DNA from: a phage | Strand: one strand, 5' to 3' | Sequence record: PZ452579.1 | DNA length: 64,000 bases | Shown: positions 1-64,000 of the stretch, piece by piece | Position numbering within the stretch: the first letter of the stretch is position 1 | Layout: every line of letters begins with the position of its first letter | Notes under the pieces: generated by a model | The model's input: the letters and a program-made list of their open reading frames with translations, nothing else | What the model was told of the DNA's origin: nothing | Databases searched by the model: none | Made by a program: the position numbers and the translations under genes

Positions 1-145
1 ATTTCGTTCCATGCCGGAGGAACGAACTCTTCTTCACCGTGGATTTTATCTCGCTGAACAAATTCAATCTTTGAACTATCGTCAATAAACTTAACCAAGC
101 GGTGATTAGTGCTCATATCAATATCCTCTAAAAGACGTAGTTTCA
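1..145 (-). CDS. hypothetical protein, partial (N-terminal ~48 codons; 3' end beyond window start)
   Basis: ATG at 143-145 on minus strand opens MKLRLLEDIDMSTNHRLVKF... running off the window edge; not in ORF track (partial). Confidence 0.35.
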
Positions 146-1096
146 TTATAACACCTCAATGGCATTTCGTAAACCATCCGCTTTCGCATTCAGAGCTTTT
201 AACGATTTAGTCTGTTCTGCAATCTGGGCTTCGACTTCTTTCAGACGAGATTTGAGATATTCGCGTTCTTCTCTTAAGTTATCAACTTTTTCTACTTTAG
301 GTTCTTTAATAGGCTTAGGCTTAAACACATTAGGGTTCTTCAGTTTAATTTGAATTCGAGAACTGAATAACATTGAACCGTTATCTTCGATTTCGTCAAA
401 CATTTCAACAACATCCATAGTCTGTAACATCATGCGAAGTTTATAAGACAACGAACGAACGGTTTTGTTGCGCTTATTAATTTCTTCGGCTTTCATGGTA
501 CCGAGATTACGTGAGTAGTAATAAGGAACCTGGATATCAATTGATAATGATGCGTTACCATTACCGGTTGGTTTGAATACTGCAGTAACCCAATCTTTAA
601 CATGAACTTTATTTGTACGACCATCACCGCCTGTGAATAATTTACGAGAATGTTTAAAAAGCATATTCACTTGGTTATTGAATTCACAAGCAAATTTATC
701 AGCAAATTTAGTTTCAGGAATGGTAGAGAACCAATCAGCCAAATGAGTCTTTTTAACATCATTAACAATAGTGAATTCAACCAAATCGGTTTTAGATGTC
801 ACAGATTTAATAAAGTTCGGCTTCATAAAGTTTTTGATGTTATCACGAGCCACAGTAGAAGATAATAAACGAGAACGTTTGAACCATTGAAGCAGTGTCC
901 CTAATGAATGAGAATACGCATTTTGAGTATCTTTACAGATATGATTTTCTTGACCTGTGTATGTACCAAAATCACGAAGAATACCACTTACTACATCTCG
1001 GTGTTGAACATCAAATCCTAGTGCACCAGCAGCGCGCTGAGCATGAACGTTAGCGATAAGACCGGCAAAGTATTCAATGTAATGTGAACGTGTCAT
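146..1096 (-). CDS. hypothetical protein with C-terminal coiled-coil segment
   Basis: 316-aa ORF; promoter-like element and RBS upstream (1101-1154); heptad-like C-terminus (LKSRLKEVEAQIAEQTKSLKALNAKADGLRNAIEVL). Confidence 0.6.
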   Translation of the reverse strand: MTRSHYIEYFAGLIANVHAQRAAGALGFDVQHRDVVSGILRDFGTYTGQENHICKDTQNAYSHSLGTLLQWFKRSRLLSSTVARDNIKNFMKPNFIKSVTSKTDLVEFTIVNDVKKTHLADWFSTIPETKFADKFACEFNNQVNMLFKHSRKLFTGGDGRTNKVHVKDWVTAVFKPTGNGNASLSIDIQVPYYYSRNLGTMKAEEINKRNKTVRSLSYKLRMMLQTMDVVEMFDEIEDNGSMLFSSRIQIKLKNPNVFKPKPIKEPKVEKVDNLREEREYLKSRLKEVEAQIAEQTKSLKALNAKADGLRNAIEVL

Positions 1097-1124
1097 AATA
1101 TTTTCCTCTCGTTAAGATAGAAAG

Positions 1125-1154
1125 ATTATACTCCAACCATCCTTGGTTGTAAAC
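1125..1154 (-). promoter_or_regulatory. early-type promoter element (GTTTAC-N17/18-TATAAT on minus strand) with spacer inverted repeat
   Basis: Minus-strand GTTTAC and TATAAT about 18 nt apart; spacer palindrome CAACC/GGTTG; RBS follows. Confidence 0.55.
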
Positions 1155-1158
1155 TGAT

Positions 1159-2094
1159 TTATGATTTTAATGCATTCATTGCGTTAAAAAGTTTAGAGTA
1201 CTGCAACTGGAGCTTGGTAACTACTTGTTGAGCATCACGAAGCTTAGCTTGTGCTTTGTCAAGTTCAACAGACAGTTGGTCCATAGTGGCCTTGATTTGA
1301 TTATAATAGTAATCTTCAGCAGGAAGAAGACCGTTAGAGATTTCCAATTTAGTCGACGGTGAAGTGTATATAGATGGAGCAGTAGAATATGCACCTAGAA
1401 CTTCAGCATTGCCAATTGGGGTTGCAGTAATTGATGCTTCGAACGTTGCATTTTCCTTTTTAAGATTTTGATAGTATTCAGAGTCTTTGTGCCACCATGG
1501 CGCAGGAACCTTTTTACCAATAGATACACGAGCCTGGATAGCGATATGGCCCTTATTCTTGATAGGGTCGATAATATTAAGCTCACGAGAATAAATTGCT
1601 TTAATCTGGTGGATATTATCACCTAAAACTTCCAACGCTTGGTGGAATACACGAGCAACGTTATCATTCTTAGGTTTATACGTAAGAGTGAACTCGTTCT
1701 CACTGATAACCATGATTTCTAACTTATCGTAAGTATATTTCAAATGTTTCATGTTAATTGCTTGAGGACGAATACGAGAAGCAATGGCCATCAGATTGTT
1801 AAGGTTATTTCTGAACTGTTTAGCAAAATATTGTCCGTAACCGCCAATACAAAAATTACGAAGTTTCTGCTTGGCTAATAAACGGCTGAACTCACCATTT
1901 TTAATGAACTCTTTAACGGGTGTGTTAGTAACGCATTCAAATTGAGTAAACTTACGAGAAGTAATCCCATAATATGAACAGATTTCCTCAATCTCTTCAG
2001 GAGTCTTTACAGGCATACGGATGGGATTAGGTCCTGGGGTATATGCATTCGAGGTAAATTCTTTGATAAGTTCTCTACGTGTAATAGAAGCCAT
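1159..2094 (-). CDS. hypothetical protein, paralog of 2150..3145, C-terminal coiled coil
   Basis: 311-aa ORF; N-terminal and central blocks resemble the neighbour (ITRRELIKEF vs ITSDAVKHEI; GGYGQYFAKQFRNNLNNLMAIAS vs KGYGKSMADGIFSALNKLNVLSMI). Confidence 0.6.
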   Translation of the reverse strand: MASITRRELIKEFTSNAYTPGPNPIRMPVKTPEEIEEICSYYGITSRKFTQFECVTNTPVKEFIKNGEFSRLLAKQKLRNFCIGGYGQYFAKQFRNNLNNLMAIASRIRPQAINMKHLKYTYDKLEIMVISENEFTLTYKPKNDNVARVFHQALEVLGDNIHQIKAIYSRELNIIDPIKNKGHIAIQARVSIGKKVPAPWWHKDSEYYQNLKKENATFEASITATPIGNAEVLGAYSTAPSIYTSPSTKLEISNGLLPAEDYYYNQIKATMDQLSVELDKAQAKLRDAQQVVTKLQLQYSKLFNAMNALKS

Positions 2095-2120
2095 TTTATA
2101 TTCCTCATGTTGAAAAATTT

Positions 2121-2149
2121 ATTATACTACAACCATCCTTGGTTGTACA
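2121..2149 (-). promoter_or_regulatory. early-type promoter element (TGTACA-N17-TATAAT)
   Basis: Near-copy of the 1125-1154 element with a variant -35. Confidence 0.45.
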
Positions 2150-3145
2150 TCATTCCTTAAGAAGTTTTACTACTTGAATAAGATTAGCTCGTTCTGTTTT
2201 ATTTTTACCGTTTAAGCCTGCTAATCGTGAGATTTCATCGTCAGTCTGTTGAATAGTTACATTAAGTTCGTTAATCAAAGCTTCAAAGTATTTGATTTGC
2301 TCAGCATGTTTTGATTCAAATTTCTGAACCGGAATAACGTCTTGGTTCAGTTCATCAATAAGGTCTTTAAGAGCATCTTCTTGGTTGATATCATATTCAA
2401 CTTCTTTTATTTCTTCAGCGAGCTCGTCTTTATATCTAACATCTTTTAGTCCTGGAGCTGGACCTAAAATCTCTTCTTTAAGAGTACAAACATATCCAAT
2501 ACGATATCCAATGCCGTCTCGCTTGATATCAACTTCGTCGATAAATCCACAATGTTTAAGCCCGGAGCCAATTAGGTCAAAATATCCTTGACGACGTCCT
2601 TCAAACGTTACACGAACTACTAAGACGGTTTTGCCACCGACCTTTTGAAGCTCACATTTATAAAAGTCTGTTGAACCTGAATAACGTGGATGAGTTTTAA
2701 AGTTCATCTGACGATCTAGGCCCATTTGTAAGCGTGCTGATACGGCCAGAAAACGTGTTTGGTTCTCGTTAAGATGAGCAACAATCCATTTCAAAGGCAT
2801 TTTACCATGTTCACGACCGAACAAATCAGTACGTCCTAAATTACGCAGGATATTGTTAGAGTTAATCATCGACAGAACGTTAAGTTTATTCAGCGCGCTG
2901 AAGATTCCATCGGCCATTGATTTTCCGTAACCTTTACATGCTTTAATAAGCGCTCGCGGTAGATTAGTATAGATTTCAGACGGCATATGAAAATCAAATT
3001 TACTAACCAGTAATTGATGAACTTGGATAGCAATTTGTTCATAATTAAGTGCTCTGCGATCATTATGGTCTTTAAACCACACTTTAATCTGTGAAGCACA
3101 TAAACCGTTAATTTCATGTTTTACCGCATCAGATGTAATGCTCAT
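2150..3145 (-). CDS. hypothetical protein, paralog of 1159..2094, C-terminal coiled coil
   Basis: 331-aa ORF; shared blocks with neighbour; acidic/coiled C-terminus. Confidence 0.6.
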   Translation of the reverse strand: MSITSDAVKHEINGLCASQIKVWFKDHNDRRALNYEQIAIQVHQLLVSKFDFHMPSEIYTNLPRALIKACKGYGKSMADGIFSALNKLNVLSMINSNNILRNLGRTDLFGREHGKMPLKWIVAHLNENQTRFLAVSARLQMGLDRQMNFKTHPRYSGSTDFYKCELQKVGGKTVLVVRVTFEGRRQGYFDLIGSGLKHCGFIDEVDIKRDGIGYRIGYVCTLKEEILGPAPGLKDVRYKDELAEEIKEVEYDINQEDALKDLIDELNQDVIPVQKFESKHAEQIKYFEALINELNVTIQQTDDEISRLAGLNGKNKTERANLIQVVKLLKE

Positions 3146-3207
3146 AACTATTTCCTCAGATTGAATTGGAACTCAAAACCATTATAACCCGTCCTTGGGT
3201 AAAGCGT

Positions 3208-3735
3208 TTATGCGTGAACCGTCTTTAAACGTTCTTCAAATTTCCGAAGAGTACTAATACGTTCTGCTTTCTGTTTTGTATAGTTTGCAATACGTTCTGA
3301 AGTGAGAGCGTATCGTTCGTTTACTGTTTCTTTCATGAAGTCAGGGATTTCACGAGAAGCTTTAATTTCATCAAACTTATCGAGTACTGCCTGGTCTTCA
3401 GCGATTAAATTTTCGTACATCTCGATATCTTTCTTAATGAAGTCGATATCTTCCTGGGTTACTTTGGATAAACGAGATGCTTTATCCTTTTTGTACTGCT
3501 CGTTAGTTTCGCGAGACCAGAATAACGTACGTTTTTTGTTAGTGTTTTTGTAGACTTCCACAATTCCAACTGAATCGATGATAACAATCCAATTCCAGCG
3601 AGATTTGAAAATCTGACCTCCGTCCACGGTAATCTCGTTACCATAAGCAACGTCGTTAAAGAACTTGCTTTGTGCTTCAGATTTAAATTTACCGTCGTTA
3701 TAATTTACCAGGTTGAAAATATCTTTAGCGTTCAT
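3208..3735 (-). CDS. hypothetical protein
   Basis: 175-aa ORF; RBS (ggaggtaaaac) and early-promoter element immediately upstream. Confidence 0.55.
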   Translation of the reverse strand: MNAKDIFNLVNYNDGKFKSEAQSKFFNDVAYGNEITVDGGQIFKSRWNWIVIIDSVGIVEVYKNTNKKRTLFWSRETNEQYKKDKASRLSKVTQEDIDFIKKDIEMYENLIAEDQAVLDKFDEIKASREIPDFMKETVNERYALTSERIANYTKQKAERISTLRKFEERLKTVHA

Positions 3736-3751
3736 GTTTTACCTCCAGTAG

Positions 3752-3791
3752 TTGATAGGTCTATAATAACATAACCATAGACCTTGTAAAC
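3752..3791 (-). promoter_or_regulatory. early-type promoter with stem-loop enclosing the -10
   Basis: GTTTAC-N17-TATTAT; inverted repeat AGGTCTAT/ATAGACCT flanks the -10. Confidence 0.55.
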
Positions 3792-3793
3792 AA

Positions 3794-4081
3794 CTAAAAG
3801 AAACTTTTTTCGGTATTTTTTCCACTGAACCAAACCGACTTCGGTATTTTCTGTAATTTTTCAGATTTAAGTTTCTCTTCCTGTTCTTTCTTATATACAC
3901 CCTTGTCGTACTGGAGCATCTCTATGGCATTCTTTTGCAAACGATCTAAGGTAATTAAGGCTTTAGTTTTTCCTTTCAAGGAAGAGTCCTGGCGAACCTC
4001 CTCGCTATATTGCATCGTAGAACTAACCATACGATGAGCATAGAGTTCGACTGCGGCTTTAATTTTTTGCATAAAATCCAT
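3794..4081 (-). CDS. hypothetical protein
   Basis: 95-aa ORF; overlaps alternative-frame ORF 3976..4182, so the true frame is uncertain. Confidence 0.35.
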   Translation of the reverse strand: MDFMQKIKAAVELYAHRMVSSTMQYSEEVRQDSSLKGKTKALITLDRLQKNAIEMLQYDKGVYKKEQEEKLKSEKLQKIPKSVWFSGKNTEKSFF

Positions 4082-4219
4082 AACATATCCTCTTTGATTT
4101 GTACATCATTATTTTTAAATATTTCTATGCCCTCAGTAGGTTCCTGGTGTCCTTCTTTGAGGTAAGCCATATGATTATTCATCTTTATGGCTTTTGTTAC
4201 CTCAGAACTTCCTATAAGC

Positions 4220-4342
4220 TTATTTCAGTAAAGTAACTTCCGAGATTTCTTCCCAACCATCTTTATCAGTTGAAATAAAATCTGCTACATAAAGAGCCGT
4301 ACGTAATGATACATTGCGAAGACGAGATACGTTAGCCTTCAT
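4220..4342 (-). CDS. small hypothetical protein (about 40 aa), start overlaps stop of the ATPase gene (ATGA)
   Basis: ATG overlapping TGA stop of 4339..5190; MKANVSRLRNVSLRTALYVADFISTDKDGWEEISEVTLLK; below ORF-track length cut-off. Confidence 0.25.
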   Translation of the reverse strand: MKANVSRLRNVSLRTALYVADFISTDKDGWEEISEVTLLK

Positions 4343-5190
4343 CCAGGACAATGCTTTATACGTTTCTGCATCATGTCAGTAGATAATATTACATCTTCAA
4401 CTCGAACCATAATCTCTTCATTAGAGTGTACTCCAAGGTCCAAATACACTGAACGAGATACTAAAGCTTGAAGGTGGGGAGCAAGTTTCGAACCGCGTTC
4501 TAACTCTTTATCGATATCAACGTTTGTAATGAAAACAATAGTACCTTCAAACTCAAATTCTTTATCAATACCCTTATCATCGAGATAAGATGACGCAGTG
4601 CTCCAACAAACTTTGCGTTTATCTCCGGTATCTAATGCTGCTTTAAGAAGGTTCAAGATGTCCATATCTGAGAATACGTCAACGTCGTCGATTAAGAGAA
4701 CGCTGTCTGCATCACGGTTGAGCCAAAGTTGTTCGTAAAGGCCAATACCAGAGATTTTACCATTAATACTTTTGTATTTGATGAAACCATTATCATTAGC
4801 ATTATTAAGTGCTTTATCCAGAGAATACGTCTTACCAATACCGGCTGCACCTGAAATAATGAGTGAACGAATTTTGCCATCGATAATACCATTCGTCATC
4901 ATGTTCATTACTTTAAAGCGTTTGTTGATACGAGTTTTCATATCTTCAGTGCTTTCAACAACTGCAACTGGTGATGTCTCAACTCCTTCCATTACGATGT
5001 CTGATTTGAAGACCCATACTCCACGTTCAGAACCATCAATCATAACGAAAATTTTACCGTCACCTAAGTGGGAACATTCAGGATTAAGCTTTGCCGGGAA
5101 CCATGTCTTTGTGGCAACATAAGAACCAGAGATTTCGTTATTACGATAGATACCTTTTTTGATTTGAACGTTGAACATTTTATTCTCCAA
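4339..5190 (-). CDS. P-loop NTPase (AAA-like ATPase) with N-terminal extra domain
   Basis: 283-aa ORF; Walker A GAAGIGKT and Walker B-like LLIDDVD. Confidence 0.6.
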   Translation of the reverse strand: MENKMFNVQIKKGIYRNNEISGSYVATKTWFPAKLNPECSHLGDGKIFVMIDGSERGVWVFKSDIVMEGVETSPVAVVESTEDMKTRINKRFKVMNMMTNGIIDGKIRSLIISGAAGIGKTYSLDKALNNANDNGFIKYKSINGKISGIGLYEQLWLNRDADSVLLIDDVDVFSDMDILNLLKAALDTGDKRKVCWSTASSYLDDKGIDKEFEFEGTIVFITNVDIDKELERGSKLAPHLQALVSRSVYLDLGVHSNEEIMVRVEDVILSTDMMQKRIKHCPG

Positions 5191-5208
5191 ATTTACTCAT
5201 TTCGTTTC

Positions 5209-5246
5209 GATAGGTCTATAATAACATGTTTAAAGCAAAAGTAAAC
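5209..5246 (-). promoter_or_regulatory. early/middle-type promoter element (GTTTAC plus TGCTTTA box)
   Basis: GTTTAC-N17-TATTAT with MotA-box-like TGCTTTA in the spacer. Confidence 0.45.
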
Positions 5247-5248
5247 AA

Positions 5249-5467
5249 TTATTTGCGACGAGATTTTTTGGTAAGAGGTTGAAAGAACACTGCTTTACCA
5301 GCAGGAGTCAAAGTGACTCGTAATGCATTACCGATTCCCAAGGATGCTTTAACAAGACCTTTAGATTTCAGTTCACCGAATGCTTGACGTTGGTCTGCAT
5401 CACGAGTGTTAACCATAAGACCTTTATCACCAGCTTCACGAATCATTTCTAACATTTTGGTTTTCAT
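5249..5467 (-). CDS. small basic hypothetical protein
   Basis: 72-aa ORF with Lys/Arg-rich C-terminus; own promoter-like element upstream (5487-5526). Confidence 0.45.
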   Translation of the reverse strand: MKTKMLEMIREAGDKGLMVNTRDADQRQAFGELKSKGLVKASLGIGNALRVTLTPAGKAVFFQPLTKKSRRK

Positions 5468-5488
5468 TTTGTTTTCTCCTCTTGTTTT

Positions 5489-5526
5489 GATAGGTCTATA
5501 ATAACATATCCTAAAAGCATGTACAC
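5489..5526 (-). promoter_or_regulatory. middle-type promoter candidate (ATGCTTTTA box plus TATTAT)
   Basis: MotA-box-like ATGCTTTTA about 12 nt upstream of the -10; variant -35 GTGTAC. Confidence 0.4.
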
Positions 5527-5573
5527 TACTTTTTAAAAATATTTTGACCCCCTAAAGGGCCCGAAGGCCCTTA

Positions 5574-6572
5574 TCATTTATAATACGAATTGTGGTTTTC
5601 TAAGTAGACTTGCTCAAGGAAATCATCCCAGAAACTCATATCTACTTTTTGTTGCATACCGTTCTTAGCGGCTTGTTCTGATGCTTGTTCAACTTGTTCA
5701 ACTTGTTCAACGATATCTTCTAGGAATTCTTGCACAGTTTTAAACGTATGTTTACCAAGCTTAACATCGAGAATAAATGGAGCATCCTGAAGTGGGTAAA
5801 CCAGGTCGCCGGTTTTGTAAATTTCCAATAGTTGAAGTCCACCACGGCATGCATGACTCAATGCTTTCCAATCAATACCTTCATTGGCTTCTGCCTTACG
5901 AGCACGTTCACCGTAGTTCTCTTCAAGTTTAACCAGGATGGCATTGAACTCTTTGTTAGTTAACGTATCTTGGAATTTACGGTCCAACAGACTATAGAAT
6001 GTTTGCTTACCTGTTTTCTCGTTTTCAGTTTCAACCCATGAAGCAAATTCACCTATAGGCAGAACATTCTTCATATGTGATAAACGAATTACTGCACCGT
6101 TATCAAAGTATTGTCCCCATTCATTAGAACGTTTAAGGGCTTGACGAAGAACAGCCAGTCGAGAACCCTTGACACCGTATTTAGAAGCTTGCTTACGGAC
6201 ATACCCTAAATAAGATTTCATGTTAGTGGTATAGAAACGAGACCTGTTATCTTGAATATACTTCCATACATCAGGCAAATCAGATTTAACTACTAGACTT
6301 TGTGGAGTGTGAAGCATATCTAATGCGACGGTTTCACCATCCGCAGCTAGTTTAAAGAAATATTTGAGACTATACAACTCATGGTCTACGTCGTCTTTTG
6401 TGTTCTTAGAAGATGTGTTATTCGTGTTCTTGCTCATGTGTTCTTTAACGTTACCGGTCAAGATATCACGAGCATGAGGGACATAAATTTCTTTAAAATC
6501 GACGTCAGATTCAGGAGTAGACGTTCCATAAAGGTGGCTACCAAAGTAGCCTTTCATAATTGTTTTCATCAT
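5574..6572 (-). CDS. Pol-beta superfamily nucleotidyltransferase-like protein
   Basis: 332-aa ORF; N-terminal motif FGSHLYGTSTPESDVDF (GS-x10-DxD) typical of the nucleotidyltransferase fold; GC hairpin right after stop. Confidence 0.55.
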   Translation of the reverse strand: MMKTIMKGYFGSHLYGTSTPESDVDFKEIYVPHARDILTGNVKEHMSKNTNNTSSKNTKDDVDHELYSLKYFFKLAADGETVALDMLHTPQSLVVKSDLPDVWKYIQDNRSRFYTTNMKSYLGYVRKQASKYGVKGSRLAVLRQALKRSNEWGQYFDNGAVIRLSHMKNVLPIGEFASWVETENEKTGKQTFYSLLDRKFQDTLTNKEFNAILVKLEENYGERARKAEANEGIDWKALSHACRGGLQLLEIYKTGDLVYPLQDAPFILDVKLGKHTFKTVQEFLEDIVEQVEQVEQASEQAAKNGMQQKVDMSFWDDFLEQVYLENHNSYYK

Positions 6573-7042
6573 TTAGCCTTATATTCAATAACAGGACACA
6601 CTTTAGCTTTACGAGCTTTTAAAAATTCAACGATAATCGATTTCTTGGGTTGAATAGGCTCAAGTCCATTTTTGATTCGTTCTTCGTTTTGTACAATGAT
6701 CTCAATTTCTTTATTGAGCTTTCGGTCGTTATATTTGTCTAACAACCAGGAAGGACCAATTACCGCCCCGACAGCAATAAGAACCATTACTGATAATGTT
6801 AAAATGCCTATACCAATTGAAGCCGGAACTAATGTCCATAGACTACTAAAGACAAAGAATTTAATTAAAATTTCTTGGCCAATGATTGCGGCACCTGCTA
6901 AAGTTGCAAATCCAACAATTGAAACAGCTAATACCGGGAGAAACGTTTTCCAAAAATAAGCACACAACGTTTTCGGACGATTCCATGTACTATTGAACGC
7001 GGCATAAATTTTAAAGTGCCAAGAGTTTTCATTGATAATCAT
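6569..7042 (-). CDS. predicted membrane protein
   Basis: 157-aa ORF with two long hydrophobic segments; start overlaps previous gene. Confidence 0.5.
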   Translation of the reverse strand: MIINENSWHFKIYAAFNSTWNRPKTLCAYFWKTFLPVLAVSIVGFATLAGAAIIGQEILIKFFVFSSLWTLVPASIGIGILTLSVMVLIAVGAVIGPSWLLDKYNDRKLNKEIEIIVQNEERIKNGLEPIQPKKSIIVEFLKARKAKVCPVIEYKAK

Positions 7043-7051
7043 AATAATTCC

Positions 7052-7594
7052 TTATTTCAAAGTTGGGATAATAGAATCAAGATAAGCTTTAAGAGCAACT
7101 GCTTCATCTTTGTCTAATGTAATGATATGTTGACGAAGGTCATCAATTTGGCGAATAACTACGACATCACCGTCTTCATAAGAAGGATTAACTCCCAGGA
7201 CTGTTGTATAGTCAGGGCGGTCCTGATTTGTAATAAAAGCATTACGGCATTTAGCCCATTGAAGTTTGGCCTTTTTGGCTGTTTCAGATTCCATGAATTC
7301 TTTCACCTTAGCGACAAATGTTTTCCAATTATTAATAGAAAAACATTCATCTTCGGTTTCGATATTAACCCCACTATAAAGTCCGTGATAAAAACGAACT
7401 TGAAGGTCTTCATCAATGTTAATTACAGATGCATGACCGGGTGGATTGAGTTTCAAAATCTTGTCTAGTTCCATAGGAAGAATAGTAACAACATCATCTT
7501 CTTGCGTCAGAACGTACGCATAACCACGTTTTTCGATACATAAATCACCAAACAACTCAGTCGTTTCAATTACAGTTTTCATATTATTCACCAA
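7052..7594 (-). CDS. hypothetical protein
   Basis: 180-aa ORF. Confidence 0.5.
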   Translation of the reverse strand: MVNNMKTVIETTELFGDLCIEKRGYAYVLTQEDDVVTILPMELDKILKLNPPGHASVINIDEDLQVRFYHGLYSGVNIETEDECFSINNWKTFVAKVKEFMESETAKKAKLQWAKCRNAFITNQDRPDYTTVLGVNPSYEDGDVVVIRQIDDLRQHIITLDKDEAVALKAYLDSIIPTLK

Positions 7595-7694
7595 TTAAAG
7601 TTTCAACAAAATTCACCAAATCATTCTGACGAGCATCAATCTGATTTCTATAAAAATTAAATAAGATCCATCAATTTATTAGCTTGTTCACAGG

Positions 7695-7805
7695 TCATTT
7701 TACCATACTCGCTTCAATAAGATTCATTACACCATTTACCATGTTATACGTAAACATCGGATAATTGTATTGTACTACAACATAAGCAATAAGCAAAAGT
7801 TTCAT
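7695..7805 (-). CDS. small hydrophobic hypothetical peptide (36 aa)
   Basis: ATG with GGAG RBS; MKLLLIAYVVVQYNYPMFTYNMVNGVMNLIEASMVK; lies in a 270-nt gap; below ORF-track cut-off. Confidence 0.2.
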   Translation of the reverse strand: MKLLLIAYVVVQYNYPMFTYNMVNGVMNLIEASMVK

Positions 7806-7825
7806 TTTGTTCTCCGTTTGTTTTG

Positions 7826-7863
7826 GTAGGACTACTATAACATAGTCCTACCAAGATGTAAAC
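7826..7863 (-). promoter_or_regulatory. early-type promoter with perfect spacer palindrome
   Basis: GTTTAC-N18-TATAGT; palindrome GGTAGGACT...AGTCCTACC. Confidence 0.55.
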
Positions 7864-8099
7864 TACCGATTGTGTTTTAAATGTTGATAAAGTTCTTCAA
7901 CTTGTTTAGGGTCCAAAACAATTAAGTCATTTTCTTGGCGAAGATAAATCCATCCCTTATCCCCAGGGCCATTTTTACAAAACATCACTGCCGCCATATC
8001 ATCATCTTCAGCGCTTTCAGGTAAAAGTTCAAGTACACCGTCTTCAGATTTTCCAGTATAATCGTAAAGCATAATATCCTCACATAATCTCGTTAACAT
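7863..8099 (-). CDS. hypothetical protein
   Basis: 78-aa acidic ORF; promoter element at 7826-7863. Confidence 0.45.
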   Translation of the reverse strand: MLTRLCEDIMLYDYTGKSEDGVLELLPESAEDDDMAAVMFCKNGPGDKGWIYLRQENDLIVLDPKQVEELYQHLKHNR

Positions 8100-8298
8100 A
8101 CATTTGCAATTCAGTGTGCGTATCAGCCATCTTTTTCATTGCCTTATTGATATCGATATCACCGTCTTCACACCCGTGGGCATTTTCCCAATCGGATACA
8201 GCGTTAGCGTACTCTTCAATCAAAAACATTAACTTAGAAATTTTTTCTTTACGTGACATAACGTTCTCCTCTAGTAAGTAAGGTCTACTATAACACAA
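8080..8298 (-). CDS. hypothetical protein
   Basis: 72-aa ORF; promoter element and terminator hairpin upstream. Confidence 0.45.
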   Translation of the reverse strand: MCYSRPYLLEENVMSRKEKISKLMFLIEEYANAVSDWENAHGCEDGDIDINKAMKKMADTHTELQMYVNEIM

Positions 8299-8315
8299 CC
8301 TGAGGAGAAGTAAAC
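8281..8315 (-). promoter_or_regulatory. early-type promoter element
   Basis: GTTTAC-N17-TATAGT directly downstream of a terminator hairpin (minus strand). Confidence 0.5.
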
Positions 8316-8325
8316 TGCTAAATGC

Positions 8326-8354
8326 AAAAAAGCCCCAACCTTTCGGAAGGGGCT
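8326..8354 (-). terminator. intrinsic terminator (minus strand)
   Basis: AGCCCCTTCCGAAAGGTTGGGGC hairpin plus U-tract on minus strand, right after the stop of 8359..8916. Confidence 0.6.
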
Positions 8355-8358
8355 TTGA

Positions 8359-8916
8359 TTAGTTTTTGTAATATCGTAAAGGGTTGATATGGAATGAAAG
8401 CATTGCGCGTGGAATAGGACGACTCAAAAGACTCTTAAGTTTCCAACCACAGTAAACACGCAGATAAAATGTAATACCACCAACCTTAAGATAAGGTATA
8501 GCAGCGAATAATCCCCATGCAGACTCGTTCCAAACTAAAAGATATCCATGATGTGCCGGATCAGGAGATCCAGATTTAGTTTCGGCGTTGCCTTTATAGT
8601 GCCATTCTGATGAAGCTTCGCGACCTAAAACATGATACGAAAAATTATATGCTTTGTTGCGCCATAGCCAAGCTACGCGTTGAGCATATTTACCTATAAC
8701 AGGAATTTTACGTATTTTAGACCAACGTTCAACATGGCCGTGGTCACCATCGATAGGATTATCGTAAGTCATCATCCAGTCAAAGCCATAAGGTAGTTTA
8801 CCGGTTTTTTCACTATGGAATGGAACTACAAATGGTGCTAGAATAATTGCTAAAATCGCTGCGATCCAATCTATAGGAACAAGAACAACCCAACTTATGT
8901 ATTTTAAAAATTTCAT
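8359..8916 (-). CDS. hypothetical membrane-anchored protein
   Basis: 185-aa ORF with N-terminal hydrophobic segment; flanked by terminator hairpins. Confidence 0.5.
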   Translation of the reverse strand: MKFLKYISWVVLVPIDWIAAILAIILAPFVVPFHSEKTGKLPYGFDWMMTYDNPIDGDHGHVERWSKIRKIPVIGKYAQRVAWLWRNKAYNFSYHVLGREASSEWHYKGNAETKSGSPDPAHHGYLLVWNESAWGLFAAIPYLKVGGITFYLRVYCGWKLKSLLSRPIPRAMLSFHINPLRYYKN

Positions 8917-8949
8917 ATATCCTCTCTTAGTTTACAAGGATATTTATAC

Positions 8950-8976
8950 AAAAAGCCCCAACCTTTCGGAAGGGGC
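8950..8976 (-). terminator. intrinsic terminator (minus strand), identical copy
   Basis: Same hairpin plus U-tract after the rI stop. Confidence 0.6.
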
Positions 8977-8983
8977 AGGTAAA

Positions 8984-9286
8984 TTAGATAGATGTAGGCT
9001 CTAATTTTATTTTCATGAACTCGGCAAATTGTCTGGCAGTTTTTATGCCTTGTTCATGACATTCAAATGCATCATCACAGGGGCTATTTTTGTAATGCTT
9101 TGCCATATACTTATAAAATTTTTCAGAATTCTCAACATTTTGAATTTCGAACAAAGTATATACGTTTTTAATCCCTGATTCCATAAAGTTGTCAAAGTAC
9201 GGGTCGACATATGCAGTGCCAACGATAGGAGTTGTTGCTGCAAAAAACCCCAGCATCGCCACAATGGCTATCGCTCTTAAGGCCAT
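8984..9286 (-). CDS. rI: lysis inhibition regulator rI-like membrane protein
   Basis: 100-aa ORF; N-terminal signal-anchor; resembles T4 RI as I recall it; sits beside tk as in T4. Confidence 0.65.
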   Translation of the reverse strand: MALRAIAIVAMLGFFAATTPIVGTAYVDPYFDNFMESGIKNVYTLFEIQNVENSEKFYKYMAKHYKNSPCDDAFECHEQGIKTARQFAEFMKIKLEPTSI

Positions 9287-9298
9287 ATAGGCCTCCTG

Positions 9299-9511
9299 TT
9301 AATTTTGGCCAGTATTTATTTTTCGCCTTTGGACGGCCTTAACATCTGCGAGGTATTTTTCCAGCTTACGCTTACGAGTATAATCTGCTTTAGAACCAGT
9401 TTGACGGATATCCTCATTTAAATGAGAAATAGAATGTCCTAATTCTCTTCGGATTTCATCCAATTGGGTTACAGTAAGATTACGAAGTTGTCTTTCGTTT
9501 AATTGCTGCAT
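9299..9511 (-). CDS. hypothetical protein (position of T4 rI.1)
   Basis: 70-aa ORF between rI and tk. Confidence 0.4.
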
Positions 9512-9538
9512 ATATACCTCTTGGTTAGATATTAGTAT

Positions 9539-10120
9539 TTATAACAACCCTGTCAAATCATTCCAATGCTTCCGGCATAATGACACATATTTATCGGTAT
9601 CACCAATTTCAATTTGTCCGCCATCTATAATTGGAAGTCCATCTTCCGTGACTCTAGCTACCATTGTGGCTTTTTTACCGCAATGACAGACACCTTTAAG
9701 TTCAACAAGCTTATCGGCGATAGCCATTAATGCTTGAGAACCTTCAAATAGATTACCTTTAAAATCTGTTCGTAGCCCATATGCCATTACCGGCACATTG
9801 TATACGTCAACAATGCGACTAAGTTGATACACCTTTTCAGTAGTTAAGAACTGAGCTTCGTCAACAAATACACAGTGAATATCCTTTTGTGCTGCGGCCC
9901 ATTTATAGAATTCAAAGATATCCATGTCTTTTGTAATTATATTGGCATCCTGACGAATACCAATACGAGAGACTATTTCACCTTTTGAATCACGAGTATC
10001 AATAGCCGGTTTAAGAACTAATACACCCATGCCACGTTCTTTATAGTTATGTGCGGCGGTAAGTAATGAAGCAGACTTACCAGCGTTCATAGCGGCATAG
10101 GTAAAAATTAAACTAGCCAT
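9539..10120 (-). CDS. tk: thymidine kinase
   Basis: 193-aa ORF; P-loop AAMNAGKSASLL, Zn-ribbon Cys pairs (CHCG...CRKH); matches T4 Tk length. Confidence 0.9.
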   Translation of the reverse strand: MASLIFTYAAMNAGKSASLLTAAHNYKERGMGVLVLKPAIDTRDSKGEIVSRIGIRQDANIITKDMDIFEFYKWAAAQKDIHCVFVDEAQFLTTEKVYQLSRIVDVYNVPVMAYGLRTDFKGNLFEGSQALMAIADKLVELKGVCHCGKKATMVARVTEDGLPIIDGGQIEIGDTDKYVSLCRKHWNDLTGLL

Positions 10121-10129
10121 AAGAGCCCC

Positions 10130-10312
10130 TTATAGTGAATTCACATAGTCAATGAGTTCTTGTTCTTTCCTGTCAAATGATTCCATCAATGCTTGATATT
10201 CTTCATCTGTTAAAGGAGCATATTCATCGTACGCATTGGTGGCTGTTTGCTCATCCAATAGGTCATGGATAAGTTCGAACAGTTTAGTTTTCTCTTCTTT
10301 AGTCAATTTCAT
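10130..10312 (-). CDS. hypothetical protein
   Basis: 60-aa acidic ORF. Confidence 0.4.
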   Translation of the reverse strand: MKLTKEEKTKLFELIHDLLDEQTATNAYDEYAPLTDEEYQALMESFDRKEQELIDYVNSL

Positions 10313-10530
10313 TTAGGTTCACCTTCTTTAACGAAATCTGGGTAAGGGTAAAATCCTGAGTAAAACCCTTCACCTTTATGATTGCTACAACCTTTGTTCG
10401 AACAGTAACACCAATAATCAAAATCACAAGCCATTTCGTCATTGCATAAAGCAAAAACTACAGGCCATTCGCATTTTTCGCATTTAGCACCTGTAAGAAT
10501 TTTTGTTTGGCTCATAACAATGGTTCCCAA
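10309..10530 (-). CDS. Cys-rich hypothetical protein (putative metal-binding)
   Basis: 73-aa ORF with about 9 Cys (CEKCEW...C...C..C.C...C). Confidence 0.45.
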   Translation of the reverse strand: MGTIVMSQTKILTGAKCEKCEWPVVFALCNDEMACDFDYWCYCSNKGCSNHKGEGFYSGFYPYPDFVKEGEPK

Positions 10531-11009
10531 TCAACAATCACAATTTCTAGTTTAGTGGAATATGTATCTAAAATCTCTTCGATGACATCCCAATTTCCAC
10601 CACCGATACCTGCACCAATTCTTGGCATATAAATTACAGGCTTTGTTATCTTATTCTTTCCGAATTCATTTAATTCTATTATACAATTCATTAAAGCAGA
10701 GTACTCAAAATTAGGTCCCGGCTCAAACTGTGTATAAAGATTAAAGCAATAAGCTTTATGGGTCTTAAAATATTTTTCATAAACCGAATAAGTCCCGAGT
10801 TTAGACTCGTCTCCGAATTCGGTTTGAAGTTTATCGGCTTCCAGAATTTTTGGATAAGCCTTTGCTAATTGTCCTGCCACACCGGCGCCCATTGTATGAA
10901 AACAATTACACCCATGAGCAATATTATTACCTTTAGAAAACAGGGCGACAATATCGCCCTTGATATAGTTTTTAATCACTTGCTGCAAGTCCTCTAGTAT
11001 AAGAGTCAA
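10512..11009 (-). CDS. macro-domain-like protein (putative ADP-ribose binding/processing)
   Basis: 165-aa ORF; Gly-rich motifs NIAHGCNCFHTMGAGVAGQLA and PRIGAGIGGGNWDVI reminiscent of macro domains. Confidence 0.45.
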   Translation of the reverse strand: MTLILEDLQQVIKNYIKGDIVALFSKGNNIAHGCNCFHTMGAGVAGQLAKAYPKILEADKLQTEFGDESKLGTYSVYEKYFKTHKAYCFNLYTQFEPGPNFEYSALMNCIIELNEFGKNKITKPVIYMPRIGAGIGGGNWDVIEEILDTYSTKLEIVIVDWEPLL

Positions 11010-11319
11010 CTAGACGGTCCACCATAGAATTGCATGCTGCCTTATCTTTAGGTTCCGCCACCGAGCATTCTAATATTTGCCATTTTTTATAGTATCTTTT
11101 AATTAAGGTAGACGCCTTGAACCTACTAGACGCCCCATCTTTTTCTCCGTCTTTATATGCGTATAACAATTTTTGTGAAAAATCTACTTTACACTCTTGA
11201 CTTTTACCACAATAATCAGACGCCGTTCTGTTTGTATACTCCGTTACATCAGTATATGTAGTATTAGCAAGAGCGTTAAATGAAACCAAGCCAACTATTA
11301 AAGCCAACATTTTGGTCAT
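10972..11319 (-). CDS. hypothetical protein with N-terminal signal-peptide-like segment
   Basis: 115-aa ORF; hydrophobic N-terminus MTKMLALIVGLVSFNALA; 4 Cys. Confidence 0.45.
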   Translation of the reverse strand: MTKMLALIVGLVSFNALANTTYTDVTEYTNRTASDYCGKSQECKVDFSQKLLYAYKDGEKDGASSRFKASTLIKRYYKKWQILECSVAEPKDKAACNSMVDRLVDSYTRGLAASD

Positions 11320-11858
11320 TCTTTTATTTCCAGTAGTTTATTTGATTTAAGGTAATTAGCCTTTTCTAGGACTTCAGAAGCATATTTACTTCCAGCACTT
11401 GTCTTCCATCCCGCATTATATGAGGATATAGCTTTTCTTATATCCCCATTATGTATATTTAACCAATAAGAAAATTCGATATAAGCCCATCTGGCTGAAT
11501 TAGACCGCTTAGATAGCATTTTCTTAATTTGGGCATCAGTCATATTATAACCAAGCTGGTTAATTCTTTCCCTCATTGTTGGTAGATAGTTTTGGAACAT
11601 TCCATACGCATGGTGACCTTTCTTATCTTTAAGATTAATACCGGCAGATGATTCCTGCCATAGTATTGCGGCCATTATGTATCCAAGTCCTTTCTTATGC
11701 ATATTTTCATGCGTTTTAAATTTTCCATCCTTAGAAAACTGTTCCCCAAACTGATAAGCATAATTCAAGTTATCGAGTTGGACATTACTAAAAGTATGCT
11801 CGGAGCCATGTGCTGATAACGAAAGAGCAAATAGACCAGCGAGTAGTGCTTTTCTCAT
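11316..11858 (-). CDS. secreted lytic-transglycosylase-like (SLT-like) protein
   Basis: 180-aa ORF; Sec-type signal peptide MRKALLAGLFALSLSAHG; SLT-like motifs LWQESSAG and YGMFQ. Confidence 0.5.
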   Translation of the reverse strand: MRKALLAGLFALSLSAHGSEHTFSNVQLDNLNYAYQFGEQFSKDGKFKTHENMHKKGLGYIMAAILWQESSAGINLKDKKGHHAYGMFQNYLPTMRERINQLGYNMTDAQIKKMLSKRSNSARWAYIEFSYWLNIHNGDIRKAISSYNAGWKTSAGSKYASEVLEKANYLKSNKLLEIKE

Positions 11859-11866
11859 GTTTACCT

Positions 11867-12325
11867 CTAGATTTTAATCACTGCTTTAGAAGCTTTTCCT
11901 GGTAGTCGTTTACTGTTAATAATAGCCATTCTGCATTGAAGAGTCTTCATTTTGAATGCTGGATTTTCGCGACAAACTGTAAGTCCTAACCAAAGATTTC
12001 CATCAGTTATTTCTAAACGGCCTGGGCGATATTCGACACCTTCGACAAAATCTTCATCAACATCTGGACGTGCCGGCATTGATAAAAATTCTGCAACTTC
12101 TTTAACATGATTTTTTACTTTACGAAATAATTCAAAAACGTAATTCTCATCTATTTCTCTCTGGATGGCACGATCTAAGAGATGTTGAGAATACTTGATA
12201 TGAAAGCCTGGTAGTCCAAGAGACTTTGCAGCATCTTTTATACAGGCATTGATTTGACGAAACTCCGTTTCAAAGATTCGACGGAGTTTATTGCGACGGA
12301 TAAAAACTTCCGAATTGATAGTCAT
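11867..12325 (-). CDS. regB: RegB-like endoribonuclease
   Basis: 152-aa ORF; length and position match T4 regB; N-terminus resembles my recollection of T4 RegB. Confidence 0.6.
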   Translation of the reverse strand: MTINSEVFIRRNKLRRIFETEFRQINACIKDAAKSLGLPGFHIKYSQHLLDRAIQREIDENYVFELFRKVKNHVKEVAEFLSMPARPDVDEDFVEGVEYRPGRLEITDGNLWLGLTVCRENPAFKMKTLQCRMAIINSKRLPGKASKAVIKI

Positions 12326-12341
12326 TTTTATTTCTCCTCTA

Positions 12342-12382
12342 GTTGACAGGTCTATAATAACACAACTACTGGAGAAGTAAAC
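12342..12382 (-). promoter_or_regulatory. early-type promoter element upstream of regB
   Basis: GTTTAC-N17-TATTAT then AGACCTGTCAAC and RBS. Confidence 0.5.
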
Positions 12383-12386
12383 TACT

Positions 12387-12602
12387 TTATTGATAAAATG
12401 GAGTTAAAGCCCAAGATTCTTTAGATACCATATCGGCGAAATGCCTCATCTCTTCGATTTGGCGACGACGCTGGTCAGCATAGTCTTCTTCGCCTTCTTC
12501 CTTACAGTCTTCAAGGTCTTCTTCAAGATACTTTAAGTATTCACTACAAATTTTGTTGACCTTTTCTTGAAAGTCCAATAACCCAGTAATAGTAGAAGCC
12601 AT
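12387..12602 (-). CDS. hypothetical acidic protein
   Basis: 71-aa ORF. Confidence 0.4.
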   Translation of the reverse strand: MASTITGLLDFQEKVNKICSEYLKYLEEDLEDCKEEGEEDYADQRRRQIEEMRHFADMVSKESWALTPFYQ

Positions 12603-12868
12603 TAGTATTTTTCCTCAGGTCGAAATACTGCACGACACGCCCACATGCTGGCTTCTTTTAGATGTTGCTTAGCATACTTAAGAGCCTGCACTGCATCCAT
12701 ATCTTCTTTGGTTTGTTGCTCTGTTTCATTTTCTTTCAAGATATATGCTTCTTCAATCAGAGCATCAAACATCAATCCAAGACGGACTTCTGCATCTTTA
12801 ATAGCGTTCACTTTACCGATTTTATCGTCGGTATGTGGCTTGTAGCCTTTAATATCTTCAATCGACAT
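12602..12868 (-). CDS. hypothetical protein (start revised to internal ATG with RBS)
   Basis: Track ORF 12602..13036 overlaps 12858..13082; internal ATG at 12866-12868 preceded by GAGGAAA gives an 88-aa product. Confidence 0.4.
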   Translation of the reverse strand: MSIEDIKGYKPHTDDKIGKVNAIKDAEVRLGLMFDALIEEAYILKENETEQQTKEDMDAVQALKYAKQHLKEASMWACRAVFRPEEKY

Positions 12869-13082
12869 AAGGAATTTCCTCATCTGTGGCAAGGTCATAT
12901 TCGACCAATTGGATAGGCTCATTAATACCATATCCACGTACAGTGATATCAGTTGTCGGATAGTTTCCAGTAATATCACCCGTTCTAAATGCTTCAATGA
13001 ATGATTGCTCGCCTGAGCAACTAAACCAGGCGGCAAAACATTTTAAAACATCTTCAGACCCTTCTATAATCAATTTAGACAT
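12858..13082 (-). CDS. hypothetical protein
   Basis: 74-aa ORF; start overlaps stop of the GrcA-like gene. Confidence 0.4.
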   Translation of the reverse strand: MSKLIIEGSEDVLKCFAAWFSCSGEQSFIEAFRTGDITGNYPTTDITVRGYGINEPIQLVEYDLATDEEIPYVD

Positions 13083-13444
13083 TATAGACTCTCAGTAAAG
13101 GTACGAGCGATAACGTCGCGCTGCTGTTCTGGAGTCAGAGAGTTAAAGCGAACTGCATAACCGGATACACGGATGGTCAGCTGCGGATATTTTTCCGGAT
13201 GCTTAACTGCATCTTCCAGAGTTTCACGACGCAGAACGTTAACGTTCAGATGTTGACCACCTTCAATTTTAACTTTAGGTTGATGTTCAATTTCAATTTC
13301 ACGGGCATTCAAACCGTAGAAAATTTCCGGGTCTACAATAGCGTCTTCTTTAAAAGTCTTAGAGACAATAATCCGGGCTTGAGTGCCGTCTTCAAAATAA
13401 ATAGTGCCTTTATGTGCACCTTCAAGAATTTGATATGCTTTCAT
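13082..13444 (-). CDS. autonomous glycyl-radical cofactor (GrcA/YfiD-like) protein
   Basis: 120-aa ORF; C-terminus ...[60 protein letters not shown] carries the glycyl-radical RVSGYAV motif. Confidence 0.85.
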
Positions 13445-13450
13445 ATAACC

Positions 13451-13648
13451 TCAATTAGAAAATAAATTTATCCAAGTTTTTTCTTTAATCAAAAATGGGT
13501 CGGAATTAAACGCCATTAAACTTTGAGTGATTAATCCCTTAAATGGCCCATCAATAAATTCCATTTTGAAATGCGGAATACTAGTCATCAACCGTGCATT
13601 AGGAGCAGTACAAAGAACTTGCTGCCCTGCGAACGGACCTTTAGTCAA
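13451..13648 (-). CDS. hypothetical protein
   Basis: 65-aa ORF. Confidence 0.35.
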   Translation of the reverse strand: MTKGPFAGQQVLCTAPNARLMTSIPHFKMEFIDGPFKGLITQSLMAFNSDPFLIKEKTWINLFSN

Positions 13649-13755
13649 ACGATATCGTTTAGGTTTAAAATGGTAAATCTCATAATTTTCTACAAGGGCC
13701 CTTTTATTGCATACTGGGCTGTTATATCAATACTCAAAAACTTCAATAGTGGTCA

Positions 13756-14295
13756 TCATTGCATTCCAATCACAAAAAATTGAGGACGAGCATTACCGCC
13801 GATGCAATATTTGCTTTTGCAGCAGTGCTGTAATGTTTTAATGTGGACGTTGTAAATCTTATCCATATCAGGAGCTTTAATAGGCTCGTCAATTATATAC
13901 AGAATACGAGAAAGCGTTAATCCACGGAATTTAGAACCTTCATTGCCAATAAAACTACGAACAGAATCAGTAAATAAACGGAATCGAATATCATCGCTAG
14001 AATAACGAGAAAATTCTTTTTCAATGTTGCCAGCAGAAATTTTAGCATAAGCTGAAGTATTAGAAAGAACAATAACTGTTCCGCCATCATACAACCAATT
14101 AGCAGCAAAGTTAGTCACAGCAATTGATTTACCGGATTGACGTCCACCGTCTAAACGAAGTGTACAGTACTGTTTGAGTACGTCTTCAAACGGTGGGATA
14201 TAACCATTCTTACAAATTTCTTCTACTCTAGCATCAGAATGGTGTGTAAAAGCATTCATCAGGGATAGATAAGGACCAGTTAAAAATGTTCTCAT
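13756..14295 (-). CDS. hypothetical protein with Walker-A-like motif
   Basis: 179-aa ORF; DGGRQSGKS motif; weak promoter-like GTTTAC upstream. Confidence 0.5.
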   Translation of the reverse strand: MRTFLTGPYLSLMNAFTHHSDARVEEICKNGYIPPFEDVLKQYCTLRLDGGRQSGKSIAVTNFAANWLYDGGTVIVLSNTSAYAKISAGNIEKEFSRYSSDDIRFRLFTDSVRSFIGNEGSKFRGLTLSRILYIIDEPIKAPDMDKIYNVHIKTLQHCCKSKYCIGGNARPQFFVIGMQ

Positions 14296-14356
14296 TTAGT
14301 TTCTCTTTTAGGTTGGGGCCATTCCGTGGCACATGTTAGGTCCTTCGACTCGCTAT

Positions 14357-14394
14357 GTAAACCCATTACCGCATTGCGCTCGACCTTATTACAG
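14357..14394 (-). promoter_or_regulatory. weak early-type promoter candidate
   Basis: GTTTAC with poor -10 (TAACAT) upstream of 13756..14295. Confidence 0.3.
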
Positions 14395-14468
14395 GTTGGA
14401 AAAGGTACATCACTCAGAGGACTCGACGTTCATGAGGAGAGGTTGCGTTTCCCTTTATTAGGCAAGAA

Positions 14469-14798
14469 TTATACTCTAGGCTTTTGAGCTTGTTTGGTAT
14501 TGGATTCCCATGCGGCTTTGGTAATTTTGTTAGCGGCATAACCAAAGGCATTAGATAGAACACCTTTAGAGTTGAATACATCCAATCCAATAAGTACACC
14601 GGCTGTGTTAAATTTAGGAGCAAAGTACGCATTAGTTTTAGAAAGAGCTTTTTTCAATTCAGGGTCTTGAACCAAGCCATCAAAAACGCCTTTACTATTT
14701 ACTTTATATGTTACTTTGGGATTTTTACCTTCTTCGATAGCAGCTTTCTGTTCCGCAGATAATGTAACTTCAGTGATAAACTCTTGATACGTTTTCAT
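14469..14798 (-). CDS. internal-protein-like capsid-targeted protein
   Basis: 109-aa ORF beginning MKTYQEFITE (capsid-targeting sequence, predicted prohead-protease cut after Glu10). Confidence 0.75.
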   Translation of the reverse strand: MKTYQEFITEVTLSAEQKAAIEEGKNPKVTYKVNSKGVFDGLVQDPELKKALSKTNAYFAPKFNTAGVLIGLDVFNSKGVLSNAFGYAANKITKAAWESNTKQAQKPRV

Positions 14799-14823
14799 TT
14801 TGTTCCTATTGTTTTAATTTATG

Positions 14824-15138
14824 TTATTCTTTAGGGAAGTTTTTAGAGTATGCGTCATAAAGTTTATTACCGATGCGACGGAAGACTTTAGCTGCAAAAC
14901 GGTTTTCAGGGTTTTTAATCATGATTTGCATCATGTAAGTTCCTGCATCCGAAAGAGCTTCTTCGTAGTACCCATTAATTTCTTTAAGAGTCCTACGTTT
15001 ACCACCAGGACCATCAACAGTAATTTTCCATTTACCTGTAGAAGTGCGGCTCGGTGGCTCAACTTGTTCAATCCAAATATAACCACCTTCAACGCGTTGG
15101 TTGGCGGATTCTGCAATAAATTCTTTATATGTTTTCAT
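14824..15138 (-). CDS. internal-protein-like capsid-targeted protein
   Basis: 104-aa ORF beginning MKTYKEFIAE; promoter element upstream (15156-15199). Confidence 0.75.
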   Translation of the reverse strand: MKTYKEFIAESANQRVEGGYIWIEQVEPPSRTSTGKWKITVDGPGGKRRTLKEINGYYEEALSDAGTYMMQIMIKNPENRFAAKVFRRIGNKLYDAYSKNFPKE

Positions 15139-15155
15139 TTTTTGTTTCCTTGTTT

Positions 15156-15199
15156 GTTTTGATAGAGTAATTATACCATATTAATACTTAAGCGTAAAC
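15156..15199 (-). promoter_or_regulatory. early-type promoter element upstream of an ip-like gene
   Basis: GTTTAC-N17-GTATAAT then TACTCTATCAA. Confidence 0.5.
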
Positions 15200-15202
15200 A
15201 AT

Positions 15203-15463
15203 TTAAGCTTTACCGCCAGAAATAATTCCGAAGTTGTTAAAATCGTATCCAATATCGTCAACATCTACTTTAGGACTTACTACAACATAAGCAATTTCAC
15301 TACGTTTTGCATAGGTGTTGATTTCTTTACCATCGCCACCTAAGAAAGAATACCCATTACGTTTTAATGAGCCAAAGTCTTCCGCATCACCAATGAAAGC
15401 TTTAACTTTAAATTTGGGGTCTTTGGCATCTGCTTCAGCTATAAATTCTTGATACATTTTCAT
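15203..15463 (-). CDS. internal-protein-like capsid-targeted protein
   Basis: 86-aa ORF beginning MKMYQEFIAE. Confidence 0.7.
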   Translation of the reverse strand: MKMYQEFIAEADAKDPKFKVKAFIGDAEDFGSLKRNGYSFLGGDGKEINTYAKRSEIAYVVVSPKVDVDDIGYDFNNFGIISGGKA

Positions 15464-15469
15464 TTTTCC

Positions 15470-15883
15470 TTAGTAAATTGATTTACCATAGTATTTGTAC
15501 CAAGTCGGACGTTGAGCAATTTTTTCATCTAAGCGTGCTTGACTTATCGCAATGGACGCTTCGGACGGGACGTAATTATTACGAAATTCTACAGGGATGT
15601 CGGAAATATCCTGGACAGTCGTGTCCTTGATTTTGAAACCACGTTTCAAACATTCGGCGATTAGCTCGATTTGTCGTAAACGTAAAAATTCAAGTTTGTC
15701 GTAAAAGAATGTTACGTGACCTGTGCCTAAGATAAATGTTGGAGAGATTTTAAAATCCTTTACACGTTTACCGTTTTGAACATGTTTACGGACTGCACCA
15801 AATACGCGTGGTAATTCACGATACTCAGCCATAAGATGTTGGTCGGTCAGTTCAGAAACAAGTGTTAAATTGATACGGGTCAT
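15470..15883 (-). CDS. denV: endonuclease V (pyrimidine-dimer DNA glycosylase)
   Basis: [31 protein letters not shown]... closely matches T4 DenV; ATG at 15883 with GGAGG RBS (track ORF begins at upstream TTG). Confidence 0.9.
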
Positions 15884-15910
15884 AATTTCCTCCAAGTAGT
15901 TGATGAATGT

Positions 15911-15940
15911 ATAGTATCAAAACCCTTGGAGGAAGTAAAC
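15911..15940 (-). promoter_or_regulatory. early-type promoter element upstream of denV
   Basis: GTTTAC-N18-TACTAT; GGAGG RBS then denV ATG. Confidence 0.5.
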
Positions 15941-15941
15941 A

Positions 15942-16238
15942 CTATTTTTCTGAAGCGCCTGAAATATATTTTTCAAGTCGTTGCTTCATTAGCGAGCCGT
16001 TCTTAGCGATTTCTTCCGGTTTATCGCACATACGTAACAAGGCTTCAAGCTTAGCGATATCGCTGGTACGTTCAAATTTGCGAGTATCTATCTTACTAGC
16101 AAGTTCAGAAATACGTGCTAATAGACTTTCGGCTTCAACCAAAGCTGCACCTAGCTTAGTTGCAAATGTGTCAGTAGCTTCGTTAAGAATAGATTCTGAT
16201 AAAAATTCACTATATGTTTTCATATATACGCTTTCCAA
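15942..16238 (-). CDS. internal-protein-like capsid-targeted protein (ipII/ipIII position)
   Basis: 98-aa ORF beginning [10 protein letters not shown]; immediately downstream of gene e. Confidence 0.7.
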
Positions 16239-16708
16239 GTTCCTGTTTTAAATGTTGAGATTACGCGTTTCGCGCGATTAGGTGTCTGACGATACCATTT
16301 AGATTGGGCTAGATTTACTGCCGCCTCGTCCCAACGTTTCTGTTGAAGCATACGAAGAGAATTAGTAAAACCGGCGACGCCTGCTACACCCATTTGGAAG
16401 ACCATATTGACCAATGCACATCGACGAACCGCATCTAAAGAATCATATACCGGTTTAAGTTTAGCATTACCCAAGATTCCGCGAACGGCTTTATCAACGT
16501 CTTCATTAAATAGCTTTTCAGCCTCATCAAGGGTAATTGTACCGTTGCATTTACGTCCGATCATTCTGTCAAGTTCAGCTTTAGCTACGGCTAAAGACGG
16601 GTTCTTTGTTACTAAATGGCCTATGCCAATCGTCCAAAAGCCTTCAGTGTCTTTGTATAAAGTCAGTCTAAGACCTTCGTCATTACGAAGCATTTCAAAT
16701 ATATTCAT
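16220..16708 (-). CDS. e: endolysin (T4 lysozyme, gene e)
   Basis: [32 protein letters not shown]... closely matches T4 lysozyme; start taken at MNIFEM. Confidence 0.95.
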
Positions 16709-16742
16709 AATACCTCCCACGTTTATAGGAGGTATTTATTAC

Positions 16743-17201
16743 TTATAGGAGGGTAGTGAGCACCTTATATAATGATTTGCCCATTACATATTCCCATTGA
16801 GAAGGTTTAATTAAAGCGAATGCATCAAATTCAGGAATCTGTCGTCCGTCTGGGAATGTATGATAGGAATTACAAACACTGTTTCTGAATTGCTCGTGCT
16901 CTACAGGGATGGTATATTGGAACAGATGAATATTCTTATTGTCTGAGTAATGATGTTCACCTAGGTCTTTCAGGAAGGCAGGGTCATATTGTGTAAACCC
17001 AGTTTCTTCTTCGCATTCACGAATAGCGGCTTCAATAGGAGATTCGCCAGGTTCGACACGGCCTTTAGGAATATCCCACCGATGAGCTAATGCACCTTTA
17101 GGACGAGAACCAGTTACACGCCCCATGAATAATTCTTTATCTTCGGTAAGGAAAATAATACCGGCTGATAGTTCTTTCACTTTATTTTTCTTACTCATCA
17201 T
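16743..17201 (-). CDS. nudE: Nudix hydrolase
   Basis: 152-aa ORF; Nudix box GRVEPGESPIEAAIRECEEETGF; adjacent to e as T4 e.1. Confidence 0.85.
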   Translation of the reverse strand: MMSKKNKVKELSAGIIFLTEDKELFMGRVTGSRPKGALAHRWDIPKGRVEPGESPIEAAIRECEEETGFTQYDPAFLKDLGEHHYSDNKNIHLFQYTIPVEHEQFRNSVCNSYHTFPDGRQIPEFDAFALIKPSQWEYVMGKSLYKVLTTLL

Positions 17202-17442
17202 CTCGGTCCCATGATTTGGCCATTAATTCGGACATAAATTCTTCAATACGCGTTTCTTTAGATGGACTTTCACTATTAGAGACCGCAAGTTTGTAATCTG
17301 CAATAGGACAGAACATATCAAGGTCCATATTAAGGTCGTCTTTGATTTTTTCTTCTGACACATCTTTATCGTATGTGTACAGATAACTATCACATGATTC
17401 TGATTTAATGTAAATTGCTATACTCATCTCAAATTCCTGCAT
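17191..17442 (-). CDS. hypothetical acidic protein
   Basis: 83-aa ORF. Confidence 0.4.
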   Translation of the reverse strand: MQEFEMSIAIYIKSESCDSYLYTYDKDVSEEKIKDDLNMDLDMFCPIADYKLAVSNSESPSKETRIEEFMSELMAKSWDRDDE

Positions 17443-17903
17443 TCGGTAATAAAACGTTCAACTTCATTATTCTTGGCTTTTATCTTGTCTTTATGTTCTT
17501 GTAAACTACTTTTAACAAGATTAATAATGATGCCTACAGCACCTCCACCAATAATACCACCAATAATACTTACGATAGTAGATGCTAATACGATAGCGAT
17601 AATATCTAGTACAGCAAAGGCACTTACTTTAGTACTAAAAAACCATACCGACGGTACAAATATAATCCATCCTGTTATCCATTGACACTTATTGAAAAAC
17701 TTTTCAAGCTCAGCTTGAGTTGTTCGTATTACTTCATCGATAGGTTGATATCCATTAATGTATCTGTTCACGATAATACCTGCTGGCTGGTCGATTTTAA
17801 ATTCTTGGCAAATATGTTTCACTAAGTAGGATGGACATCCTGTCCAATCTACTGAATAATACGAAATACCTTCGTTGCCATCATCTATATTATTGTTAAT
17901 CAT
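17424..17903 (-). CDS. predicted membrane protein
   Basis: 159-aa ORF with long Gly/Ile-rich hydrophobic segments. Confidence 0.5.
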   Translation of the reverse strand: MINNNIDDGNEGISYYSVDWTGCPSYLVKHICQEFKIDQPAGIIVNRYINGYQPIDEVIRTTQAELEKFFNKCQWITGWIIFVPSVWFFSTKVSAFAVLDIIAIVLASTIVSIIGGIIGGGAVGIIINLVKSSLQEHKDKIKAKNNEVERFITECRNLR

Positions 17904-18589
17904 TACCAGCCTTCCATAGGGAATTCCAGATAAACTTGAGCGTTGACACGAATTTCATTGGTAATCTTTTTAACTCGGTCTGTATTACGAGATACACGCC
18001 CGAACCAACGCCATCCATTACTAATTGCACGAGAACCAGTGTGCCATGTTTGCCAATCAAACTGAAGAAGAGTACGGTCTGGAGCTTCCCATTTCTCTAG
18101 TTCGCCTTTTTCGATTTTTTCGAGGACTTCTTTGTGCCACTGACGATAGATAAGTTCGCCATCAGGAATCTGACTGAACTCTGCAGTTCCTGTTGCAAAA
18201 TGAGTAGGACACACATCAGCGTTAACAAGACCAAGAATATGTTCAGAATGGTAACGAGGGTTGTCATAATCAGGTTGTCCTGCAGTAATAAAGTGTTGAC
18301 CAACCGGAATATCCGGGCGTGGTACATCGTCATGGTGATATCCAGGAATAGCAGGGTACCAACCAGGCATCAGCATGTGGACTCGTGAATCAAATACAAC
18401 CTGGTCGGTGTTCCAATCATCCGGCAAGTTCATGATAAAGCTACGAGTAATTGGGCCGCCATTATCAAAAGCAAAATTCAAATCGCAGTTAAAGAACATA
18501 GGCTCGTTTTTAATCTGGTCGTTTTTAATCGCATGAGCAAAACCACCTACTGCACGAGCTTGACTATTAAACACTTTAGAACTATTCAT
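17903..18589 (-). CDS. hypothetical His-rich protein (possible metal-dependent enzyme)
   Basis: 228-aa ORF; His clusters (GYHHDD, HSEH, WHTGSR). Confidence 0.5.
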   Translation of the reverse strand: MNSSKVFNSQARAVGGFAHAIKNDQIKNEPMFFNCDLNFAFDNGGPITRSFIMNLPDDWNTDQVVFDSRVHMLMPGWYPAIPGYHHDDVPRPDIPVGQHFITAGQPDYDNPRYHSEHILGLVNADVCPTHFATGTAEFSQIPDGELIYRQWHKEVLEKIEKGELEKWEAPDRTLLQFDWQTWHTGSRAISNGWRWFGRVSRNTDRVKKITNEIRVNAQVYLEFPMEGW

Positions 18590-18590
18590 A

Positions 18591-18896
18591 TTATTTTCCT
18601 CGACATTCTTTAATGAAATTTTCTAGATTGGTAGATTCAATAGCTTTTTTACGAGCTTCTGCGTGTTCTTCTTCAGACAATTTACGTTTATAATTGACCC
18701 AGACATTATGGTCGAAACTAGTCGTGGCATATAATAACAAAGCTCCGACGAATAATAAAAACGGTGATAAGAATACAAAACCAGGAACACCATCCATACT
18801 GTAAGCCTTTTGTAATACTGCAACAGAAAGAGTTGCGTAAAAAAGTGATGCAAATATTGTTAAAAGACCAATTCGGTTGGTTTCGCCTAATTTCAT
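18591..18896 (-). CDS. predicted membrane protein
   Basis: 101-aa ORF with two hydrophobic helices. Confidence 0.5.
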   Translation of the reverse strand: MKLGETNRIGLLTIFASLFYATLSVAVLQKAYSMDGVPGFVFLSPFLLFVGALLLYATTSFDHNVWVNYKRKLSEEEHAEARKKAIESTNLENFIKECRGK

Positions 18897-18917
18897 AATA
18901 TTCTCCTCATGTTTTAA

Positions 18918-18954
18918 TAGGACTACTATAACATAATCCTATAATTGTGTAAAC
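18918..18954 (-). promoter_or_regulatory. early-type promoter element with near-palindromic spacer
   Basis: GTTTAC-N18-TATAGT; ATAGGACT...AATCCTAT. Confidence 0.5.
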
Positions 18955-18966
18955 AGTTTTGCGAAA

Positions 18967-19923
18967 TTATTTGAAAGGTTTTACCATATGGAAATTTTGT
19001 TTGAAACGTTTGACGTAATCGTCATGTCCTAAGCTTTGGTACATACTTACTACTTTGCTGTAGTTTTCCCAGGCATACTCACGGAACCAACCGGAGGTGA
19101 TGCTTGTACAGACTTTTTCCAATGCCATCATGAAACTGGCTTCAGGGTTAATTTTAAAGTCATTAGGAATTTGAGAACGTTCTAATGCTAGTACACATGA
19201 TTCTTCGTATACACCAGCCAGTTTAATCATTTCCGGTAACGATTCGAACTTCTCGCGTGAGGTCATGACTTCAGAACCGTCTTTCATATAAAATGTATAC
19301 GCTGGACGGTCTGTTAGTGCAATGGCTTCGTGAATAGTATCATGGTCATATGTATAGATGTCATCTTTAAAGAACGCACTTTTAGAAGTGTCAAGAACTG
19401 GGTGAGCATAGTTCAAGGTTTCTTTCTGGCGTTTCAGCATAATTTCAGTAAGTTCATCGTTCAGTGTAACACCTTTACCACGAAGATACTGAATATGGTT
19501 CATAGTCTTTAAAAAGAATGGATTATTTTTCTTGAAACGATGAGACATCTTAATTGCAAGACATATCTCAGGAGTTGCCCAGTAAAACCCGTTCAAACGG
19601 TCTTTAGTCAAATTTTTCTTGGCGTATTTTAAAAGGTCATAAGAAGACGTGAAATCTTCGGGAGTGAGTTCACCAACTAATTCACGGACATTAGTGATTG
19701 CCGGAACAATATATGCTTCAAAATGAGTTTCGCGTCCATTATGGAAGCATTTGAAAACTTGGACATCAGGGTTATCTTGGTGGACATATACACCCATCAT
19801 TTGATTTTTGAATGCATTCCAAGAACATTGGTCCGCAATAAAGTCCCAGTCACTATTTTTGATAGCGCTAGAATCAATAAGACCATGATAGTGAAGTGCA
19901 CGAGAACCAATAACTAACATCAT
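18967..19923 (-). CDS. hypothetical protein
   Basis: 318-aa ORF; N-terminal IGSRAL...SDWDF loosely resembles a nucleotidyltransferase motif. Confidence 0.5.
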   Translation of the reverse strand: MMLVIGSRALHYHGLIDSSAIKNSDWDFIADQCSWNAFKNQMMGVYVHQDNPDVQVFKCFHNGRETHFEAYIVPAITNVRELVGELTPEDFTSSYDLLKYAKKNLTKDRLNGFYWATPEICLAIKMSHRFKKNNPFFLKTMNHIQYLRGKGVTLNDELTEIMLKRQKETLNYAHPVLDTSKSAFFKDDIYTYDHDTIHEAIALTDRPAYTFYMKDGSEVMTSREKFESLPEMIKLAGVYEESCVLALERSQIPNDFKINPEASFMMALEKVCTSITSGWFREYAWENYSKVVSMYQSLGHDDYVKRFKQNFHMVKPFK

Positions 19924-19951
19924 AATATTTTCCTCGGATTAATTCATTAAC

Positions 19952-20203
19952 TTAAATTTCACGACATGCGATATTATATTCATCCCAGAGGTCATCATGT
20001 GAAGCCTCTACCAATGGAACGATTGTACCGTTTATGTCTTCATTATAAGGGCAAATTGTACAGTGCGCATCTTCGAATCGGATGCCTTTGTGTTCAGATT
20101 TTTTATAACGCATATCGAATATCTTTGCAAACTTTTCACGAGTAATGGTTTTAGCAACCACTTCGGTTCCAATACTTTCGTAATAAATCATTGTGGACTC
20201 CAT
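19952..20203 (-). CDS. hypothetical protein
   Basis: 83-aa ORF with Cys/His residues. Confidence 0.45.
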   Translation of the reverse strand: MESTMIYYESIGTEVVAKTITREKFAKIFDMRYKKSEHKGIRFEDAHCTICPYNEDINGTIVPLVEASHDDLWDEYNIACREI

Positions 20204-20211
20204 TTAATTTG

Positions 20212-20249
20212 ATAGGACTACTATAACATAGCCCTATCTTGTTGTAAAC
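20212..20249 (-). promoter_or_regulatory. early-type promoter element with near-palindromic spacer
   Basis: GTTTAC-N18-TATAGT; GATAGGAC...GCCCTATC. Confidence 0.5.
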
Positions 20250-20253
20250 TGTT

Positions 20254-20451
20254 TTAGCAAGAATAACTAGATGATACCCAGCCTTGAACAGTAATACTAT
20301 TATTTGATAACGAGATTGCGTCCTGGAGATTCAGACCTGCGTTATCTTCAATCCATAATGTAACTTCTTCGCGTTCTTCTGTTGCAATTTGGAACAGGTT
20401 TTCCAGAGCAGCTACTGCCGTACGTACAGCACAATCTAATTCACGAGACAT
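20254..20451 (-). CDS. hypothetical protein
   Basis: 65-aa ORF. Confidence 0.4.
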   Translation of the reverse strand: MSRELDCAVRTAVAALENLFQIATEEREEVTLWIEDNAGLNLQDAISLSNNSITVQGWVSSSYSC

Positions 20452-20460
20452 ATGGTTTCC

Positions 20461-20733
20461 TTAGCAAGTGTGAGAAGATGCAACCCAACCGCCATCTTCA
20501 AGGCTCAAGTTGTAGTCGTATTGGTAAACGTCAGCCCATTCAGCATAGCCGTTTTTTGTACAACGTTCAAGATCGGCTTTAAGATGTCCGGGTGAATGAT
20601 AGGTTCCACCCATACCATAAGCTGGATACAAGTCGAATGTTGTGTTTTGTTTATCAGCAATTTCTTTGGCGGCCTCAATAGCTGCATAGATTTTTGCTAC
20701 AGCTTCAGCCAGTTCGGTTTGTTCTTTAGACAT
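20461..20733 (-). CDS. hypothetical protein, paralog of 20743..21048 (C-terminal WVxSSxxC)
   Basis: 90-aa ORF; shares the neighbour's layout and C-terminus. Confidence 0.5.
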   Translation of the reverse strand: MSKEQTELAEAVAKIYAAIEAAKEIADKQNTTFDLYPAYGMGGTYHSPGHLKADLERCTKNGYAEWADVYQYDYNLSLEDGGWVASSHTC

Positions 20734-20742
20734 AATAATTCC

Positions 20743-21048
20743 TTAGCACAACGCAGAAGACGAAACCCAAGCACCTTCAGTAATAACGTAACCATTACCT
20801 TCACGCTTAACATCGCCACCATTATTTTCAATTTCATCTTTCATCCACTGGGATACGATTTCACCCTTAGGATAATAAGTACGACCGCTACCATAATCAC
20901 CTACAGAAAATGATACGGCATATTGGTCTGCGATCTTTGTTGCTTCTTCTTCGATACGTTCAGCTTGATTCAGAAGTTTATAAATTGCATCTGAAGCGGA
21001 TTTGGCATCATTAAACTCTGGCACTTTAATTTCAATAATCTTACTCAT
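20743..21048 (-). CDS. hypothetical protein, paralog of 20461..20733 (C-terminal WVxSSxxC)
   Basis: 101-aa ORF; ends AWVSSSALC versus WVASSHTC in the neighbour. Confidence 0.5.
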   Translation of the reverse strand: MSKIIEIKVPEFNDAKSASDAIYKLLNQAERIEEEATKIADQYAVSFSVGDYGSGRTYYPKGEIVSQWMKDEIENNGGDVKREGNGYVITEGAWVSSSALC

Positions 21049-21089
21049 TTTCTACATTCCTTAATAAAGTTTTCGATTGTTTCATTTTC

Positions 21090-21137
21090 ACGTTTAGCTA
21101 GGAGTTCATTATAACTAATCATTTGAGAAGCGTAAAC
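21090..21137 (-). promoter_or_regulatory. early-type promoter element
   Basis: GTTTAC-N18-TATAAT upstream of 20743..21048. Confidence 0.5.
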
Positions 21138-21146
21138 AGCATAAAT

Positions 21147-21569
21147 TCAGTTCAGGCTTTTGCATCTTATCTCCTTAACGAATTCCATGGCTTCGTCATA
21201 TTCATACTTTTTAACAGCTTCATCATACTGAGCTTGGGCTTTTGCACATTGAATTTTCCATTCGCGTACTCGAGCTCTATAATGACGTCCTTGGTACCAA
21301 TATCCCACCCAATTAATAGGCATTAATAAAAATGGCACAATAAACGACCCGGCTATAATAAGTAAAAACACTGCATCAGACGATATAACTTCACTAGAAT
21401 CTAAAACAGCTCCTATAATCATAAGGATTAAAAATGCTAAAGCTAAAATAGGGCCAAATAGTACTTCGTTTGGGATTAATTTACGTTTGTATTCGTATGC
21501 CCAGGGCTTAATTGGCATGTACAGGGTTGGCTTTGACATATTCTCTACATTCCATAATAAATTGCTCAA
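21147..21569 (-). CDS. predicted membrane protein
   Basis: 140-aa ORF with two transmembrane-like segments. Confidence 0.5.
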   Translation of the reverse strand: MSNLLWNVENMSKPTLYMPIKPWAYEYKRKLIPNEVLFGPILALAFLILMIIGAVLDSSEVISSDAVFLLIIAGSFIVPFLLMPINWVGYWYQGRHYRARVREWKIQCAKAQAQYDEAVKKYEYDEAMEFVKEIRCKSLN

Positions 21570-22131
21570 GGATTAAATTGTTAGTGAAATTAGGACTAAC
21601 AACCATAGTTTCATAAAGCGCATCAATAGCACTTAAAGCATCAACTCTTTTAAGCAAAGGCTTGCCTTCATACATAGTTTCAGAATCGATGATTAACGTA
21701 AAGTAATATTTTTTATTATCGACTAGAACTTCTGTATCAATATAAAACATATTAGACCTCAGAAGCTTATCTCTAAAACCATAATAATCTTTAGAGCGTT
21801 CGCTGATATATTCCCATTCAGTGTTTAAACAACAAACAGACCATGTAGGAGCAACGAAATCGGTGAATCTAATATCATGGTCTGCAACTAGTTTAGCAAT
21901 AGCTCCGATATCATGAATCATAATACCTGGGGCTAATAAAGATTTTCTGCTATGGCTAGCCGTTTTCTCAGTAGTCTCATAAGAAGACGACCAGTACCAT
22001 TTACGTCCAGTTGCAACATATCGTAATGAATCAACTAAAGACGTAGGTGGATTTACCTTATCTCGGAACTCTTCGAACATTGAGTCAATATCATTATTTT
22101 GGTTTCGCATGTTAACTCCTTTATTATCCAA
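21508..22131 (-). CDS. hypothetical protein
   Basis: 207-aa ORF; overlaps the next gene by about 60 nt, so the true start may be an internal Met. Confidence 0.45.
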   Translation of the reverse strand: MDNKGVNMRNQNNDIDSMFEEFRDKVNPPTSLVDSLRYVATGRKWYWSSSYETTEKTASHSRKSLLAPGIMIHDIGAIAKLVADHDIRFTDFVAPTWSVCCLNTEWEYISERSKDYYGFRDKLLRSNMFYIDTEVLVDNKKYYFTLIIDSETMYEGKPLLKRVDALSAIDALYETMVVSPNFTNNLILEQFIMECREYVKANPVHAN

Positions 22132-22159
22132 AAGGAGGACCGGAGTCCTCCGTATTATT

Positions 22160-22768
22160 TTATTTCAAAGAGTTAATATATTCTTGTACATCAGCAGAAG
22201 TGGTTTCGACACCGGCTGGAGTGCCATTGAACGTTTCAACACGAGTCAGAGTGTCTTCGATATCAACCTTAGTCAGTGCAGCGATTTCAATTACATCATC
22301 AGCCGTAGAGATACCAAGGGCATTGGCTGCTCGAGTTTCACGAATGTATTCGAGTTTGATTGCCAGGTTCTGACGAGCATCGTCAAGTTCAACCACCTTA
22401 CGAGCAATTTCAATTCGCATAGCGGCATACCCGTCAGCTTTTGTATTAAGTTGTTCGGCAGTTCGACGATACAGAAGACCAAGCTTAGCATGCATGGTAA
22501 CATCTTGTCCTTCGGCCAGGAGCTTACGAATTTCACGTTCCTTAGAAGCGGCTTGCTTGTTCTTTTCATTAACAAGTTCGCGAATACGTTTTTCTTCATT
22601 AATAGATTTAACAGAAGCCGTTTTTAGTTCTTTGATTTGGGTAATCAACTTATCTGCAGCTGCGTTATACTGTTCTTCGACAGTCAGATTTTTAGCCATA
22701 GCAGTACCCAGTTTAGTGCGGATGAATTCAACAAGTTTCTTCAGTGTGTTCATATTATTACCTTTCAA
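22160..22768 (-). CDS. coiled-coil protein, PspA/IM30-like (tentative)
   Basis: 202-aa ORF, largely alpha-helical with charged heptad-like repeats. Confidence 0.4.
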
Positions 22769-22785
22769 TTGGTGGTTTATTATCC

Positions 22786-22821
22786 AACGAGAGCATTATA
22801 CTCTGCTCTCAAGAGTTTGTA
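22786..22821 (-). promoter_or_regulatory. early-type promoter element with palindrome around the -10
   Basis: ATTTAC-N18-TATAAT; GAGAGC...GCTCTC flanks the -10. Confidence 0.45.
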
Positions 22822-22823
22822 AA

Positions 22824-23051
22824 TTATTTTTTAATCAAATTGACATAAAACTTGGCGTCTTCGGGGTGCATGCCTTCGCAGTATTCTTCAACCATGAACT
22901 TCTTAATAGCTTCATAAGGACCACTCAGATTAAGCTCAGTTGTCCAGAACTTGGAATCTTGGGCTGAATCGATACGAACTTCAGGGTGGCGGTTGCGAAT
23001 AACTTCTTCAGTGTATTCATAATCAACGACATCAATACTAACTTTAGCCAT
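22824..23051 (-). CDS. hypothetical protein
   Basis: 75-aa ORF. Confidence 0.45.
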   Translation of the reverse strand: MAKVSIDVVDYEYTEEVIRNRHPEVRIDSAQDSKFWTTELNLSGPYEAIKKFMVEEYCEGMHPEDAKFYVNLIKK

Positions 23052-23067
23052 TTTGTTTTCCTCTTGA

Positions 23068-23109
23068 TTTGATGTGATTACTATAACATAAACTTACTTA
23101 GATGTAAAT
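23068..23109 (-). promoter_or_regulatory. early-type promoter element
   Basis: ATTTAC-N-TATAGT element of the TTGATGTGATTACTATAACATA type. Confidence 0.4.
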
Positions 23110-23262
23110 TATTTCAACGTCACCTTTAGCTGCTTTATAACCTTCAGCCCAAGATACAACAGAGTTTTTATCTGAGGATTCAAATTCAGGCATTGGACTT
23201 TCACCAATATTCACACAATATGTTTCTTCATTTTCATCGAACCAAATAATTAAAGTAGTCAT
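23098..23262 (-). CDS. small hypothetical protein (54 aa)
   Basis: ATG with GAGGAG RBS and early-promoter element upstream; MTTLIIWFDENEETYCVNIGESPMPEFESSDKNSVVSWAEGYKAAKGDVEIIYI; below ORF-track cut-off. Confidence 0.4.
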   Translation of the reverse strand: MTTLIIWFDENEETYCVNIGESPMPEFESSDKNSVVSWAEGYKAAKGDVEIIYI

Positions 23263-23280
23263 TTTGTTTACTCCTCTGTA

Positions 23281-23322
23281 GTTGATAAGTCTATAGTATC
23301 ACCATCCTTGGTGCTTGTACAT
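23281..23322 (-). promoter_or_regulatory. early-type promoter element (near-copy of 60301-60336)
   Basis: Shares the block GTTTACTCCTCTGTAGTTGATAAGTCTATAGTATCAC with the element near gene 24; spacer palindrome CACCA/TGGTG. Confidence 0.5.
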
Positions 23323-23330
23323 CATTATTT

Positions 23331-23663
23331 TTAATTTTTCCAACTTAACAACTTGTAGTGTCCTTCATTCATACGTGGTTTATCCCAAGAAATACTAATA
23401 TATGATTCGCTGTCAATAGAAGTCGCCGGGTTTTTCTCTACCGTAAGACCTTCACTTTCCAGCCATTCAATAGTATTTGCGCATAAATCTGAAGAACACC
23501 TAATCGGAAACCGGCAAGATTTTTCACCTTTAGCTGCAGTGTTATACATCTTTTCTAAAATACGCTTTTGCACGTTTTTAAAAATAGTTTCAGCAGATTC
23601 TTCAGATTTTTTATTCAGTTCAGTGTAAAGACTCATAACATTCTTCTCATTAATAGGGCTCAT
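23331..23663 (-). CDS. hypothetical protein
   Basis: 110-aa ORF. Confidence 0.45.
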   Translation of the reverse strand: MSPINEKNVMSLYTELNKKSEESAETIFKNVQKRILEKMYNTAAKGEKSCRFPIRCSSDLCANTIEWLESEGLTVEKNPATSIDSESYISISWDKPRMNEGHYKLLSWKN

Positions 23664-23693
23664 AATATCTCAATCATAAGCCCATGTACGCGT

Positions 23694-23969
23694 TTATTTC
23701 ATATTATCGAAATATTCTTCAGCGATTTCGTCATTATCATGGTAAACTTTAGAAGACAGTTTAACATAACCTTCTGCGGTGAACATATTAATCACAACCT
23801 TTATAGTATACCACTGTCCGTCTTCATTACCCATTACTGCGTAAGTTTCAAACATCGGATGGTCAGGTCCAATAACTTTAATATCATTCACCGTACGACC
23901 AAAATCTTCTGGAACGCATTTCATAAAGAAGTTGAACAGTTCACCGTAATTATCCATTTCATTCTCCAA
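23694..23969 (-). CDS. hypothetical protein
   Basis: 91-aa ORF; promoter element upstream. Confidence 0.45.
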   Translation of the reverse strand: MENEMDNYGELFNFFMKCVPEDFGRTVNDIKVIGPDHPMFETYAVMGNEDGQWYTIKVVINMFTAEGYVKLSSKVYHDNDEIAEEYFDNMK

Positions 23970-23984
23970 GTTTTTTCTGTATCG

Positions 23985-24027
23985 GTAGTTGATAGTTGTA
24001 TAGTACCACGGAAGAACAGGGATGTAA
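23985..24027 (-). promoter_or_regulatory. early-type promoter element
   Basis: GTTTAC-N-TACTAT. Confidence 0.45.
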
Positions 24028-24159
24028 ACAGTTTTGTGAAAAAATTTTTAAAAAGTTTTGGGGAATTCTAGGGCAGGGAGAGGAAATTAAAAGGTAGGAT
24101 AATATATTATAAAGGGTTAAACTAAATGATGCCTAGAGAGGCCCGGAAAGGCCTAGATA

Positions 24160-24188
24160 CCAAAAAGCCCTATCATTTAGATAGGGAT
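24160..24188 (-). terminator. intrinsic terminator after the 187-aa ip-like gene
   Basis: Hairpin CCCTATC-TAAATGA-TAGGG followed by CTTTTT on minus strand; A-run on plus side. Confidence 0.55.
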
Positions 24189-24194
24189 TTAAAA

Positions 24195-24758
24195 TTATTT
24201 ACCTAGTTTAGTTATTATAGCTTCGGCAGCAGCTTTTAGCTTAGATGCAGTGTTAATACGATTTTTAATTTCAGTATACGCATCGCCAAGAACATCAAGG
24301 CTATCAGAATAAACACTTACACTATTGCGTTCGCTATTTGAAATAGAACCTTTAGTTTTACGATCAAAATCAGTGTACACGTCTTGAAGATCACGGGCTG
24401 CCTTCTTTGCATCATCCAATGCATCAAGAGCTTTATTCAAAGCATTGACATATTTTTTAGTGTCAAACATATTCTTAGAAATTTTAACAGGTGCACGTTC
24501 AGGAGTAGCTAAGGCGGATTTAGGAACCTGCGTGCCAGATGCCAGTTTCTTAGAAATTTTGAAAAACGCTTTATTGAAACTATTTTCTTGTCTCATCGTA
24601 AAAGAACTAGTATCGATGTTATACATTTCAATAGCTTTAGCTTTCCACTTAAGAAAATCGCCGCGGTCTTTTGGATCCAAGTGGAAGAATACTTTAGTAA
24701 GATCTGCTTCAGATGGTAATTTTGCTGCTTCGGTTAAAAATTCGGCATAGGTTTTCAT
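24195..24758 (-). CDS. internal-protein-like capsid-targeted protein (IPIII-sized)
   Basis: 187-aa ORF beginning MKTYAEFLTE; terminator hairpin downstream. Confidence 0.7.
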   Translation of the reverse strand: MKTYAEFLTEAAKLPSEADLTKVFFHLDPKDRGDFLKWKAKAIEMYNIDTSSFTMRQENSFNKAFFKISKKLASGTQVPKSALATPERAPVKISKNMFDTKKYVNALNKALDALDDAKKAARDLQDVYTDFDRKTKGSISNSERNSVSVYSDSLDVLGDAYTEIKNRINTASKLKAAAEAIITKLGK

Positions 24759-24848
24759 TTAAAATCCTTGAAATAATTTATCGGTTGGTTATTAATTATT
24801 TATTACTTTGTTATTATCAGTAACAGCATTCTCTGAGTGATTCAAACT

Positions 24849-24876
24849 AAAAAGCCCCAACCTTTCGGAAGGGGCT
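24849..24876 (-). terminator. intrinsic terminator (minus strand), identical copy, closing the tRNA/RNA region
   Basis: Same hairpin plus U-tract on minus strand. Confidence 0.65.
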
Positions 24877-25187
24877 AAGCCTTGCGGCAACCTTGTCGGG
24901 GTTCCACCTGCTAAGGCAAGTGTTTGTACGAAACGCCGGGATTCGAACCCGGTTATTAAGTAGTTGACGCTACTCAATATTTTTAAAAGGCCATATCTCG
25001 ACCATATCCGAACGTTCCGTCAAAAACGCTACTCGGCTTACGGCAAAGATATTTCCTCGAATCGATAATTCTGTGCGCCGTTTCTGCTGTGATGTAATGG
25101 GATATTAACAAATCGTAAAGATTTATTAAGACCAGTCCTTACTCAGGGAACATCAGTCCGACGACTTACCGGTAGCGACCCGGCTTC
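24877..25187 (-). ncRNA. structured non-coding region with tRNA-like 3' domain (candidate small stable RNA or degenerate tRNA)
   Basis: About 310 nt without convincing ORF between a CDS stop and a terminator; contains T-arm-like CCGGG-TTCGAAT-CCCGG (about 24936-24952) plus possible acceptor pairing, but no canonical D/anticodon arms found by hand. Confidence 0.3.
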
Positions 25188-25532
25188 TTATTTTGACATA
25201 TCATCAATTTGCTCTCGACGCCGACGCCATAGATTAATCGCTTCATTAACACATTCGGCGTTTGGTATATGACGGCAATAATATAATGATTCACGTTTCT
25301 GGAACCGATGTTGCAATGGTATTTCGTTTAAAAGGTCTTTACGGTCAAAGTATTCAAAACTAGTTAACCCAGAACGGTTTTTAATGAACTTCCAATGTCC
25401 AAATTCATTTTGAACATAGATGTAATCGGCATGCTGATACAGCGAATTAATCAATCGATGAGAAATAACTGTGTCATATTCGTTAAAATAAAACGTTAAA
25501 TCATGAACTACCAGATAAATATTGCCTTTCAT
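25188..25532 (-). CDS. hypothetical protein
   Basis: Track ORF 25188..25580 starts at a TTG inside tRNA-Arg; ATG at 25530-25532 with GTGAGGA RBS gives 114 aa (MKGNIYLVVHD...). Confidence 0.5.
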   Translation of the reverse strand: MKGNIYLVVHDLTFYFNEYDTVISHRLINSLYQHADYIYVQNEFGHWKFIKNRSGLTSFEYFDRKDLLNEIPLQHRFQKRESLYYCRHIPNAECVNEAINLWRRRREQIDDMSK

Positions 25533-25550
25533 ATTTTCCTCACTTAAAGT

Positions 25551-25627
<77 letters not shown>

Positions 25628-25633
25628 AATATA

Positions 25634-25707
25634 TGACCCAGACCAGATTCGAACTGGTAACCTTTCCCTTATGAGGGGACTGCTGCTAACCATTGAGCTA
25701 CAGGGCC
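25634..25707 (-). tRNA. tRNA with anticodon CAU (Ile2/Met type), no encoded CCA
   Basis: Hand-folded: acceptor GGCCCTG/CTGGGTC (one U-U mismatch), anticodon loop CUCAUAA, T-arm ACCAG-TTCGAAT-CTGGT; 6 nt upstream of tRNA-Arg. Confidence 0.65.
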
Positions 25708-25786
25708 TAAATAACTTTCTATTATGAAAGGCACTTTAGAGTACCTTTGGTAATAGAGGGTATTAATTAATAATAACACATAATTC

Positions 25787-26302
25787 TTAAAGCAAATCAA
25801 TCATTTTAACAGTTGGCAAAACGATTTCTTCTTCAATATAAGCAAATTCAACACATTCAACTACACGCAAGAAATCATAATCATAATATTCAGAAGCATG
25901 GCCAAGAATATCAATGAGACCTTCTGATACCAAATATCCATTCTCACGGAACAGGTCGAATACACGCGATTCGTCTTCTTCAGATTTATCGCCAAGGTCA
26001 ACTTCAATACCAAAGACCTTTTTAATGAATTCCGGCTGGAGCTGGTCAGAGAACAGTCCTTCAACCAGATATTCGTAGATAATAAGCGAGCAACGACCGA
26101 ATGGCATATTACCACAGTAACGTTCAGCTTTAGTGCTAGAATGACGACTCTTAAATTTCTTCAAAAGATATTTAAACTGTTGGAGCTCATGCTCTTCTAC
26201 ACCAAACAACGTTTTAGTTTTATAGTTGTCGCCGTCATTTTCCCAAGTAGTGACATCAATTACGTAACCCTTAGGAATTGTACTGCCTAAACAAATATTC
26301 AT
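25787..26302 (-). CDS. hypothetical acidic protein
   Basis: 171-aa ORF upstream of the tRNA pair. Confidence 0.5.
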   Translation of the reverse strand: MNICLGSTIPKGYVIDVTTWENDGDNYKTKTLFGVEEHELQQFKYLLKKFKSRHSSTKAERYCGNMPFGRCSLIIYEYLVEGLFSDQLQPEFIKKVFGIEVDLGDKSEEDESRVFDLFRENGYLVSEGLIDILGHASEYYDYDFLRVVECVEFAYIEEEIVLPTVKMIDLL

Positions 26303-26306
26303 TTAC

Positions 26307-26597
26307 TCACCGTACCATATTAATGTAATTATATTCAATGCAACGTAATTTCAAAGGATTCTTGAAAATATCATATTCAAGAGGGCCTTTTTCTGTTTCA
26401 ATAAAGAAATCAAAGTTAACTGTGTTAAATTTATCGTCTTCACAGAGTAATTTAACTTGCGAAGATGAACGGTCGATATAAACCTTTTCAACCTCAAAGT
26501 TAGTCAGAATACCATAGTCATTAACTAGTGCTTTAGCTGCACGTTGATCGCTTTCATATCCATTCTCGACAGATTTTACTTTAGCATAAAGAATCAT
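26307..26597 (-). CDS. hypothetical protein
   Basis: 96-aa ORF. Confidence 0.45.
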   Translation of the reverse strand: MILYAKVKSVENGYESDQRAAKALVNDYGILTNFEVEKVYIDRSSSQVKLLCEDDKFNTVNFDFFIETEKGPLEYDIFKNPLKLRCIEYNYINMVR

Positions 26598-26956
26598 GAA
26601 TGTTCCACCACTTCAAAGGTATGAGCATCAACAATATGATACCAGTCAAAATTTTCTTCTGCGTTTTTATAAATTTCGCGAAGAGCCTCAACAGTTTTTC
26701 CTGTAGCAACAAGGTCGTCAATACCACCAAGAGGATAACAGTCATAACCAGCAAACAGAAGGAAATTAATAGTTTCTGTAGGTTCTGGATGCAGAACTCC
26801 GTTATCGTCTACCACTTCAAAGAAAGTGTAAGAAGGAGTACAAGTTTTAATCCAAGCCCATGCTTGAGCCGCTGAATCAAATGGTCTGCGTATCAAACGA
26901 CAATCAGAGTCTTTAGAAGGATTTGCTTCAAAATCTGCATATACATGATATTTCAT
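26594..26956 (-). CDS. hypothetical protein
   Basis: 120-aa ORF; start/stop overlaps with neighbours. Confidence 0.45.
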   Translation of the reverse strand: MKYHVYADFEANPSKDSDCRLIRRPFDSAAQAWAWIKTCTPSYTFFEVVDDNGVLHPEPTETINFLLFAGYDCYPLGGIDDLVATGKTVEALREIYKNAEENFDWYHIVDAHTFEVVEHS

Positions 26957-27163
26957 TTACTCACCTTTTGCAATTTTATCCATAACAATAGCGATTAAAC
27001 CGATTAGAAATGCTACTACCAATGAGATAGAATTTTCTGTTGTTGTCAGTAGTCCACAAATGAATCCTACAAACATCGAAAAACTAAAAGCCATTGAAGC
27101 AATTACTACAGCAACATTACGAATCAGTTCAGCGCGTTTCATTTTATTTCTCCATTTACTCAT
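26957..27163 (-). CDS. small predicted membrane protein
   Basis: 68-aa ORF with two hydrophobic helices. Confidence 0.45.
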   Translation of the reverse strand: MSKWRNKMKRAELIRNVAVVIASMAFSFSMFVGFICGLLTTTENSISLVVAFLIGLIAIVMDKIAKGE

Positions 27164-27165
27164 TT

Positions 27166-27210
27166 GTTTTGATAGGACTACTATAACATATCCATATAGG
27201 CTTGTATACC
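27166..27210 (-). promoter_or_regulatory. early-type promoter element
   Basis: Conserved block TTGATAGGACTACTATAACATA with variant -35. Confidence 0.45.
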
Positions 27211-27211
27211 T

Positions 27212-27487
27212 TTATTTCAAATATATTGCGTATTTTTTATAGCCACCAGGCTCGTGTCGAAGACCTTTATCATTCGCAAAACGTTGAATGTTATTGAACT
27301 GATTTTCATCAAGTTCGGATGTGTCAAATATAAAAAAGTTTCGTTTGTTACCAAGCGTGATATGCGGAGTTAAGTCAATGTTATACAAATTAAGAATATC
27401 AGCAATAACCTGATTGACTGCTTTGTTAATTTTCACACCAGACGATTCTGAGATGAATTCGTTGAAAGTTTTCATTTTAGGTTCCAT
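27212..27487 (-). CDS. internal-protein-like capsid-targeted protein
   Basis: 91-aa ORF beginning MKTFNEFISE; promoter element upstream. Confidence 0.7.
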   Translation of the reverse strand: MEPKMKTFNEFISESSGVKINKAVNQVIADILNLYNIDLTPHITLGNKRNFFIFDTSELDENQFNNIQRFANDKGLRHEPGGYKKYAIYLK

Positions 27488-27496
27488 TTGGTTGTT

Positions 27497-27536
27497 TTGA
27501 TAGGACTACTATAACATAGTCCTACCATGATGTAAA
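27497..27536 (-). promoter_or_regulatory. early-type promoter with perfect spacer palindrome
   Basis: GTTTAC-N18-TATAGT; TAGGACTA...TAGTCCTA; near-identical to the 7826-7863 element. Confidence 0.55.
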
Positions 27537-27848
27537 CTATTTTATGCCTTTAGATGAAATAGTATTCTGGCGTTTGACCCCAGTTTGTGAAAAATCATGG
27601 TTATCAATTTGGTCAACTCGCATAACACCAAACGCAGATTTAATTTTGGCCTTTGAACCTTTTTTGATACTAATTACCATATAAGTATCATTTTTCTTAT
27701 ATTCGAAATTTGATACTTCAACGCCTTGATTAGAAATTGACTTAATAATAGCATTAGCGTATTCATCATCTAACGGGCCGTTAGTGTTAATAACAAAATT
27801 TTTATCCGCTTTAGTAGCTTCCGCGATGAATTCTTGATAGGTTTTCAT
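27537..27848 (-). CDS. ipI: internal protein I-like capsid-targeted protein
   Basis: 103-aa ORF beginning MKTYQEFIAE; adjacent to 57B as ipI in T4. Confidence 0.75.
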   Translation of the reverse strand: MKTYQEFIAEATKADKNFVINTNGPLDDEYANAIIKSISNQGVEVSNFEYKKNDTYMVISIKKGSKAKIKSAFGVMRVDQIDNHDFSQTGVKRQNTISSKGIK

Positions 27849-27870
27849 TTTATTTCCTTGAGGTTGTTTA

Positions 27871-27911
27871 TTTGATAGGATGATAGTAACACACCATCAT
27901 CCTTATGTAAA
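27871..27911 (-). promoter_or_regulatory. early-type promoter with spacer palindrome, upstream of ipI
   Basis: GTTTAC-N18-TACTAT; GGATGAT...ATCATCC. Confidence 0.5.
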
Positions 27912-27925
27912 CTGTTTTGTGAAAA

Positions 27926-28611
<686 letters not shown>

Positions 28612-28615
28612 TTTA

Positions 28616-29350
28616 TTACCTTAAGATTTTTTCAATTTTAGAATAAAGCTCTTCTAACGAGCCGTCGTTTGTAATAACTAAGTCGCCTTCTTCAATAGGC
28701 AACCCAGCTTCTGTAATATGTTTATCAGTGGATTCCGTACCAGAGCGAACCACATGAATAACTGTAGCACCCATCGCTCTAGCGGTTTCCATTTCATGGA
28801 CTTGGCGTGTATCGGTTACAACATAGTAATCAAAATCACTTCCAATATAATCCATATAGTTTAATGCAAAAAGTTTAACCCAATACATACGGTCAAATAA
28901 ATTAACGACAACATCCGTACCGAGGGCTTGCATAAGACGGCGGATTGACCATGTGTCGTTGATATTATTTATAGCTTCACGCAGGGCTTCATACGGTTTA
29001 ATATCTAGATATGAATACCTACCTTCTAATGATGATAATACTTTAACATTATTAATTGGTAAATATTGACTTTGTAAATAAATTAGCGCTTCTTCCAATA
29101 ATTCAATAACATCCAACTTATTGAGATTTAATGGTGTTTCACGGTCATATCCAACACCTTCAAAGTATTCATATTTCAACTCGGTGAATACATCAGGGTT
29201 TTCGGCATGTCTACGTCCCCAGGCTATTGCTAGAGCGTCTTTAATCGGATATGCCAATTGGTATTTTACGGATTTAAAGTTTGAATTGATGTAATCAGCA
29301 GTAGTGTCTTTACCACTACGTTTGATGCCGCTTAAAAAGATTAGCTCCAT
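28616..29350 (-). CDS. 1: deoxynucleoside monophosphate kinase (gene 1)
   Basis: MELIFLSGIKRSGKDTTADYI...; P-loop; closely resembles T4 gp1. Confidence 0.9.
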   Translation of the reverse strand: MELIFLSGIKRSGKDTTADYINSNFKSVKYQLAYPIKDALAIAWGRRHAENPDVFTELKYEYFEGVGYDRETPLNLNKLDVIELLEEALIYLQSQYLPINNVKVLSSLEGRYSYLDIKPYEALREAINNINDTWSIRRLMQALGTDVVVNLFDRMYWVKLFALNYMDYIGSDFDYYVVTDTRQVHEMETARAMGATVIHVVRSGTESTDKHITEAGLPIEEGDLVITNDGSLEELYSKIEKILR

Positions 29351-29403
29351 AGGTTTTCCTCATATAATTTATGAGTGATTATAACATACGGAGCTAGAAG
29401 CGA

Positions 29404-29988
29404 TTAACGCAAGGAAGGGTGTCTAGAAATGGATTTAGATTCGACCGCTTGACGTGGTTGTTGAGATACAATGACTTCGCCATCCTTTTCTATCGTCATA
29501 TACGCATAGTGAATAGTTGCTACGCACGTAACGGCAGGGTCGGAGTCTTCAGTGTAACTAAATTCAATTTCGCTCAAATCGGAAATCCATGGTTTATAGA
29601 AATTTGCCGTCAAAACTACTTCAGTCTTATTGTTGTTTAAAATGTGCAAAGTAACAAACTCAGGACCATCGGAGTGGGCCGTATTATGTCCGGTTATATA
29701 GTTATTAGTGCTGAGCATCCATTTATACATGTTCATCCAGGACGTCATGTCTTCATCAACTATAAATCGTACAACAAAAGGGTCATATTCAAATGTGGTG
29801 CCTGCACGCATTGCACGTCCTAACCCCATTGTGCCTGTCACAGTTTCAACAACAGGAATTCTCACACCTGGCAATGGAGCTGTTTGGGCATTGAGCACAA
29901 AACCTGAAGTTCGTGTACTATCCGGGATATCCACAACAAAGTTTGTTATATTTGTTTGGTTAAAAATCTGTCTCGTTGGACGAGTCAT
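29404..29988 (-). CDS. 3: tail completion / sheath stabiliser protein gp3 (tentative)
   Basis: Position between genes 1 and 2 as in T4; start taken at MTRPTRQ; identity by synteny only. Confidence 0.55.
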   Translation of the reverse strand: MTRPTRQIFNQTNITNFVVDIPDSTRTSGFVLNAQTAPLPGVRIPVVETVTGTMGLGRAMRAGTTFEYDPFVVRFIVDEDMTSWMNMYKWMLSTNNYITGHNTAHSDGPEFVTLHILNNNKTEVVLTANFYKPWISDLSEIEFSYTEDSDPAVTCVATIHYAYMTIEKDGEVIVSQQPRQAVESKSISRHPSLR

Positions 29989-30091
29989 AAGCACCTCAAA
30001 AACGCTTTAATAAAAATGCAGTATAATGGTTTTAGGTCTCTTCCATTAATCTGGTTCAACAGAATATCAAGAAGAACGGAAGAGAATAGAA

Positions 30092-30913
30092 TTAAGATTT
30101 CCAAACAGTATTCGCAGAGAAACGTTTTCCTTTTGACATAAACTGCTGAGTAGGTAACATGATTATGTTAGCCCAGTCTTTAGGAGCTATTTCTGTTATT
30201 GTTCCTCTAATGTGGCCTGGCAGGTATGCTTTAATCATTTTGTCAGCACCTTGAAATCCTTTCACCTTGCTCCAGTCTATCTTCAACTTTGTGTTATTAG
30301 TAATAGTAGTTGTGCTAGCATATTGCTTCAGCAATTCTTCAAGAAACTGTTGTCGTGCTTTAGGTGGGATATAGTGCAAGTTTAACCCGTACATCAAATT
30401 ATGTTTACCTAATCCTAAATAAATAATCAAAGGATATCGGTCCCAGTATGGCAGAGTATCTTTATGTTTAGCATCATACACGTAAGTATAAATTTTGCCT
30501 GGCGCAGGCTTGACTACTTTATGACCTTTTACACTTTTCTTAATTGTTTCAACAAACCACTTAGATGATTTGTTGTTTACTGCTGCGCCTTCATTTCTAA
30601 TCTTTTCTCGTATTGAACTGCGAAACGAGTTTATCATCAGAAGTTGACGTTCTTGCTTATTGAGTTTATTTTTAGGTTTAGATTCAAGCGTTTCAATTTT
30701 CTGTGCAGTCTTAATAGATGATGCATATCTAGACATTGCAGATGTAAACGACGAGTATTTTATTCCTTTTGATTCTGCAAATGCTTTTGCAGTGATTCCT
30801 TTCTCTTTAGCTTTCTTGTATTCTAATCCTATCTCAATCCATTTTCTTTCATTCATAGACTGAGCAATCTTAGGGGCTTGTACGCCTTCAGATATAATTT
30901 GGAATATGCTCAT
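30092..30913 (-). CDS. 2: DNA end-protector protein gp2 (tentative)
   Basis: 273-aa basic ORF, size and position match T4 gp2. Confidence 0.6.
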
Positions 30914-30915
30914 AA

Positions 30916-31365
30916 TTACCCCTTGTATCCGAGTTTTCTAAGACCATCTTCAGTTAGAACTCGAAATTTTATATTTCTCTTTTCAGCAACAGCTGAGGCA
31001 GCTTTCCATTTGTCACAGTTCACAGACCAGGTATATATTTCATTCATATAACGTTTCTTTGCTGCGGTAGTAAGATTTGCAGGCTTAATAGGTGGTTGAG
31101 TTTCTTTCTTTGGTTTTATTTCTACAAAGAACTCTTGACCTGATGCATCTTTCATCCATATATCCATAAAGTATCGACGTTTTTTACCTTCTGCGTTACA
31201 GAAATATGGAATTACTGCTGTTTCGCTGCCCCATGCAATAATTTCTGGATTTTTATCTAACCATTCGAAAAAGAATTTTTCCCAGTTTGAACGATACGTT
31301 ATTTTGGTATGGTCTCCACGGTATTTTTTTAAATTTTTTGGGACCCATTTACCAGAGTAGGCCAT
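30916..31365 (-). CDS. 4: head completion protein gp4
   Basis: ATG at 31363-31365 with AAGGAGG RBS; [18 protein letters not shown]...; track ORF starts further upstream. Confidence 0.7.
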
Positions 31366-31376
31366 GTTGTCCTCCT

Positions 31377-31384
31377 TATAAATA
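31377..31384 (+). promoter_or_regulatory. late promoter (TATAAATA) for gene 53
   Basis: TATAAATA 50 nt upstream of the gene 53 start, in the divergent gene 4 / gene 53 spacer. Confidence 0.6.
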
Positions 31385-31426
31385 GTATTATTATTTATAC
31401 CAATTTCATATTGGAAGGAGACTATC

Positions 31427-32002
31427 TTGTTATTTACATTCTTCGACCCAATAGGATATAGTGCTAAAACCATTAATAAGAATGCACCTACTATTCCTAT
31501 GACAGACATATTTCGTAATTATAAAGAGTACTTTAAACGTGTTGCGACCAACTATAGATTACAAACTTATTATATTAAAGGTTCTCCACGCCCAGAAGAA
31601 CTAGCAAATATCATTTATGGTAATCCACAATTATACTGGGTCCTTTTGATGTGTAATGATAATTATGATCCGTATTATGGATGGATTACATCTCAGGAAG
31701 CGGCGTATCAGGCATCTATTCAGAAGTATGCAAATGCAGGTGGAGACCAAATTCTTTATCATATTAACGAAAAACGCGAGAAATTTTATAACTTAGTTTC
31801 ATATCCAGATGAGCCATTAGTATGGTATGATAAAGGCGATAAAGCTCGTAAGTATCCACAATATAAAGGACCTTTAGCTGCAGTAGATACTTATGAAGCG
31901 GCTGTACTAGATAACGAAAAACTTCGTAAAATAAAAATTGTTGCAAAAGAAGATATAAACTCGTTTATCACAGATTTGATTCGTGAGATGGAGATTGCAT
32001 AA
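31427..32002 (+). CDS. 53: baseplate wedge protein gp53
   Basis: 191-aa ORF MLFTFFDPIGYSAK...; apparent TTG start with AAGGAG RBS; first gene of the late module. Confidence 0.85.
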   Translation: MLFTFFDPIGYSAKTINKNAPTIPMTDIFRNYKEYFKRVATNYRLQTYYIKGSPRPEELANIIYGNPQLYWVLLMCNDNYDPYYGWITSQEAAYQASIQKYANAGGDQILYHINEKREKFYNLVSYPDEPLVWYDKGDKARKYPQYKGPLAAVDTYEAAVLDNEKLRKIKIVAKEDINSFITDLIREMEIA

Positions 32003-33735
32003 TGGAAATGATTAGTAGTAGCCTTAATTGGTTTGTGGGTGTTGTTGAAGACAGAATGGACCCATTGAAACAAGGGCGTGTTCGAGTACGAGTCGTAGGC
32101 CTGCATCCAGCACAGAGAGCACAAGGTGATGTACAAGGTATTCCTACAGAAAAACTTCCATGGATGACTGTTATTCAACCTATTACATCTGCATCAATGT
32201 CGGGTATTGGTGGTTCTGTTACAGGCCCTGTTGAAGGAACTCGAGTATATGGTCATTTCTTAGACAAATGGAAAACAAACGGGATTGTACTTGGTACATA
32301 CGGCGGAATAGTACGTGAAAAGCCTAATAGACTTGAAGGTTTTTCAGACCCGACAGGCCAGTATCCGCGACGTTTAGGTAATGATACGAATGTATTAAAC
32401 CAAGGTGGTGAAGCTGGTTATTATTCGAACTCTAACGTAATTCAAGATAACAACTTGGATTATGGTATAAACCCAGACGATACAGATTTAGCAAATATTC
32501 CAGAAGATGATGACCCTAATTTTACAATAACAGAAATGTTACGTCGTGATGAAGGTCTTCGTGATAAAGTGTATTGGGACCATCTAGGGTATCCTACAGT
32601 AGGTATTGGACACCTTATCGTAATGGAAAAGACCCGAGACATGACTCGAATTAATAAATTGTTATCCGATCAAGTAGGGCGTGAAGTAACAGGAAATCCC
32701 GGGACTATTACATTAGAAGAAGCAACAGCTCTATTTGAGAAGGACCTTGCTAAGATGCAGAAAGACATTCGTTCTAATTCTAAAGTAGGTCCTGTTTATG
32801 CTAAAATGAACAGGTCTCGCCAAATGGCATTAGAAAACATGTGCTTCCAAATGGGCGTTGGCGGTGTAGCAAAATTCAATACTATGCTTAAAGCAATGGC
32901 CACAGGCGATTGGAAAACCGCATACAAATCCGGACGCGATTCGTTATGGTTCCAACAGACTAAAGGGCGTGCTTCACGTGTAACAACAATTATTTTAACC
33001 GGTAACATGGAATCATACGGTGTTCCTGTTAAAACACCGCCTTCACCAGGAGTTGGTGCCGATTTAGTTACTAGAAATACCGATCCAGAAGACCCGGCTG
33101 GTCCTCCTGTTCCGTTAGATTCACGTATCCTTTTTAAAGAACCGGAATCAAGTTATCGTGGTGAGTATCCATACGTTCATGCTATGGAAACAGAAAGTGG
33201 TCATATCCAAGAATTTGACGATACTCCAGGTAGTGAACGTTATCGCTTAGTTCATCCAACAGGGTCATATGAGGAAGTTTCTCCGTCTGGTCGTCGCACT
33301 CGTAAAACTGTAGAAGACCTTTTTGACATCACTAATGGTGATGGGAATTTCCTGGTTTCTGGTGATAAACTTGTTAACGTTGGTGCTAACGAAATATATT
33401 ATAACATGGCAGACCGCCTCCATCAAATAGACGGCAACGACACAATCTTTATTCGTGGCAACCAAGTTAAAACTGTTGAAGGTGATGGAACTCTTTACGT
33501 TAAGGGCAATATCAAAATAGTCGTTGACGGGAATGCAGATATTCTTGTTAAAGGCGATGCTAAAACTCAAGTTGAAGGGAATCATGACTATACTGTCAAT
33601 GGTAATGTTAAATGGACGGTTAATGGTAATGTTGATATGACTGTTGCTGGTAATTGGACAGAGACAATGTCTACAATGAGCTCAATAGCTTCAGGACAAT
33701 ATACTGTCGACGGGTCTCGTATTGATATTGGGTAA
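32002..33735 (+). CDS. 5: baseplate hub / cell-puncturing protein with lysozyme domain gp5
   Basis: 577-aa ORF; N-terminus and size match T4 gp5; internal lysozyme-like segment. Confidence 0.95.
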   Translation: MEMISSSLNWFVGVVEDRMDPLKQGRVRVRVVGLHPAQRAQGDVQGIPTEKLPWMTVIQPITSASMSGIGGSVTGPVEGTRVYGHFLDKWKTNGIVLGTYGGIVREKPNRLEGFSDPTGQYPRRLGNDTNVLNQGGEAGYYSNSNVIQDNNLDYGINPDDTDLANIPEDDDPNFTITEMLRRDEGLRDKVYWDHLGYPTVGIGHLIVMEKTRDMTRINKLLSDQVGREVTGNPGTITLEEATALFEKDLAKMQKDIRSNSKVGPVYAKMNRSRQMALENMCFQMGVGGVAKFNTMLKAMATGDWKTAYKSGRDSLWFQQTKGRASRVTTIILTGNMESYGVPVKTPPSPGVGADLVTRNTDPEDPAGPPVPLDSRILFKEPESSYRGEYPYVHAMETESGHIQEFDDTPGSERYRLVHPTGSYEEVSPSGRRTRKTVEDLFDITNGDGNFLVSGDKLVNVGANEIYYNMADRLHQIDGNDTIFIRGNQVKTVEGDGTLYVKGNIKIVVDGNADILVKGDAKTQVEGNHDYTVNGNVKWTVNGNVDMTVAGNWTETMSTMSSIASGQYTVDGSRIDIG

Positions 33736-33738
33736 TAT

Positions 33739-34254
33739 ATGGCACAAATACTTCCTTTAAATACCGACTTAGGAGAAGACATGGAAGGGGCGTCTATTGA
33801 CGTCCTTTTTACTCCACAGTTAGAAACTACCGAAACTTTGGTGTCAATAAATATAATAGATTATGAACCAGCACAAGGCATTACGGTGGACGGTAATCAC
33901 TTATATGGAACATATGAAAGCGTATTTAGCTTTTCTTCAGATGCATTGAAATATCGATTAAACGATGATTTTAAAACTGCATCTTCATGGGAAGATTTAC
34001 CGCAAGACCAAAGCACTCAACTATATTTGTGGAGAGCTCCTCAGAACCTCCGTAAAGTATTTAGTTATACGGTTGAAATGATTTATAACTACCAAGAAGA
34101 AAGTTCATCGGGCGGTTCTAGAAGTGACTCTGGTACAGAACCTCCACCGGCTCCAGTACAAAAAACTCTTACTAAGGTTTATACAAAAACTATAGTAGGA
34201 AATTGGAGCAAATGGGCTCATCAATTACGAAACTATGTTTATGTGAGGCCGTGA
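33739..34254 (+). CDS. 5.1: gp5.1-like protein
   Basis: 171-aa ORF between genes 5 and 5.4. Confidence 0.6.
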
Positions 34255-34256
34255 AA

Positions 34257-34550
34257 ATGTCTGGCTTAAGTTACGACAAGTGCGTTACAACAGGTCATGA
34301 AGCATGGCCTCCTACTGTAATAAATGCTTCCCAATCTAAAGTGTTCACTGGCGGTATTCCTGTTCTTGTAGCAGGAGACCAAATAACACCTCATACAGAA
34401 ATTAAAAAACCGTACGAGACTCATGGAGGTGTTACTGAACCTCGTACATCTAAAGTATATGTCACAGGTAAAAAGGCCGTTCAAATGGCTGACCCAATTT
34501 CATGCGGGGATACTGTTTCTCAGGCCTCGTCAAAAGTCTTTATAAAATAG
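34257..34550 (+). CDS. 5.4: PAAR-repeat spike-tip protein gp5.4
   Basis: ATG at 34257 right after the 5.1 stop; about 97 aa ([21 protein letters not shown]...). Confidence 0.8.
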
Positions 34551-34558
34551 GAATTAAA

Positions 34559-36529
34559 ATGGCAAACACTCCTGTAAATTATCAGTTAGTCAGAACGGCG
34601 AATGCTATTCCCGAAATTTTTATCGGGGGCACATTTGCCGAAATTAAAACAAACATAATCGAATGGCTCAATGGACAGAACGAATTTCTTGATTATGATT
34701 TTGAAGGTTCGCGTTTAAACGTATTGTGTGACCTTTTAGCATATAATACTCTTTATATCCAACAGTTCAGTAATAGTGCAGTGTATGAAAGCTTTATGCG
34801 TACTGCTAACTTGCGCAGTTCCGTTGTACAAGCGGCTCAGGATAATGGATATCTGCCTGCATCTAAATCAGCAGCACAAACAGAAATTATGCTCACATGT
34901 ACGGATGCATTAAATAGAAACTATATCACTATTCCACGTGGTACTCGTTTCCTGGCGTATGCTAAAGGTACTTCTGTAAATCCATATAACTTTGTTTCCA
35001 CCGAAGACGTCATTGTAGTTAAAGACAAAAATAATCAATATTTCCCACGTCTTAGGTTAGCTCAGGGACGTATTGTTCGTACTGAATTAACATTTGATAA
35101 ATTAAAACCTATCATTATTCGTGATAAGAACATTGACCGTAATTTGGTTAAATTGTATGTTGACGGAGCAGAATGGATTAACTGGACTCGCAAATCGATG
35201 GTTCATGCTGGTTCTACTTCAACCATTTATTATATGCGAGAAACTGTTGATGGGAACACTGAATTTTATTTTGGTGAAGGTGAAATCTCTATTAACACAT
35301 CAGAAGGTGCTTTAACATCTAACTACATTGGCGGCCTTAAACCTGTCCAGGGTTCTAAAATCGTAATTGAATATATTTCTACTAATGGTGCTGAAGCAAA
35401 TGGTGCAGTAGGATTCTCTTATGCTGATACATTAGCTAATATCACAGTTATTGGAATTAATGAAAACCCAAGTAATAACCCTGACTTCGTTGGTGCGGAT
35501 GGCGGTGGCGACCCTGAAGATATTGAACGTATCCGTGAATTAGGTACAATTAAACGTGAAACTCAACAACGATGTGTGACTGCGACAGATTACGACACAT
35601 TCGTCTCTGAACGATTTGGTTCTATTATTCAAGCGGTTCAGACATTTACGGATTCATCTAAGCCTGGGTACGCATTTATTGCTGCTAAACCTAAGTCTGG
35701 GTTATATTTGACTTCCGTCCAACGAGATGATATTAAAAATTATCTTAATGAGTATAACTTAGGGACGATAACTCCTGTTGTTATTTCTCCTGATTATTTG
35801 TTTATTAAAATGAATATTCGCGTTACGTATGCATTGAACAAATTACAAGAATCTGAACAATGGTTAGAAGGCCAAATTATTAATAAAATCGACCGGTATT
35901 ATATTGAAGACGTGGAAATTTTTAACTCGTCATTCGCAAAATCTAAAATGCTAACGTATGTCGATGACGCAGATATTTCTATCATTGGTTCGTCTGCGAC
36001 TATTCAAATGGTTCGCGAGGTACAGAACTTCTACAAAACACCTGAAACAGGTATTAAATACAATAACCAGATTAAAGATAGAACATTAGAATCTAACGTG
36101 TTTTCATTTGATAGTTTACGCGTTGACCCTGAAACGGAAGCTACTATTAAATATGACGTTCGCATTGTAGGTTCAGATAGAAATGACCGTGGCATTGGAC
36201 AAGTTATCATTGGTCCGTTTGCAGATGGCGACGTTATAGAAAATGCTTATATTCAACCATATACTGGTGACGATTTTAATAAACTTCATGTTACGGACGG
36301 AAGAAACAAATATTACTCTATAGGTGAAGTAAATTATCCGGCTGATTCAATTTATTGGAATATAGCTAAAATTGATTTAACTTCTGATAGGTTTGAAGTT
36401 CAAACTATTGAACTCTATTCAGACCCAGCTGATGATGTTATCTTTACTAAAGACGGGTCATTAATTGTATTTGAAAATGACTTACGTCCGCAATATTTAA
36501 CCATAGATTTGGAGCCTATTTCACAATGA
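34559..36529 (+). CDS. 6: baseplate wedge protein gp6
   Basis: ATG at 34559 (MANTPVNYQL...), about 656 aa; T4 order and size. Confidence 0.95.
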   Translation: MANTPVNYQLVRTANAIPEIFIGGTFAEIKTNIIEWLNGQNEFLDYDFEGSRLNVLCDLLAYNTLYIQQFSNSAVYESFMRTANLRSSVVQAAQDNGYLPASKSAAQTEIMLTCTDALNRNYITIPRGTRFLAYAKGTSVNPYNFVSTEDVIVVKDKNNQYFPRLRLAQGRIVRTELTFDKLKPIIIRDKNIDRNLVKLYVDGAEWINWTRKSMVHAGSTSTIYYMRETVDGNTEFYFGEGEISINTSEGALTSNYIGGLKPVQGSKIVIEYISTNGAEANGAVGFSYADTLANITVIGINENPSNNPDFVGADGGGDPEDIERIRELGTIKRETQQRCVTATDYDTFVSERFGSIIQAVQTFTDSSKPGYAFIAAKPKSGLYLTSVQRDDIKNYLNEYNLGTITPVVISPDYLFIKMNIRVTYALNKLQESEQWLEGQIINKIDRYYIEDVEIFNSSFAKSKMLTYVDDADISIIGSSATIQMVREVQNFYKTPETGIKYNNQIKDRTLESNVFSFDSLRVDPETEATIKYDVRIVGSDRNDRGIGQVIIGPFADGDVIENAYIQPYTGDDFNKLHVTDGRNKYYSIGEVNYPADSIYWNIAKIDLTSDRFEVQTIELYSDPADDVIFTKDGSLIVFENDLRPQYLTIDLEPISQ

Positions 36530-39500
36530 CAGTAAAAGCGCCAGCAGTCACGAGTCTCAGATTATCTAAATTGTCCGCAAACCAAGTTCAAATTCGCTGG
36601 GATGAGGTTGGCGCTAATTTCTACTATTTTGTGGAAATAGCTGAGACCAAAACAGCTAACGGGGAAGTAATTCCCCGTAATAGCTATAGATGGACTAATT
36701 TAGGATATACCGCTGATAACAATTTCTTTGAGTCTGGTTTAAATTCATTAACAACATATATGATGCGTGTGGCTACAGCAGCGGAGGGATTTGAGCAGTC
36801 TGATTGGAGATACACCGAAGAGTTTGAAACATTTGAAATAAACGCTTATACATTCCAACATATGATTGAAATGCAATTAGCTAACGAGTTTATTTCTGAA
36901 AAATTTACAAAAAATAATACCAACTACGTTGATTTTAATAATGACACGATCATGGCAGCACTGATGAGCGAGTCGTTCCAATTTAGTCCTGCATACACCG
37001 ATGTGTCATCGATTAGAAATTTTATAATTGGTGAAAATCAGTATCATGAAATCCAGGGGCATATCCAGGACGTATGTAAAGATATAAATCGAGTATATCT
37101 AATGGAATCTGAAGGAATTCTTTACCTTTTTGAAAGATTCCAACCTATTGTAAAAGTGTCTAATGATAAAGGCCAAACATGGAAAGCGGTTAAATTGCTT
37201 AATGACCGTGTAGGATATCCACTTTCACGAACTGTATATTACCAATCAGAATATACGACGTATTTGCTCGGCTATGATAAGATTTTTTACGGGCGTAAAT
37301 CATCCGATATTCGTTGGTCTGCTGATGATGTTCGTTTCAGTTCACAAGATGTAACATTTGCTAAAATCGGGGACCGATTAAATTTAGGTTTTGATGTAGA
37401 GATTTTCGGTACATACGCGTCATTACCAGGAAACGTATCACGTATTGCAGAAGCTATTACTTGTAATGATGACTATGTTTATATTGCGGCCAGAGATAAA
37501 GTTCGCTTCGTTAAAACCAGTAACGCTCCTATTGATTCAGATCCATTATCTCCAACCTATTCCGAACGGTTGTTTGAACCTGAGACGTTTACAATAACAG
37601 GCAACCCTAAAGCAGTTTGTTATAAAATGGATTCTGTTGGTGGAAGAATATTCGCTCTTATTATTGGTGAAGTCGAAAACGTTAATGACGACCCAAGAAC
37701 AAAGCCTATTTTAGATTCCGTTGATAAAGGTGTATACGTTTTAGACCATGACGCTGGAACATTTAAAAGGATATTTGGTAATACCGAAGAAGAACGCCGT
37801 CGTATAGAACCGGCTTTCACCAATATGTCTACTGATGGTGTTGAGCTTTATATCTCTTCTAGTAATTTTAAATTTTTAGAATCTGATATTGTTGACGACC
37901 CAGAAACGCAATCTAAGTATGGACTTTTAAGAGCAGTTAAGTATGAATATCCTAGAGAATGGCTCGCAGATAAACATTACCATATGATGATTTTCGCATC
38001 AAACGAAGAAAGTAATTGGGAAACTTTTTCACCAACTCCTATGCAGTATTATGCAGAACCTTTCTTTAGTTATTCTAGAAAATCAGGCACACGTTCTTGG
38101 ATTAATAACTCTGATAGAGCGGTAGTGATTTATTCTGATTTGCTTTACACAAAGGTAGTGGAAAGCCACCCTAGCACTTCACCTGATCGTAAAGTTCATG
38201 AATACTGGAATGATGGCGATTGTAAGATTGTTATGCCGAATATAGAATTCACTGGATTTAAAAAATACGCATCTGGTATGTTGTTTTATAAATCGTCAGG
38301 TGAAATAATTTCATATTACGATTTTAGTTATCGTGTTAGAGATAACGTTTCTATAATTTGGAAGCCCACTAACGTATTTTTGACCGCCTCATTACAAAAC
38401 CAAGAAAAAGAAACTTCTTGGGTTCCTGTTGAAGAGACAGGTCTAGCTGACCCGGATTTACGCCCATTACTCACTACAATGATGCCAGAGTCTTATCTGT
38501 TGGATAATACAAACTTTGAAGCATTTTGTGAAGCGTATATTCAATATCTTTCTGATGGATACGGGACTCATTATAATAACTTATTGAATTTGATTAAAAA
38601 TAAATACCCACGAGAAGAACACGCATGGGAATATCTTTGGTCTGAAATTTATAAACGGAACATTTATTTGAATGCTGAGAAACGTGATTTAGTTTCTAGG
38701 TTCTTTGAGTCCAGAAGTTATGATTTTTATTCTACTAAAGGAACTGAAGCGTCGTATAAGTTTTTGTTTAAAGTTCTTTATAACGAAGACGTTGAAGTGG
38801 AAATTGAGTCATCTGCTGGAACAGAGTACGATATCATAATTCAATCTGATTCTATAAGTGAAGATTTGGTTGGACAAACTATATACACCGCTACAGGTAG
38901 ATGTAATGTTACATATTTAGAAAGAAGCTATTCTAAAGGTAAATTACAATGGACTGTGACTATTCATAACCTTTTAGGTAGGCTTTTAGTCGGTCAAGAA
39001 GTAAAAGCCGAAAGACTAGCAGATTTTGAAGGTGAAATAGTTCGCGGTATTAAAGGTAAAGAACTTGCCCAAAACACTATCGATTATTTTAATCGTGGTA
39101 GAGCTTATTACGTCATGAAAATAAAGTCAAATCTTCCATCCTCTCGTTGGAAATCTGACGTACTACGTTTTGTACATCCGGTAGGATTTGGATTTATTGC
39201 AATAACCTTATTAACAATGTTTATTAATACAGGATTAACGCTTAAACATGTTGAAACTATTATTAATAAATATAAAAATTATAAGTGGGATTCCGGACTA
39301 CCTACGGAATATGCAGACCGCGTCGCTCGTTTAGACCCTCAAGGTAATGTAGAATTCAATCCTGTTACAGGTGAAGTAATTTATGATGCCGGTCCTTATG
39401 CCGGTATCGAATACCCTTTACCTGTAAATTATAACGAAGAAAATGATAACTCTATTTTCCAAGGACAATTACCGTCCGAACGACGCAAGCCAATGAGCCC

Positions 39501-39624
39501 ATTATTTGATGCATCAGGTACAACGTTCTCTAGATTTAGAGAGCTTGTTAATGAAAGATTGTTAGATAACGTGGGAAATCCTAGAGACCCGATTAATCCA
39601 CCACAGGTTAAATTAGATGAATGA
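36526..39624 (+). CDS. 7: baseplate wedge protein gp7
   Basis: 1032-aa ORF, identical in length to T4 gp7; start overlaps gene 6 stop. Confidence 0.95.
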   Translation: MTVKAPAVTSLRLSKLSANQVQIRWDEVGANFYYFVEIAETKTANGEVIPRNSYRWTNLGYTADNNFFESGLNSLTTYMMRVATAAEGFEQSDWRYTEEFETFEINAYTFQHMIEMQLANEFISEKFTKNNTNYVDFNNDTIMAALMSESFQFSPAYTDVSSIRNFIIGENQYHEIQGHIQDVCKDINRVYLMESEGILYLFERFQPIVKVSNDKGQTWKAVKLLNDRVGYPLSRTVYYQSEYTTYLLGYDKIFYGRKSSDIRWSADDVRFSSQDVTFAKIGDRLNLGFDVEIFGTYASLPGNVSRIAEAITCNDDYVYIAARDKVRFVKTSNAPIDSDPLSPTYSERLFEPETFTITGNPKAVCYKMDSVGGRIFALIIGEVENVNDDPRTKPILDSVDKGVYVLDHDAGTFKRIFGNTEEERRRIEPAFTNMSTDGVELYISSSNFKFLESDIVDDPETQSKYGLLRAVKYEYPREWLADKHYHMMIFASNEESNWETFSPTPMQYYAEPFFSYSRKSGTRSWINNSDRAVVIYSDLLYTKVVESHPSTSPDRKVHEYWNDGDCKIVMPNIEFTGFKKYASGMLFYKSSGEIISYYDFSYRVRDNVSIIWKPTNVFLTASLQNQEKETSWVPVEETGLADPDLRPLLTTMMPESYLLDNTNFEAFCEAYIQYLSDGYGTHYNNLLNLIKNKYPREEHAWEYLWSEIYKRNIYLNAEKRDLVSRFFESRSYDFYSTKGTEASYKFLFKVLYNEDVEVEIESSAGTEYDIIIQSDSISEDLVGQTIYTATGRCNVTYLERSYSKGKLQWTVTIHNLLGRLLVGQEVKAERLADFEGEIVRGIKGKELAQNTIDYFNRGRAYYVMKIKSNLPSSRWKSDVLRFVHPVGFGFIAITLLTMFINTGLTLKHVETIINKYKNYKWDSGLPTEYADRVARLDPQGNVEFNPVTGEVIYDAGPYAGIEYPLPVNYNEENDNSIFQGQLPSERRKPMSPLFDASGTTFSRFRELVNERLLDNVGNPRDPINPPQVKLDE

Positions 39625-40621
39625 TTCAAGTGTTGTCTATCGTTCGATAGTTACTTCAAAATTTAGAACTGAAAAAATGTTGAATTTCTACAATTCAATA
39701 GGTGATGGTGATAATAAAAACACCATCTTTATAACGTTTGGTCGGTCTGAACCATGGGCTGCTAATGAAAATGAGGTGGGCTTCGCCCCACCGTATCCAA
39801 CAGACTCGGTTTTAGGTGTAACAGATATGTGGACTAACATGATGGGTTTAGTTAAAGTTATCCCATCTATGTTAGACTCGGTTATTCCTAGACGTGACTG
39901 GGGAGATATTCGTTATCCGGACCCTTATACATTCAAAATAAATGATATAGTCGTATGTAATACAGCCCCATATAATGCCACTGAAGTCGGAGCTGGATGG
40001 TTAGTATACCGTTGCGTAGATGTTCCTGATGTTGGGATGTGTTCTATTGAGTCTCTCGACAACAAAGAAGAATGTCTTAAATTAGGTGGTAAATGGACTC
40101 CGTCTGTTAGGTCTTTAACCCCTCCTGAAGGCCGTGGAGATGCTGAAGGGATTATCGAAGTTGGTGATGGATATATATGGGAGTATCTTTATGAGATTCC
40201 ACCTGATGTGTCTATAAACCGATGTACTAATGAATATATAGTCGTTCCATGGCCGGAAGAAGTTAAAGAAGACCCTGCTCGTTGGGGATATGAAAACAAT
40301 CTAACCTGGCAACAAGATGATTTTGGCCTTGTGTATAGAGTTAAAGCAAACATAATTCGTTTTAAAGCCTATTTAGACTCAGTTTATTTCCCTAATGCAG
40401 CACTGCCTGGTAATAAAGGATTTAGACAAATTTCTATTATCACAAACCCCTTGGAAGCTAAACTCCGTCCTAATGACCCTAATATAAAAGCTGAAAAGGA
40501 TTATTATGACCCTAGAGATTTACAGCGTCATTCTGGTGAAATGATTTATATGGAAAACCGTCCACCTATTATTATGGCAATGGACCAAACCGAAGAGATC
40601 AATATTTTGTTTATGTTCTAA
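39617..40621 (+). CDS. 8: baseplate wedge protein gp8
   Basis: 334-aa ORF, same length as T4 gp8. Confidence 0.95.
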   Translation: MNDSSVVYRSIVTSKFRTEKMLNFYNSIGDGDNKNTIFITFGRSEPWAANENEVGFAPPYPTDSVLGVTDMWTNMMGLVKVIPSMLDSVIPRRDWGDIRYPDPYTFKINDIVVCNTAPYNATEVGAGWLVYRCVDVPDVGMCSIESLDNKEECLKLGGKWTPSVRSLTPPEGRGDAEGIIEVGDGYIWEYLYEIPPDVSINRCTNEYIVVPWPEEVKEDPARWGYENNLTWQQDDFGLVYRVKANIIRFKAYLDSVYFPNAALPGNKGFRQISIITNPLEAKLRPNDPNIKAEKDYYDPRDLQRHSGEMIYMENRPPIIMAMDQTEEINILFMF

Positions 40622-40625
40622 TTTA

Positions 40626-40646
40626 GGGAGACTTCGGTCTCCCTTT
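40626..40646 (+). terminator. intrinsic terminator after gene 8
   Basis: Hairpin GGGAGACTTCGGTCTCCC followed by TTT. Confidence 0.6.
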
Positions 40647-40650
40647 CGTG

Positions 40651-40658
40651 TATAAATA
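40651..40658 (+). promoter_or_regulatory. late promoter (TATAAATA) for gene 9
   Basis: TATAAATA 33 nt upstream of the gene 9 ATG, just after a terminator hairpin. Confidence 0.65.
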
Positions 40659-40683
40659 TTATAAACTATTAAGGATTAGCCAC

Positions 40684-41547
40684 ATGTATATTCAAACTCC
40701 AAAACAATTGATTGACGTTGGCGAAATTGGTAACGCTTCTACAGGCGATATCCTTTTTGACGGCGGTGTTAAAATAAACAATGATATAAATGCTATTTAC
40801 AATGCGTTTGGTGACCAACGAAAAATGGCAACTGCTAATGGTACAGGACCAAATGGACAAATAATCCATGCCACTGGATACTACCAAAAAGGAGGTCCTA
40901 CTGATTATTTCACCCCTGTTCCAGTAGGAAGTAGACACGACATAGATGCTTCTACCGGTGGTGTTATTGTTACTGTTGCTAGAGGTGAACTCGGCGATTC
41001 CGTGGAATTTATAAATTCAAACGGGTCAATTTCGGTAAACAACCCATTAAGTATCCAAGCATTAGATTCTATTAAAGGTGTTGCAGGTAATTTAGTTATA
41101 ACCACACCTTATACTAAAGTTACTCTTCGTTGTATTTCTTCTGGTGCAGGCGGTTCAATATGGGATTATTCTACAGAAAGTATGTTTAGTCATACCGAAA
41201 TTCCTGTAGACGGGACATGGAATATTATTTCAGACTATGTCAATATTCCTCTATTTTATAAAACTGAATATAATGCTGCTAAACTTTTGGTTACATGCCA
41301 ATCTGCCAACGGCAGAAAAATTAAATCATGCGAAATAAATATTCTAATAGATACAATTAATTCAAGAGTTATTTCAACCGAATACGCAGTGATGCGCGTT
41401 GGTAATGATAACGAAGAAGATGAAATTGCGAATATTAGTTTTTCGATAATTAACAATTTTGCCACTATGACAGTTTCTTCACATATAAATGGTCTTCGAG
41501 TGGCAGCTAAAGTTATTTCAACTCAGAAAATTAGGGTCGCTCAATAA
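40684..41547 (+). CDS. 9: baseplate wedge / long-tail-fibre socket protein gp9
   Basis: ATG at 40684 (MYIQTPKQLIDVG...) with AAGGA RBS; 288 aa as T4 gp9. Confidence 0.95.
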   Translation: MYIQTPKQLIDVGEIGNASTGDILFDGGVKINNDINAIYNAFGDQRKMATANGTGPNGQIIHATGYYQKGGPTDYFTPVPVGSRHDIDASTGGVIVTVARGELGDSVEFINSNGSISVNNPLSIQALDSIKGVAGNLVITTPYTKVTLRCISSGAGGSIWDYSTESMFSHTEIPVDGTWNIISDYVNIPLFYKTEYNAAKLLVTCQSANGRKIKSCEINILIDTINSRVISTEYAVMRVGNDNEEDEIANISFSIINNFATMTVSSHINGLRVAAKVISTQKIRVAQ

Positions 41548-43361
41548 TGAAACAAAATATTAAAATTGGGAACGTCGTTGATGACGGACAAGGCGATTAC
41601 CTTCGTCGTGGTGGTGCAAAAATTAATGAAAACTTTGATGAGTTGTATTATGAATTAGGCGATGGCGAAGTTCCATATTCCGCTGGTGCCTGGAAAACAT
41701 ACCATTCTTCAGATGGACTTAATTTAGCTGCTGAATGGGGTAAATCATACGCAATTGATACTTCAACAGGGCGTGTTTCTATAAATTTACCTAAAGGAAC
41801 AGTGGAAGATTATAATAAAGTAATTAGAGCCCGTGATGTATTCGCCACATGGAATATTAACCCTGTAACATTAATTGCTGCCAGTGGTGATACTATTAAA
41901 GGTTCTTCTAGCCCAGTAGAAATCAATGTGCAGTTTTCAGACTTAGAATTAGTTTACTGTTCTCCTGGGCGCTGGGAATACGTTAAAAATAAACAAATAG
42001 ACAAAATTACTAGTTCTGATATTAGTAGTGTAGCTCGTAAAGAATTTTTAGTCGAAGTTCAAGGTCAAACTGATTTTCTTGATGTATTTGGGTCTGTTTC
42101 TTATAATGTGAATAATATCCGTGTAAAACATCGTGGTAACGAATTATACTACGGTGATGCGTTCAGTGACAATAGTGACTTTGGTTCTCCAGGAGCTAAT
42201 CCTGGAGAAATCGTTGCATTAGATGGTAAAAACATCCGTTTAAGACAACCATGTAATATTGGCGACACCGTACAAATTGAAACCTTTTTGGATGGGATTA
42301 CACAATTACGCAGTTCTTATTCTCGCCGCCAAATACGTATTTTAGATTCGAAATTAACAACCCGTCCTTCCTTAGAAGGAAGTGTATATGTCGCTGATTT
42401 GTCAACTTTGAAATCTATTCCTTTTTCGGCATTTGGAGTTAATCCTTCAGAACCGGTCAATACTAATTCTTTAGAAGTTCGTTTTAATGGTATTCTTCAA
42501 GAATTAGCTGGTACTGTTGGTTTACCTATGTTCAGATGTGAAGGTGCTGATGCAGAAACTTCTACCGAGTGTTCAGCTTTAGGTGGGACTTGGGTTACAT
42601 CTAACACCGATTATTCTATTGAATATGATGATAACGATGCAACTATTGCACGTGCTTTAGTCTTTGACCGTAAGTTTGAAGACCAAGACATTATTGATAT
42701 TACATGGTTTAATAACGATTTAGGCACTTTATTAAGTATCGATGACATTTTAGATACAACTGATGAAAGGTATGTCGCACAAGGTGCAACCGTAAATGTG
42801 ACCGGCGATGTGGCTTTGACCGATTTCAATAATATCGGATGGCCTAATGTAGAATCTGTTCCGGCATATAGCAGGGAATTCTCATCTATTGCAAATATTT
42901 TTAACACTATTTACCCTGTCGGTACTATTTACGAAAATGCAGTGAACCCTAATAACCCAGCCACGTATTTAGGATTTGGTTCTTGGAAATTATGGGGACA
43001 AGGAAAAGTATTAGTTGGATGGAACGACGATATTAGCGATCCTAATTTTGCATTAAATAATAACGACCTTGATTCTAGCGGGAATCCTACACATACCGCC
43101 GGTGGAACAGTCGGAACAACGTCTAACACACTAACTAATTCTGATTTACCTCCTACTCAAACTGACGAGAAAGTTCTTATTTCCGATGAGAACGGTACAA
43201 TTATTATTGGTGGCTGTCAATACGACCCTGATGCAGAAGGTCCTATATACACCAAATACCGTGAAGGCCACGCCACAACGAATAGTACACACGTACCGCC
43301 TCAAGCCGTAAATAATATTCAACCGTCAATTACCGTATACCGTTGGGTAAGGATTGCATAA
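41547..43361 (+). CDS. 10: baseplate wedge protein gp10
   Basis: 604-aa ORF; stop overlaps gene 11 start (TAATG). Confidence 0.95.
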
Positions 43362-44020
43362 TGACCGTACTTAATACTAAAGCGGGAGTAATATCCCGCG
43401 AAGCAGATTTTTTAGGATTTAGAAAAAATCCTACTCAAATTGATATTTTAAACAACCAAGGCGTAGGTTCTGTAACCATTTCTCAATTGGCAAAAGGATT
43501 CTACGATGATAACGTAGAATCTGCAATAAACGATGTTCATAATATTGCTAGAGCAGATGTAGGAACAGTTACAATTAACACCTCAGGTGTATCTCCTGAA
43601 GGAACTTCACAGGTAGATTATTGGTCCTTTAGTGGAAGTGTAACTGACCCTAGTTTGCCCGATGGAAGCCCTGTTATTGTAAAAGTTTACGGGCTTCCTG
43701 TTAATGCTACTGTAGGTATGACAGCCGACGAATTTGTTGTACAATTACGTACTACTCTCCGGAATGCGATTTCCGACCAATTGGCTATTGCAGAGTATAA
43801 AGATGACCCTACTGTTGGGACTAAATTACAAATAACATATTTAGATAACCAAAGACACGTACTCCCAACGTATTCCTCTTATGGTATCACGGTTTCTCAA
43901 GAAATAGTGTCTCAGGCTAAGTCCGGGTACGGCACTTGGAATTTACTAGGTGCGCAAACCATTACTCTTGACAGCCATACTTCACCTACAACCTTTTATT
44001 ATTTTGTGAGAACCGCATGA
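43361..44020 (+). CDS. 11: baseplate wedge / short-tail-fibre attachment protein gp11
   Basis: ATG at 43361 ([20 protein letters not shown]...), 219 aa as T4 gp11. Confidence 0.95.
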
Positions 44021-45567
44021 GTAACAATACATATCAACACGTTTCGAACGAATCAGTATATGTTGAATTTGACCCGGTAGGGTCAAATTTTGATAGTTCA
44101 ATAACCAATGTCCAGGCAGCCTTAGCCTCAATTAGCGCATATGGTGTTAAAGGTGTTCCGGACGCAAGCGAAGCAGAAAAAGGTGTAATTCAATTAGCGA
44201 CAGAACAAGAAGTTCTTGATGGATTTAATAGTACTAAAGCCGTTACACCCGCCACATTAAATGCAAGACTTCAGTATCCAAATGCGTCAGAAACACAATA
44301 CGGCGTAACTAAATATGCAACACAAGAGGAGGCCATTGCTGGCACTTTAGACACTGTTTCTATTACTCCGCTTAAATTAAACCAAACTATTGATAACACG
44401 TTCTCTACTCGTTATTCAACAGAAACAACTAACGGTGTTATTAAAATTGCAACTCAAACCGCTGCACTTGCCGGGTCTGATGACACCACAGCAATGACTC
44501 CGCTTAAAACGCAGCAATTAGCAATAAAATTAATTTCTCAAATAGCTCCTAATAACGACCCGGCTTCAGAATCTATTACCGGTGTTGTGCGTTTAGCTAC
44601 GGTGGCTCAAACACGTCAAGGAACTCTTCGCGAAGGATATGCAATTTCCCCGTATACCTTTATGAATTCTGTTGCAACACAAGAATATAAAGGTGTTATA
44701 CGTATAGGAACACAAGCGGAAATTAATAGTAATTTGGGAGATGTTGCTGTAACAGGTGAAACGCTAAATGGTAGAGGAGCTACCGGTTCTATGCGTGGAG
44801 TCGTAAAATTAACGACGCAGGCCGGTGTTGCACCCGAAGGCGATAGCTCTGGAGCATTAGCATGGAACGCAGATGTAATTAATACACGCGGTGGACAAAC
44901 TATTAATGGTTCTTTAAATTTAGATCACCTCACCGCAAATGGAATTTGGTCGCGTGGCGGAATGTGGAAAAACGGTGACCAGCCAGTTGCAACAGAGAGA
45001 TATGCATCTGAACGTGTTCCTGTTGGAACAATTCAAATGTTCGCAGGTGATAGCGCTCCTCCAGGTTGGGTTTTATGTCATGGCGGGACCATTTCTGGAG
45101 ACCAATTTCCGGACTATCGAAATGTGGTTGGAACAAGATTTGGCGGTGATTGGAATAATCCTGGAATTCCGGATATGCGCGGCCTTTTTGTTAGAGGAGC
45201 TGGTACTGGCAGTCATATTTTAAATAATCGTGGCCAAGACGGCTATGGAAAGGATAGATTAGGTGTAGGATGTGACGGCATGCATGTTGGTGGTGTCCAA
45301 GCACAACAAATGTCATATCATAAACATGCCGGTGGATGGGGCGAATACTCACGTCATGAGGCACCGTTCGGAGCATCCGTATATCAAGGTTATTTGGGTA
45401 CTAGAAAATACTCTGATTGGGATAACGCATCATATTTCACAAATGACGGCTTCGAATTAGGTGGTCACCGCGACGCAACAGGCACTCTTAACCGTGAAGG
45501 ACTTATCGGATATGAGACTCGTCCATGGAATATATCTTTAAATTATATTATTAAAGTCCATTACTAA
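44017..45567 (+). CDS. 12: short tail fibre protein gp12
   Basis: 516-aa ORF; start overlaps gene 11 stop (ATGA). Confidence 0.95.
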
Positions 45568-45576
45568 GGGTAAAAA

Positions 45577-47019
45577 ATGATCGAATTAAAAAGTCTACCA
45601 TATGTTGATGGCCCTCCTGACGAGGGTCAAAAACGTTTAAACTGGATTAAAAATTCAGAAGAAATAACTGGTGCTGACACGTTATATGGTTCTGAAGGAG
45701 TAATGAACCGTCCAATAACAGAAGTTCAACGAAATGTGGAAACAATTAACGATAACGTTAAGACTATCGCAGAATCTTTAGATACCGCTAATGCCGATAT
45801 TGCCACAATTAAAGGTATCTTGGATGTTTCTGGTGACGTAGATGCTTTAGCACAAATTGGACATAACACTGATGATATTGAAGTATTAAAACATACTGTA
45901 AATTCACACGGTGTTGATATTTTAAACACTGAAGAAAAACTAGATGATACTATTGCTAATATCGGAGTAGTTAATCCGGAAACAGATTCAGTGTATCGTA
46001 CGGTGCGTAACGACCTTCTTTGGATTAAAACCGAATTAGGGCAATATACTGGACAAGATATTAATGGTGTCCCGACCGAAGGTAATGAAAGCACCGGGAT
46101 GAAACGACGTATTATTACTAACAGCTCAGTGTTGGTTGACCAAGGCGTTCGTTTAACCGAGTTGGAAAATAAATTTGCCGATTCTGATGTTGGGGCTCTG
46201 ACAACTGAAGTTGAAAACCTCCGCCAAGAAATGGGTCCTAGACCATCGTTAACAGTACCGGTTTACACTCGTTTATCTGGTATTGATTCATCCATTTCTA
46301 TCCAAACTAGAGATATTGCGGCATTAAAAGATTTTGTTGGATATCCTAATTCAACCGCTATTAAAACTCAAGTCGAGGCCAATCGTCTTTCTATATCAAC
46401 AATAAATTCAGACATTAACTCGCCTGGCGGTATTAAACCACGTTTGACAACGTTAGAAACTACTATAGGCTCTCCAGATTTACCAACTACTCTTCAGGGT
46501 AAGATCAAATTAAATACCGATTCCATTTCAGGTATTAACACAGTTTTAGGTGTTGATTCTTCTAGTGGTTTACGTTTTAACGTAGCATGGCTTAATCAGG
46601 TGGTTGGCGTTGATTCAAATGGTGGACAACCTGAACCGGCTGGTTCGCTTTTATATAGGACTCGTATTCTTGAAACTGGTGTTACTGACCTAGGCAATAA
46701 CATTCAAAACGTTCAAACCGAATTGGGAACTAATTCGTCCGGTATTAAAGGACAAGTGACTAGTTTAAATAAACTTATAAGCGGCACCAACCCAAACGGT
46801 CAAACCATAGAAGAACGTGGTATATTGCCAACAGTTAAAAACCATGACACGACAATTACGGATTTAACTACGCGTGTTACCACTTTAGAAACAGACCTTG
46901 CTGCAGCAGAAGCAGAAATTCAGGCCCTTAAAGAGGCTGGATATATCGAAGATGCTCCTTCAGACGGTAAATTCTATGTTCGTAAAGATGGTGCTTGGGT
47001 TGAACTTCCTACAGCTTAA
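45577..47019 (+). CDS. wac: fibritin (whisker/neck)
   Basis: 480-aa ORF with coiled-coil repeats and C-terminal foldon-like GYIEDAPSDGKFYVRKDGAWVELP. Confidence 0.95.
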   Translation: MIELKSLPYVDGPPDEGQKRLNWIKNSEEITGADTLYGSEGVMNRPITEVQRNVETINDNVKTIAESLDTANADIATIKGILDVSGDVDALAQIGHNTDDIEVLKHTVNSHGVDILNTEEKLDDTIANIGVVNPETDSVYRTVRNDLLWIKTELGQYTGQDINGVPTEGNESTGMKRRIITNSSVLVDQGVRLTELENKFADSDVGALTTEVENLRQEMGPRPSLTVPVYTRLSGIDSSISIQTRDIAALKDFVGYPNSTAIKTQVEANRLSISTINSDINSPGGIKPRLTTLETTIGSPDLPTTLQGKIKLNTDSISGINTVLGVDSSSGLRFNVAWLNQVVGVDSNGGQPEPAGSLLYRTRILETGVTDLGNNIQNVQTELGTNSSGIKGQVTSLNKLISGTNPNGQTIEERGILPTVKNHDTTITDLTTRVTTLETDLAAAEAEIQALKEAGYIEDAPSDGKFYVRKDGAWVELPTA

Positions 47020-47051
47020 TGAAAAGGGCCTTCGGGCCCTAAAGGATTTAT

Positions 47052-47978
47052 ATGTCAGGTTATAATGCACAAAACCCTAAAGAATTAAAGGATGTAATAT
47101 TACGTCGTTTAGGCGCTCCTATTGTAAATGTTGAATTAACTGCAGACCAAATTTATGATTGTATTTCACGGGCGTTAGAACTTTATGGCGAATATCATTT
47201 TGACGGATTGAATAAAGGTTTTCACGTATTTTTTGTTGATGACGAAGAAAAATATCGTCATGGTGTGTTTGATATGCGTGGTTCTAATGTATTTGCTGTA
47301 ACAAGAATTATAAGAACAAACGTTGGCTCTATTACTTCAATGGACGGTAATGCAACTTATCCTTGGTTCACTGATTTCCTTTTAGGAATGGCAGGTGTTT
47401 CTGGTGGCATGGGTAGTAATTGTGGTAAATTCTATGGACCGAACGCTTTTGGCGCTGACCTTGGGTATTATTCTCAATTAGTATCTTATATGGGTATGCT
47501 TCAAGATATGATTGCTCCTCTTCCAGATTTTTGGTTTAACTCCGCAAACGAACAATTAAAAGTAATGGGTAACTTTAGACAGAAAGATGTCATTATTGTT
47601 GAATCGTACGTTCGTTCTTATATTGAGACCCATAAGATGGTAGGAAATACAGTAGGTTATGGGCAGGTCGGTCCTCGTGATTCATGGTCTATTTCTGAGC
47701 GGTATGACAACCCGGACCATAATTTGGTCGGACGACGAGTTGGTGAAGATCCTGCAACTAAACAAGGCGCATATAACAACCGCTGGGTTAAAGATTATGC
47801 GTCTGCATTAGCTAAAGAGCTTAATGGACAAATTCTTGCTAAACATCAAGGTATGATGTTACCTGGTGGTGTCACTGTTGACGGTGTTCGATTAATTGAA
47901 GAAGCCCGTTTAGAGAAAGAAGCTTTACGAGAAGAGTTATATTTACTGGACCCTCCTGCAGGTATTTTGGTAGGTTAA
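47052..47978 (+). CDS. 13: neck protein gp13
   Basis: 308-aa ORF; T4 order and size. Confidence 0.95.
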
Positions 47979-47979
47979 T

Positions 47980-48744
47980 ATGGCAACTTATGATAAAAAT
48001 CTTTTCGCCAAGCTAGAAAATCGTGGTGGGTATTCTCAGACAAATGAGACCGAAATCCTCAATCCATTTGTCAATTTTAATAACTATGAGAATAGTCAGA
48101 CATTAGCCGATGTTCTAGTGGCAGAAAGCATACAGATGCGCGGTATTGAATGTTTTTATGTTCCACGTGAATATGTTGCTGTGGACCTTATCTTTGGTGA
48201 GGACCTTAAAAATAAATTTACTAAAGCATGGAAATTTGCTGCATATCTGAACTCATTTGAAGGTTATGAAGGAGCGAAATCGTTCTTCAGCAACTTCGGA
48301 ATGCAAGTTCAAGACGAAGTTACATTATCTATTAACCCAGGTCTTTTCAAACACCAGGTCAACAATCAGGAGCCCAAGGAAGGTGATTTAATATACTTCC
48401 CAATGGACAACAGTTTGTTTGAGATTAACTGGGTTGAACCATATGACCCATTCTATCAAGTAGGTAAAAATGCGATTCGTAAAATTACTGCAGGCAAGTT
48501 TATTTACTCTGGTGAAGAAATCAATCCAGTGCTTCAGAAAAATGAAGGTATCAATATACCTGAATTTAGTGACTTGGAACTTAACCCTGTTAGAAATCTT
48601 GACGGTATCCATGACATTAATATCGATGAATATTCTGAAGTTGAGCAAATCAATTCAGAGGCAAGTGAATACGTTGAACCATATGTAGTAGTTAACAACC
48701 GTGGTAGACAAAATTCACCATTTGACGATGGGTTTATGAATTAA
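47980..48744 (+). CDS. 14: neck protein gp14
   Basis: 254-aa ORF; T4 order and size. Confidence 0.95.
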
Positions 48745-48793
48745 TAAATAAATAAGATAAAGCAAACACCGGTCGAAAGGCCGGTTAGGAGAA

Positions 48794-49618
48794 ATGATGT
48801 TTGGTTATTTTTACAACTCGTCGTTCAGGCGATATATCACAATGATGGGCGATTTGTTTTCAAATATCCAAGTTAACCGTCAATTGTCTACAGGCAATAA
48901 ATTAATTAGAGTTCCTATTACGTATGCATCTAAAGAGCACTTTATGATGAAACTTAATAAATGGACCTCTATAAACTCACAAGAAGATGTGGCTAAAGTC
49001 GAAACTATTCTACCACGTATAAATCTCCAAATGGTAGATTTCGTTTATAATCCGACTTTTAAAACGAATATATTGAATAACTCTCTTTTGAGTAAATCGA
49101 CTAAGGATATTGTAGACCAATACAACCCATCACCAATTAAAATGATTTTTGAACTGAGCATCTTTACTCGTTATGAAGATGATATGTTCCAAATCGTTGA
49201 GCAAATTATTCCATATTTTCAGCCGCATTTTAATACGACTATGATTGAGCAGTATGGACAGGATATTCCATTTGAAAGGGATATTAAAGTCGTATGGATG
49301 GCAGCAGCAATGGATGAACAGATAGACGGTGATAATTTATCCCGTCGACGTTTAGAGTGGTCATTAACATTTGAAGTAAATGGATGGATGTATCCTCCGG
49401 TAGGCGCAGCTGAAGGCCTTATTAAAACGACTTATCTTGATTTTCATGCTAATGAACGAGACCTTCAAACAGCCGCCAGCGTTTTTGAATCAGTTGATAC
49501 AGAAATTAAACCGAGAGACGTTGAAGCACAAGATTGGAATGGTGAAGTTGAACAAACTTATACTCACGATATTCCAATCCCGACTCCACCAACCCCTCCT
49601 GGTCCTAGAAAACAATAA
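48794..49618 (+). CDS. 15: tail sheath stabiliser / tail terminator gp15
   Basis: 274-aa ORF (MMFGYFYNSSFRRY...). Confidence 0.95.
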   Translation: MMFGYFYNSSFRRYITMMGDLFSNIQVNRQLSTGNKLIRVPITYASKEHFMMKLNKWTSINSQEDVAKVETILPRINLQMVDFVYNPTFKTNILNNSLLSKSTKDIVDQYNPSPIKMIFELSIFTRYEDDMFQIVEQIIPYFQPHFNTTMIEQYGQDIPFERDIKVVWMAAAMDEQIDGDNLSRRRLEWSLTFEVNGWMYPPVGAAEGLIKTTYLDFHANERDLQTAASVFESVDTEIKPRDVEAQDWNGEVEQTYTHDIPIPTPPTPPGPRKQ

Positions 49619-51944
<2,326 letters not shown>

Positions 51945-51971
51945 AAATAAAGCAAATTAAGAGGAATTAAA

Positions 51972-53954
51972 ATGGCACTTCTCTCTCCGGGCGTTGAGCT
52001 CAAAGAAACTACCGTACAGAGTACGGTAGTTAATAACTCCACTGGTACTGCTGCCCTGGCTGGAAAATTCCAATGGGGACCTGCATTCCAGATTAAACAA
52101 ATCACCGATGAAGTTGCGTTGGTTGATATGTTTGGTACTCCTAACACAGACACCGCAGATTATTTCATGTCTGCTATGAACTTCCTTCAATATGGTAATG
52201 ATCTTCGTGTTGTACGCGCTGTTGATCGTGATACTGCTAAGAACTCATCTCCTGTGGCAGGAAACATTAATTTTACTATTTCTTCGGCTGGCACCAACTA
52301 CAGAGTCGGTGATAAAGTTGTAGTTAAATATTCTACAGATATTATCGAACCAGACGGTGAAGTTACTTCAGTTGATTCTGACGGTAAAATTTTGAATATC
52401 TTTATTCCTTCAGGTAAAATTATCGCTAAAGCGAAAGAAATCGGCGAATATCCTGAATTAGGTTCAAACTGGACCGCAGAAATGTCTGGGTCTTCTTCTG
52501 GTCTGTCTGCAGTAATTACTATTGATTCCGTTATAATGGATTCTGGTATTCTGTTGACTGAAGTTGAAACTTCAGAAGAAGCTATTACTTCTCTAACTTT
52601 CCAAGAATCTATTAAAAAATATGGTGTCCCAGGTGTAGTTGCTCTTTATCCAGGTGAACTTGGAGACCAGCTCGAAATTGAAATCGTATCTAAAGCAGAC
52701 TATGACAAAGGTGCTTCAGCCCAGTTAAAAATTTATCCTGATGGTGGCACTCGTTATTCTACTGCTAAAGCAATCTTTGGGTACGGTCCACAGACTGATG
52801 ACCAATATGCAATTATCGTTCGTCGCAACGACGCGGTAGTCCAGAGCGTAGTTCTTTCTACTAAACGTGGTGAACGAGATATTTATGGTAGCAATATCTT
52901 CATTGATGATTTCTTTGCTAAAGGCGCAAGCAATTATATTTTCGCTACGGCGCAAGGTTGGCCAAAAGGTTTCTCTGGTGTAATCAAACTGAATGGTGGC
53001 TTATCATCTAATGAAACGGTTGAAGCCGGTGATTTAATGGAAGCTTGGGATTTGTTTGCTGACCGTGAATCGGTTAATGCGCAGTTGTTTATTGCCGGTT
53101 CTTGTGCAGGTGAATCTTTAGAAGTTGCTTCTACAGTTCAGAAACATGTTGTAGCAATTGGTGATTCTCGTCAAGATTGCTTGGTTCTTTGCTCGCCTCC
53201 ACGTGCAGCTGTAGTTGGTATTCCTGTTAATCGTGCAGTTGATAATCTGGTTGATTGGCGTACAGCGTCAGGAACTTACACTGATAATAACTTTAATATA
53301 AGTTCTACTTATGCTGCTATTGATGGTAACTATAAATATCAATATGACAAATATAACGATGTGAATCGTTGGGTTCCATTAGCTGCTGATATCGCCGGTC
53401 TTTGTGCTCGAACAGACAATATTTCTCAGCCTTGGATGTCTCCAGCCGGTTATAACCGTGGACAAATTCTTAACGTTATTAAGCTTGCAATTGAAACTCG
53501 TCAAGCACAACGAGATCGTTTGTATCAGGAAGCTATTAACCCTGTTACTGGTACCGGTGGTGATGGATATGTTCTGTATGGTGATAAAACTGCCACTTCT
53601 GTTCCTTCGCCATTTGACCGTATTAACGTACGTCGTTTGTTTAACATGGTTAAAACGAACATTGGTTCGGCATCCAAATATCGCCTATTTGAATTGAACA
53701 ACGCATTTACCCGTTCTTCTTTCCGTACAGAGACTTCTCAATATCTACAGGGTATTAAAGCTCTTGGTGGTGTATATAACTTTAAAGTTGTTTGTGATAC
53801 TACCAATAACACCCCAGCAGTTATCGACCGTAATGAATTTGTAGCTACTTTCTACTTACAACCTGCCCGCTCGATAAATTATATTACGTTGAACTTTGTA
53901 GCAACAGCAACTGGCGCTGATTTCGACGAACTGATTGGTGCTGTAGGTGGCTAA
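51972..53954 (+). CDS. 18: tail sheath protein gp18
   Basis: 660-aa ORF MALLSPGVELKETTVQ...; late promoter TATAAATA 35 nt upstream. Confidence 0.97.
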   Translation: MALLSPGVELKETTVQSTVVNNSTGTAALAGKFQWGPAFQIKQITDEVALVDMFGTPNTDTADYFMSAMNFLQYGNDLRVVRAVDRDTAKNSSPVAGNINFTISSAGTNYRVGDKVVVKYSTDIIEPDGEVTSVDSDGKILNIFIPSGKIIAKAKEIGEYPELGSNWTAEMSGSSSGLSAVITIDSVIMDSGILLTEVETSEEAITSLTFQESIKKYGVPGVVALYPGELGDQLEIEIVSKADYDKGASAQLKIYPDGGTRYSTAKAIFGYGPQTDDQYAIIVRRNDAVVQSVVLSTKRGERDIYGSNIFIDDFFAKGASNYIFATAQGWPKGFSGVIKLNGGLSSNETVEAGDLMEAWDLFADRESVNAQLFIAGSCAGESLEVASTVQKHVVAIGDSRQDCLVLCSPPRAAVVGIPVNRAVDNLVDWRTASGTYTDNNFNISSTYAAIDGNYKYQYDKYNDVNRWVPLAADIAGLCARTDNISQPWMSPAGYNRGQILNVIKLAIETRQAQRDRLYQEAINPVTGTGGDGYVLYGDKTATSVPSPFDRINVRRLFNMVKTNIGSASKYRLFELNNAFTRSSFRTETSQYLQGIKALGGVYNFKVVCDTTNNTPAVIDRNEFVATFYLQPARSINYITLNFVATATGADFDELIGAVGG

Positions 53955-53986
53955 TAAGACGCCTGATGGGCTATTTCGGTAGCCCA

Positions 53987-53994
53987 TATAAATA
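53987..53994 (+). promoter_or_regulatory. late promoter (TATAAATA) for gene 19
   Basis: TATAAATA 80 nt upstream of the gene 19 ATG, preceded by a GC hairpin. Confidence 0.6.
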
Positions 53995-54066
53995 TACTAT
54001 ATCGTTTAAAAATTAATTCTATGGGCATCCGGTTAATCCTAAGCCCATATTACTACAGAGGCTAAT

Positions 54067-54558
54067 ATGTTTGTAGATGACGTAACTCGTGCCTTCGAAT
54101 CTGGTGATTTCGCTCGCCCTAACCTGTTCGAAGTAGAAATCTCTTATCTTGGGCAAAACTTTAGCTTCCAGTGTCGTGCTACTGCTCTTCCTGCTGCGAT
54201 CGTTGAAAAGGTTCCTGTTTCTTATATGAACCGTAAAATTAACGTGGCCGGTGACCGTACATTCGATGATTGGACTATTACAGTAATGAACGACGATGCT
54301 CATAGTATTCGTCAGAAATTCGTTGATTGGCAAGGTATTGCAGCAGGACAAGGTAATGAAATTACCGGTGGTAAACCTGCTGAATATAAAAAGTCTGCTA
54401 TCGTTCGTCAATTTGCTCGTGATGCTAAAACTGTCACTAAAGAAGTTGAAATTGTTGGCTTGTGGCCTACTAACGTTGGCGAAGTATCTCTTGACTGGGA
54501 CAGCAATAACGAGATTGAAACGTTCGAAGTAACTCTTGCTCTTGATTGGTGGGAATAA
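54067..54558 (+). CDS. 19: tail tube protein gp19
   Basis: 163-aa ORF MFVDDVTRAFESGDF... Confidence 0.97.
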   Translation: MFVDDVTRAFESGDFARPNLFEVEISYLGQNFSFQCRATALPAAIVEKVPVSYMNRKINVAGDRTFDDWTITVMNDDAHSIRQKFVDWQGIAAGQGNEITGGKPAEYKKSAIVRQFARDAKTVTKEVEIVGLWPTNVGEVSLDWDSNNEIETFEVTLALDWWE

Positions 54559-54606
54559 TCTTGTTGGGGAGAAATCCCCAGCTTCCCGTGATGACGGAGA
54601 AGTCCA

Positions 54607-54614
54607 TATAAATA
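54607..54614 (+). promoter_or_regulatory. late promoter (TATAAATA) for gene 20
   Basis: TATAAATA 36 nt upstream of the gene 20 ATG. Confidence 0.65.
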
Positions 54615-54642
54615 TAACTATAATTCCCATTCGGAGAATACA

Positions 54643-56214
54643 ATGAAATTTAATATCTTAAGTTTGTTTGCTCCATGGGCAAAAATGGACGAACGTGATT
54701 ACAAAGACCAAGAAAAAGAAAATTTAGAATCGATCACCTCACCAAAATTAGACGACGGCGCTAAAGAATACGAAGTATCTGAAAATGAAGCACAGCAAAC
54801 ATATAATGCTATGTTTCAGAGAATGTTCGGTAGCCAAGAACCAGGGCTCAAATCAACGCGTGAATTAATCGATACGTATCGAAATTTGATGACGAACTAT
54901 GAAGTGGATAATGCAGTCTCTGAAATAGTTTCCGATGCTATCGTATATGAAGATGATACAGAAGTCGTTTCTATAAATTTAGACAACACAAAATTTAGTC
55001 CAAATATCAAATCAATGATGTTGGATGAATTTAACGAAGTGTTAAATCATTTATCTTTCCAACGTAAAGGTTCAGATCATTTTAGACGTTGGTATGTGGA
55101 TTCTCGAATTTTCTTCCATAAAATTATTGACCCTAAACGCCCTAAAGAAGGTATTAAAGAGCTTCGTCGTTTAGACCCACGTCAAGTTCAATATGTCCGT
55201 GAAGTTATTACAACCACTGAAGCCGGTGTTAAAATAGTCAAGGGTTATAAAGAATATTTCATTTATGACACATCACACGAATCTTATGCTTGTGATGGTC
55301 GCATATATGAAGCTGGCACAAAAATAAAAATCCCTAAAGCCGCGATTGTTTATGCCCATTCTGGTTTAGTTGATTGTTGTGGTAAAAATATCATTGGTTA
55401 TTTGCATCGGGCTATTAAGCCGGCGAACCAATTAAAACTTCTTGAAGATGCCGTCGTAATTTATCGTATTACTCGTGCTCCTGATCGTCGTGTATGGTAC
55501 GTTGATACAGGTAATATGCCTTCAAGAAAAGCAGCAGAACATATGCAACATGTTATGAATACGATGAAAAACCGTATTGCATATGATGCTACTACAGGCA
55601 AGATTAAAAACCAGCAGCATATTATGTCGATGACCGAAGATTATTGGTTACAGCGACGTGATGGTAAAGCAGTAACAGAAGTTGACACATTACCAGGTGC
55701 AGATAATACTGGAAATATGGAAGATGTACGTTGGTTCCGTAATGCGCTTTATATGGCTTTACGTATTCCTATTACCCGTATTCCAAGTGACCAAGGTGGT
55801 ATACAGTTTGATGCTGGTACTTCTATTACACGAGATGAATTGTCATTTGGTAAATTTATTCGTGAGCTGCAACATAAATTTGAAGAGATATTCCTAGACC
55901 CGCTTAAAACTAATTTAATTCTTAAAGGAATTATTACAGAAGATGAGTGGAATGATGAAATAAATAATATTAAGATAAAATTTCATCGGGATAGTTATTT
56001 CTCGGAATTAAAGGATGCTGAGATTCTGGAGCGTCGCATTAATATGCTTCAGATGGCCGAACCATTTATTGGTAAATATATTTCTCACAGAACAGCTATG
56101 AAAGATATTCTTCAGATGTCTGATGAGGAAATTGAACAAGAGGCTAAGCAAATTGAAGAAGAGTCGAAAGAGGCTCGTTTCCAAGACCCCGACCAAGAAC
56201 AAGAGGATTTTTAA
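54643..56214 (+). CDS. 20: portal vertex protein gp20
   Basis: 523-aa [23 protein letters not shown]... Confidence 0.97.
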
Positions 56215-56451
56215 ATGGACGATTTAATTCAAGCTATTAAATCAAACGACCTCGTTGCTACTCGAAAGTTTTTTGAAAGTGCAATGGCAGAAAAAACGGT
56301 TCGTTTGATTGAAGCACGCAAAGCAGAAATCGCTTCTCAATTTTTGATTGAAGGCGAAGAACCTGAAGAAGAAAAGAAAGCTAAAGCTTCGGAAGACGAC
56401 GCTGATGAAGGCGATGACGACGAAGACGAAGATGATGAGGACGATGAATAA
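56215..56451 (+). CDS. 67: prohead core protein gp67
   Basis: 78-aa ORF with poly-acidic C-terminus ([18 protein letters not shown]). Confidence 0.9.
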
Positions 56452-56876
56452 TGTATCTTATCCCTGAATCTTATGAATTGGTACTCGAAAATGTCGAAGC
56501 ACTTATTCCTGAAGCACAGGGCCGAATCGATGCATTGTCTTCTGCTCTCGATATTGACGATATAAATACTATTATCGAGAACATGCTTGAAACTGAAACG
56601 GATTTAGCTGTTGCAATGGCTTCCATTATTAATGAAGAACAGTTAAATGAGTTTATCGTTAAACATGTTTCTTCTCGTGGTGAAGTCACCCGCACTAAAG
56701 ACCGTAAAACTCGTGAACGTAACGCGTTCCAAACCACTGGTCTTTCTAAAGCAAAACGTAGACAAATCGCTCGTAAGGTCGTTAAAGCTAAAAAAGCTAA
56801 CCCTTCAGGCCAAGTTAAAGGCTTGCGTAAGCGTAAAAAGGCTCTTAAACGTCGTAAAGCATTAGGATTAAGCTAA
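56451..56876 (+). CDS. 68: prohead core protein gp68
   Basis: 141-aa ORF with basic C-terminus; T4 order. Confidence 0.9.
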
Positions 56877-57517
56877 TGAATAAACCCGAGTTACTTATTG
56901 AAACTTGGGGTCAACCCGGTGAGATTATTGATGGCGTTCCAATGTTGGAATCTCATGATGGAAAAGATTCTGGCTTAAAACCAGGGCTTTATATAGAAGG
57001 TATTTTTCTTCAGGCAGAGGTTGTTAACCGAAATAAACGTTTATATCCTAAACGCGTTTTGGAAAAAGCAGTAAGTGACTATATTAAAGAACAAGTCGCA
57101 ACCAAACAAGCCCTTGGAGAATTAAACCATCCACCTCGCGCAAATGTTGACCCTATGCAAGCCGCTATCATTATTGAAGATATGTGGTGGAAAGGAAACG
57201 ATGTATATGGGCGCGCTAGAATTATTGAAGGCGACCATGGTCCCGGCGATAAATTAGCTGCTAATATACGAGCTGGTTGGATTCCAGGTGTTTCCTCTCG
57301 TGGTCTTGGTTCTTTAACCGACACCAATAAAGGGTACCGTATCGTGAACGAAGGATTTAAATTAACCGTCGGCGTAGATGCCGTATGGGGACCTTCTGCT
57401 CCAGATGCTTGGGTTACTCCTAAACAAATATCAGAATCAGAAAATTCGGTGGAAATCACCAAAAACAGTGCTGACGAAGCATTTAAAGCTCTCGCAGAGA
57501 GTTTAAAAGCATTATAA
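56876..57517 (+). CDS. 21: prohead core protease gp21
   Basis: 213-aa [19 protein letters not shown]... Confidence 0.95.
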   Translation: MNKPELLIETWGQPGEIIDGVPMLESHDGKDSGLKPGLYIEGIFLQAEVVNRNKRLYPKRVLEKAVSDYIKEQVATKQALGELNHPPRANVDPMQAAIIIEDMWWKGNDVYGRARIIEGDHGPGDKLAANIRAGWIPGVSSRGLGSLTDTNKGYRIVNEGFKLTVGVDAVWGPSAPDAWVTPKQISESENSVEITKNSADEAFKALAESLKAL

Positions 57518-57550
57518 ATAATAATGTAATCTAAACCACAGGACACTAAA

Positions 57551-58363
57551 ATGATCAAAGAACAACTTTTGAAAGAAGCTCAGAATATCGAGACTTCAGT
57601 TGCTCTTAATAGTGTTTTCGAATCAGTAGAACTGTCTCCGGACGTTAAAGCTAATTTCAGCACTGTATTCGAAGCCACCGTTAAGCAGGAAGCAGTCAAA
57701 CTGGCTGAATCTCATATCAAAGCCATCGCCGAAAAAGCCGAAGAAGAAGTTGAAAAGGCTAAAGAAGATGCTGAAGAGAAAGCTGATAAAAAATTGGCTG
57801 AACAAGCTTCTAAATTCCTGGACCATCTTGCAAAAGAATGGCTCGCAGAAAACCAAATCGCAGTTGATAAAGGCATTAAAGCTGATTTGTTCGAATCCAT
57901 GCTTGGTGGTCTGAAAGAACTGTTTGTTGAACATAACGTTGTTGTTCCAGAAGAATCTGTAGATGTTGTAGCAGAAATGGAAGAAGAGCTGGCCGAACAT
58001 AAAGAAGAAACCGCTCGTTTGTTCGAAGAAGTTACCAAACGTGATGCATATATCAATTACGTTCAGCGTGAAACCGCTATTAATGAAAGCGTGAAAGACC
58101 TGACTGAATCTCAGAAAGAAAAAGTTATTGACCTGGTTGAAGGTATGGATTATTCTGACGCATTTGGTACTAAGTTAACTGCTATTGTAGAAATGGTTAA
58201 AGGTTCTACTAAAGAAGAAGCCGCTATTACCGAAAGTATAAATACAGTTGACAATGACGCTGCCGGTCTTAATTTTGTTGCCGAAGCAGTTGACACTACC
58301 ACAACTCAGGTAGAACAGAATTCTAATGTAAGTTTATATGCGAAAGTCGCATCTCGTTTCTAA
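57551..58363 (+). CDS. 22: prohead core scaffold protein gp22
   Basis: 270-aa acidic alpha-helical ORF MIKEQLLKEAQNIE... Confidence 0.95.
   Translation: MIKEQLLKEAQNIETSVALNSVFESVELSPDVKANFSTVFEATVKQEAVKLAESHIKAIAEKAEEEVEKAKEDAEEKADKKLAEQASKFLDHLAKEWLAENQIAVDKGIKADLFESMLGGLKELFVEHNVVVPEESVDVVAEMEEELAEHKEETARLFEEVTKRDAYINYVQRETAINESVKDLTESQKEKVIDLVEGMDYSDAFGTKLTAIVEMVKGSTKEEAAITESINTVDNDAAGLNFVAEAVDTTTTQVEQNSNVSLYAKVASRF
58237..58244 (+). promoter_or_regulatory. candidate late promoter inside gene 22
   Basis: TATAAATA 144 nt upstream of the gene 23 ATG, within the gene 22 coding region. Confidence 0.4.
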
Positions 58364-58380
58364 TTTAAAGGTTAACACAA

Positions 58381-59949
58381 ATGACTACTATCAAAACTAA
58401 AGCTCAGCTCGTAGACAAATGGAAAGAACTGCTGGAAGGTGAAGGCCTGCCGGAAATCGCTAATAGCAAGCAGGCTATTATCGCTAAAATCTTCGAAAAC
58501 CAGGAAAAAGATTTCGAAGTATCCCCTGAATATAAAGACGAGAAAATCGCTCAGGCATTTGGTTCTTTCTTGACCGAAGCTGAAATTGGTGGTGACCACG
58601 GTTATAATGCTCAGAACATCGCAGCAGGTCAAACCTCTGGTGCAGTAACCCAAATTGGGCCGGCAGTTATGGGTATGGTTCGTCGTGCTATTCCTAATCT
58701 GATCGCTTTTGATATTTGTGGTGTTCAGCCTATGAACAGCCCTACCGGTCAGGTATTTGCTCTCCGTGCAGTATATGGTAAAGACCCTATCGCTGCTGGC
58801 GCTAAAGAAGCTTTCCATCCGATGTATGCTCCGGATGCAATGTTCTCTGGTCAGGGCGCTGCTAAGAAATTCCCAGCGCTGGCTGCTAGCACACAAACTA
58901 AAGTAGGTGATATTTATACTCACTTCTTCCAGGAAACTGGTACTGTATATCTGCAAGCTTCTGCTCAAGTAACAATTAGTTCAAGTGCTGATGATGCAGC
59001 TAAATTAGATGCAGAAATTATCAAACAAATGGAAGCTGGCGCACTGGTAGAAATCGCTGAAGGTATGGCTACTTCTATCGCTGAACTTCAGGAAGGCTTC
59101 AATGGTTCTACCGACAACCCGTGGAACGAAATGGGCTTCCGTATCGACAAACAAGTTATTGAAGCTAAATCTCGTCAGCTGAAAGCAGCTTACTCCATCG
59201 AATTGGCACAAGACCTCCGTGCAGTACACGGTATGGATGCTGATGCTGAACTGAGTGGTATTCTTGCTACTGAAATTATGCTGGAAATCAACCGTGAAGT
59301 TGTTGACTGGATTAACTACTCCGCTCAGGTTGGTAAATCCGGTATGACTAATATCGTTGGTTCTAAAGCTGGTGTATTTGACTTCCAGGACCCGATTGAT
59401 ATCCGTGGTGCTCGTTGGGCCGGTGAAAGCTTTAAAGCTCTGTTGTTCCAGATTGATAAAGAAGCAGTTGAAATTGCTCGTCAAACCGGTCGTGGTGAAG
59501 GTAACTTCATTATCGCTTCCCGTAACGTAGTTAACGTACTGGCTTCAGTTGATACTGGTATTTCTTACGCTGCACAGGGCCTGGCTTCTGGTTTTAATAC
59601 CGACACTACTAAGTCTGTATTTGCCGGTGTACTTGGTGGTAAATACCGCGTATACATCGACCAGTATGCTAAACAGGATTACTTCACCGTTGGTTACAAA
59701 GGCGCTAACGAAATGGATGCAGGTATTTACTATGCTCCTTACGTTGCACTTACCCCACTGCGTGGTTCCGATCCTAAGAACTTCCAGCCGGTAATGGGCT
59801 TTAAAACTCGTTATGGTATCGGTGTTAACCCGTTTGCTGAAAGTTCCCTGCAGGCTCCAGGTGCTCGCATCCAGTCCGGTATGCCGTCTATCCTGAACAG
59901 CCTTGGTAAGAACGCTTACTTTAGACGCGTCTACGTTAAAGGAATTTAA
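58381..59949 (+). CDS. 23: major capsid protein gp23
   Basis: 522-aa ORF; near-identical over long stretches to T4 gp23 as recalled. Confidence 0.98.
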   Translation: MTTIKTKAQLVDKWKELLEGEGLPEIANSKQAIIAKIFENQEKDFEVSPEYKDEKIAQAFGSFLTEAEIGGDHGYNAQNIAAGQTSGAVTQIGPAVMGMVRRAIPNLIAFDICGVQPMNSPTGQVFALRAVYGKDPIAAGAKEAFHPMYAPDAMFSGQGAAKKFPALAASTQTKVGDIYTHFFQETGTVYLQASAQVTISSSADDAAKLDAEIIKQMEAGALVEIAEGMATSIAELQEGFNGSTDNPWNEMGFRIDKQVIEAKSRQLKAAYSIELAQDLRAVHGMDADAELSGILATEIMLEINREVVDWINYSAQVGKSGMTNIVGSKAGVFDFQDPIDIRGARWAGESFKALLFQIDKEAVEIARQTGRGEGNFIIASRNVVNVLASVDTGISYAAQGLASGFNTDTTKSVFAGVLGGKYRVYIDQYAKQDYFTVGYKGANEMDAGIYYAPYVALTPLRGSDPKNFQPVMGFKTRYGIGVNPFAESSLQAPGARIQSGMPSILNSLGKNAYFRRVYVKGI

Positions 59950-59978
59950 TGCTTTAACGTTAAAATACATAACCTTAT

Positions 59979-60008
59979 GGGAGACTTCGGTCTCCCATTT
60001 TTGGTTTT
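59979..60008 (+). terminator. intrinsic terminator after gene 23
   Basis: Identical hairpin GGGAGACTTCGGTCTCCC followed by ATTTTTGGTTTT. Confidence 0.75.
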
Positions 60009-60276
60009 ATTTCTGCGCAATTTTGATGTAAGTTTTCAAAATATTTTGCCAATTAGGCATACCTTCTTGGACATATGCCGGAGAACCGTCTTTGTTTTTG
60101 AATGATGCAAGTTTATCAGTGGCCCAATAACCTTTAGCTCGAGCTTCAGAATCAACTTTCATCCATACTTTGTTGAAGGCATTACCATTAACTTTTGCAC
60201 CATATTTTTCTACTAACTTAACTGCTTCAGCTTCCAGAACTTTTAAAGTATCTCGTAAGAAACGTGCTTTAGTCAT
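60007..60276 (-). CDS. hypothetical protein encoded antisense to the late module, between genes 23 and 24
   Basis: 89-aa ORF (MTKARFLRDTLKVLEAEAVKLVEKYG...); GAGGAG RBS and early-promoter element at 60301-60336. Confidence 0.55.
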   Translation of the reverse strand: MTKARFLRDTLKVLEAEAVKLVEKYGAKVNGNAFNKVWMKVDSEARAKGYWATDKLASFKNKDGSPAYVQEGMPNWQNILKTYIKIAQK

Positions 60277-60300
60277 TTTGTTTACTCCTCTGTAGTTGAT

Positions 60301-60336
60301 AAGTCTATAGTATCACATACCAAATACGTTGTAAAC
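60301..60336 (-). promoter_or_regulatory. early-type promoter element driving the antisense ORF between genes 23 and 24
   Basis: GTTTAC-N18-TACTAT/TATAGA plus GAGGAG RBS. Confidence 0.5.
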
Positions 60337-60342
60337 AATCTT

Positions 60343-60350
60343 TATAAATA
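60343..60350 (+). promoter_or_regulatory. late promoter (TATAAATA) for gene 24
   Basis: TATAAATA 35 nt upstream of the gene 24 ATG. Confidence 0.65.
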
Positions 60351-60377
60351 ATCTATATCACATAAGGAAAAAATGCA

Positions 60378-61658
60378 ATGAGTAAAATCCAAAAATTATT
60401 GCGTGAATCTACAACGTCTACTAGCAACTCAATTGGTCGCCCAAATCTCGTTGCTTTGACTCGCGCTACGACTAAATTAATATATTCTGACATTGTAGCA
60501 ACACAAAGAACTAATCAACCTGTTGCTGCTTTTTATGGTATCAAATATCTTAACCCAGATAACGAATTCACATTTAAAACTGGTGCTACTTATGCGGGTG
60601 AAGCTGGATATGTAGACCGAGAAAAAATTACTGATCTCACAGAAGAATCAAAAGTCGCACTAAATAAAGGCGATTTTTTCAAATATAATAATATCGTCTA
60701 TAAAGTGTTAGAAGATACACCATTTGCAGATATTCAAGAAAGTGATCTAGAATTAGCTCTTCAGATTGCAGTCGTTCATTTAAAGGTACGGTTGTTTTCA
60801 GATGCAGCGGTAACAAGCAAATTTGAAAGCTCTGGTAGCGAAATTTCTGATGCAAGATTCCAGATTAATAAATGGCAAACTTCAGTCAAATCTCGTAAAC
60901 TTAAAACCGGCCTCACGGTTGAATTAGCGCAAGATTTGGAAGCGAATGGATTTGATGCCCCTAACTTCTTAGAAGATTTGCTTGCAACTGAAATGGCAGA
61001 TGAAATTAATAAAGATATTCTTCAGTCTTTAATTACTGTATCGAAACGTTATAAAGTTACTGGAATTACTGACACCGGATTTATTGACTTGAGCTATGCA
61101 TCCGCTCCAGAAGCAGGTCGTTCATTATATCGAATGGTGTGTGAAATGGTATCACACATTCAAAAAGAGACAACTTATACTGCAACGTTTTGTGTAGCCT
61201 CAGCTCGTGCAGCTGCTATTCTTGCTGCTTCTGGTTGGTTAAAACATAAGCCAGAAGATGACAAGTATCTTTCACAAAATGCTTATGGATTCTTGGCAAA
61301 TGGGTTACCTCTTTACTGCGATACCAACAGTCCGTTAGATTATGTTGTTGTGGGTGTTGTAGAAAATATCGGCGAAAAAGAAATTGTAGGGTCCATCTTT
61401 TATGCTCCATACACTGAAGGAGTAGATTTAGATGACCCGGAACATGTTGGTGCATTTAAAGTTGTAGTTGATCCAGAAAGCTTGCAACCGTCTATCGGAT
61501 TATTGGTTAGATATGCTTTATCAGCAAATCCTTACACAGTAGCAAAAGATGAAAAAGAAGCGAGAATAATTGATGGCGGGGACATGGATAAAATGGCAGG
61601 ACGTTCAGACTTGTCTGTTTTACTCGGTGTTAAATTGCCTAAAATTATTATAGATTAA
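60378..61658 (+). CDS. 24: capsid vertex protein gp24
   Basis: 426-aa ORF MSKIQKLLRESTTSTSNSIGRPNL...; late promoter 35 nt upstream. Confidence 0.97.
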   Translation: MSKIQKLLRESTTSTSNSIGRPNLVALTRATTKLIYSDIVATQRTNQPVAAFYGIKYLNPDNEFTFKTGATYAGEAGYVDREKITDLTEESKVALNKGDFFKYNNIVYKVLEDTPFADIQESDLELALQIAVVHLKVRLFSDAAVTSKFESSGSEISDARFQINKWQTSVKSRKLKTGLTVELAQDLEANGFDAPNFLEDLLATEMADEINKDILQSLITVSKRYKVTGITDTGFIDLSYASAPEAGRSLYRMVCEMVSHIQKETTYTATFCVASARAAAILAASGWLKHKPEDDKYLSQNAYGFLANGLPLYCDTNSPLDYVVVGVVENIGEKEIVGSIFYAPYTEGVDLDDPEHVGAFKVVVDPESLQPSIGLLVRYALSANPYTVAKDEKEARIIDGGDMDKMAGRSDLSVLLGVKLPKIIID

Positions 61659-61659
61659 T

Positions 61660-61685
61660 AAAAAGGGACCGTAAGGTCCCTTTTT
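61660..61685. terminator. bidirectional intrinsic terminator between gene 24 and rnlB
   Basis: AAAAA-GGGACC-GTAA-GGTCCC-TTTTT between convergent genes. Confidence 0.8.
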
Positions 61686-61687
61686 CG

Positions 61688-62686
61688 TTATGATACTAAT
61701 TCAATCCATGCAGGACGCAGAACATCTTGCACCATTCGGACTAATTCTTTCTTAACAAGATTCGGATTATCAGATGATGTTAATACAATACCTTCACGAG
61801 AAGTTTCTTCCAGAATATCTTGAACAGTCAATCCCATCACTTTGCCAAAATCTTTTGGCGTTACAGTCCCAATCTTAGAAATCACATTATTAACACGATT
61901 TAATGTAACATAACAAGCTAGAACATCAAGCAAGTTTTTGTCAATTTCGGTTAATGGAACCTGAGTTTTAATAGGCTTATCAGACTTTTTCTTTTCACTG
62001 AATTTAGAGTTCTTGCACTTAATAGCTACACGAGTACCGTTTGGCAACCATTTAGGGAAACAAGGCTTCAGAACATAACCTTCTGCCGTATTATCGCCAA
62101 TAACATTAGCATCAAATACACAATTATTTGCTTCTACAAGGTCTTCTGACGCAGTAGCATTATAAGCGGCTAAGACAGAATCAAGGTCATTTGGAATCAT
62201 GATAAGAGAATCAAATGTTCCACGACCAAGCATTGGTGCCATTTTAAAACCTAATTCATTACAGAAATCTTGCATTTCGTAATCGGTCAAATACGTATTA
62301 TCACCACTTTCTGTATTGATAAGGATATCGAACACATAAAAATCTTTTTCACCGTAGTCAACACCTTTCTGGATTCCACCACCAGCGAATTCACCGAATA
62401 CTTGATATGATACGGCTCGAGCTGTGTACATGAATTCCTGAACGGCTTTAATAGCTTTATCATACTTCTTGAGTACGATTTCATAACCATAAAAATCTTC
62501 TGCTGGAAGAATAGGGCCTGTGCGCTTGGCGCATGTGACGTTGTCACGTTCAATTATTAACGAGAAGTTGGTCCCGTGGATTTTCTCACGTGCTACCCAA
62601 ACACCAGTAGTCAAACCATTAGTGTAGAGTTTTTCAATAAACTTAGAGTTGTAGTGGTTTTCAAGACTGCTGTATTTCTTAAACAT
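61688..62686 (-). CDS. rnlB: RNA ligase 2
   Basis: 332-aa ORF; adenylation motif KIHGTNF; closely resembles T4 Rnl2 as recalled. Confidence 0.9.
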
Positions 62687-62805
62687 AAATCACCATTATA
62701 AATAATAATATCAAAATAATTAGCAGAGACTCTATCTCTGACCAGATGTTTAATTTGAATGGATAGAACCTAGATTCATTATACCATCAAAAAATGTAAA
62801 GCATA

Positions 62806-63057
62806 CTAGAACTTGATTTCTATCCAGTGCCCATCACGCTGGTCGTGATTAATTTTATACTGAAAGCCATTATCACGTAACCACTGCCCGACTTGCTCGG
62901 TGATAGTTAAATCATTCTTTGATGGATAGTACGTGAATTGTGTCTGACCTTTGTCAGCAGCTTTCTCTGCTATTACTGAGAAGTTAGTAATAAAATCACT
63001 CAACAAATTGGCTTTAGTGGCCAGAGCCCTTTCTCTTAATTCCTGTGCAAAACTCAT
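62806..63057 (-). CDS. hypothetical protein (T4 24.2 position)
   Basis: 83-aa ORF. Confidence 0.5.
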   Translation of the reverse strand: MSFAQELRERALATKANLLSDFITNFSVIAEKAADKGQTQFTYYPSKNDLTITEQVGQWLRDNGFQYKINHDQRDGHWIEIKF

Positions 63058-63260
63058 TTCTTCACCTTTTTATTAATCAGACGTTTACGGTATACAACCT
63101 TTTCTTTTGCTTTAAACTTTGACCGAGCTGTCTCGGCTTTAGTCCATAGTAATCCAACTTCTTTAGGTTGTAAACCGATTTTTTGAGCAATTTCTACGAA
63201 TGAAAATCCCGCCTCATGTAATGTATAAACTTCAACTTCAGCTCTCATAATCAATCCCAT
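63054..63260 (-). CDS. hypothetical basic protein (T4 24.3 position)
   Basis: 68-aa ORF with Lys/Arg-rich C-terminus. Confidence 0.5.
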   Translation of the reverse strand: MGLIMRAEVEVYTLHEAGFSFVEIAQKIGLQPKEVGLLWTKAETARSKFKAKEKVVYRKRLINKKVKK

Positions 63261-63349
63261 ATTATTTGGTTTGTGCCATTATATACATCAATCTCAAGTT
63301 GTGTTTTGTATGCTTTAAAAACGAAGAAAGGGGCCGAAGCCCCTTACGA

Positions 63350-64000
63350 TTATGGATATGTATAGATGATACCAGTTTCCAAAGCAGTTTTATGGATGAT
63401 GTATCCATTACGTGATTCTTGAACATCAACTTCTGGGTAGTCTTTCATCATCTTCTGAAGAGTGTAACGATGCAGGTAGTATTTACTATCTGGATCTTCA
63501 GTTTTCCAATCTTTACCTTCTTCAGTCATTTTTTGGATTTCATCCATAACCCACCAACCGCACCAGATGTAAGCTGAAGTACGATGTGGAAGAGGATGAA
63601 CATAAGGTAATTCACCTTCTGGCTCTGGAACAACTTTATCAGTTACCTGAACTTGACCTTCTGCTGTAATAGTTTTGCTATCATAATCAGTAGCAGTAAC
63701 AGTTGCAGTAACTTCAATAGTTTGACTTCCAATAGATGAGGTATCAACGGTATATACATTAGTTGACCCTTCTACAGGAGAAGAATCTTTCTTCCATGAA
63801 TACGCAATTTGCGCTTCTTCTGGAGCATCAGTGACATTAGCGGTAAATGTAGCTGAAGCATCTTGCTGAACGTTAATAGAAGGAGGAGTCAATGTAACCT
63901 GTGGATTCATTGTCTTCTTATTAACCGTTAATGATACTTCATTAGAAGTAACTTCCTTTGCATCATAATCTGCCGCGGTTACTTGGGCTACGCATTTAAT
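63350..64000 (-). CDS. hoc: outer capsid protein Hoc, 3' portion (5' end beyond window)
   Basis: C-terminal 186 aa resemble T4 Hoc (…PYVHPLPHRTSAYIWCGWWVMDEIQKM…); track start at 63910 is an internal Met; frame stays open to the window edge. Confidence 0.85.
   Translation of the reverse strand: MKCVAQVTAADYDAKEVTSNEVSLTVNKKTMNPQVTLTPPSINVQQDASATFTANVTDAPEEAQIAYSWKKDSSPVEGSTNVYTVDTSSIGSQTIEVTATVTATDYDSKTITAEGQVQVTDKVVPEPEGELPYVHPLPHRTSAYIWCGWWVMDEIQKMTEEGKDWKTEDPDSKYYLHRYTLQKMMKDYPEVDVQESRNGYIIHKTALETGIIYTYP

Follow-up and report, generated by a model that had tools for sequence, protein, structure and literature searches.

A vs.6-type glycyl-radical cofactor gene of a Mosigvirus-like phage: probably an old phage gene with a catalytic half recently overwritten by host grcA

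The vs.6 homolog and its surroundings

The window analyzed here is the whole stretch of phage DNA, 64,000 nt in length (PZ452579.1). A complete open reading frame (ORF) for a small glycyl-radical protein was found on its minus strand, exactly at the position that a preliminary description of this DNA had given. The features of the gene are listed below.

13082..13444, minus strand: phage GrcA ORF from the ORF list, complete, 120 aa, ATG start
13449..13452, minus strand: putative Shine-Dalgarno-like GAGG, 4 nt 5' of the ATG, read from the sequence
13265..13444, minus strand: N-terminal half, codons 1-60, phage-type; counterpart of the disordered residues 1-60 of YfiD
13094..13264, minus strand: E. 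coli-derived tract, codons 61-117; beta-strand, glycyl-radical loop and C-terminal helix
13151..13171, minus strand: RVSGYAV glycyl-radical motif, residues 92-98, from the sequence
13160-13162, minus strand: codon GGT of Gly95, which equals Gly102 of YfiD and Gly734 of PFL in the alignment to 6OWR and 1H16
13082..13093, minus strand: codons 118-120 and stop (GAG AGT CTA TAA), phage-type 3' end

T4 vs.6 (NP_049730, Y06I) is the ortholog, with 112 of 120 residues identical in a global alignment. The gene is located between homologs of vs.7 and vs.5, an order that matches T4 and vB_EcoM_TU01, and, as in T4, denV lies upstream of it and regB downstream. The ORFs beside it matched phrog_2049/29719 and phrog_1986. 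Its nucleotide sequence was 98.9-99.2% identical to genes annotated as "autonomous glycyl radical cofactor" in Mosigvirus-type E. coli T-even phages. One carrier of such a gene, vB_EcoM_TU01, is classified as Mosigvirus JS09, and deposited genomes contain products 100% identical to the window protein. Phage homologs of the gene number ~1,600. The source phage is a Mosigvirus-like T-even phage.

The GAGG upstream of the ATG is conserved in T4 and TU01. At the other end, a vs.5-like ORF (12858..13082) starts at 13082, and the stop codon of the vs.6 homolog overlaps its ATG as TAATG. The sequence GAGAG, 6 nt before this ATG, is a possible ribosome-binding site. Codons 118-120 all differ synonymously from those of E. 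coli (GAA AGC CTG) and are the same as in RB16. A scan for promoters and terminators around the gene gave counts no higher than chance.

Several neighboring genes had features of their own. The vs.7 homolog (13451-13760, minus strand) has a TGA at 13727-13729, at about codon 10, where vB_EcoM_TU01 has TGT (Cys), and its longest remaining ORF is 65 aa (13451..13648) compared with 102 aa in TU01; the TGA could reflect a nonsense mutation, a pseudogene, or a sequencing error. In the vs.8 homolog (13756-14400, minus strand), the longest ORF is 179 aa compared with 217-219 aa in TU01 and T4, and near 14373 it has a gap of 1 nt compared with TU01, which suggests a 5' frameshift or another start. Four small minus-strand ORFs flank denV (14469-14798, 14824-15138, 15203-15463, and 15942-16238) and have MKTYQEFI(T/A)E-like N-termini, which resemble the sequence that targets T4 internal proteins to the capsid. 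Of the four, three are located between vs.8 and denV; T4 ipII and ipIII lie beyond denV.

Family assignment and domain layout

The Pfam family PF01228 (Gly_radical) matched residues 60-101 with 67.3 bits (cutoff 22.2, 2e-18). The best-scoring family was NCBIfam TIGR04365 (spare_glycyl), whose alignment covered residues 18-120. The whole protein scored 159.1 bits against its equivalog cutoff of 170, and it fell 11 bits short because the N-terminal half is divergent. PHROG 1209 (phrog_1209) matched over the full length, with residues 1-120 on profile positions 1-121 (9.1e-63). AlphaFold2 run on the single sequence gave a mean pLDDT of 41.

The closest solved structure by sequence was E. coli GrcA (6OWR, 2e-42), followed by pyruvate formate-lyase (PFL; 1H16, 3e-26). 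The architecture found was that of GrcA, a small stand-alone protein with the RVSGYAV loop and, at its C-terminus, a helix that together duplicate the PFL C-terminus. Residues 57-120 aligned with residues 696-759 in the C-terminal domain of PflB (1H16/2PFL), including the radical loop. Unlike PflB, the window protein is a stand-alone protein of 13-14 kDa without the catalytic barrel, and its identity to that domain is about 80% rather than 100%. The region it shares with E. coli GrcA/YfiD is essentially the structured domain, YfiD residues 61-127, which has the fold of PFL 693-759 (PMC8683613). The radical motif is the same as in E. coli GrcA, and the mechanism is presumed to be the same. Differences from E. 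coli GrcA are the N-terminal half and the score below the TIGR04365 cutoff. The genes also differ in location, the window gene being in a lytic-phage early-gene block (the vs-denV region) and E. coli grcA in the ung-grcA locus. We place the window protein in the phage Vs.6/Y06I family rather than among the plain bacterial-type GrcAs. It is partly derived from bacterial GrcA and probably works like it.

Amino-acid identity to E. coli GrcA

In the global alignment, window residues 61-120 were identical to E. coli GrcA residues 68-127 at 60 of 60 positions, RVSGYAV included, whereas residues 1-60 were identical at 15 of 60 (25%) and this half was 7 residues shorter. The preliminary description had claimed that the last ~60 residues match enterobacterial GrcA and that the N-terminal half is divergent. 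Both claims are literally correct.

The C-half protein is, however, 93-100% identical across Enterobacterales. GrcA C-halves of Citrobacter, Serratia, Pectobacterium, and Erwinia had 100% amino-acid identity to that of E. coli, with third positions 53-78% identical; in those of Serratia, Pectobacterium, and Erwinia and in the C-half of phage RB16, third-position identity was about 53-65%. For RB16 itself, the values were 100% at the amino-acid level, 83% at the nucleotide level, and 53% at third positions. As the protein is nearly invariant, purifying selection suffices to explain the identity, and amino-acid identity alone is no proof of recent capture. These data leave room for a different history, namely one ancient capture of the whole gene, after which extreme purifying selection kept the C-half and the N-half drifted, with no recent exchange. 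The invariance of the C-half protein and the saturated synonymous divergence of RB16-type phages at full amino-acid identity speak for such a history, as does an N-half that is detectably homologous to bacterial GrcA from about residue 18-21.

The C-half at the nucleotide level

Synonymous sites gave a different picture. Over codons 61-117, the window was identical to E. coli grcA at 169 of 171 nt, including an exact run of 119 nt; T4 was identical at 170 of 171 and Tequatrovirus OES_C-2 at 171 of 171. Over the last 60 codons, 175 of 180 nt were identical (97.2%; third positions 92%), all these tract counts resting on only 57-60 codons. The five differences were all synonymous, and three of them were in the last three codons. 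T4 differed from E. coli at three of the 180 nt.

Bacteria with the same C-half amino acids had 84-93% nucleotide identity to E. coli over the 180 nt. In a GTDB scan for grcA, of which the best 80 loci were considered (K. pneumoniae not among them), Escherichia sp. MOD1-EC7003 was 98.9% identical over this half, Citrobacter amalonaticus 92.8%, and Salmonella 83.9%; 92.8% was the highest value for a species outside Escherichia among the loci listed. When the 60 codons of the C-half were compared with E. coli, the window had a dS of 0.12 and T4 one of 0.05, whereas Citrobacter had 0.36 and Salmonella 1.0. With codons 61-117 alone, it was 0.05 for the window and 0 for T4. At residues identical to E. 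coli, the same codon was used at 55 of 60 positions in the C-half and 7 of 14 in the N-half (Fisher p = 9e-4). RB16 used the same codon as E. coli at 31 of its 60 C-half positions (p = 1.5e-6 against the 55 of 60 in the window). The 48 nt directly upstream of codon 61 were 58% identical to E. coli, and the whole N-half was 45% identical.

Selection on the protein cannot yield 92-98% third-position identity or E. coli codon usage, which weighs against the single ancient capture. The nucleotide data show that the catalytic half is recent host-derived DNA. The tract comprises only codons ~61-117, and the gene is an evolutionary chimera in which a phage N-half is joined to the tract at codon 61. 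The host gene capture put forward in the preliminary description therefore holds for codons ~61-117, on nucleotide data, and does not hold for the whole gene, of which the N-half is old, phage-type, and AT-rich.

Codon usage and composition

Codon tables were made from 56 long ORFs of the window (phage) and 39 genes around grcA (E. coli). The mean log2(phage/E. coli) per codon of the N-half was +0.22, at the 27th percentile of phage 60-codon windows; only 0.2% of the E. coli windows were as phage-like. The C-half scored -0.15, a value as low as that of only 0.15% of the 670 phage 60-codon windows; it was within the E. coli range and near the score of E. coli grcA itself. Codons 61-117 alone scored slightly below codons 61-120. 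The two halves, whose codon usage was to be compared according to the preliminary description, thus differed, with an E. coli-like C-half and a phage-like N-half. Codons rare in this phage were present in the C-half (CTG five times, CCG twice, and CGT/CGC six times). GC3 rose from 0.25 in the N-half to 0.38 in the C-half, and the tract coincided with a local GC bump to 0.46.

The N-terminal half

The N-half architecture (MKAYQILEG...) was common to the window, T4, Klebsiella Jiaodavirus JIPh_Kp122, and RB16. The window N-half had 72% amino-acid identity to that of JIPh_Kp122 and 50% to that of RB16; each phage N-half was 23-25% identical to the E. coli N-half. HMM alignments nevertheless reached into this half from residue ~18-21, indicating a diverged GrcA N-half and not foreign sequence. 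Between the window and T4, its dN was 0.055 and its dS 0.44 (dN/dS ~0.12). The N-half is old and phage-specific, and by these values it is under purifying selection.

The junction has a structural counterpart. The phage identity boundary, residue 61, equals YfiD residue 68 and is therefore near the YfiD domain boundary. YfiD without residues 1-60 showed about fourfold lower radical installation and weaker binding to cleaved PFL, and its catalysis was unimpaired (PMC8683613).

Uniqueness and direction of the transfer

The whole 64-kb window was compared by megablast with 5,426 complete E. coli genomes. Each genome gave one grcA match, at 13082-13266, and weaker E. coli pflB matches fell on the same grcA stretch; no match was found outside this 185-nt tract. 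E. coli grcA is compositionally homogeneous, and both of its halves diverge equally from relatives, in species-tree order. In codons 61-117 of 11 T4/Mosigvirus-type sequences, no derived site common to all phages was found, so the inferred ancestral phage tract is the present E. coli allele. The allele of a cryptic Escherichia clade differs from this ancestral tract at codons 68 and 94. A search for the window variants CAT65 and CCA105 as E. coli alleles, a test for separate donors, returned no genome among the 5,426 above 97.3% identity.

The tract was present at 95-99.5% identity in 639 phage records, so the chimera is not an assembly artefact. A transfer from phage to E. coli, or an artefact by host DNA contamination or chimeric assembly, would account for the bare similarity and for nothing further. 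We regard both as extremely improbable, since the identical chimera recurs across the 639 independent phage records, the two halves of E. coli grcA diverge equally along the species tree, and the tract is rich in codons that E. coli prefers and the phage rarely uses (CTG, CCG, and CGT/CGC). On these sequence comparisons, the transfer ran from host to phage, with E. coli in the narrow sense as the donor.

Age of the tract and number of events

T4 Vs.6 resembles the window protein in being a 120-aa protein encoded between vs.5 and vs.7 and in being chimeric. It differs by eight substitutions, seven in the N-half and one in the C-half (R73H in T4), by the N-half dS, and by its last three codons. 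The dS between the window and T4 was 0.12 in the C-half, compared with 0.44 for the N-half, and five neighbors (vs.1, regB, vs.4, vs.8, and denV) had values of 0.53-1.65, the contrast between the halves being significant only at p = 0.03. Within Tequatrovirus, the dS was similar in both halves. As the C-half dS is far below that of the N-half and the neighbors, the tract is younger than the split between the genera of Mosigvirus and T4. Either each genus acquired a tract separately, or recombination between phages spread one tract.

Klebsiella phages give clear evidence of an independent event with a different host type. The tract of Jiaodavirus JIPh_Kp122 had a GC3 of 0.60, and its residues L77 and E81 were of the Klebsiella/Enterobacter type. 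It differed from K. pneumoniae grcA at 7 of 171 nt and from E. coli grcA at 21 of 171. A metagenomic Jiaodavirus-like contig differed from K. pneumoniae grcA at 4 of 171 nt and from E. coli grcA at 21-22 of 171. The Klebsiella Jiaodavirus tracts were thus 96-98% identical to K. pneumoniae, whereas the tracts of E. coli phages differed from K. pneumoniae grcA at 22-23 of 171 nt. The 5' boundary in the Klebsiella phage was also at the start of EGGQHLN, and the 48 nt upstream were 38% identical.

The Klebsiella donor was searched with a 39-mer from JIPh_Kp122, which matched 23 bacterial contigs in gut metagenomes (56-58% GC, bacterial-type N-half). Their grcA was 100% identical to K. pneumoniae grcA (PLSDB match). 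A phage-derived bait brings an ascertainment bias, which was corrected by dropping the 39 nt; with the bait removed, the bootstrap value for "closer to own host" was 0.92-1.0. A K. pneumoniae-type tract in Klebsiella T-even phages indicates that replacement by host sequence has occurred at least twice.

The PLSDB record that names the Klebsiella donor, CP125156.1 (5.37 Mb, K. pneumoniae), is chromosome-sized and carries the chromosomal grcA. The same is true of NZ_OL790696.1, NZ_CP141089.1, and NZ_CP134663.1 (4.8-4.9 Mb, E. coli). Such chromosome-sized records are a caveat for plasmid statistics.

Other phages had no recent host tract and a more phage-like codon usage, namely RB16/RB43-type phages, Karamvirus-like phages (L090-L094; C-half 85-88% identical in amino acids, GC3 0.22-0.30), and T5-like phages (80% amino-acid identity). 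As many lineages have no recent host tract, the replacement is sporadic and not general. In the T5-like phages (L126-L152, with Escherichia phage IrisVonRoten and Salmonella phage S124; ~104-123 kb), the homolog matched over ~122 codons, and its C-half was ~80% identical to host GrcA without recent host-like DNA. In Vibrio phage PVA23, the match was limited to residues 48-120.

Two groups of IMG/VR candidates were rejected. L112 resembled a phage tract matched to Yersinia (91% to Y. artesiana), but its N-half is of the bacterial type (MITGIQ...). L153-L162, candidates for phage GrcA, are ORFs of 155-564 aa or fragments that matched via a PFL-like C-terminus only. All of them have the look of bacterial DNA, or of prophage flanks, within the viral collection.

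Taken with the third positions and codon usage, the low window-T4 dS of the C-half and the match of Klebsiella phages to K. pneumoniae instead of E. coli make a single ancient capture very unlikely; the synonymous-site data already contradict this history. The most fitting reading is that of an old phage gene in which host grcA recently replaced the catalytic half, and did so at least two times, in separate lineages of phages.

Proposed function and mechanism

The gene and its function were already known. E. coli T-even phages have it as an annotated core gene, and characterization of the T4 ortholog dates from 2001. PMC8683613 credits Knappe and co-workers (Wagner et al. 2001, BBRC 285:456) with the finding that O2-cleaved PFL is restored by YfiD of E. 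coli and by T4 Y06I after the PFL activase has installed the radical. The preliminary description had mentioned that T4 Y06I is reported to repair oxygen-damaged PFL, and that report is real, in the form in which PMC8683613 presents it. T4 Vs.6 thus reconstitutes cleaved PFL biochemically in that account. PFL rescue by the window protein is suggested by analogy with the T4 ortholog, to which it is 93% identical overall and at 59 of 60 residues in the C-half.

We consider it quite probable that the window protein is the Mosigvirus ortholog of Vs.6/Y06I, a stand-alone spare-part glycyl-radical domain with a tract copied from the host and a PFL-repair mechanism. O2 would cleave host PflB at Gly734, and the phage protein would bind to cleaved PflB. 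There, its beta-strand, RVSG95YAV loop, and helix, which make up the C-terminal domain, would stand in for the PFL C-terminus that was lost. Radical installation on Gly95 by the host activase PflA (PFL-AE) would follow, and PFL activity would resume. In this way, fermentative production of acetyl-CoA, formate, and ATP may be maintained in microaerobic infected cells.

T-even infection shuts off host gene expression, so a phage copy would be useful. It may supply the protein once the host gene is off.

As to its origin, the tract (codons 61-117) was copied very recently from the chromosomal grcA of E. coli, presumably when the phage gene and host DNA underwent homologous recombination or gene conversion. 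Recombination limited to the half similar enough to pair would place the junction at the start of the conserved region. Codons 118-120 may have stayed phage-type because they carry the overlap with the downstream gene and possibly its GAGAG ribosome-binding site. Selection would retain the tract for its perfect fit to host PflB and PflA.

The protein could instead act elsewhere, as a spare part for NrdD, the anaerobic ribonucleotide reductase of the phage, as a decoy that titrates PflA, or as a blocker of host GrcA. With NrdD and NrdG, T-even phages have a glycyl-radical enzyme and an activase of their own, which gives such a target some appeal, and the phage-specific N-half is conserved at a low dN/dS. 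In Aeromonas phage phiAS5, the GrcA homolog adjoins nrdG, an arrangement in line with the same idea. The catalytic half, however, equals that of GrcA and has 77-80% identity to the C-terminus of PFL, which points to PFL. Restoration of PFL activity in vitro by T4 Y06I (Wagner 2001, as described in PMC8683613) points the same way, and the fact that host grcA replaced the tract repeatedly speaks for selection on its fit to host PFL and PFL-AE. Action at another target is thus unlikely, and PFL repair is the reading that we follow below.

Discussion

Since GrcA annotation of the vs.6-type gene is already found in hundreds of phage records and the T4 ortholog has been characterized, the gene itself adds nothing new. 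The searchable literature gave no prior account of a nucleotide-level grcA mosaic. What is added here is a host-derived tract that is domain-precise, recent, and repeated.

A parallel is known from marine cyanophages, whose psbA and psbD are reportedly host-phage mosaics of photosystem genes (Zeidner 2005; Sullivan 2006). As in the window, an auxiliary metabolic gene is said to exchange segments with the host copy by intragenic recombination. The window case differs in the protein and phage group, and its exchange is limited to one structural domain. It also concerns T-even phages, which are virulent and degrade the DNA of the host.

The mosaic bears on a practical use of the gene. In a 2026 paper, grcA was chosen as a core-gene PCR/qPCR marker for E. 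coli Straboviridae (PMC12845203, Table 3). Its forward primer is in the phage-specific N-half, and the reverse primer is at the 3' end beside the E. coli-identical tract (PMC12845203). Primers placed wholly in the 3' half of grcA would also match E. coli chromosomal DNA.

The locus is a clean, small example of recent sequence flow from a host into a strictly virulent phage, limited to one domain and found with a second host too. It offers a tractable system for measuring how frequently T-even phages recombine with host DNA. It is also a natural experiment on which GrcA residues must match host PFL and its activase, as the E. coli type is set apart from the Klebsiella type by E77L and K81E only, and it gives a handle on the role of the N-terminal half in spare-part proteins.

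On balance, we lean towards the view that in virulent T-even phages the PFL spare part is kept in line with the current host by repeatedly overwriting its catalytic domain with the host's chromosomal grcA. Tequatrovirus and Mosigvirus would carry an E. coli-type tract and Jiaodavirus a K. pneumoniae-type tract, while a phage-specific N-half with its own function is kept. If this is true, an auxiliary metabolic gene would undergo domain-precise "host-updating" in phages by which the DNA of the host is destroyed.

Follow-up and report, generated by a model that had tools for sequence, protein, structure and literature searches.

A cluster of four probable T-even internal-protein genes surrounding denV in a Mosigvirus genome

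Four small open reading frames (ORFs) surrounding the endonuclease V gene denV in this phage genome are quite likely to be real T-even internal protein (Ip) genes, whose products would be packaged in the head, injected into the host and would likely block a host defence. In T4, proteins carrying the same kind of N-terminal tag are incorporated into the core, or scaffold, of the prohead. The window, by which we mean the whole 64,000-nucleotide stretch analysed here, comes from a Mosigvirus (RB69-like) and is about 98% identical to APCEc01 and p000y. Together, the four genes and denV occupy the variable interval between e and vs.8 of this genome, with denV embedded within the array of tagged genes (Table 1).

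Results

All four tagged ORFs lie on the minus strand. The initial annotation had recognised the four ORFs but left their strand unstated and placed the start of the fourth at 16238. That position is an upstream TTG, which would merely add the prefix MESVY to ORF4; the start is instead the ATG at 16223, which overlaps the stop codon of gene e (ATGA) and agrees with the RefSeq gene model of APCEc01. ORF3 begins 7 nt past denV, and the synteny of the vs.8 homologue that bounds the interval downstream is common to T4, RB69, PP01, WG01, CC31 and VR7.

Table 1 Features of the e-to-vs.8 interval and of related tagged and head-assembly genes in the window.
Feature	Coordinates	Strand	Description
vs.8 homologue	13756..14295	-	Downstream boundary of the variable interval; PHROG 1488 (8e-78)
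ORF1	14469..14798	-	109 aa: MKTYQEFITE + 99-aa basic body, pI 9.7; RB69 ORF123c orthologue
ORF2 (Ip10)	14824..15138	-	104 aa: MKTYKEFIAE + 94-aa basic body, pI 9.6
Early-promoter-like site, T4 type	15170..15198	-	Upstream of ORF2; TTTACG, 17 nt, TATAAT with TG
ORF3	15203..15463	-	86 aa: MKMYQEFIAE + 76-aa acidic body, pI 5.2; RB69 gp125 orthologue
denV (endonuclease V, pyrimidine-dimer glycosylase)	15470..15883	-	Pfam PF03013 (Pyr_excise) 3e-14; PHROG 1183 (2e-62)
ORF4 (Ip5 family)	15942..16223	-	93 aa: 10-residue tag + 83-aa body, probably helical, pI 6.3
Gene e (endolysin)	16220..16708	-	Upstream boundary of the array; Pfam Phage_lysozyme
Fifth tagged gene	24195..24758	-	187 aa, MKTYAEFLTE; intact form of RB69 ORF148c/149c
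Sixth tagged gene	27212..27475	-	87 aa, MKTFNEFISE; PHROG 7673 'internal head protein' (7e-49)
Seventh tagged gene (Ip7 family)	27537..27848	-	103 aa, MKTYQEFIAE; adjoins 57B; RB69 gp156 orthologue
Prohead core/scaffold genes (gp67-like, gp68-like, gp21, gp22-like)	56215..58363	+	PHROGs 1064, 1049, 207, 237
gp21-type prohead maturation protease	56876..57517	+	PHROG 207 head maturation protease (2e-78); expected tag remover

The capsid-targeting tag that had been proposed for the four ORFs is present in all of them, at a frequency far beyond chance. Every N-terminus fits MK[TM]Y.EF[IL].E, and Y4 and F7 do not vary. In a six-frame translation of the window, this strict motif matches six times and a relaxed form once more, against none in 200 shuffles and an analytic chance expectation for the window of about 4e-6. 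Genetic analysis of IPIII has established that targeting depends on Tyr4 and Phe7, and cleavage on positions 8 and 10 (PMC9026906). All four of these determinants are conserved in each ORF, and residues 8-10 of ORFs 1-4 (ITE, IAE, IAE and LSE, respectively) conform to the gp21 cleavage motif (I/L)-x-E. Most codon changes relative to close relatives are synonymous (synonymous:non-synonymous 5:0 for ORF1; 8:0 and 6:0 for ORF2; 6:0 and 5:1 for ORF4), and these are real coding genes. A Shine-Dalgarno-like sequence precedes each of the four starts, and the families comprise between 91 and 497 phage records. An Rfam scan of the window found no RNA families in the array, its sole matches being two tRNAs at 25.5-25.7 kb.

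Public records already assign three of the four to internal-protein families. ORF2 is a member of Ip10, its body sharing 96.8% identity with PP01 'ip10' and 72% with VR7 'ip10'; the GenBank note on VR7 ip10 itself cites RB69 ORF124c and Ip10 of phage Pol. ORF4 belongs with Ip5: over 84 aa it shows 47.6% identity with RB14 Ip5 (E = 4e-20), and the annotation note of RB14 describes Ip5 as 'similar to ... RB69ORF127c'. It also matches PHROG 3499 'internal head protein' at 2e-46, in a family of 497 phage records. ORF3 is named 'internal head protein' in RefSeq; its family covers 218 phage records, and it is 73% identical to VR7 ORF127c. ORF1 is the one tagged gene of the four that carries no internal-protein name. 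Its family appears in 91 phage records, bears the label 'hypothetical' in almost all 30 matches listed and, among the matches listed, is confined to Mosigvirus, where copies are 97-100% identical, and Dhakavirus, where identity falls to about 32%. Despite this divergence the Dhakavirus homologue keeps the tag (WG01 ORF115, MKTYQQFITE), and the ORF1 family (RB69 ORF123c) can be annotated as an internal protein.

These assignments place the array alongside the Ip4-Ip12 series, the polymorphic internal proteins of T-even phages described by Repoila et al. 1994 (cited in both PMC3012670 and PMC12373910). There, too, hypervariable loci hold unrelated bodies behind a conserved tag, and three genes of the window fall within the series: ORF2 is Ip10, ORF4 is of the Ip5 family and the gene at 27537-27848 is of the Ip7 family. 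The annotation records examined give no Ip number for the ORF1 family (RB69 ORF123c) or the ORF3 family (RB69 gp125, VR7 ORF127c).

The mature bodies, taken as the sequences minus their first 10 residues, are mutually unrelated, as the initial annotation had held. BLASTP of the four against each other gave no detectable similarity (E of at least 1.6), and an hhalign comparison of body-only alignments of the ORF1 and Ip10 families returned a probability of 0.2%, so that the hidden ORF1-ORF2 homology that their common PHROG 3966 might have indicated was rejected. The same holds for ORF3 and the Ip7-family gene, which share PHROG 2667 (body-only hhalign 0.35%); the sharing of both PHROGs is probably spurious, the tag having driven the clustering. 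Nor are the bodies those of ordinary T4 IPII or IPIII: BLASTP against T4 IPI, IPII and IPIII detected no similarity (E of at least 0.3), and tblastn of the three T4 proteins against the window gave no match at E < 1e-3. In composition, ORF1 and ORF2 are basic (pI 9.6-9.7), whereas ORF3 and ORF4 are acidic to neutral, in contrast to the classic basic IPII and IPIII.

Structural comparison added little to these family assignments. PDB sequence searches with each of the four proteins gave no significant match, ORF1 had no Pfam or PDB match, and a search of a large protein collection with the four bodies joined as one query gave no match. Homologue searches with single proteins yielded only two to three near-identical clusters, and the alignments available for structure prediction were consequently shallow. 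AlphaFold2 modelled Ip10 (ORF2) at a mean pLDDT of 69 with a beta-beta-alpha-beta-alpha layout; a fold search with this model, of moderate confidence, returned no informative match and no functional clue. A relation of Ip10 to CsgH was considered on the basis of weak matches (Pfam E = 0.074, PDB E = 0.79) and set aside, as these lie below threshold and the model is unsupportive. The ORF1 body was predicted at a mean pLDDT of 53, too poor for a fold search. An exhaustive HMMER search with it recovered the protein itself, its Dhakavirus homologue and otherwise only large repeat proteins; the MBG_2, cadherin-like and YD-like "YNxxGxL" hairpin repeats among these arose from summed weak matches and were judged non-homologous.

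The best promoter match in the region, a match to consensus only, is the early-type site upstream of ORF2 (Table 1), and the same GTTTAC...TATAxT architecture stands upstream of T4 ipII and ipIII. No canonical TATAAATA late promoter was found inside the array. Just upstream of e lie near-consensus late-promoter octamers with one mismatch, TATAAGTA at 16740-16747 and AATAAATA at 16733-16740, where the equivalent position in T4 has two exact TATAAATA octamers.

Three further tagged ORFs, absent from the initial annotation, lie near 24-28 kb and bring the total in the window to seven. The sixth sits where T4 and RB69 have ipI, and the window has no IPI homologue; the seventh is 45.5% identical to VR7 ip7 (E = 4e-22). 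The window also has genes for the gp21-type protease and for the gp22, gp67 and gp68 core proteins, as expected for the Ip class.

The array was also compared with its counterparts in other T-even phages. It shares with T4 IPI, IPII and IPIII the 10-residue tag (MKTYQEFIAE in T4 IPII and IPIII), the (I/L)-x-E motif and the size range of the proteins, as well as the e-to-vs.8 interval, the early-promoter style upstream and the protease and core genes. The suspicion that the layout departs from that of T4 proved correct: T4 has the order e-ipIII-ipII-denV-vs.8, with nothing between denV and vs.8, whereas three of the four genes in the window lie beyond denV. The window further differs in having no homologue of IPI, IPII or IPIII, and its DNA, according to literature on the genus, carries arabinosylated cytosines where those of T4 are glucosylated.

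The novelty that the initial annotation implied was nevertheless overestimated, since RB69, whose sequence dates from 2003, carries these four genes around denV in an identical order (NC_004928, 63.4-65.2 kb; ORF123c, ORF124c, gp125 and gp127), with bodies 95-100% identical. The differences from RB69 concern details. RB69 ORF124c ends in a different C-terminus, shorter than that of ORF2; RB69 ORF123c has Ala10 in place of the Glu10 of ORF1; and the tag of RB69 ORF127c, intact in ORF4, is scrambled by a compensated frameshift. These imperfect tags may mean either that an intact tag is not universally maintained or that the RB69 record contains sequencing errors.

The hypervariable Ip loci of T-even phages are the e-to-vs.8 and 57B-to-tRNA intervals, and the four genes lie in the former. 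Its contents differ from phage to phage (ipII and ipIII in T4, ip10 and ipIV in PP01, Ip4 in RB14), and tagged genes also fill it in WG01, CC31, VR7 and RB69. Ip genes commonly flank denV on both sides in other T-even genera, as in Dhakavirus WG01, Karamvirus CC31 and Gaprivervirus VR7. In Mosigvirus S143_2, an additional ipIII gene lies between Ip10 and ORF1, inserted at two junctions that both fall within ATGAAAAC(G/A)TAT of the tag-coding sequence. It appears that whole genes are gained and lost as the array evolves, the tag-coding sequence being the recombination joint. The possibility that Ip10 passed recently between this phage and Tequatrovirus PP01 was considered and rejected: at 88.7%, its nucleotide identity falls between those of the flanking genes vs.8 (87.6%) and vs.6 (92.6%), and therefore shows no anomaly.

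Discussion

The proposal that the four ORFs encode capsid-targeted internal proteins is well supported by the conserved Tyr4, Phe7 and positions 8 and 10, by the presence of gp21 and core genes, by the location in a known Ip locus and by the names that ORF2, ORF3 and ORF4 already bear in public records. From T4 genetics we infer the following course. Transcription would probably start at the early-type promoter upstream of ORF2, together with read-through from the late promoters upstream of e. Each protein as made would carry the 10-residue N-terminal capsid targeting sequence, which, through Tyr4 and Phe7, would steer it into the scaffolding core of the assembling prohead. There the gp21 protease would cut after Glu10 at (I/L)-x-E, freeing mature proteins of 8-11 kDa that would remain with the DNA in the head. 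Most likely, all four proteins are then injected into the cell along with the DNA. Literature searches on the four proteins and on RB69 turned up neither virion proteomics nor N-terminal data.

The final step, action against a host defence, is an extrapolation from T4 Ip1, Ip2 and Ip3, each of which inhibits a different GmrSD type IV restriction enzyme (PMC12373910). By this analogy, each protein of the array would most likely block one narrow variant of a first-response nuclease that attacks sugar-modified cytosines. GmrSD-family type IV restriction enzymes are the obvious candidate targets, and GmrSD/BrxU is known to cleave arabinosylated Mosigvirus DNA (PMC13390438; PMC6024577). Because all three T4 internal proteins inhibit distinct GmrSD enzymes, we consider the label "candidate anti-defence effector", given to the four proteins by the initial annotation, a reasonable one.

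Other explanations of the array can be weighed against this reading. That the ORFs are chance open frames or pseudogenes, for which only their small size speaks, has next to no probability: about 4e-6 chance motif matches are expected, the codon changes are biased towards synonymous ones, the starts are preceded by Shine-Dalgarno-like sequences, and conservation in 91 to 497 phage genomes already refutes it. More serious, if improbable, is the idea that one or more of the proteins are not, or not mainly, packaged and instead act as early accessory proteins in the infected cell, their tags being hitch-hiking remnants of gene shuffling. An early-type promoter does lie directly upstream of ORF2 and ORF1, two tags are imperfect in the RB69 reference, and the tag-coding sequence, as a recombination joint, could be retained for that purpose; in addition, IPIII without its tag functions from the cytoplasm (PMC9391042). 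Early promoters do not preclude packaging, however, as it is established for T4 that ipII and ipIII products are packaged despite theirs. Moreover, the four key tag residues are conserved in all four genes and in the Dhakavirus ORF1 homologue of 32% identity, which implies selection on the peptide and not on the DNA alone.

Somewhat less improbable, though still unlikely in our judgement, is that the proteins are packaged but have a generic physical role only, in charge neutralisation, DNA condensation or ejection, with no specific host target, in which case their divergence would reflect weak constraint and not an arms race. The basic bodies of ORF1 and ORF2, like those of IPII and IPIII, are in keeping with such a role, and in T4 each internal protein amounts to about 300 copies and binds DNA at low salt (PMC9026906). 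Silas et al. observed no reproducible inhibition of an active GmrSD panel by Ip4-10, a set to which both the ORF2 family (Ip10) and the ORF4 family (Ip5) belong; this outcome also weighs against the favoured defence-blocking role. Against a generic role, the bodies of ORF3 and ORF4 are not basic, the mostly synonymous changes within families argue for constraint on a specific sequence, specific targets have been found for all three T4 internal proteins, and gene-by-gene presence and absence among close relatives fits host-specific selection. We favour the interpretation of the four ORFs as packaged and injected proteins with a probable defence-blocking role.

Within this interpretation, there is a modest chance, which we regard as doubtful but worth stating, that one or more of the four proteins, once injected, inhibit a defence outside the GmrSD variants paired with Ip1-3. 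The best candidates would be ORF1, without an Ip name and limited to Mosigvirus and Dhakavirus among the matches listed, and the acidic ORF3. Possible targets would be nucleases or glycosylases acting on arabinosylated cytosine, such as BrxU-like GmrSD enzymes, END nucleases or defence DNA glycosylases. If true, both the pairing of inhibitor and target and the small inhibitor fold would be new.

The cluster, the tag and the hypervariable locus are already known from public records and the literature, and we do not present them as a discovery. A small practical gain is the internal-protein annotation for the ORF1 family, almost always 'hypothetical' among the matches listed. In addition, the cluster offers four small candidate anti-restriction proteins (seven across the window) from a genus with arabinosylated DNA. 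Internal proteins enter the cell together with the DNA and act ahead of all phage gene expression; they thereby help to determine the range of wild E. coli strains open to a T-even phage, which is relevant to the choice of phages for therapy.

Organisation of the tagged genes

Four minus-strand genes (ORF1 to ORF4), each starting with a 10-residue capsid-targeting sequence (the tag), flank denV in a part of the window, from about 12 to 31 kb, where the minus strand carries all genes. Translated in six frames, the window contains six matches to the strict tag motif MK[TM]Y.EF[IL].E, compared with an analytic expectation of 4e-6 and no match in 200 shuffles, so the sharing of the tag by four ORFs, with which the initial annotation began, is not due to chance. 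The coordinates it gave hold for ORF1 to ORF3. ORF4, however, starts not at the TTG at 16238, which we rejected, but at the ATG at 16223; this ATG shares bases with the stop of e (ATGA), an overlap that couples the two genes. The gap between ORF1 and vs.8 has no Rfam match and contains a promoter-like TTTACA-17-TAACAT for vs.8; the denV-to-vs.8 spacing in T4 is 26 nt.

Positions of the array, of the other tagged genes and of associated features in the window
Feature	Position	Strand	Remarks
nudE	16743-17201	minus	first in listed transcription order, before e
e (endolysin)	16220-16708	minus	between nudE and ORF4
ORF4	15942-16223	minus	between e and denV
denV	15470-15883	minus	between ORF4 and ORF3
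ORF3	15203-15463	minus	after denV, spacing 7 nt; MKMYQEFIAE
ORF2	14824-15138	minus	between ORF3 and ORF1; MKTYKEFIAE
ORF1	14469-14798	minus	last tagged gene of array; MKTYQEFITE
Non-coding gap	14296-14468		173 nt, between ORF1 and vs.8 homologue
vs.8 homologue	13756-14295	minus	downstream end of array region
Tagged gene, 187 aa	24195-24758	minus	MKTYAEFLTE; PHROG 2280, 'unknown function'
Two tRNA genes	25554-25707	minus	between two groups of tagged genes
Tagged gene, 87 aa	27212-27475	minus	MKTFNEFISE; position of ipI in T4 and RB69
Tagged gene, 103 aa	27537-27848	minus	MKTYQEFIAE; Ip7 family
gp21-type protease	56876-57517

Three more tagged genes lie near the second known locus, beside 57B and the tRNA genes, and the window therefore encodes seven predicted internal proteins. 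Where the window has its 87-aa gene, RB69 carries an IPI, of which the window has no homologue. Both the window and RB14 (ncORF136c) carry the 187-aa gene intact; its counterpart in the RB69 record (L003 17429-17991) is split by a frameshift into ORF148c and ORF149c. As in the window, RB69 has only two tRNA genes here (Arg, Met), whereas T4 has eight.

Identity and coding status of the four genes

After trimming of the ten N-terminal residues, the remaining bodies show no similarity to one another by BLASTP (E at least 1.6), which bears out their proposed unrelatedness. Since BLASTP also finds no similarity to T4 IPI, IPII or IPIII (E at least 0.3), and tblastn finds no homologue of these three proteins in the whole window, the bodies are not the ordinary IPII or IPIII that the initial annotation had named as the finding that would speak against it. 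At the level of sequence they are unlike the T4 proteins but do match catalogued internal proteins. ORF2 is Ip10, its body being 96.8% identical to PP01 ip10 and 72% to VR7 ip10, whose GenBank note names RB69 ORF124c and phage Pol Ip10. ORF4 is a relative of Ip5 (47.6% identity, E = 4e-20), which the RB14 record describes as "similar to ... RB69ORF127c", and ORF3, an "internal head protein" according to RefSeq, shares 73% identity with VR7 ORF127c. ORF1 is annotated "hypothetical" in nearly all of 30 records among the matches listed; among these matches its distant homologues (~32% identity) come from Dhakavirus only and likewise begin with the tag (MKTYQQFITE).

Membership of PHROG families would imply hidden homology between ORF1 and ORF2 (PHROG 3966, both ~1e-32) and between ORF3 and the Ip7-family gene (PHROG 2667). 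Body-only alignments with hhalign give probabilities of 0.2% and 0.35%, respectively, and we reject such homology. The shared families probably reflect clustering on the 10-residue tag, which makes PHROG membership unreliable for this class.

Judged by codon differences, occurrence in other phages and ribosome-binding sequences, ORF1 to ORF4 are real coding genes. Relative to APCEc01 and S143_2, synonymous:non-synonymous differences are 5:0 and 1:2 for ORF1, 8:0 and 6:0 for ORF2, and 6:0 and 5:1 for ORF4, with 6:1 and 7:1 for denV; ORF3 shows 3:4 in the close-relative comparison. A GGA-rich ribosome-binding sequence lies upstream of every start, and tblastn against 50,697 phage records found body matches in 91 (ORF1), 190 (ORF2), 218 (ORF3) and 497 (ORF4) records. 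Escherichia phages p000y, G53 and APCEc01 (genus Mosigvirus, RB69 group) share 98% identity with the window over the 2.1-kb array region, and in RB69 (NC_004928, genome of 2003) the genes are ordered alike (e, gp127, denV, gp125, ORF124c, ORF123c, vs.8), with bodies 95-100% identical to those of the window.

The ORF3 orthologue of APCEc01 (L001 4903-5157) is annotated two codons shorter (MYQEFIIEV...), without the Met-Lys of the tag. In the RB69 reference record, a 1-nt deletion in the ORF4 orthologue (L003 9141-9221), compensated 21 nt downstream by a 1-nt insertion, scrambles tag residues 5-11 (MKTYMNFYQNL...), and the ORF1 orthologue (L003 7450-7779) has Ala instead of Glu at cleavage position 10. 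These RB69 anomalies are either errors in the 2003 sequencing or natural variation that inactivates the tag.

Variation of the locus and a proposed recombination joint

Gene orders compared across the subfamily mark the e-to-vs.8 interval as a variable site for tagged genes: e, ipIII, ipII, denV, vs.8 in T4; e, ip10, ipIV, vs.8, without denV, in PP01; e, Ip4, vs.8 in RB14; e, ORF118, ORF117 (IPIII-like), denV, ORF115, ORF114, vs.8 in WG01 (Dhakavirus), where all four ORFs carry the tag; e, p131, denV, p129 (Ip10-like), vs.8 in CC31 (Karamvirus); and e, denV, ip10, ORF127c, ip7, vs.8 in VR7 (Gaprivervirus). Internal-protein genes thus often lie on both sides of denV. The order in the window does differ from that of T4, as the initial annotation stated, but it is not unusual, and the T4 arrangement is merely one state of the locus.

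Mosigvirus S143_2 has an extra fifth gene, an IPIII homologue, between Ip10 and ORF1. We compared its junctions (L011 800-837 and 1405-1442) with window 14787-14823. On the left, S143_2 is identical to the window across the intergenic spacer and as far as coding nt 12 (ATGAAAACGTAT) and diverges beyond; on the right, identity restarts at TATCAAGAGTTTATCACT of ORF1. Both junctions therefore fall in tag-coding sequence, and ORF1 of the window uses what in S143_2 is the 5' leader of ipIII. The positions of the junctions suggest gain and loss of whole genes through recombination between neighbouring genes at their tag-coding sequences, in line with the long-standing idea that the conserved tag also serves as a recombination joint.

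Predicted processing and function

The first ten residues of IPIII suffice for head incorporation, and IPIII genetics shows that targeting depends most on residues 4 and 7, and gp21 cleavage on residues 8 and 10 (PMC9026906). Tyr4, Phe7, Ile/Leu at 8 and Glu10 are present in all four ORFs, and the window encodes gp67-, gp68- and gp22-like core proteins. The region's best match to a sigma-70-type promoter (TTTACG-17-TATAAT plus upstream TG, 15198-15170) lies just 5' of ORF2, the same upstream arrangement as for T4 ipII and ipIII. Two one-mismatch late-promoter octamers precede e, at the place where T4 has two exact copies of TATAAATA. From the tag residues, the gp21-type protease, the core genes, the promoters and the gene coupling, we infer that the four proteins would be targeted to the prohead core, cut after Glu10 to mature forms of 8.2-10.8 kDa and injected along with the phage DNA.

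Our best guess for their role is anti-restriction, because all genes of "the two Ip loci" have been proposed to target variants of the type IV GmrSD enzymes (PMC12373910), tag-less IPIII functions from the cytoplasm (PMC9391042), and Mosigvirus DNA, which carries arabinosylated cytosines, is cut by GmrSD/BrxU enzymes (PMC6024577, PMC13390438) and also targeted by END nucleases (PMC12191111). Against this reading, ip4-10, among them members of the Ip10 and Ip5 families, did not reproducibly inhibit any of the eight active GmrSD systems in the published tests (PMC12373910). The sequence searches and structure prediction on the bodies, as the initial annotation had called for, gave no functional hint: ORF1 to ORF4 have no Pfam or PDB sequence matches, the ORF1 model is poor (pLDDT 53), and an exhaustive HMMER search with ORF1 returned, beyond the Dhakavirus homologue, nothing but spurious summed repeat-protein hits. 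Residues ~60-80 of the ORF1 body (VFNSKGVLSNAFGY; VYNKKGLLKSSYG in Dhakavirus) resemble a single YD/MORN-like 'Y-N-x-x-G-x-L' beta-hairpin, which accounts for these weak, summed matches with large repeat proteins; homology to such proteins is improbable.

The observation and interpretation of the initial annotation are thus sound, but the feature itself was already known. The 2003 genome of RB69 contains the same genes, two of the four fall into named families, and a third carries an internal-head-protein label. Both the hypervariable locus and the principle of a tag joined to a divergent body go back to 1994, and for the internal-protein class an anti-defence role is now the consensus reading.

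Follow-up and report, generated by a model that had tools for sequence, protein, structure and literature searches.

The internal proteins of T-even phages have been described as diverse defence proteins with only a capsid targeting sequence (CTS) in common (Rao and Black, PMC3012670), and the ip genes of T4 as lying in "two distinct loci" (PMC12373910). What, then, is a gene whose product starts like an internal protein doing between rnaC and e.8, just beyond the tRNA cluster? The present study suggests that this gene probably encodes a CTS-targeted, gp21-processed internal head protein, one of a family of its own whose conserved site would be a third ip locus. The sequence studied, called the window below, is a 64,000-nt stretch of phage record PZ452579.1. 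The phage is RB69-like (Mosigvirus), its DNA being 97% identical to that of RB69 across 12 kb. Scanning the ORFs of the window with the pattern MK[TS][YF]..F[IVLM].E returned six CTS-pattern ORFs, all on the minus strand. The gene, its surroundings and the other five ORFs are as follows.

24195..24758, minus strand: coding sequence of the 187-aa protein, from the ORF list, starting MKTYAEFLTEAAKLP
24765..24769, minus strand: Shine-Dalgarno-like AAGGA, 6 nt 5′ of the ATG, read from the sequence
24927-25065, minus strand: rnaC homolog, 99.3% identical to T4 rnaC (BLAST)
25073-25191, minus strand: rnaD homolog, 86.7% identical to T4 rnaD (BLAST)
25551-25707, minus strand: tRNA-Arg and tRNA-Met
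14469-14798, 14824-15138 and 15942-16223, minus strand: e/denV-proximal CTS ORFs, from the pattern scan
27212-27475 and 27537-27848, minus strand: ipI/57B-proximal CTS ORFs, from the pattern scan

Read along the minus strand, 57B comes first, followed by two ip genes, tRNA.4/.3/.2, ORF151c, tRNA-Met, tRNA-Arg, an ORF150c homolog, rnaD, rnaC, the 187-aa gene, e.8 and further genes down to e. A first-pass annotation of the window had described an ORF of 187 aa starting MKTYAEFLTE in the tRNA-flanking region, about 8 kb from the e-proximal ip genes, similar to T4 IPIII in size and different from it in location. Our analysis bears out each of these points: tRNA-Arg and tRNA-Met lie nearby, the e/denV group is found at 14469-16223, the lengths are 187 and 193 aa, and the gene stands between rnaC and e.8, on the minus strand, which that annotation did not state. 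Its description of the gene as isolated is not supported; the two ipI/57B-proximal CTS ORFs, which it left unmentioned, are just ~2.5-3 kb upstream.

By tblastn, the 187-aa protein is present in 164 phage records at 95-99.5% identity and in one more at 85%; the records inspected include Tequatrovirus (RB14, PYps5T) and Mosigvirus (RB69). Compared with the RB14 and PYps5T orthologs, the gene shows 15-17 synonymous and 4-8 non-synonymous differences, and its dN/dS is 0.06-0.11. Judged by these substitutions, the ORF is a real gene under purifying selection. Overlapping plus-strand ORFs (e.g., 24445-24750) were rejected, since orthologs differ overwhelmingly by changes that are synonymous when read in the minus-strand frame. 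In all records listed or inspected, the gene is annotated as "hypothetical protein" or equivalent. A literature search under ORF149c, ncORF136c, Shfl2p135 or Ip4/Ip5 gave nothing usable, and older work may have assigned it an Ip number.

In the RB69 reference, the gene is broken up into RB69ORF149c and ORF148c by the loss of 1 nt (GTGATC to GTG-TC):

13438-14000 of the examined NC_004928 locus: frameshifted RB69 copy, counterpart of window positions 24195-24758

This deletion may be a real mutation of the laboratory strain or a sequencing error of the 2003 record. If real, the frameshift implies that the phage can do without the gene, at least under laboratory conditions.

The case for packaging begins at the N-terminus, where the first 10 residues resemble the propeptide of T4 IPIII and the enzyme for its removal is encoded in the same window.

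24729..24758, minus strand: predicted CTS propeptide MKTYAEFLTE, codons 1-10, from its likeness to IPIII and published determinants
56876..57517, plus strand: gp21 prohead core serine protease (Pfam Peptidase_S77, E 2.9e-107)

Over its first 10 residues, the protein matches T4 IPIII, MKTYQEFIAE, at eight (8/12 in the BLASTP alignment). The first 10 residues of IPIII suffice for packaging; targeting hinges mainly on residues 4 and 7 and processing on residues 8 and 10, and gp21 cuts after the Glu of L/I-X-E (PMC9026906). The 187-aa protein has Tyr4 and Phe7 at the targeting positions, both as in IPIII, and Leu8 and Glu10 at the processing positions. Its capsid-targeted nature, proposed in the first-pass annotation, is thereby supported at the level of sequence. 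The only [LI]xE motif of the protein is L8-T9-E10, followed by Ala, and a single gp21 cleavage is therefore predicted. The precursor (20.9 kDa, pI 9.45) would yield a mature protein of 177 aa and 19.7 kDa with a pI of 9.56, which begins AAKLPSE and whose predicted semi-tryptic N-terminal peptide is AAKLPSEADLTK. This pI resembles those of T4 IPII (9.56) and IPIII (9.65). The gp21 gene has portal gp20, core gp67 and gp68, scaffold gp22 and capsid gp23 and gp24 as neighbors (Pfam on window positions 54643-58363: Peptidase_S77, T4_CASP, GP67, Portal_T4; Gp23 also on a neighboring ORF), and its product is expected to be the enzyme that removes the CTS. Pfam returned no match for any of the five other CTS-bearing ORFs (87-109 aa).

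With the same CTS, a close length and a comparably basic pI, one could suppose the protein to be the IPIII ortholog of this phage, moved to the tRNA region. At the level of sequence, we rule this ortholog out and give the idea next to no probability. BLASTP likeness to T4 IPIII is confined to residues 1-12, all other segments having E > 3; the gene lies at rnaC-e.8 and not at e-denV; profile and structure searches never bring up IPIII, all their matches being members of the protein's own family; and that family is found at this very locus in at least five genera. Thus, our reading is that of a separate family which would share with IPIII the delivery signal. The protein remains similar to T4 IPII and IPIII in its CTS, its L/I-x-E gp21 site at residues 8-10, its small size and basic charge (pI ~9.6) and its non-essential, variably present gene, and to IPIII also in length (193 aa). 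It differs from them in locus and in the lack of any detectable similarity past residue 12.

Beyond the CTS (residues 1-10), the predicted layout comprises a helical N-domain (~17-73), a Pro/Ala/Lys-containing linker (~76-99) and a helical-hairpin C-domain (100-186). AlphaFold did poorly from the sequence alone (pLDDT 61.7), so an AlphaFold2 model based on a 36-sequence alignment was used instead; its mean pLDDT is 78.9, with block means of 88-96 across residues 101-180. The protein matches PHROG 2280, to which no function is assigned, almost from end to end (E 4.8e-53, residues 1-181 against 1-178 of the 178-position profile). Beyond it, the PHROGs search gave weak matches to Ip proteins, over the CTS only. 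Pfam yielded sub-threshold helical-bundle noise, with cytochrome b562 on top (18.9 bits, cut-off 30). The PADLOC defence library left the protein unmatched, the PDB sequence-profile search gave no meaningful match, and Foldseek found nothing under E = 1 in the PDB. In BFVD, all Foldseek matches belonged to the protein's own uncharacterised family, among them a member from Yersinia phage fHe-Yen9-01. Specifically, no homology or fold shared with Ip proteins emerged from the protein searches, the PDB profile search, or Foldseek against PDB or BFVD.

How far does this family extend, and does it always begin in the same way? An exhaustive HMMER search recovered one remote relative of 31% identity, and further homologs were found using that relative, and then a profile, as query. 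They include Dhakavirus JS98 orf135, Karamvirus KMB19 and Pet-CM3-4, Marfavirus Marfa gp137, Kosakonia phage 305, EcS1 and others, and the distant ones are only 17-27% identical overall to the 187-aa protein (20-30% for those of Dhakavirus, Karamvirus and Marfavirus). All of them have a CTS-like start, e.g., MKTYNEFLNE, MLNFKEFIAE, MLKFKDILTE and MITFNEFLNE, and the proposed family layout runs from this CTS through a helical N-domain and a Pro/Ala/Lys linker to a helical C-domain that varies. Of 33 full-length members, 31 have F/Y at position 4 and all have F/I/L at position 7; L/I is found at position 8 in 30 of them and E at position 10 in 31. As the CTS has been retained despite such deep divergence, we consider this the strongest indirect sign that it functions.

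The same retention bears on another reading, that the protein is made late and stays in the cytoplasm, unpackaged, its CTS-like N-terminus being a recombination scar common to ip genes. The 5′ ends and regulatory elements of ip genes are indeed repeats open to shuffling, and among the literature on T4-like and Mosigvirus virion proteomes we found none covering the protein (the fPS-65 paper comes without proteomics). However, an N-terminus kept at ~20% overall identity argues for selection. [quoted passage not shown] We therefore regard an unpackaged protein as quite improbable. That the protein is packaged and processed as an internal protein is, on these sequence features, likely.

The location is as constant as the N-terminus. 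In every lineage inspected, the gene lies directly downstream of the tRNA cluster, with one intervening gene (orf136) in JS98; these lineages are RB14 (Tequatrovirus), RB69 (Mosigvirus), JS98 (Dhakavirus), KMB19 (Karamvirus) and Marfa (Marfavirus), and a Karamvirus-like metagenomic contig also has a tRNA-adjacent family gene. In RB14, RB69 and JS98, an annotated e.8 follows it. Thus, the relocation that had been suggested for this gene finds no support, as synteny identifies the tRNA-downstream site as the normal home of the family in the five genera compared. In a Karamvirus-like subgroup (~174-kb contigs), the CTS, N-domain and linker are kept and followed by an unrelated C-terminal domain (VPGMKV...GLSYTI); such a gene stands at the same tRNA-adjacent locus, at positions 4001-4627 of the locus examined. 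Going by these sequences, the delivery module has stayed constant in this subgroup and the domain behind it has been swapped.

The immediate surroundings of the gene are as follows.

24160..24186, minus strand: intrinsic terminator of the 187-aa gene, CCCTATC-TAAAT-GATAGGG followed by CTTTTTGG (terminator scan; hairpin 24186..24168)
24797..24804, minus strand: late-promoter-like box AATAAATA, the T4 TATAAATA with A for T at -13, 38 nt upstream of the ATG
24849..24876, minus strand: rnaC terminator, AGCCCC-TTCCGAAAGGTT-GGGGCT followed by TTTTT, matching T4 spacer nt 1-81
24187..24845, minus strand: ~660-bp cassette (late box, gene and terminator), present in RB14 and RB69, absent from T4

A terminator of its own had been claimed for the gene, and the terminator scan did find a hairpin and T-run after the stop codon on the minus strand; this terminator is identical in RB69 and RB14. 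In T4, e.8 and rnaC are separated by 284 nt. Spacer nt 1-81 align to window positions 24926-24846 and nt 54-284 to positions 24186-23958, so that the two pieces overlap at the terminator tail GGGCTTTTTGG. A survey with the T4 rnaC-e.8 junction as query showed that the site is contiguous and empty in T4, Sf24, ELT1, BF15 and others. The span is ~1090 bp in RB14, Shfl2 and RB69. A ~960-bp span holds AR1_137 (RB32ORF132c type), which encodes 157 aa, and a ~1640-bp span, inspected in PYps5T, has the 157-aa and 187-aa genes in tandem:

785-1258 of the examined AR1 locus and 787-1260 of the examined PYps5T locus: 157-aa CTS gene
1386-1949 of the examined PYps5T locus: 187-aa gene, in tandem with the 157-aa gene

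KK4, UTI-E2 and CCU7 also appear to carry both genes. Overall, the 187-aa cassette is found in 165 records and the 157-aa cassette in 512, and the 157-aa gene was not found in the window. The 157-aa protein, given no name other than hypothetical in the records listed or inspected, begins MKSYAQFLNE|AVLNE (the bar marking the predicted cut) and hence bears a CTS; its gene is preceded by the canonical TATAAATA, and on either side of the AR1_137 cassette stands the rnaC terminator, directly repeated over 35 nt without a mismatch. It is remotely homologous to the linker and C-domain of the 187-aa protein (hhalign probability 94%, E 1.4e-7). The two types share the rnaC-e.8 site, the CTS, a late-promoter-like box and the bounding terminators, but the 157-aa protein has a different N-domain, is 30 residues shorter and is more widespread. 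With an empty site in T4, Sf24 and ELT1 and one or two cassettes elsewhere, the 187-aa gene has accessory status. On this comparison of sequences, the rnaC-e.8 interval is a polymorphic ip locus, and such presence/absence polymorphism is typical of ip genes. At least three C-domain or paralog types are seen at the site: the 187-aa, the 157-aa and the Karamvirus-like VPGMKV...GLSYTI type.

When would the gene be expressed? Of the 50 T4 late promoters listed in PMC2988020, 9 have the A(-13) variant of the late box. At the equivalent upstream position, JS98 and KMB19 have TATAAATA, Marfa CATAAATA and RB14 GATAAATA; ATAAATA is invariant among the 187-aa gene and these four homologs. The 8-mer AATAAATA, itself a one-off variant, has 12 copies in the window, both strands together, so that this copy taken alone could be due to chance. 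A sigma-70-like promoter was not found upstream of the gene on the same strand. The gene differs in this respect from other ip genes of the window: sigma-70 early-type promoters (GTTTAC...TAnnAT), and not TATAAATA, precede the ORFs at 14824-15138, 27212-27475 and 27537-27848, whereas the 187-aa gene has a late-type box. The ORF at 14469-14798 has just CATAAAT near its start codon, and no obvious promoter was seen for the one at 15942-16223. The rnaC terminator separates the gene from tRNA/rnaC transcription and, as read from the sequence, is the upstream boundary of the cassette. Late-only expression is thus plausible.

The block that surrounds the gene has its own history. Over 1.5 kb, from rnaD through rnaC and the gene to e.8 (23685-25189), the DNA is 94.7% identical to that of Tequatrovirus RB14, as against 69-74% for the flanking genes. 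This suggests either a recent lateral exchange between Mosigvirus and Tequatrovirus at the same locus, or an unusually strong constraint centred on rnaC. The proposal of an independent acquisition thus stands in part: the contrast between block and flanks suggests an exchange, but the locus is unchanged between the genera. The near-identity of rnaC between genera far exceeds that of neighboring genes, and a tRNA-like T-arm sequence, GGGTTCGAATCCCGG, is present at its end; Rfam has no family for rnaC or rnaD. Between tRNA-Arg and rnaD, at 25191-25532 on the minus strand, lies a homolog of RB69ORF150c/AR1_139 (66% identical to AR1_139). A TTG start at 25580 would overlap tRNA-Arg, so a start at 25532 (MKGNIYLVV...) is likelier for it. 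In T4, tRNA-Arg and rnaD are contiguous, without an insert of this type.

The window contains three copies of the terminator motif CCGAAAGGTTGGGGCTTTTT, where 0.03 would be expected, and two of them bracket another gene.

8327-8346, 8950-8969 and 24849-24868, all minus strand: copies of CCGAAAGGTTGGGGCTTTTT
8359-8916, minus strand: DUF7338 membrane-protein gene, 185 aa, bracketed by two CCGAAAGGTTGGGGCTTTTT copies and preceded by TATAAATA

The JS98 homolog of this gene (orf136) is found at the tRNA locus, where it has this terminator and TATAAATA on either side. These repeats suggest that modules of terminator and late promoter may serve as recombination joints of cassettes, which would be shuffled through them. 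Mobile regulatory cassettes of T4-type phages, in which repeats of promoter and stem-loop flank shuffled genes, were reportedly described by Arbiol, Comeau, Krisch and co-workers in 2010. The gene cassettes here are likewise bounded by repeated regulatory sequences, but the repeats consist of a terminator and a late promoter instead of an early promoter.

Taken in sequence, the gene, enclosed by two terminators, would have a gp55-type promoter to itself and be transcribed late. The 10-residue CTS would recruit the 187-aa precursor into the prohead scaffolding core, where gp21 would cleave after Glu10 (L-T-E|A). The basic 177-aa mature protein would stay with the DNA in the head and then be injected with the genome into the next host. 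There, by analogy with Ip1, Ip2 and Ip3, it would most likely act as a pre-made counter-defence factor, for which a modification-dependent (type IV, GmrSD-like) restriction system would be the likeliest type of target.

The analogy rests on the internal proteins of T4: each of Ip1, Ip2 and Ip3 inhibits its own member of the GmrSD type IV restriction enzymes, as was already known for Ip1 and was shown for Ip2 and Ip3 in 2025 (PMC12373910). For the 187-aa protein, the homology searches pointed to no particular target. With T4 IPI* (ipI, tRNA.4-57B), an inhibitor of GmrS/GmrD, the 187-aa protein would share membership of the CTS-bearing class, which is injected together with the DNA (PMC3012670), and the ipI locus, too, adjoins the tRNA region, from the opposite side. 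The two differ in other respects. The propeptide of IPI is longer and divergent (MKTFKEFTSTTTPVSTITEA), and IPI has a compact alpha/beta fold (PMC3012670), whereas our protein is predicted to be all-helical with two domains; neither the PDB profile search nor Foldseek against the PDB gave a sequence or fold match between them. On this analogy, the chances of an anti-defence role of any kind appear evenly balanced, and the more specific role of a type IV restriction inhibitor is doubtful. Furthermore, 95-99% identity across two genera is less typical of a fast-evolving arms-race effector.

That high conservation, together with the basic charge and the Pro/Ala/Lys linkers, would also suit the main rival explanation, in which the protein is packaged but works within the virion, neutralising or organising DNA charge or helping in core assembly or genome ejection. 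However, T4 and many relatives lack the gene, and it is frameshifted in the RB69 reference, which argues against a general structural need. The linker of the 187-aa protein is short (~24 residues), and all three characterised T4 Ips are specific inhibitors of defence (PMC12373910). A virion-internal role is, therefore, unlikely, though clearly less so than an unpackaged protein. Returning to injected proteins, one could go further and propose that the rnaC-e.8 locus, assembled from cassettes of terminator and late promoter, houses a modular superfamily, with a CTS, a conserved N-domain, a Pro/Ala/Lys linker and an exchangeable "effector" C-domain, that counters defences other than the GmrSD enzymes targeted by Ip1-3; we put this forward only tentatively, as a possibility well short of even.

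The family was previously unannotated, and on sequence comparison its site is probably a third, cassette-like ip locus across Tevenvirinae, empty in T4. This third locus appears to have gone unrecognised so far, and the family was probably overlooked because the T4 site is empty and the RB69 gene is frameshifted. In the light of the Ip2 and Ip3 results, each further CTS-bearing protein becomes a ready candidate for an injected anti-defence factor, and the 187-aa gene is valuable as a candidate anti-defence gene. Genes of the 187-aa family and of its 157-aa paralog are found across hundreds of sequenced T-even phages, many of which were isolated as therapeutic candidates. Naming the locus would thus improve the annotation of hundreds of genomes and would provide a small, defined target for work on host range.

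Follow-up and report, generated by a model that had tools for sequence, protein, structure and literature searches.

The window, i.e. the whole stretch of 64,000 nt that was analysed (record PZ452579.1), comes from a Mosigvirus, an RB69-like T-even phage. Two tandem internal-protein genes, termed here IP-A and IP-B, are flanked by 57B/Acb1 and a tRNA.4 homologue, a position that is one of two internal-protein (IP) loci (57B-tRNA.4 and e/denV). The genes of the locus are all on the minus strand and their order of transcription is gp1, 57A, 57B, IP-A, IP-B and the homologues of tRNA.4, tRNA.3 and tRNA.2. The genes of gp21, gp22 and gp23 are all present in the same window. The features are the following:

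29350-28616, minus strand: gp1, dNMP kinase
28611-28381, minus strand: 57A
27926..28381, minus strand: 57B = Acb1, anti-CBASS phosphodiesterase family (Pfam PF23474, 6.5e-59), the conserved left-hand flank
27883..27911, minus strand: promoter 1, T4-early / sigma-70 type, upstream of IP-A (TTTACA, 17-nt spacer, TACTAT, TG-extended -10)
27877..27903, minus strand: 12-bp hairpin over the spacer and -10 of promoter 1 (-18.3 kcal/mol, z = -3.9; core segment z = -4.5)
27537..27848, minus strand: IP-A, Ip7-type internal-protein gene, 103 aa (ORF and phrog_2667)
27508..27536, minus strand: promoter 2, upstream of IP-B (TTTACA, 17-nt spacer, TATAGT, TG-extended -10)
27498..27527, minus strand: 12-bp hairpin over the spacer and -10 of promoter 2 (-17.2 kcal/mol, z = -3.45; core segment z = -5.6)
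27476..27487, minus strand: in-frame upstream ATG and three codons (MEPK), the source of a 91-aa ORF, seen in the alignment of ten cassette leaders
27212..27475, minus strand: IP-B, Ip9-type internal-protein gene, 87 aa (ORF and phrog_7673)
27180..27208, minus strand: promoter 3, upstream of the tRNA.4 homologue (TATACA, 17-nt spacer, TATAGT, TG-extended -10)
26957..27142, minus strand: tRNA.4 homologue, a 61-aa predicted membrane protein (phrog_1692; annotations in RB69, T4 and RB33), the conserved right-hand flank
56876..57517, plus strand: gp21, prohead protease (Pfam Peptidase_S77, 2.9e-107)
57551-58363, after gp21: gp22, scaffold (T4_CASP, 2.4e-89)
58381-59949, after gp22: gp23, capsid (Pfam Gp23, 9.6e-121)

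The 1.5 kb round the locus aligns along its whole length, at 96-98% identity, with at least 22 deposited Mosigvirus phages, and the near-identical carriers include ESh27, phiE142, SF and mogra. In those records (at least 22) the RefSeq label of IP-A and IP-B is 'internal head protein', and the mogra record names them 'internal head protein 7' and Ip9-like. A first, sequence-only reading of this DNA had described two tandem genes with a capsid-targeting sequence, and both ORFs were found, intact and on the minus strand, beginning with MKTYQEFIAE and MKTFNEFISE respectively. Its remark that T4 has a single gene at this place also holds, i.e. there is one ipI between 57B and trna.4 in T4. We note that the IP genes directly adjoin a known counter-defence gene, 57B/Acb1, which is still called 'RNA ligase' or 'hypothetical' in several GenBank records.

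Judged by its matches, IP-A is a member of the Ip7 family. It matches phrog_2667 'internal head protein' (7.1e-39) over residues 1-103, is 64-72% identical to proteins named Ip7, 99% identical to RB69ORF156c and 100% identical to a protein of phage FL18. IP-B is, by the same kind of comparison, a member of the Ip9 family: it matches phrog_7673 (7e-49) over residues 1-87 and is 71% identical to RB15 Ip9 (Q38376) and 100% identical to its counterparts in phages TH58 and ECO111 5-P. The IP-B gene had initially been listed as an ORF of 91 aa at 27487-27212. The gene is real, but position 27487 is probably not its true start. The ATG at 27487 sits in a weakened Shine-Dalgarno sequence (TGGAA vs AGGAA in the other cassettes), and we place the start at 27475 because the Ip9 homologues as well as the GenBank annotations of mogra and KAW3E185 (87 aa) begin at MKT. 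The RB69 IpI is annotated with the same MEPK prefix. The Shine-Dalgarno sequence of IP-B is weak (GGA only).

Beyond their N termini the two proteins have nothing in common. Pairwise comparison of the two bodies by BLASTP gave an alignment limited to the first 21 residues. The AF2 models also differ from each other: IP-A has a ferredoxin-like beta-alpha-beta-beta-alpha-beta core (pLDDT 75.3), with a C-terminal tail (residues 85-103) that has pLDDT values below 50 and yet is conserved in sequence, whereas IP-B is predicted as alpha-beta-beta-alpha-beta-beta (pLDDT 85.5). Neither protein has similarity to T4 IPI beyond the tag, i.e. no homology to the body of IPI* was seen, and T4 IPI belongs to phrog_4363, a third family beside phrog_2667 and phrog_7673. 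The idea of an ipI accompanied by an added gene thus has to be given up, since neither gene is ipI; one is of the Ip7 type (phrog_2667), the other of the Ip9 type (phrog_7673). Searches with the predicted folds of the two proteins did not retrieve IPI*, the PDB sequence search gave nothing meaningful for either, Pfam and NCBIfam hold no family for them, and a word-indexed homology search returned close T4-like relatives only.

Each gene has its own promoter, as had been suggested; at the sequence level this is borne out by a consensus scan of 26500-28700, in which only three sites had a TG-extended -10, all of them on the minus strand. The stop codon of IP-A abuts the TTTACA hexamer of promoter 2 (27536-27531), and its G (27537) is the first base of the extended -35 motif GTTTACA. 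The block at promoter 3 is 81% identical to that at promoter 2 with its hairpin degraded, and it serves the cassette array as its downstream homology arm. Ten leaders were aligned, i.e. those of this window, T4 ipI and trna.4, RB33 Ip5, Ip9, Ip7 and tRNA.4, and one cassette of the second IP locus. The conserved block consists of GTTTAC, 17 nt, TG-n-TA-nn-AT, CTATCAAAA, AGGA and AATAAAATGAAA. In 7 of the 10 leaders (window, T4 and RB33; z between -3.6 and -5.8) a strong hairpin occupies the same position, though the stems differ in sequence. RNAalifold found no consensus structure for the ten leaders, since the alignment does not bring their stems into register; the hairpins appeared when single leaders were folded. 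There is no TATAAATA late promoter in 26900-28450 and no convincing MotA box before IP-A or IP-B. The lack of a late promoter in this region counts against the explanation preferred below, since the internal proteins needed at head assembly would have to come from earlier synthesis or from read-through transcription.

The tag of IP-A, MKTYQEFIAE (codons 1-10, 27848-27819), is an exact match to the capsid-targeting sequence, and that of IP-B, MKTFNEFISE (codons 1-10, 27475-27446), is identical to it at 7 of the 10 positions. A six-frame translation of the window has 6 occurrences of the motif M[KR][ST][YFW]x[ED][FLY][ILV]x[ED] vs 0.0 in 200 shuffles, and all six matches are starts of minus-strand ORFs of 87-187 aa. 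A seventh tag-bearing ORF (MKMYQEFIAE) was caught by a looser pattern only. The occurrence of the tag motif at ORF starts is beyond chance.

Both proteins have I-x-E at residues 8-10 (IAE in IP-A, ISE in IP-B). A predicted gp21 cut after Glu10 would leave mature proteins of 93 aa with pI 9.5 for IP-A (I-A-E|A) and of 77 aa with pI 9.0 for IP-B (I-S-E|S). The cleavage rule is supported by T4 IPI, whose I-T-E at residues 17-19 fits the reported mature form of 76 residues (PMC3012670). In T4 the tag docks in the prohead core and is removed by gp21, and the basic mature proteins are injected (PMC3012670, PMC9391042). Judged from T4 biology, the tags of IP-A and IP-B would dock both proteins in the scaffold core (gp22) of the prohead, gp21 would then remove the tag by cutting after Glu10, and the two basic products would stay in the head with the DNA and enter the host by injection. 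Products injected together with the DNA could act before any phage gene is expressed. IP-B also has L-D-E at residues 55-57 (window 27303-27311, minus strand), a possible second gp21 site; this L-D-E of the Mosigvirus Ip9 variant is L-D-Q in the Tequatrovirus Ip9.

Comparison of the locus among relatives, as the sequence-only reading had proposed, brought out exchanges of single units. By BLASTN, RB69 matches the window at 27449-28700 (98.3%) and 26500-27209 with 27210-27448 replaced, i.e. only codons 10-87 of IP-B are exchanged, for a T4-like IpI, which results in Ip7 + IPI. KAW3E185 matches at 26500-27542 and 27826-28700 with 27543-27825 replaced, so that here only the IP-A body is exchanged for a T4-like IPI, giving IPI + Ip9. 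Phage p000v lacks 27210-27469, which is exactly one promoter+gene unit, and has Ip7 only, the two flanking promoter blocks being collapsed to one copy. The breakpoints are at 27209/27449 (RB69), 27542/27826 (KAW3E185) and 27209/27470 (p000v), and the edges of the swaps within the locus fall in tag-coding codons and in the repeated promoter block. Since the junctions lie there, the block made up of the promoter, the Shine-Dalgarno sequence and the tag codons supplies the homology for recombination.

More distant relatives differ further. Between 57B and tRNA.4 the content of the locus is:

T4: ipI
RB33: Ip5-Ip9-Ip7
VR5: Ip8-Ip9

The Ip7 of VR5 sits in the other IP locus, between ip3 and denV. 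A scan of IMG/VR anchored on 57B gave 35 close loci, in which the downstream ORFs were read up to tRNA.4. These have 0-5 tag-bearing genes before tRNA.4, most often two, and Ip7 and Ip9 co-occur in either order. The 51 bodies fell into at least 15 unrelated families by single-linkage clustering. Two Mosigvirus-like contigs (L012 and L014), whose 57B is 97-98% identical to that of the window, have zero IP cassettes after 57B; in L012 tRNA.4 follows directly, while in L014 tRNA.3 follows directly and tRNA.4 is missing too.

The single gene of T4 is therefore not a reference state, given that the survey shows 0-5 cassettes with two as the commonest number. Of the earlier suggestion that the second gene is an added cassette, the cassette behaviour stands, but the frame of a resident gene plus an addition does not. 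IP-A and IP-B are non-orthologous occupants of the locus, neither of them resident and neither added. We consider it very probable that each is an independent internal-protein cassette and that the locus is the polymorphic IP1 locus (57B-tRNA.4) of a Mosigvirus. Each cassette consists of a T4-early-type promoter with an overlapping hairpin, a Shine-Dalgarno sequence, ten tag codons and an unrelated effector body.

This arrangement is already known. The cassette nature of the locus was described in 1994 (as conveyed by citing papers), shuffling through promoter and stem-loop elements was proposed in 2010, and the sequences themselves are in at least 22 genomes. The names Ip5-Ip10 come from Repoila, Tetart, Bouet & Krisch 1994 (EMBO J 13:4181), according to the papers that cite it, and the signal sequence is common to at least 10 IP ORFs of the locus (Repoila 1994, cited through PMC12373910). 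As far as the citing papers convey the IP1 locus of Repoila 1994, it is like ours in the 57B-tRNA.4 position, in the leader peptide and early-promoter block before each ORF, in the Ip7 and Ip9 families, and in ORFs that vary in number, order and identity; nothing essential differs, the order Ip7-then-Ip9 being the Mosigvirus version. With T4 IPI, the GmrSD inhibitor, the two genes share the locus, the type of N-terminal tag, an I/L-x-E site, the size and the promoter-hairpin block. They differ from it in having no body homology, and T4 IPI is cut after residue 19, not 10. RB69 and KAW3E185 each have an IPI-type gene in one of the two slots, and there is no such gene in this phage.

Elements that combine an early promoter with a stem-loop occur in the IP loci and were proposed to mediate shuffling (Arbiol et al. 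2010, PMC2839356). In the PeSL cassettes of that work a promoter and stem-loop are likewise repeated between small accessory genes, relatives likewise differ by one promoter+ORF unit, and the repeat supplies the homology for recombination. The locus analysed here behaves as an analogue of this system: there is an early promoter with a stem-loop at two of the promoters (degraded at the third), and the differences between relatives map to the repeated block. According to the same source the two kinds of elements are analogues and not homologues, those of the IP locus being built on T4 early promoters and having AT-rich stems without polyG/polyC tracts (PMC2839356). Moreover, the conserved block at our locus takes in the first 8-9 codons as well, i.e. 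the tag, and part of the recombination arm is therefore coding sequence, unlike that of PeSL. For RB49 and phi1, excised mini-circles and promoter/terminator activity were measured by inverse PCR and reporter fusions (PMC2839356). The Ip2 and Ip3 of T4, from the second IP locus, are also tag-bearing injected proteins, each inhibiting one GmrSD variant; no sequence relation of these to IP-A or IP-B was established.

As to function, T4 Ip1, Ip2 and Ip3 each block a different type IV enzyme of the GmrSD family, with no cross-protection, and these three are the only internal proteins with assigned targets (PMC12373910). So far, all T4 internal proteins that have been tested have proved to be specific inhibitors, each of a type IV restriction enzyme. 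In Mosigvirus DNA the cytosines are arabinosylated, and enzymes of the GmrSD family cut it (PMC6024577, PMC13390438). Our literature searches for the function or target of Ip7 and Ip9 and for Mosigvirus virion proteomics returned nothing relevant. Reasoning from T4, we see about an even chance that each of the two bodies would disarm a single, specific defence of the host's first line. The likeliest target would be a modification-dependent nuclease (type IV, GmrSD family) directed against the Mosigvirus DNA with its arabinosylated cytosines, and the set of cassettes would then tune the host range. The absence of the IPI-type cassette of RB69 predicts a difference in host range between near-identical Mosigvirus phages; such phages are used in phage-therapy collections. 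The genes, tags, promoters and cassette behaviour are otherwise textbook T-even biology, to which the locus as found adds little.

Alternatively, the internal proteins could be packaged mainly as basic counter-ions of the DNA or as packaging aids instead of being specific anti-defence effectors. The basic mature forms (pI 9.0 and 9.5) agree with this, as do the lysines of T4 internal proteins that contact DNA phosphates (PMC3012670). However, such a role leaves unexplained why there should be at least 15 unrelated folded bodies with a rapid turnover at the locus, or why Ip9 homologues without a tag should be found in the early-gene region of the siphophage Bas70, and all three T4 internal proteins of known function are specific inhibitors. 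We regard it as unlikely that a counter-ion role is the main one, and note that the two roles are not mutually exclusive.

The relatives of IP-B that have no tag deserve description. With IP-B as the query, tblastn also matched phages that are not T4-like, the alignments starting at residue 14-19, i.e. past the tag:

Bas70, a 43-kb siphophage (L005, 2507-2725): 72-aa gene in the early-gene region, 58% identical to IP-B
Seuratvirus KS_S4 (L006, 2492-2716): 74-aa gene
Kuttervirus pertopsoe (L007, 467-2734): residues 678-736, the C-terminal domain, of a 755-aa protein that adjoins structural genes

All three match phrog_7673 from profile position 16-20 onward only, and the label 'internal head protein' on the genes of Bas70 and KS_S4 is probably wrong, i.e. 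a mis-transferred annotation. The family is small, since an exhaustive phmmer search with the IP-B body gave nine representative clusters only, some without a tag and some with the variant tags MKFNEFLTE and MKSFKEYLTE. This distribution suggests that the tag is a module for delivery which was joined to an effector able to work by itself; it agrees with the finding that IPIII made in the host without its tag is active in the cytoplasm (PMC9391042). One may go further and propose that the body of Ip9, residues 15-87 or so, forms an effector domain that stands alone and is used with different means of delivery in several unrelated phage lineages, and that T-even phages capture early counter-defence genes behind a tag. 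We hold this to be possible but on the whole doubtful; no report of the tag-less Ip9 body as a separate effector was found in the literature. If it were true, the domain would neutralise a defence that the hosts of Bas70, Seuratvirus, Kuttervirus and T-even phages share. Seuratvirus and Kuttervirus carry hypermodified DNA, which makes a modification-dependent nuclease one candidate target of Ip9.

The same relatives raise the question whether the tag of IP-B, with its three differences from MKTYQEFIAE, no longer directs packaging, so that IP-B would be an early cytoplasmic protein. Homologues without a tag exist and are presumably functional, and an early-type promoter precedes IP-B. Nevertheless T4 IPI is packaged although its tag, MKTFKEFTST, diverges even further, the members of the Ip9 family have the motif and the I-x-E in invariant or conserved form, and distant members keep a tag in the variant forms named above. 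A lost tag is thus in our view very unlikely, and packaging of IP-B by means of its tag is the reading that we prefer.

We also asked how well the two genes are preserved. Homologues of IP-A are found in 283 phage records and those of IP-B in 182, so both families are widespread. The dN/dS of IP-A is 0.05-0.16 against the copies of p000v, mogra and RB33, and 0.56 against the diverged copy of VR5; that of IP-B is 0.05-0.07 over 87 codons against four homologues. These values indicate that both are under purifying selection and are functional genes. A decaying or untranslated remnant, which the weak Shine-Dalgarno sequence and ambiguous start of IP-B as well as truncated or fused copies elsewhere might bring to mind, is hard to reconcile with this dN/dS, with the 178 of 182 records in which the gene is intact at 80% coverage or more, with the confident AF2 fold, or with the 54 invariant columns and the mean column identity of 92% in the alignment of homologues. 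We consider such a remnant extremely improbable. The sequence-only reading had itself said that it would fall if the 91-aa ORF were untranslated or a fragment of ipI; its low dN/dS, its fold with pLDDT 85.5 and the absence of anything shared with ipI beyond the tag speak against both. As regards the copies elsewhere, the 'ip7 protein' of OLB35 (77 aa) is an in-frame fusion of a tag-less N-terminal part of Ip7 with a C-terminal part of Ip9, the latter identical to IP-B of this window, and the 54-aa protein of FL31 is a truncated Ip9. They point to ongoing deletion or decay within Ip7-Ip9 tandems.

An origin of IP-B by tandem duplication of IP-A or ipI, as a diverged paralogue or fragment, is suggested by the common ten N-terminal residues, the similar upstream block and the small size of the gene, yet it is scarcely credible and at the sequence level refuted by the lack of similarity past residue 21, the separate PHROG families (2667, 7673 and, for T4 IPI, 4363), the different predicted topologies, and the tag-less full-length homologues of the IP-B body in other phage families, from which it follows that this body has an independent origin.

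The second IP locus of the window (14469-16223, minus strand) has four tag-bearing ORFs around denV:

16720-16220, minus strand: e lysozyme
16223-15942, minus strand: internal protein, 93 aa
15895-15470, minus strand: denV
15463-15203, minus strand: internal protein, 86 aa, MKMYQEFIAE
15138-14824, minus strand: internal protein, 104 aa (phrog_3966)
14798-14469, minus strand: internal protein, 109 aa (phrog_3966)

The proteins of 104 and 109 aa are paralogues, both in phrog_3966. The 86-aa ORF may be a paralogue of IP-A, since it matches phrog_2667 as IP-A does, but BLASTP between the two aligns only the tag. Outside both classical IP loci, an ORF of 187 aa at 24195-24758 (minus strand), near tRNA-Arg/Met (25551-25707), has the tag-like start MKTYAEFLTE|AA and belongs to phrog_2280 ('unknown function'). 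In all records listed it is either called a 'hypothetical protein' or left without annotation. From its start, this ORF may be an unrecognised internal protein. Its product is 95-99.5% identical in 164 of 165 phage records, mostly of Tequatrovirus (e.g. RB14ncORF136c), an unusually high identity across genera.

Follow-up and report, generated by a model that had tools for sequence, protein, structure and literature searches.

An early-type, probably accessory gene on the antisense strand of the capsid 23-24 spacer in an RB69-like phage of the T4 type

The 23-24 spacer

The DNA analyzed here, called the window below, is a stretch of 64,000 nucleotides from a phage (PZ452579.1). Its source is an RB69-like T4-type phage of the genus Mosigvirus, and the 501 bases around the open reading frame (ORF) discussed here are 99.0-99.6% identical to those of about a dozen Mosigvirus isolates. 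The features that matter for what follows are these:

58381-59949, + strand: gene 23, major capsid protein, left flank
59977-59998: gene 23 terminator hairpin ATGGGAGACTTCGGTCTCCCAT, with its T-run on the + strand
60007-60276, - strand: 89-amino acid ORF, ATG start, family phrog_6003, product of 10.1 kDa and pI 9.8
60285-60290, - strand: Shine-Dalgarno (SD) sequence GAGGAG, 8 nt 5' of the ORF ATG
60307-60336, - strand: early-type sigma-70 promoter, with -35 GTTTAC at 60336-60331 and extended -10 TG-A-TACTAT at 60315-60307
60270-60316, - strand: 47-nt block, copy at the 89-amino acid ORF, an exact repeat of 23256-23302
60343-60350, + strand: gene 24 late promoter TATAAATA
60378-61658, + strand: gene 24, capsid vertex protein, right flank
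23256-23302, - strand: second copy of the 47-nt block, at the head of a 54-amino acid ORF (23098-23262)

An earlier note on this DNA had described an antisense 89-amino acid ORF in the 23-24 spacer, with its own GTTTAC element and GAGGAG ribosome binding site, set between the terminator of gene 23 and the late promoter of gene 24; each of these is found where it was placed. Read on the minus strand, the region upstream of the ORF is TTATTTATAAAGATT-GTTTAC-AACGTATTTGGTATG-TG-A-TACTAT-AGACTTATCAACTACA-GAGGAG-TAAACAAA-ATG. The 3' end of the ORF meets the gene 23 terminator hairpin, which is followed on the + strand by TTTTTGGTTTT. Thus, the reading of this ORF as an early-type antisense gene with its own sigma-70 promoter and SD sequence, flanked by the late promoter of gene 24 on one side and the terminator of gene 23 on the other, is upheld.

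Conservation and distribution of the 89-amino acid gene

The ORF is a real gene, which is conserved, syntenic, and under purifying selection. Residues 1-89 align with positions 1-90 of the 90-position phrog_6003 profile (E 2.9e-45). A comparison of the 23-24 spacer across T-even genomes and a homolog search with the 89-amino acid product had both been proposed as checks. By tblastn, the ORF is present in 240 phage records, in 238 of them with at least 80% coverage. The identities fall into two groups: ~121 records at 90-100%, which are Mosigvirus, and 119 at 31-37%, which are the JS98-like Dhakavirus and the VR7-like Gaprivervirus. In all three genera, the ORF always occupies the 23-24 slot and is antisense to the capsid genes. 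JS98 orf173, VR7ORF190c, and RB69ORF188c plus 189c are the same gene as the window ORF, in the same slot and on the same strand. Metagenomic relatives (P0004, P0005, and P0006, at 61-71% identity, and P0016) occupy this slot as well. Over the informative pairs, omega is ~0.04-0.16: the window and P0004 give pN 0.19 and pS 0.70, P0004 and P0005 give an omega of ~0.04, and JS98 and phage 04086 give 0.14.

These findings do not agree with the word "inserted," by which the earlier note implied a recent arrival. Synteny of the ORF with its -35 element and the divergent late promoter extends over three genera and several metagenomic lineages, with protein identities down to 31-37%. Judged from these alignments, the ORF is an old resident of a slot that itself varies between phages.

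The gene is not found intact everywhere. In the RB69 reference, it is split into ORF188c and ORF189c by two 1-nt indels and a cluster of substitutions (AY303349 109291-109531; locus L010, 2792-3032); these frameshifts may be sequencing errors from 2003 or may represent real decay in the laboratory strain. The intact 89-amino acid form is found in nearly all other Mosigvirus genomes, and truncated forms occur in a few records (P0007, P0015, and P0003). Given the empty slot of RB14, the broken copy in the RB69 reference, and these truncated forms, the gene appears to be dispensable. Outside the T-even phages, members of the family are found in ABPH49, an Acinetobacter phage, and in two phage contigs from metagenomes, where one member lies among small early-type ORFs and the other beside tail genes; a spread of this kind, as far as sequence relationships can indicate, is typical of a mobile accessory gene.

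The gene is already known: >200 genomes list it as a hypothetical protein, and the predictions of its promoter and of the neighboring elements for RB69 date from 2006; the finding in itself thus matters little. What is added below concerns how the slot varies, how its promoter region has been altered, and when the gene is likely to be expressed.

Back-to-back early and late promoters

A promoter scan identifies TTTACA, a 17-nt spacer, and TACTAT preceded by TG, with 9 of 12 matches, although such hits are about as frequent in shuffled sequence (2 found versus a mean of 1.8). The sequence elements of a T4-type early promoter are all present in the proper orientation: the -35, a spacer of 17±1 nt, an extended -10 of the form TGnTAnnnT, and an A/T-rich upstream stretch, which here is ATTATTTATAAAGATT. 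The leader is ~24 nt long and contains a strong SD sequence. The -35 element lies back-to-back with the gene 24 late promoter TATAAATA, with 6 nt (60337-60342) between them, and the A/T-rich stretch 5' of the -35 is the reverse complement of this late promoter. Consequently, the late-promoter sequence would occupy the position of an UP element for the early promoter. The segment 60330-60337 (TTGTTTAC), which holds the -35, and 60277-60284 (GTAAACAA), the gap between SD and ATG, are also perfect inverted repeats of each other over 8 bp; their starts are 53 nt apart, and 45 nt separate the arms. This is probably a coincidence (folding test z -1.1).

The 23-24 spacers of six lineages were aligned for a comparison of the promoters. 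The block TTTATTTATAAA(A/G)(G/A)T-TGTTTACA, which contains the gene 24 late promoter and the antisense -35, is kept in this alignment, with a single deviating -35 base in the metagenomic locus L005 (GTGTAC). A -10-like hexamer (TACTAT, TATTAT, or CATAAT) is present at equal spacing in all six lineages, while the bases between the conserved elements and the leader differ. Since position is kept in six lineages while the intervening bases and the leader have diverged, the two divergent promoters are ancestral to the slot.

The same arrangement had been predicted for RB69 by Nolan et al. 2006 (PMC1524935), who listed an early promoter, Pe:109605 (109555-109605, minus strand, HMM score 29.9), a late promoter, Pl:109573 (109573-109615, plus strand), and a terminator labelled "23-><-RB69ORF188c." These three predictions map onto the window's early promoter, gene 24 late promoter, and gene 23 hairpin, respectively. 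The RB69 reference differs from the window in its split ORF, which is intact in the window, and in three substitutions within the 47-nt block.

It could be argued that the sigma-70-like match is fortuitous in AT-rich DNA and that the gene is expressed at middle or late times, or is decaying and heading for loss. The result of the scan against shuffled sequence is compatible with this idea, as are the broken copies in the RB69 reference and in a few other records. However, a chance match would not be expected to keep its -35, its spacing, and its -10 position across lineages in which the intervening bases have diverged, and 238 of 240 records with at least 80% coverage speak against decay. As for middle or late expression, direct reading of the minus strand upstream of the ORF finds neither TATAAATA nor a MotA box TGCTT in the right orientation, and the colinear promoter of T4, described next, drives early RNA. 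Thus, we consider this possibility very unlikely.

The T4 segD promoter and the timing of expression

In T4, the slot is occupied by segD, on the same antisense strand and without the ORF. Upstream of T4 segD lie TTTACA, a 17-nt spacer, and TG-A-TATTAT, with 10 of 12 matches (locus L004, 254-282; NC_000866 ~107253-107281, minus strand). This promoter is colinear with the early promoter of the window and, like it, lies directly next to the gene 24 late promoter. A 2010 review found no segD-specific promoter and expected vanishingly low transcripts. Yet in time-resolved T4 data (supplements of PMC9697503), segD is classed as an early RNA and a middle protein, and SegD peptides were quantified. 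Taken together, these observations suggest that T4 segD, reviewed as promoterless, lies behind a conserved early promoter, which agrees with its early RNA class. It was also noticed that the annotated T4 SegD begins with an MFK extension, which precedes a Met that aligns with residue 1 of the ortholog in phage LF82-9; the true SegD start may be the second ATG.

As a known system, the T4 segD locus therefore resembles the window in slot, in antisense orientation, in having a colinear promoter of the sigma-70 type that diverges from the late promoter of gene 24, and in ending at the gene 23 terminator. It differs in its cargo, which is unrelated: SegD, a 223-amino acid free-standing homing endonuclease of the GIY-YIG type, as opposed to an 89-amino acid protein without a nuclease motif.

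No transcript data for Mosigvirus were found in the literature; one relevant preprint chose its early genes by homology to T4 only, and the ORF fell outside its selection. Early timing for the 89-amino acid gene is inferred from the promoter consensus and from the analogy to T4 segD, and the gene is probably switched on early in infection. The 89-amino acid protein would thus be an early-gene candidate of the sort that T4-homology screens for early genes miss.

The gene 23 terminator seen from the antisense side

In the direction of the ORF, the stem of the gene 23 hairpin folds with -17.7 kcal/mol and is followed by AUAAGGUUAUG, which lacks a U-run. Because of this, leaky termination of the antisense transcript at the hairpin is likely. 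The hairpins of VR7 and VR20 carry a T-run on this side as well. An Rfam scan of the 23-24 spacer gave nothing meaningful.

Leaky termination raises the question of whether the RNA rather than the protein is the selected feature. Anti-late RNA arising from early transcription of T4 late regions is classical knowledge, and an antisense RNA against gene 23 mRNA could dampen premature or leaky capsid expression, with the ORF as a mere passenger. Read-through into gene 23 antisense is plausible given the hairpin and the missing U-run, and the promoter has been retained in T4 despite a different cargo, segD. For a passenger, however, the purifying selection, the invariant residues, and the confident predicted fold of the protein would be unexpected. 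In addition, RB14 is viable with neither promoter nor ORF in this slot, and in VR7 and VR20, termination would be expected at the hairpin. These considerations make a selected antisense RNA quite unlikely as the explanation for this locus.

A 47-nt promoter block shared with RB69ORF145c

The earlier note had also claimed that the promoter shares a block of ~37 nt with an element at 23270-23310. Such a shared block is real, but its size and position required correction: the identity is exact over 47 nt, at 23256-23302. All other exact direct repeats in the 64-kb window are at most 28 nt long, and none of 100 dinucleotide-preserving shuffles gave a match of this kind. The block comprises the extended -10, the 5' UTR, the SD sequence, and the ATG plus the next 4 nt. 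The -35 element lies outside it and differs at the two loci (GTTTAC at the 60-kb locus versus TGTACA at the 23-kb locus). The 54-amino acid ORF at 23098-23262 belongs to the RB69ORF145c/RB14ncORF134c family and lies in the e.8-frd.3 cluster of small early genes; an early promoter before RB69ORF145c, Pe:72567, was predicted by Nolan et al. 2006 (PMC1524935). A similar general layout recurs at many other early promoters of the window, but their identity to the block is only 61-77%.

Across sequence records, the block is found at 227 places in 142 records; consequently, ~85 records would carry two copies, with at most one in each of the rest. In the RB69 reference, the ORF145c copy is identical to that of the window, and the three substitutions noted above are confined to the 23-24 copy.

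Several comparisons bear on the history of the block. The closest 23-24 relatives, P0004, P0005, and P0006, have the same GTTTAC but a different -10 and UTR, and where Mosigvirus has TGATACTATAGACTTATCAACTACAGAGGAG, the leaders of these three and of P0016 read TGTTATTAT(G/C)(C/T)TT(C/T)TA. When the block is aligned with gaps to the region upstream of ORF134c in RB14, a Tequatrovirus, 42 of 47 positions agree; for the orthologous 23-24 upstream regions of other lineages, the count is 33-36 of 47, which is the background for any early cassette. The JS98 UTR likewise resembles the general cassette consensus. Furthermore, ATG-ACT is the native start in the ORF145c family (ATGACTACT in both genera), while most other ORFs in the 23-24 slot start with MNK or MKK; P0004 starts with MTK on a different leader.

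From these comparisons, it looks as though the ancestor of Mosigvirus already had the gene and a 47-nt patch then replaced its sequence between the -10 and codon 3. The 23-kb copy at the RB69ORF145c locus was probably the source, a direction of copying that rests on gapped identity counts over a short segment. If so, the locus would provide a clean example of a regulatory patch of 47 nt copied between distant early genes. The proposal that the gene "arrived by recombination between promoter cassettes" does not fit these comparisons, in which the block is specific to Mosigvirus and replaces only the -10 to codon 3. Arrival of the gene together with the 47-nt cassette was considered separately and is rejected, as both the ORF and the -35 are older than the block.

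A variable slot and its recombination junctions

Four states of the 23-24 slot are observed: empty, segD alone, the ORF alone, and the ORF plus segD. In RB14, the spacer is 82 nt and consists only of the terminator and the late promoter, without the ORF or the early promoter. T4 has segD alone. The ORF without segD is found in the window, RB69, JS98, VR7, and G28. In IME08, ATK47, JK45, and the LF82 series, the ORF is followed, after a gap of 3 nt and on the same strand, by the gene for a SegD ortholog (57% amino acid identity to T4 SegD over its full length); examples are LF82-9 (locus L022, 2040-2969), IME08 (L025, 916-1872), and locus L023. A slot with four states within an otherwise rigid block of capsid genes, with recombination junctions that can be mapped, is of modest value.

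The distribution of the ORF does not track that of the capsid genes, because gp23 and gp24 of the window resemble those of RB14 (95% identity), in which the slot is empty, more than those of JS98 (84% for gp23 and 69% for gp24). The number of gene 24 copies in these genomes also varies. The gene is present as a tandem pair (24a/24b) in the lineages of Dhakavirus and Gaprivervirus as well as in two metagenomic contigs, L005 and L014 (loci L002, L005, L007, and L014), and as a single copy in the window, RB69, T4, LF82-9, and P0005 (locus L019).

Two genomes show how the slot has changed. G28 (MG867727; locus L028, 1340-1880) is a Tequatrovirus by taxonomy, and the ends of its genes 23 and 24 are of the RB14 type, but its spacer is completely of the JS98 type, with an ORF that has 98.9% amino acid identity to that of JS98. 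The junctions fall at the gene 24 start and ribosome binding site (CATTGCGCTTTCCTT) and at the 3' end of gene 23 (TTAGATACCTTTAAC). By this pattern of sequence identity, the G28 spacer is a cross-genus swap by homologous recombination in the conserved flanks, and the idea that cassettes drive the movement of the gene finds no support here, with both crossovers inside the coding ends of the flanking capsid genes. The second genome, LF82-9, is a Mosigvirus whose upstream sequence matches that of the window exactly up to the SD sequence GAGGAG and then gives way to JS98-type sequence, ORF allele, and segD. Of the two cases, one supports recombination at cassettes, as the earlier note envisaged, in that the LF82-9 crossover lies exactly at the SD sequence; the G28 junctions lie outside the cassettes. 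The LF82-9 pattern suggests SegD-linked co-conversion across genera.

Given this linkage, the ORF itself might be tied to SegD, as its landing or target gene, as a partner, or as an immunity factor, and the segD-less allele of the window would then be the recipient form. The SegD ortholog 3 nt after the ORF stop in IME08, ATK47, LF82-x, and JK45 would be served by the ORF promoter, and in LF82-9, the ORF allele linked to segD is of the foreign JS98 type, as co-conversion would give. On the other hand, the majority of genomes with the ORF have no segD, segD is present in T4 without the ORF, and distant family members in unrelated phages have no endonuclease nearby. T4 SegD reportedly does not drive homing of its own gene. 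Finally, the target of SegD is listed as unknown (PMC2988022). A dedicated link to SegD is therefore judged improbable.

The product of the gene

Across the family, 16 residues are invariant, including an N30-G31-N32-A33 loop, W51, and Q70. The AlphaFold2 model (pLDDT 87) predicts a helix at residues 3-25, a helix at 31-48, a beta-hairpin at 56-70, and a helix at 76-88. Searches for a function with the 89-amino acid protein gave little. Pfam returned only a sub-threshold match to DUF4859 (PF16151; 17.9 bits versus a gathering cut-off of 22.6, E 0.0029), NCBIfam had no match, the PADLOC anti-defence and defence models gave 0 families at E up to 1, and a PDB sequence profile search gave nothing below E 0.1. 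Three fold searches (PDB, BFVD) recovered only generic helical bundles or a family member. A deep HMM search of 1.84 billion representatives retrieved only family members and artefacts, without remote homologs; the artefacts were spurious repeat-protein matches (P0017 and P0020) and a chimera (P0021).

A remnant of a Seg-type or other homing endonuclease was considered and rejected: there is no GIY-YIG motif, no Pfam or NCBIfam nuclease match, and no resemblance to SegD, which is encoded by a gene of its own in the phages that have both. Judging from gene context and sequence, the product is likely to be an early accessory protein; we place no confidence in any specific target for it.

Comparison with PeSL cassettes and small early genes

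The closest known mechanism is the shuffling of PeSL-type cassettes (PMC2839356; Comeau et al. 2014, PMC4122927), to which the resemblance is functional only. As in PeSL cassettes, an early promoter with A/T-rich upstream sequence, an SD sequence, and a start codon precede an ORFan inside a conserved virion module; in both cases, the cassette is common to distant loci, and in LF82-9 it has served as a recombination joint. The cases differ in that the promoter of the window ORF has no stem-loop, the gene moved via homology in the flanking capsid genes, and only a 47-nt patch was exchanged. The DNA fold of 60277-60360 (minus strand) gives -5.5 kcal/mol with a z of -1.09, and 26 of 200 shuffles are as good; as a positive control, 7802-7885 (minus strand) folds into a 12-bp stem with a z of -3.44. 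Thus, while the sigma-70-like promoter, the A/T-rich upstream sequence, the SD sequence, and the start codon before an ORFan are all present, strict membership in the PeSL class is rejected for lack of the stem-loop.

PeSL-like cassettes are nevertheless part of this RB69-type genome: early promoters with a 10-12-bp stem-loop (GGTAGGACTA...TAGTCCTACC) over the -10 are located at 7802-7864, 18893-18955, 20188-20250, 27148-27210, and 27476-27538, all on the minus strand.

The window ORF also resembles the small early ORFs in hyperplastic regions of T4-type phages, such as those of the e.x and frd.x clusters and RB69ORF145c, in its size, its early-promoter architecture, its dispensability, and its patchy distribution, and it has the identical 47-nt leader in common with RB69ORF145c. 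Unlike the e.x and frd.x ORFs, it lies not in an early-gene cluster but alone in the late capsid gene cluster, on the opposite strand.

A model for the locus

Taken together, these results have led to the following model, which we regard as the probable explanation. The ORF would be a small, non-essential accessory gene of the phrog_6003 family that occupies the variable 23-24 slot of RB69-, JS98-, and VR7-like T4-type phages and is expressed early. Its transcription by host sigma-70 RNA polymerase would begin at a T4-early-type promoter within the first few minutes of infection, with the A/T-rich sequence of the late promoter serving at the UP-element position, and the transcript would reach the gene 23 terminator hairpin from the wrong side. 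The basic 10-kDa product, modeled as three helices and a beta-hairpin, would most likely bind to a partner from the host or the phage, like many small T4 early proteins. The conserved NGNA/W51/Q70 surface would make the contact, and a conditional advantage would result. Turnover of the slot would occur by homologous recombination between co-infecting relatives, probably aided in some lineages by the SegD homing endonuclease encoded directly downstream. In Mosigvirus, a 47-nt patch from the RB69ORF145c early cassette would have overwritten the segment from the -10 to codon 3.

A more far-reaching version can be imagined. The divergent promoter module and the one-sided terminator would together constitute a landing pad in the capsid operon, and any cargo that arrives there, whether the phrog_6003 ORF, segD, or both, would be expressed early, with read-through antisense to the major capsid mRNA. 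The phrog_6003 protein would be an early factor for host takeover or inter-phage competition, whose allele is driven between genera by SegD co-conversion. We consider this larger scheme, taken as a whole, to be speculative and rather unlikely.

Other repeats in the window

A terminator-like hairpin, AAAAAGCCCCAACCTTTCGGAAGGGGCT, is present in three near-identical copies (27-28 nt exact) in the early-gene region, at 8327-8354, 8950-8977, and 24849-24876. In addition, seven small ORFs open with a similar 32-nt segment (ATGAAAAC.TATCAAGAATTTAT.GC.GAA.C, approximately M-K-T-Y-x-E-F...), which on the minus strand begins the ORFs at these positions:

14767-14798, - strand: 32-nt ORF start
15107-15138, - strand: 32-nt ORF start
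15432-15463, - strand: 32-nt ORF start
16192-16223, - strand: 32-nt ORF start
24727-24758, - strand: 32-nt ORF start
27444-27475, - strand: 32-nt ORF start
27817-27848, - strand: 32-nt ORF start

The similarity of these openings suggests that the seven ORFs may represent a paralogous family of small early proteins.
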